Positions 1 through 64,000 of a stretch of 64,000 nt of DNA are shown here, piece after piece; positions within the stretch are counted from its first letter, which is position 1, and every line of letters starts with the position of its first letter. The stretch is from assembly GCA_965112155.1 (NCBI GenBank), contig OZ218103.1. One strand, 5' to 3'. The translations under genes were made by a program, and so were the position numbers. The DNA comes from Podarcis liolepis. Lineage: Eukaryota. The notes below the pieces were generated by a model. It searched no databases, had not been told where the DNA came from, and was given only the letters and a program-made list of their open reading frames with translations.

Positions 1-50007
<50,007 letters not shown>

Positions 50008-50434
50008 TGTTGGTTGGCTCCTTTCACCTGGGGCACGCTGCACAGGCCCAGCTGGGGCGAAGAGAGCACCGCAAGTGGCAGAAGCACACATGGGGGACCG
50101 TAGTGGGTGATGTGAGGCTACAGCTGGCTGGGTAAGAGCTTCGTTAGGACATTTTGATGAGATGAACAGAATCAAGGAGGGGGACCGCTCTGGAGACCAG
50201 AGCACAGCCTTAAGGGGGGGGCGATAAGCACCTTCCCTAAAAAACTGCAGGATGAGGCATATATGGACGGATGTGCCACCTTCCCTTGGGCACTTTGGCG
50301 CCAGGGCTCACAGGCAAGTGGAGCTGCTGACGTGGCCTGGTGCTTTTAAGAGTGACTCACTGGATGGGTTTTAGCGAGAGGGAACTGCACAATGATGGGA
50401 ATTTTTATATATATATGAAGTGAATGTACAGTAA

Positions 50435-50469
50435 ATTAAATAAAATGGATCATTAATTATAACAATAAA
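50435..50469 (+). terminator. Candidate SZT2 polyadenylation signals
   Basis: ATTAAA/AATAAA at 50435-50444 and AATAAA at 50464-50469, followed by T-rich sequence. Confidence 0.6.
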
Positions 50470-51111
50470 AATCTTTTGTCATAGCTTTTCCCCGACAAGC
50501 TGCTGAGTTTATCCCTGGCACGAAGCGAAGTAGGTTCCCACCAGCCTGCCAGAATGGCGTGTCTGCCAGGATGCACTGCAGGGACCAGTGCCAGGGTCTT
50601 TACTCCAGGCTTGCATGATGGTGCCAGTTTCTTTTCTAAGGAAGTTGGTTCTGGCTCAGATTGAATTGTGCCACTCGTGTCTCCCTCTGGTTATACGCTG
50701 CAGTGTAAGATCTGGAATGCAAGTAATTTAAGCAGCAGCATGCAGATAGAACCTAGAGGCTAAGATGCCCCTTTAAATCTAGGAAATCTCATCCGGGGCC
50801 ACTAAGTGGTACTAAAGAGCTAGATCTGAAGAGGCAGGGACTTCCCTTCCTTTGCACCACACTAGTCCCCATTCTTGCGAAAGGCATGCCAGCATCATTG
50901 CTTAGTGTGATTCCAGGAAGGTGAACTTTCCTTTTTAGTGGGTCAACCCTTATAACTGCAATGAGTAATAAAAAAAAGGATATATTTCTTACTGGAAAGA
51001 CCGGGCAGGAATGTACGGTAATCTGTTCAGGAACACAAAGTGACACAAGAGTGAAGCCTTTAGCCATTCCAGGACTTGAGTTGGAGCAAGGCCCTAGGAA
51101 TGCTATTTTGT

Positions 51112-51117
51112 TTTATT
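51112..51117 (-). terminator. Candidate HYI polyadenylation signal
   Basis: AATAAA on the minus strand about 126 nt after the stop. Confidence 0.55.
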
Positions 51118-51242
51118 AGGAGGCAAAATGCATCCAGAAGAGAGACAAACAAAAGAACATTGCCTTTCCAAGTTGGCATGTAGGATTGCACTCCACCTCT
51201 GATGCTCTTTAGTCCAGTTTTTCAGCTGCTGAACTTAACCCC

Positions 51243-51316
51243 TCAGCTTCCACTATCCAGTACACCATGACTCTTCCAGTATGAGTGCAGCCAGCCCAGC
51301 CCCTTCAATGTGCCTT
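51243..51316 (-). CDS. HYI: HYI exon 8
   Basis: [23 protein letters not shown], stop TGA. Confidence 0.88.
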
Positions 51317-54300
51317 CTGTAAGGGAAGCCAAAAGCATCAGCAACAGCAATTTTGCACTTCTTCAGCACCACCACCCTGCCCAGTTTTGGTAGTTGTGAA
51401 GCAGAGAAACAGTGGGTTATATCAGCAGCCTAAAAATTTCCCAGCTACAATGCTTCATTTCACACAGCAAAATCTCCCCCCATTCCCTTGGGATAATTTA
51501 AGCAGACTTGCCTTTGGGCTTGTACTCGCATCCTACGAAGCCACTGTAACTCATTGACTCCAGCAGCTGGAAGAGGTAAGGGAAGTTTAATTCGCCAGGG
51601 CTGTCGGGCTCATGCCGTCCTGGTACCTGGGCAAGCTGAACGTGTCCTGCAGAGAAAGAAGGTAACCATCAGGGACAAATGAAGGACTAGGCATAGGGGT
51701 CTGACTGGAACTATTTTGACACTACAGCAGTATCTGTCCCTTTGCTTAGGAACAACCCCTGCAAGGGATTCCAGTTTTGAAGCCATACTAGGGAACCACT
51801 GCACCTTTCCTGTCTTACCAATAATTGGGAAATACTTTTCCAAGTTCTGAGTCAGGTTACCATCCATGATCTGGCAGTGGAAAATGTCCTGTGGAGTAAA
51901 CATAAAAAGGCTCAGTCTAGCTGCCTTCCAGAGGCTGGACTAGGCCTCCCATCAGGCCCAGCCAAAATGGCCAATGGGGGGGGGGGAATTTGGAGGGCAG
52001 TAGGTTGGGGATGCCTGCTGTTCAGCCTCTCTCATCCCTCTGGTGGGCTCTTGTTGCACCAACCAGTGTAATAAGATCTCTAAGCCCAACACCCACTTCT
52101 ATGGCTGAATCCAGGTTTTCCTCAGTGACACTCACCAGCTGCAGCTTCAGGCTGGGGCTTCCCACCTTCTTCAAAATGGCAGCAGCTGAATAAAAATGGA
52201 GATGCACAATGTCACAACTGATTCTGGGGATGGGGGGGGGAGCAATTTGCTCCATTTCCTGTCATCGTGCAGTCCCAAAGCCCATTATCCAGCAACTTCT
52301 AGAACATGAGTGGGGAACCTGTGGCCCTTCAGATGTTGCTGTATTCAATCTCCTATTGGCCCCAGTCAGTGTGGCCAGCGGTGAGGGATGAAGAGTTGTA
52401 GTTCAGCAACATCTAGGGGGGTCACAGGTTTCCCACCCTTGCTTTAGAATTGTGTATCCAAAACTTGGGGCTCTTGCTGCTTTTGAACTGCAGTTCCCAT
52501 CGTCCCTGACCTGCTAGCTGTGGATGATGGGAGTTGTAGTCCTAAAACAGCTGGAGACCCAAGTTTGGGAAACACCGCTTTAGAAGGACAATTCCCTATC
52601 TGTGGAGAAGGGAGGAGTCTTAGGCCATGGCCTACCTTGCTCTGGAGTAGTCAAGAAGTAACGGGGATCAGTAATCCGGCTATTAATAGGCTCCAATAAT
52701 CCAGTGATCTTTTCCTGCAATACCAGAGCAAGGAAATGGAAGAATAGCCACTCAGTGCCTTAGGCTAGCAAGCGAAGGAAAATTGCTGCTGGGCAGCTCA
52801 CCTCTTTTATATTATTTCTTGTCACTGGCCAGTTTCCTAACCACTGCCACCAGTGCCCAACCACTCCTGTGTGCCCTCCTGCCAGGCCTGACTAATAACT
52901 GGGGTGGAGCTTCTTTAAGCAGGTCTTGCTAACACTTTGCCTCTTGGGTTCTCTGGAGCATTTGTCTCACCCCCAAATGGAATCACTGTTGAATAGGCAC
53001 CTCACCCTTCTGATGAAGCAGTGCAGCTTGCTGCTTAACAGGCATCTACCCAGCCCCTACCTGAGCCAGGATGTCAGCAGCATATCTGAGGTTCTCAATG
53101 AAGGTGGCTTCCATCTCTGCTGACACTTCCTCCCTCTTAGCACCCAAAGGAATTCGCCCGGCCGTAATGTGGATCCTGTAAGCAAAAGGCTGGATCAGGA
53201 TGGAAGAGGGACAGAAGCAGTGGTGCTGACGGCTTTCTGCCCTCAAGGCATCCACGATGCTGATATGATGCTACTGAAGTGAAAGCTGTCTCATGCCCGC
53301 TTTAATTTCCCCCTGAGGAGATGCACTGACCCACGAAGCCACCTCCAGCACTCAGCAATCAACACACATCGCTACACCAGGGTTTCAGCTGGGATAAGCT
53401 AACACCTGCGACATGTAATAGGAATGACAAGAACGTCTGTATCAAAATCATACAAACTATACTCTCTTATTTACCATGAGCGGTATAGATTATGAGCTCA
53501 CAAACAGCACCCACAGGCCAGATATGCAAAATCACTATAGGCAGACTGACAGAACCTTAGTAGTACTTGATCACCATGCTGGACACACACACAATCAGTT
53601 GGGTAGGAATGATGATGTGCTTTCACCATTTCCATGCATGTGTTGCTTGAGGATGAATGGGATTTCTAACTAATTGGTGGTATCTAAAATAGTTAGTAGT
53701 CATGTGTAGTCAGCGGCTTAGTCATGCTGGCCACATGACCTGGAAGCTTGGTCAATAAAGCAAGATGAGCGCCGCAACCCCAGAGTCGGCCACGACTGGA
53801 CCTAATGGTCAGGAGTCCCTTTACCTTTACGTACTAGAAGGGTTTGGATTTGATATCCCGCTTTATCACTACCCGAAGGAGTCTCAAAGCGGCTAACATT
53901 CTCCTTTCCCTTCCTCCCCCACAACAAACACTCTGTGAGGTGAGTGGGGCTGAGAGACTTCAAAGAAGTGTGACTGGCCCAAGGTCACCCAGCAGCTGCA
54001 TGTGGAGGAGCGGAGACGCGAACCCGGTTCCCCAGATTACGAGACTACCGCTCTTAACCACTACACCACACTGGCTCTACTAAAATCATACTTGGAGTGA
54101 TCCCATTAAAATAATTGAACTTGCATTAGTTATGGCTAATTTATGTCTGCTTGGTTTCAGTGTGTCTGTTTTACAGTTTAGCAAAATACCACACAGTGTT
54201 GCCGAGTATGATTGCAAAAAACAGACTGGTGTTAATTTTCCAAGTTAAAAGGGCATGGTCTTACACAAAAATAGCCAGCTGCACCACTTTGTTCTGCTTT

Positions 54301-56176
54301 CTTTGTGTAACGCAAAGCGCCATGCAAAATTGGTATTGCCGGTGAGCTTTTGGAAATGTCCTAACATCTGTCACTCATTACTAGCCTGTGTCTTACTGCC
54401 TATGTTTTCTCTCCCTCTGCACTCAGAGGTGAGGTGTCTCATTCTGTTGGACAGCAGAGACTGCAAGCAACACTTCCATGCTCTGTAATGCCCCTAAATG
54501 GGGCTGACTGGGTTGGTTCATCCCTTTGATGCGGTTACTCATTTGAATCTCTGTTGACTACATTGCTACACATCCCATCCAGAAGTTCATGCCCACTTGA
54601 GATGAACATGGGGAATTATATTGCTAATGCTAAGCTAGACAGACCAGTAGCCTGTCTACACCAGCCTTCCCCAACCTTGGGTTTCCAGAAGTCATTAAAC
54701 TACAACTCCCGTTGTCCTTGACCACTGGCCATTGCTGGCTAGGAATGATAGGAGTTGTAGTACAACAAGTTCTAGGGACCCAAGGCTGAGAAAGGCTGAT
54801 CTACAGTGATTTGCAGTGGCTCTCCAGGGTTTCAGGCGGGTGTCTCTCAACACTACCTGTAGATGCCCGGGATGGAACATTAGACCTTCTGCATGCAAAG
54901 CACAGAATTGTAGTGTTGGAAGAGACCCTGAGGATCATCTAGTCCAACCCCTTGCAATGCAAGAATATGCATTTGCTCTTATCACTGAGCTATGGCTCCT
55001 CCCCCAATGGGTTTGCCTTGAGAGTGATAGACTGGCTGCGTCATGTCTAAAGATGCCACTGTGTTCAGAAAATAAAAGCCTTTAAAATGGAAAAGGTGTT
55101 CTTATCTTGATCTCCACTGTTATCACCAACAACACTTGATCTCTCTCCTCCCTTGCATCCCCTTATTCCACCTTGCTGCTAACTGTGTGCCTTTTGCTGT
55201 TCTTTAGGTTTTGTTCCTCCTCCCTATCTTTGGAGTCAAATTTCCACTTTCTGTCCATCACACCACCCTGCTTCAATCCTCCTTAAAACCAGCCCCTCCC
55301 TTGAAATAATACATGACTGTGCAAAAATTATCTTCCTATAAGACTCTCTTCCCTTTTGCTCATATTTGGCCTTTAATTGCCCTTCTCCTTTTTAAAATAT
55401 TTATGTACTACAAGACTGTCCTAATAAAGGCTGCATGCTGCATATTTTAATGCAGGAAGACACTACCCTGAGCAAGGGAAGATTTGCAGCAGCAGCAGGG
55501 GCAGTAGCTATGGTAAATCAGATGTATTTTTGTGGAACAATCCTGCATTAACTCGTGCCTCTTACAAGATTTATGGTTTCCTTGCATAAGGCAAGAAAAA
55601 GACTATGGAACTATGGACACGGAGCTATGGAAAGGGGCTAGATCCTGTGCCTGCTTCCTTAGCACATTTCCCACCTTTAGCAAAGAAGACCCCAGAGTGG
55701 AGTGGGGGCAGGGGGAAGATGAGGAAAGATGCTTCATTTCAGTAAAGGATAGCAATTGATTCTTTCTAGCATAGCTAGCAGGTATGCTGACAAATAAGTA
55801 AAAAAACAGGCAAACACATAACTTGCCCTTTGCTTTCTTTCCGGGTTTGAGGGCCTGCTTTTGCATGGGTCTGTGATGAAAAAGGCACTTAAATTATACC
55901 ACTTCAAAGTGCAATAGTGAGGAGACGTATAACTCAATTACAACAACCACTACAGCAATTCTGATCATTCCTGTATTATGGCACAAGGATGGCACTGGTG
56001 TTCAATATACATATATCTTAACTACTTAAAATACTACCTTGGACATTTCAGGACCTTGCAGTACTTCACAGCCAAAGCCAGGGCCTCCCGGAATTCATGC
56101 TGGCGGCCAGGCACTGCCCCTAAGCCCCTGTCATCGTCTTGGTTTCCTGGGGAAAGAACAGTAAAATTTACCCAGT

Positions 56177-56232
<56 letters not shown>

Positions 56233-58976
56233 GTTTTCGTAGATTTTCACGGGTACAGGAATGCAGGTTTTGGTGTCCTCGGGTGTCTTCCCGTGTAAAA
56301 GTTGGGGTGTCTAGGCGACGTTTCGACGAGGTCTCACTCGTCATCTTCAGGCTGGTGCTTTCGGCTTCTTGTTACTGGAACAGAGCGGGATCTCAGTGTT
56401 TGAGTTCCTATAAATACTGTAGAGGGGTGTGGTGTATTGCCTCAAAAGTTCTGGGCAGAGGGGAAGTTCCCAGGCTAGTGTTCTTTTCTTCTTTTGTTCC
56501 TTAATTACTTGAGGGATATCTTGAGTGATTACTTGAGTGATATTCTGAGTACCACTTAGGTGGGTCATTGGGTGTGGATTAGTTGCTAAAGCCTTCGTGT
56601 CTTGACCTCTTGAATTTGTGAAGAGTTTTTCTGGGAAGATGGCTGTACTGCACTTAGTTGTGCTTTGGCTTGGCTTCGTGTATAGGGGCGAGCTGTGGTT
56701 TTGTGCCCTACAAGGGCACTACAGATAAAATTAGCACAGATAAAAATCAAGGGCACTACAGATAAAATTAGCAAAATCCTCCATAAACACAATATCAAAA
56801 CAGCCTTTTGCACCAACCAAAAAATAGCCAATATCCTCAGAAACCCCAAAGATAAAATCCAGTTGGAAAACCAAGGGGTCTATGAAATACCCTGCAAAGT
56901 CTGCCCAGCCACGTACATTGGACAAACAAACAGACGAATAAATGCACGTATCGCAGAACACAAGAATGCCGTCAAAAAAGAAGAAAAATCTTCCTCTCTT
57001 TTCCAACACATGAAAGAAACAGGACACGAAATTAATTTTGCAGATTCCAAATTGCTCTTTAACATGGAACATCACCACAAGAGAATAATCATGGAAGCCA
57101 TCGAGATAGAGAAACACCCTCACAACATGAACAAGCGTGACGACACGTCCCGCCTGCCAGACATCTGGAAATTAGCCCTCCCCACAAAAACCGACACCAG
57201 ATCCAGAGGCACACAGAACGCCACCACCAATCAACCACACCAGACCCAAACCCAGACCCTCTCCACAGATAAATTACAGACACCATCCAGTAACCAAACC
57301 ATAGTGGCACCTCCGGATGCTGCACCCCCCTGCAATCCCTACACAGATCTGGCTGGCACAGGGCACAAAACCACAGCTCGCCCCTATACACGAAGCCAAG
57401 CCAAAGCACAACTAAGTGCAGTACAGCCATCTTCCCAGAAAAACTCTTCACAAATTCAAGAGGTCAAGACACGAAGGCTTTAGCAACTAATCCACACCCA
57501 ATGACCCACCTAAGTGGTACTCAGAATATCACTCAAGTAATCACTCAAGATATCCCTCAAGTAATTAAGGAACAAAAGAAGAAAAGAACACTAGCCTGGG
57601 AACTTCCCCTCTGCCCAGAACTTTTGAGGCAATACACCACACCCCTCTACAGTATTTATAGGAACTCAAACACTGAGATCCCGCTCTGTTCCAGTAACAA
57701 GAAGCCGAAAGCACCAGCCTGAAGATGACGAGTGAGACCTCGTCGAAACGTCGCCTAGACACCCCAACTTTTACACGGGAAGACACCCGAGGACACCAAA
57801 ACCTGCATATATATATATATATATATATATATGTACCTTGGGTTACATACGCTTCAGGTTACAGACTCCGCTAACCCAGAAATAGTACCTCGGGTTAAGA
57901 ACTTTGCTTCAGGATGAGAACAGAAATCGTGCAGCGGCAGCGCAGCAGCAGCAGGCGGCCCCATTAGCTAAAGTGGTGCTTCAGGTTAAGAACAGTTTCT
58001 GGTTAAGAACAGACCTCCAGAACGAATTAAGTTCTTAACCCGAGGTACCACTGTATACACACACACACACACACACCAGTTGCAGGGGACAATAGTAGGA
58101 AATAGATGTCTACCATAAATGATACCTGCTGTCCTATATGTCAACTAAGTGCTCCTATGTTTGGGGTCAGGAAGAGGTGAGAGGTACAGAACAAACAGCT
58201 TTATTTGCTTGGTCTTTGGCAAGCAGAAGGGCAGTCTATAACCTCTACTAGGAATATCTTCGATTGAAACAACCACTGTTTTGAGTGTAAGGGAAAAGGT
58301 CATTCTAGGAGGCAGCAGGGCTTGGGGGGCAAGAAAATGGACCCATATCTTCTCTCCAAACCTGTGAAAGAGACATCCAGTGTACAGTGAAGTGAGAAGG
58401 AGGTGTTGGTCACTATCTTGGGTGCCAAGGTTGATACAGAGAAAGAGGAAAAGAGGTGATGCACTTTGCACCTGCAGGAACCGGTAGCAAGTTTCAACTG
58501 GTAACAGGTGAGATCTACAACTTTGTGTTTTTTTTAAAAAAGGTAAAAGCTGTACAGCAGCAGGCAGAAAAGAGATTTAGTGTTTCCAGAAAGCCGCAGA
58601 GACTATTAAGCTCTACCTGCTGACTTCTGCCTGCTTGCCTTTTCACCCTTTCCGTGAAAAGCCGACCCCGTTGTAGTAGTGCCTATGGAGGTCATGGGAG
58701 AAGGCTGGGTCCGGGTGGGGAGACCGTATTATGTCTGCGAGGGAAGGGCTCTAGCCACGGGCAACTCGGTCGGGTACCTGGCGGGGCGTTGAGCAGGACC
58801 AGCTCCAGCCTGGCCTTGTCTGCCGCCTCCCGCAGCTCCTCGGCGCTGCAAGCGTAAGGGGCGCCCAACTCCGCCGCTCGGAAGCCGGCCTGCGCAGCCG
58901 CCTCTATGCGCTGCGGCAGCGTCGGCTTCTCCTGGAAGAGCCACGCCAGGTTGGCAGCGAAGCGCAGCGGAGCCAT
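51243..58976 (-). CDS. HYI: HYI, putative hydroxypyruvate isomerase; complete 8-exon CDS, 831 nt, 276 aa
   Basis: [58 protein letters not shown]; Kozak context gccATGg; phases consistent. Confidence 0.96.
51512..51646 (-). CDS. HYI: HYI exon 7 (GC donor)
   Basis: [37 protein letters not shown]|gcaagt. Confidence 0.92.
51819..51888 (-). CDS. HYI: HYI exon 6
   Basis: [23 protein letters not shown]|gtaaga. Confidence 0.94.
52136..52185 (-). CDS. HYI: HYI exon 5
   Basis: [16 protein letters not shown]|gtgagt. Confidence 0.93.
52305..52578. mobile_element. Two adjacent short palindromic hAT-like MITEs (actacaactccc..gggagttgtagt family)
   Basis: Same family seen at about 1060-1165, 20190-20285, 24830-24940, 27070-27200, 54662-54800 and 61100-61180. 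Confidence 0.6.
52636..52714 (-). CDS. HYI: HYI exon 4
   Basis: [26 protein letters not shown]|gtaggc. Confidence 0.94.
53061..53175 (-). CDS. HYI: HYI exon 3
   Basis: [28 protein letters not shown]|gtaggg. Confidence 0.94.
53712..53830 (+). mobile_element. Sauria SINE 3' fragment
   Basis: gctggccacatgacc..ccctttaccttta. Confidence 0.8.
53838..54076 (-). mobile_element. tRNA-derived CORE-type SINE (Squam3-like)
   Basis: Minus strand gccagtgtggtgtagtggttaagagc (A box), gggttcg (B box), gtgaccttgggccagtcac CORE-like segment. Confidence 0.75.
54800..55000 (-). mobile_element. Squam2-like SINE interrupted by a CR1-type 3' end (about 54903-54965)
   Basis: Same SINE body as the 27540 copy, split by gttggaagagaccctgaggatcatctagtccaacccc. 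Confidence 0.6.
56038..56146 (-). CDS. HYI: HYI exon 2
   Basis: [30 protein letters not shown]|gtagta. Confidence 0.92.
56175..56232. repeat. (TG)n(TA)n microsatellite at the left PLE flank
   Basis: Seen directly; (TA)n at 57808-57832 and (CA)n at 58057-58076 on the other side. Confidence 0.95.
56311..56355 (-). ncRNA. Minimal type I hammerhead ribozyme motif (left arm, HYI pre-mRNA sense)
   Basis: Exact reverse-complement copy of the right-arm motif. Confidence 0.72.
57714..57758 (+). ncRNA. Minimal type I hammerhead ribozyme motif (PLE pLTR, right arm)
   Basis: CUGAAGA (57719-57725), U, helix II GACGAG/CUCGUC, GAAA, palindromic ACGU, predicted GUC cleavage after 57752. Confidence 0.72.
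57833..58053. mobile_element. Tigger-like MITE (same family as the 13827 copy, opposite orientation; left TIR clipped)
   Basis: GTACCTTGGGTTAC...AACCCGAGGTACCACTG-TA. Confidence 0.85.
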
Positions 58977-59340
58977 GGCGGACAGCGCAGCGCCTGTGAC
59001 ACCCAGCAAAGGCCGCGAGAGGAGGGGCGGAGGCGGCGCCCACGCCCCCGGCCGGCAGGGGAGGTGTCCGGGCAACAAGCCCTTGGCGCCCGCTGCGCGC
59101 TGCTGCTCCGCCTCCGAGGAAAGAGGCGCCGCAGCAGGAGGAGAGCTGGAGCGCGGACGCTCGCGCCGCGTGTGAAACAGGCGCAGGGGCCTGCGGGTCG
59201 CAGACTTGCCGCGAGGGGGCGTTCGCGGGCTCTGCGCCGGCTCTCTTGCCCCTCCACCCACCCCGTGTGCATTCTGGTGTGTCCGGAGAACACGTGTCGC
59301 ATCGCTCGGCTTCTCTCGACCAGACCGGGGACGGGACACA
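58650..59340. promoter_or_regulatory. CpG island / HYI promoter and first exon
   Basis: Sharp rise in GC and CpG density against a CpG-depleted background, spanning the HYI start codon. Confidence 0.85.
58778..58976 (-). CDS. HYI: HYI exon 1
   Basis: [22 protein letters not shown]|gtaccc. Confidence 0.93.
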
Positions 59341-62300
59341 TATTTTTTCATATTGTATAAAAACACCTCCTTTGGCACTTCATTTCCTCTGTCCATACAC
59401 CAATGTGCACCACCTTTACTGGAGGCCTACCCTAGATTGCATTAACCCTAGATTCTCACCCTGCTGCTGCCCTAGGAATATATGTTCATCATTCCCAGTT
59501 TCTGAGGACTTCCCACATGGATGATACTATTTCCCAAGAATGCATGTTCTTAGGTTCCACCTGCTCTGTCCTGGCTGGTTCTCCAGGAGCAACATGAGAA
59601 GGATGTCACAAAGGCCTATCCAGCCCAGCATCTTGCTTTTCCACAATGGTCCACCAAATGCATTATGACAAGTCCATAAGAACAGCATGGGCACAACAGT
59701 CCCCTCCTGCTGTCGTTCCCTGGCAACTGTTATTTAGAGGCATGGTGCCTCGGATCCTGATGCATATAACCATTGCAACTCCTAATCATTTATGGCTTTG
59801 TTCTCCGTTAATTTGCTTAATCCCCTTTTAAATCCATCTAATACCTGTATAGTTCTTCTCCTTGCTCAGAAGGTAGACCAATACATGCTTTCCGGCCACA
59901 GCTTGCGCAGGAAGGAAACACACAGCAAGACAGGTGGAGCCACGTAGCTCAAGCAAACAAGCCAAGCCAGGCCCCCCAAGGGAAGGGAAAAGGCAGATCC
60001 TTGCCAGAAACTGCTACCCCACAACCCTGCCCTTGACTCCCTTAGGTCTTTTCCCAAATAATTATTCAAAGTCAAGGACATCTCAGTCACATGGATCTAG
60101 AGACTGAACTTAAGTGGGGGTTTTTTTGCTCAATACCCTGCAAGAAGATTATACACACCCTCCTAACCATGCACTTTGCAATTCTTAGCTGCTCTGCGGC
60201 ACTGCTGTGCCCAGCCTCTGCTTTGCATTTTGCACACGGCTCCTCTGTGGCCCGATGCATGCTGTTTGTTTGCTTTGAAGTGATGTATAATCTGCACTGA
60301 TAATTAAAGAACGTCATTCCAGGGTTACTATTTATTGATACCAATTTAACTCGCCTCATACATCAAACACCAACCATCCATTGAAATCCCTGGTGAATTT
60401 CTGCATCCCAGAGACCTTGTTTTCATTACCCAGAACTGACAGGAATGACTTTTGGGGCACTGGTTCTTCTGCTTTGCCTGAGGCTTTGTATAGGCCACCT
60501 TTTTCGTCCTTCAGCACAGACAGAAGCAATTGCTGCTGTTCTGGATTAAATGGGGTCTGCAGTAGGGCAGTGTGATGCTTTTTTATATTATTATTATTAT
60601 TGCTATATACTATATGTGAGCAAGTCTCTCGGGGTACAGGTTCAGGGCTCTGGAAATTTGGGATGCATTGTATTAGGGAACAAGTTCAGTTTTTCTAGAC
60701 TGAATATTTAGTGTAACTAATGTTTGCTGAATCAAGCTCCTGATAGACATAGAGGAGACAGGGACTGTTTCAGTCTCATGATAGTCCAAATCACAACCCA
60801 GGGGATTTGTGGCACCAGCATAAAATGGCCGTCTAAGCATGGAATAGCCCAAAGACCACACAAATCCTACACACACCTTTGCACCTCTTTCTCCTCTCCT
60901 CTCTCTTGTTCATCTTCTGCTTCTGATTTAACACTTATTCAGGCAACTAGCAGAACTGGAACCCGTCAAAAGAACATAAGGAAAGCCTGCTGGTTCTAGT
61001 CCAGCATCCTGTTTTCACAGTGGCCAACCAGATGCCTGTGGGGAAAACTGCAAGCAGGATCCGAGCGCAAGAGCCCTCTCAGTAGCTCTGTCATGTCACT
61101 GCACCGCTGCAACTACAGCTGCCTGGGGCTGATGGGAGCTGTAATCCCAAACATCTGGATGGCACTATGTCATCAAAAGCTGGTCTATAAGGCAAGGCTG
61201 TCCATCAGTGTGCTCTCTTTACATAAACCAAATCCCCCTCCTTTCTTTAGAATCAGAAGAATAATTTAACACATGAAAAAGCCCTGCTAGATCAAAGCAA
61301 AGGTCCATCTGGTCCGGCATCCTGTTTCTCACAGTGTCCAGCTAAATGTCTTCAGAAACCTCACAGGTGGAGCATAAAGAGCCCCCCCTTGTTGTCATCC
61401 CCCCCCCTCAGCATCTGATACTCGGAAGCAGGCAGATTCTGAATACAACTCCTAATAAAAAATAGCTTTATTTAATTCCTGCCCCTCCCAATACATATTT
61501 GAGATCATACACGTCTTTTGTACCATGCTGTAAACATTTTGGCCTCTTTCACGTCACCTTGCACAGAGTGCCCTCTGGGATGTGTTTCTGAGCATTTTAT
61601 CCAAGCCACCTCACTTTAAGCAACCTCTCTTTATACAGTTGACAACTTTGTCAGATACTAGTTCTACGCACCAATTCACTGGCTTTCCTCTTAACCTCTA
61701 TATATATATGTATTATTAATCTCCACCTGCCTTATGTTTTTTGGGGTTCACTGAGTGAACTTGACGGTGTGAGACATGTAATTATTAAGTGATTTTCCAT
61801 TTCAGAGACATCATTTCACAGTTTTGCACCTTCATTTCATACATCAGATCATATAAAGCATCACATGTTCTTGAAACTCCATATGCACAACAGTCACTTT
61901 CTATAACCTGAGGCAGGGAATAACCCAGGGTGTTGCTTCAAGCAGGTATTTGGAATTTTTTTGTGTGAATATCTACAACATTATTATGGGACTGTCACCA
62001 AAAAGGGATATAAATAAGGAGGATGCAGTTTATCTAGGCTTCAGCACATAAATCACAGAGAAGGCTACAGAAGTAACTGGTTTACTGGTGAAGAGTCTCC
62101 AGCTGTTCAGAATAAGCTGCAAACAACACATATGCATACACAGTGGTGTGTGTGTGTGTGTGTGTTTGCTTTCCTTTGTTTCATTAATTAACCATACAGG
62201 AAGTCTTTATGGCTGAGGTCGGCAACTGGCAGCACCCAAGCTCAGTTCAGCTCCTGGACAATTGCCAGTTGGCCCATAGACCCATTTCCTCCCTGTTGTT

Positions 62301-64000
62301 ATTCCTTCCCTCTCACTTGGCAGTCTGCTTGCTTGCCTGCTGCTGTTGCTGCTACAGCAGCCAGGTTGGACTTAAAAGCCCGCTCCCAGCATGTGGCAAA
62401 CAAAAGGAAGGAGAAAAGCAGGAGAACACAGAAACCATCCATGAAGTTCTCCATTAATTCTGCATTATCCAGAGACAACTCGTGTGTGTGTCCCCATGTG
62501 GTTAATGGTTAACAGTGACTCAAGCAGTTTCCATACCTTCACCTTCTAGCCTTTTGGAGTAAGCTTTCTGCTATCATGGAAGATGTAAGCTAGCAGTCCA
62601 TCCAACCACAAGGGAGAAGGAAAGGCAGAATAAAAGGTGGGCACAGTTTCTATCCAAGGAAAGCATGCTCTGTCTGCAAGTAAAAGCTTCCTTAGCTAAC
62701 AGGATTGAGGCCCAGAACTTGCCCCCAGCCATTCCTATCTGCTAATTAAGGCACTGACTTCTGCCATATGGCTAGTCTATGTTTTCTGAGCATTTTTTGT
62801 TTCTCCAGTGCCCTCAGGGAATAAGGACTTTAAATTACACCCTGGGCTTGCCCTCCTTTTCATTGGACATTGTTTTCTCTTAGCCTGAGCTGAGTAAGCA
62901 TTGGCAAACAAGCAATCAGCCGTTCTGCTGTTTGTGTTACCCTCAGAGAGGTTAAAGCAATTTCCTTCTTGACTTAGGGAGGTTCATTACAACATTGTAT
63001 GAGGACCCCTGCAGTGATGGGATAACTGCTGTATAATTATGTAACTACCGTAAAAGCTTTGCTGAGATTAGAATATATTGTTTGAACTGATTTAGTGCAC
63101 CGGCTATGTTGCTTTCAGCACCACAAAAGGTTGTCCTATTGTTCTCTGATATTAGGCGAAAGCTTGCAAGCTTGTCAATTTACTGCCAATGAAATAACTC
63201 AGAAGCTGTAACAGGAAAGTGTTCCTTAAAATACACTCCAAGGAGGAATGCAACAGCCAGAGAGAAAACGAGATGAAATGCTGGGCCACTAAATGAGATA
63301 ATACTGTTTAAAAGAAGCAAAAGGCCAAGTGGAGGCCACGGGGTGAAGGACTGCAATTTAGAGGAAATGCACAGTAAAAATATACAGAAATCCAGAGAGG
63401 CTAAAGAACTATGAAAAACAATATCTAAATGCACCTGGAGTTAATAAGGAGCTTTTTTTTTGCAACAAGAGAAGGAGGCTTGTTTTCTCCAGATGTCATT
63501 GTTGACTAACTCCTTGGCTGCTTTCCCTCAAGCTGGTAGGTGGAAAGGCATAGCACAGCCTCCCCAAAGACCCACTGGTGCCAGTGAGAGCTCCCCATCT
63601 CCATGCCAAGGCTAACAGAGGTATAGGGAGAGGGTGATCTTCTTGGAAATCACAGCTGAGGAAAGGGTTAAACCTCACCACCACCTGTGGTGTGGCCCCA
63701 GCAAAATTACTAAATTTAAAAATCAACCTGGCATGCTTTCCAATGGTGCACTTGACATCCTGTCTAGTTGACCGTAAGCATTTGGTCCTGCTACAAGTGG
63801 ACACCCCAGGCTATCTGCTGTCATTGTCTTGGCCACACCCACTGCTGATGTGCAGTCTGTAGTCCCAGGAATGGCCAAGAGGCAGGGCAGCCCTCAAGCC
63901 CATCCTCATACGGATAGACCTGTTAGGAACATTTGCAGAATTCTGCCTCATTGTAGAGTGCGGGAATAAATCTGTTCCCCAAGGGAGCTGCAATTCAGGG

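Follow-up and report, generated by a model that had tools for sequence, protein, structure and literature searches.

The window, the whole 64,000-nt stretch of Podarcis liolepis DNA that was analysed, carries on its minus strand part of the HYI (hydroxypyruvate isomerase) gene. The 199-nt coding part of exon 1 (58778..58976), with its ATG and splice donor, and the 109-nt exon 2 (56038..56146) encode consecutive parts of the profile TIGR03234 (E-values of 1.4e-13 and 4e-6, the latter for profile positions 67-98) and are joined in frame. Splice sites define an intron 1 of 2,631 nt (56147-58777, minus strand) with an AG acceptor at 56147, and a later HYI exon is located at about 51.5 kb of the window. 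The whole insertion described here lies within this intron. As claimed in a first-pass annotation of the same DNA, 56261-56709 and 57360-57808 are exact reverse complements of 449 nt, with 0 mismatches, on either side of a 650-nt spacer, and the left arm has an extra tail of 28 nt. This tail (56233..56260, minus strand) is found at no other place in the window and continues the element's sequence, aligning with element positions +85..+112 counted from the ATG (the next A may be +113); ends of this type are called tailed below. The short inverted arm (56261..56709, minus strand), delimited by comparison of the arms, extends from +2598 of one unit to +84 of the next and contains, in HYI-sense orientation, the end of the ORF, the 3' UTR/pLTR and the start of the ORF. 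The long arm (56746..57808, plus strand) aligns with a 5'-truncated element that starts at +1984 and has a tail-less end at +84, and it carries the GIY-YIG endonuclease part (stop at 57483), the 3' UTR and the ATG at 57725. At the head-to-head junction, alignment reveals a templated insert of 36 nt (56710..56745, plus strand), which consists of two re-copied pieces from the first 27 nt of the long arm. A 7-bp hairpin is present at this joint, and the motif AGGGCAC occurs at both +1987 and +2598.

The GIY-YIG frame is indeed stop-free to 57483 (56686-57483), and its match to Pfam GIY-YIG is weak (E 5e-4, below the curated cut-off). The element-derived part of this frame begins only at 56746, the sequence upstream being junction insert and left-arm sequence, and the window copy holds only the endonuclease part of the element ORF. 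Because the arm includes the final 124 nt of the ORF and is only as long as the truncation point of the short copy allows, it is not a fixed pLTR. The earlier reading as inverted pLTRs with a short tail, a known insertion form of Penelope-like elements (PLEs), was therefore right about the form, which is described in PMC8557442 and PMC3846280, but not about the arm. Both ends of the insertion are located in (TA)n runs, of 19 nt and 26 nt. On the left, the target microsatellite (56175..56232) is a (TG)n stretch followed by (TA)n of 19 nt, and on the right it is a (TA)n run (57809..57832). An older MITE with a 20-nt inner inverted repeat, recognized by sequence and pattern search, occupies 57833..58053 and belongs to a family with about 14,000 exact pattern matches. 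Its left end, which adjoins the (TA)n flank of the PLE, lacks 5 nt (CAGTG/A) that are present in 12/12 other copies inspected.

A 571-nt endonuclease stretch of the element gave 893 candidates in the 1.57-Gb genome. The best 40 of these 893, which are not a random sample, were all 100% identical over the 571 nt, in line with the young family that had been proposed, and 40/40 scored copies (the best 40 of 536 candidates) were likewise identical to a 5' stretch of the element. The unit is 2,962 bp long, several matches being spaced by this distance in head-to-tail arrays. A genome search for full-length copies with both reverse transcriptase (RT) and endonuclease was also successful, since 2,962-bp arrays elsewhere in the genome hold an intact 906-aa ORF with RT and GIY-YIG (RVT_1, E 1e-15, over the cut-off; GIY-YIG, E 1.4e-3, under the cut-off). 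The element thus has the characteristics of endonuclease-positive PLEs, namely tandem or partial-tandem units that form pLTRs (in the arrays), a single ORF with RT and GIY-YIG (in the full copies), and an inverted 5'-truncated copy with a tail of 28-34 nt. It also has the sequence marks of the Penelope/Poseidon clade, a 16-residue stretch and no cysteine cluster upstream. Judged by these features, the element is a Poseidon-type PLE. Three to four degenerate 12-nt tandem repeats lie in its 3' UTR (window 56504-56550 and 57519-57565), and a subfamily of copies has an indel near +2886. Head-to-tail arrays of several near-identical full 2,962-bp units (L031-L035; G000:C1:22.499-22.515 Mb and 75.280-75.288 Mb) sit inside one head-to-head insertion that measures up to 16 kb; two units of one such array share the variant 987A, and copying of a multimeric or circular RNA is possible.

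Among named proteins, the closest is from Podarcis muralis (LOC144326219, P0001), which is 98% identical over 72% of the protein and represents the same family, although it is a gene-model fragment without a TE description. It is followed by proteins of Vipera latastei (82% over 53%) and Anolis carolinensis (45% over 85%). The V. latastei protein (P0002) is 82% identical over about 480 aa and much nearer than the anole element (45%); this is a high identity between a lacertid and a viper, and horizontal transfer between squamates may be involved. A PDB search with the element protein returned 4 distant RT matches only. Contigs that are 95-100% like the element were present in 4/4 public sequencing runs from three organisms, and we found no report of the family in lacertids in the open-access literature. 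A minimal hammerhead in the pLTR is a further feature of endonuclease-positive PLEs. Here, a core and a helix II were recognized by eye in a putative minimal hammerhead-like motif overlapping the ATG (57717..57754, plus strand), whose mirror copy, placed by eye and by symmetry with 57717-57754 (56315..56352, minus strand), would be sense in the HYI pre-mRNA. The candidate motif comprises a CUGAAGA core, a 6-bp helix II that is also seen in predicted folds, GAAA, a palindromic ACGU and a helix I of only 2 bp. An Rfam search gave 11 weak matches, all simple repeats or chance, and found no hammerhead. A hammerhead with the same placement over the ATG is described for PAc, the A. carolinensis element (PMC11167929).

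A genome-wide count of exact patterns joined to (TA)n gave 2,786 ends without and 3,086 ends with a tail. Within the first 35 Mb of contig C1, 87 inward-facing pairs account for 174 of the 199 listed ends, and the other 25 are without a partner in the lists. One tailed and one tail-less end were combined in 82 of the 87 position-ordered pairs, where half would be expected (p 3e-19), and the two ends were of the same type in 5. The end types were likewise mixed in 99/105 pairs at fetched loci, a set that overlaps the 35-Mb pairs and adds long copies picked by the first search and the window itself. Within pairs, the tail-less end is at +84, and the tailed end is at +113 (69 of 103) or at +118 (34 of 103). 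The end-pattern counts indicate about 2,800 inverted-repeat insertions genome-wide, the pairing being extrapolated from 35 Mb of one chromosome. Since the shorter arm measures at least 449 nt in 23/67 position-ordered mixed pairs, extrapolation gives several hundred to a thousand stems of at least this length in the genome, and many hundreds of stems thus equal the one at the HYI-intron locus.

A fold-back artefact of assembly or library preparation might be suspected, since artefacts often take the form of inverted repeats. Such an origin is nevertheless very improbable, because the short arm has 28 nt of true element sequence that are missing from the long arm, the same two end points recur thousands of times, and HYI exons 1 and 2 flank the insertion in order and in frame. 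Contigs of 4 public runs cover the junction (56711-56742) in 0/4 cases; as contigs drop rare variants and the repeat is high-copy, this result favours neither an artefact nor polymorphism. The insertion in HYI intron 1 is real, likely recent and ordinary for this genome.

A target-site duplication is unreadable in pure (TA)n, and an interrupted run at one locus (L059) fits 6-12 bp. The (TA)n flanks on the two sides of an insertion sum to a median of 59 nt. De novo synthesis of these flanks was considered but need not be assumed, given this sum and the existence of free (TA)n runs that measure 40-54 nt; among the first 10 runs listed, 4 lie away from listed element ends. Such synthesis may still have occurred, as a paralogous empty site was not found among the loci examined. 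The (TA)n runs at element ends are rarely shorter than 16 nt (median 29), which suggests that the target must have a certain length on either side of the cut. Nineteen clusters of two or three insertions share common (TA)n runs, with neighbours a median of 25 nt apart (L037, L041, L044-L046 and L049 among them), new copies landing in the flanks of old ones. In the one-armed copies L045, L051, L062 and L066 the 5'-truncated end runs straight into (TA)n, as in an ordinary target-primed insertion.

The two arms of an insertion are far more alike than arms of different insertions. They were identical over 400 nt in 33/43 long pairs, compared to 5.5% of 600 random cross-insertion draws, and family variants were found on both arms in 566 cases versus on one arm only in 9. 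The perfect arms in the HYI intron, noted in the first-pass annotation, are real, but the weight given to them was overstated in view of these 33/43 pairs and of the 23/67 shorter arms that reach at least 449 nt. The same-type pairs with arms of at least 200 nt (n = 4) look like composites, their arms differing by 2-9 events, and the arms of two short same-type pairs are identical over 100 nt. In insertion L058 the arms disagree at two family variants near the end. The HYI-intron copy differs from the reference unit at two positions, each on both arms and each found in other insertions, and has 0 private changes in 1,538 nt. After stricter margins had been applied, 18 private one-arm changes were counted in 2 x 49,538 nt (1.8e-4 per site), 7 of the 25 counted earlier being junction or indel alignment noise. 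A further 32 private changes are carried by both arms. The tail lies on the shorter arm in 62/99 insertions and on the longer arm in 29/99, the arms being equal in 8/99. The inner breakpoints are at most 30 nt apart in 51/99 insertions (shuffled mean 7.4, maximum 15), and these insertions, about half of the total, form near-perfect palindromes whose loop does not exceed 30 nt. Direct joints overlap by at least 2 nt in 43/61 cases (null 14%; the largest overlaps may be alignment over-run), and short inserts are present at the inner joint in 34/99. Of 198 inner breakpoints, 14 lie at a 5' truncation hot spot at +2921 and 10 more at +2922 to +2925. The hot spot is 42 nt before the ATG and is possibly a transcript start or processing site.

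Several of these observations would also be compatible with snap-back, in which one target-primed cDNA folds back and copies itself while the second target end gives only a short primed tail-side piece where the second strand lands. The near-perfect palindromes speak for this process, as do the tail-less arms that reach further 5' more often (62 vs 29), the 32 private changes present on both arms and the 7-bp hairpin at the joint of the HYI-intron insertion, and self-priming was proposed earlier in PMC3846280. However, the tail is mostly on the shorter arm (62/99) and hence was not copied from the tail-less arm, so that a simple one-cDNA fold-back cannot supply it. Snap-back, too, needs two priming events, and the only difference is what serves as template for the body of the second arm. 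A terminal mini-hairpin was rejected as a general junction rule, hairpins of at least 6 bp being present in only 3/44 large-loop joints (null 6%, p 0.25). Private changes on both arms can equally be source variants, as they have the same low-CpG spectrum as the family variants (CpG share 0/32 and 4/67, respectively), and the shorter and the longer arm have equal numbers of non-CpG one-arm changes (6 each). The error spectrum, tried as a test of snap-back, did not discriminate. All in all, we consider snap-back a possible but doubtful explanation. When the non-CpG one-arm changes are sorted by tail instead, 10 lie on the tailed and 2 on the tail-less arm, these being small numbers.

Identical arms with one-sided tails could also be accounted for by a single priming event, with the tail asymmetry arising later, when an endonuclease makes staggered cuts in a hairpin or tandem DNA intermediate (Craig et al. 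2021), an origin that is given as likely in PMC8557442. This seems quite unlikely for the present family: both end types match start sites that the RT of PAc uses in vitro (PMC11167929), both finish in A/T bases matching the (TA)n flank, and the tail can accompany the long arm as well as the short one.

How PLEs integrate is called an unsolved question in PMC8557442 and PMC11167929. According to the latter, PAc cleaves and extends both strands in vitro, prefers AT-rich DNA and is a predicted dimer. Its RT has two internal start sites that delimit the tail, located in a region 111-118 nt into the ORF, and uses them alike on both strands (PMC11167929). In the present family the tailed ends lie at aligned codons, about 3 nt from PAc +111..118, and the spacing from +84 to +113/+118 resembles that of the two in-vitro start sites of PAc. 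No stable structure was found at the start sites (z -1.03). The pairing of end types, the tail placement, the common haplotype of the two arms and the coincident breakpoints together point to one RNA and to priming by both target strands. In the sequence of events that we propose, the GIY-YIG endonuclease would nick both strands of (TA)n, and one or two A/T bases would pair each target 3' end with its start site. Reverse transcription would then be primed by both cut strands on a single element RNA, at +84 by one strand and at +113 by the other. The +84 copy would run to +1984 and re-copy the template end twice, giving the 36-nt insert, after which the two inner ends would be joined via the 7-nt microhomology and repaired. 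The body of the short arm may have been copied either from RNA or from the first cDNA, both of which fit equally. Alternatively, the arms could be identical because two transcripts of a single source locus were copied or because one arm converted the other.

All of this mechanism is deduced from end products. Taking identity and origin together, the HYI-intron insertion is probably a truncated, non-coding, head-to-head copy of a young Poseidon-type PLE in a (TA)n run, which would have been made by priming from both target strands on one RNA, at +84 and +113. We lean somewhat towards the broader proposal that PLEs integrate by an obligatory two-ended reaction, in which an RT-endonuclease dimer would prime both strands of a (TA)n target on one RNA. 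Its two subunits would each occupy a fixed site, 28-34 nt from the other, and both copies would extend to a common template end before being joined. What speaks against the one-of-each rule is that the start sites of PAc show no strand difference in vitro and that 5 of the 87 pairs are of the same type. The rule, the shared-haplotype test and the breakpoint coincidence were not found in the open-access literature (for PMC11167929, its text). If true, the two-ended rule would account at once for inverted repeats, one-sided tails and palindromes, and would have written about 2,800 near-perfect inverted repeats in this genome, roughly half of them with loops of at most 30 nt.

With a reptile substitution rate of 1-4e-9 per site per year, the 1.8e-4 one-arm changes per site give a mean insertion age of at most about 50,000-200,000 years. 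For the HYI-intron copy alone, zero changes bound the age only to about 0.5-2 million years, and polymorphism of this insertion is for that reason no more than plausible. It should be noted here that the family's intact ORFs, which are identical, and its rate of private changes (1.8e-4 per arm site) indicate youth only, not current activity.

The predicted fold of HYI intron 1 (-1437 kcal/mol) contains a long stem formed by the arms, which ends 114 nt from the exon 2 acceptor (56147), close to the approximately 115 nt given previously, and the tail ends 86 nt from it. Pairing is predicted to continue in the flanking (AU)n/(AC)n and to come within about 46 nt of the acceptor. Because the final 22 nt of the intron are unpaired in this fold, the insertion most likely has little effect on HYI splicing. 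A real regulatory effect, be it intron retention, exon 2 skipping, antisense or internal transcription from a pLTR, or hammerhead cleavage of the pre-mRNA, appears unlikely. What would favour such an effect is that the element makes up 60% of intron 1, that its predicted fold is so stable and reaches so near the acceptor, and that one pLTR faces exon 2 and the other exon 1, pLTR promoter activity being cited in PMC11167929. On the other hand, the acceptor, the pyrimidine tract and both exon frames are intact, and neither AATAAA nor ATTAAA is present within the element on the HYI strand. An in-frame element-HYI fusion was ruled out, as the ATG frame of the element stops at 56168 and is out of frame with exon 2. 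Minimal hammerheads cleave poorly alone (PMC4209133), and the candidate motif would be paired in the stem. Moreover, many hundreds of equal stems exist in the genome. Penelope is reported to be a massively edited repeat in lizard, with over 40,000 sites (PMC5625713), so ADAR likely edits the predicted stem of the HYI pre-mRNA as well, as one instance of a known phenomenon. In transgenic flies, siRNAs that match inverted regions of Penelope have been observed (PMC3681739).

The inverted layout, the ADAR editing of lizard Penelope and the fly inverted-repeat siRNAs are thus already published. Taken alone, the locus is of little importance, since it is a dead intronic copy of the usual kind. The family is of more interest, as it implies that a single vertebrate genome contains hundreds of long, perfect stems in introns. 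Its inverted repeats are a natural resource for studying PLE integration, palindrome stability and dsRNA handling in a vertebrate. This very young high-copy family also gives clean end products, which predict one start site per strand and one RNA per insertion. If copies are polymorphic, they are candidate presence/absence markers for wall lizards.

In L1 twin priming, both target strands prime on one RNA and the inner joint shows microhomology, but the second primer copies an upstream, non-overlapping part, which results in an inversion. The element described here is like L1 in its inner-joint microhomology and in the two-strand priming on one RNA that we propose. Unlike in L1, however, the starts lie within 30-34 nt, and the same sequence is present twice, as an inverted duplication. 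A known system that is closely comparable is PAc (Poseidon_Ac) of A. carolinensis (Frangieh et al. 2024, PMC11167929), which shares a single ORF with RT and C-terminal GIY-YIG, tandem units, a hammerhead over the ATG (here a candidate motif), AT-rich targets, and two end points that bound the tail at the aligned place. The N-terminus of the anole protein (P0020; 45% identical over 773 aa) matches the translation of the PAc RNA in the methods of that paper. The present element differs from PAc in that it is a separate family (45% identity) with about 110 extra C-terminal residues and strict (TA)n targeting, and the pairing of one tailed with one tail-less end is not reported in the text of PMC11167929. 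Similar in layout are Pen2a_Av (PMC3846280) and the head-to-head form in the legend to Fig. 2 of PMC8557442, which have an inverted 5'-truncated copy, a tail of 30-40 nt that is often one-sided, microhomology junctions and a bias for microsatellites. In contrast to what these sources describe, the form is the rule here, with about 174/199 listed ends paired, and the tail is near-obligatory on exactly one end, whereas it is optional there.
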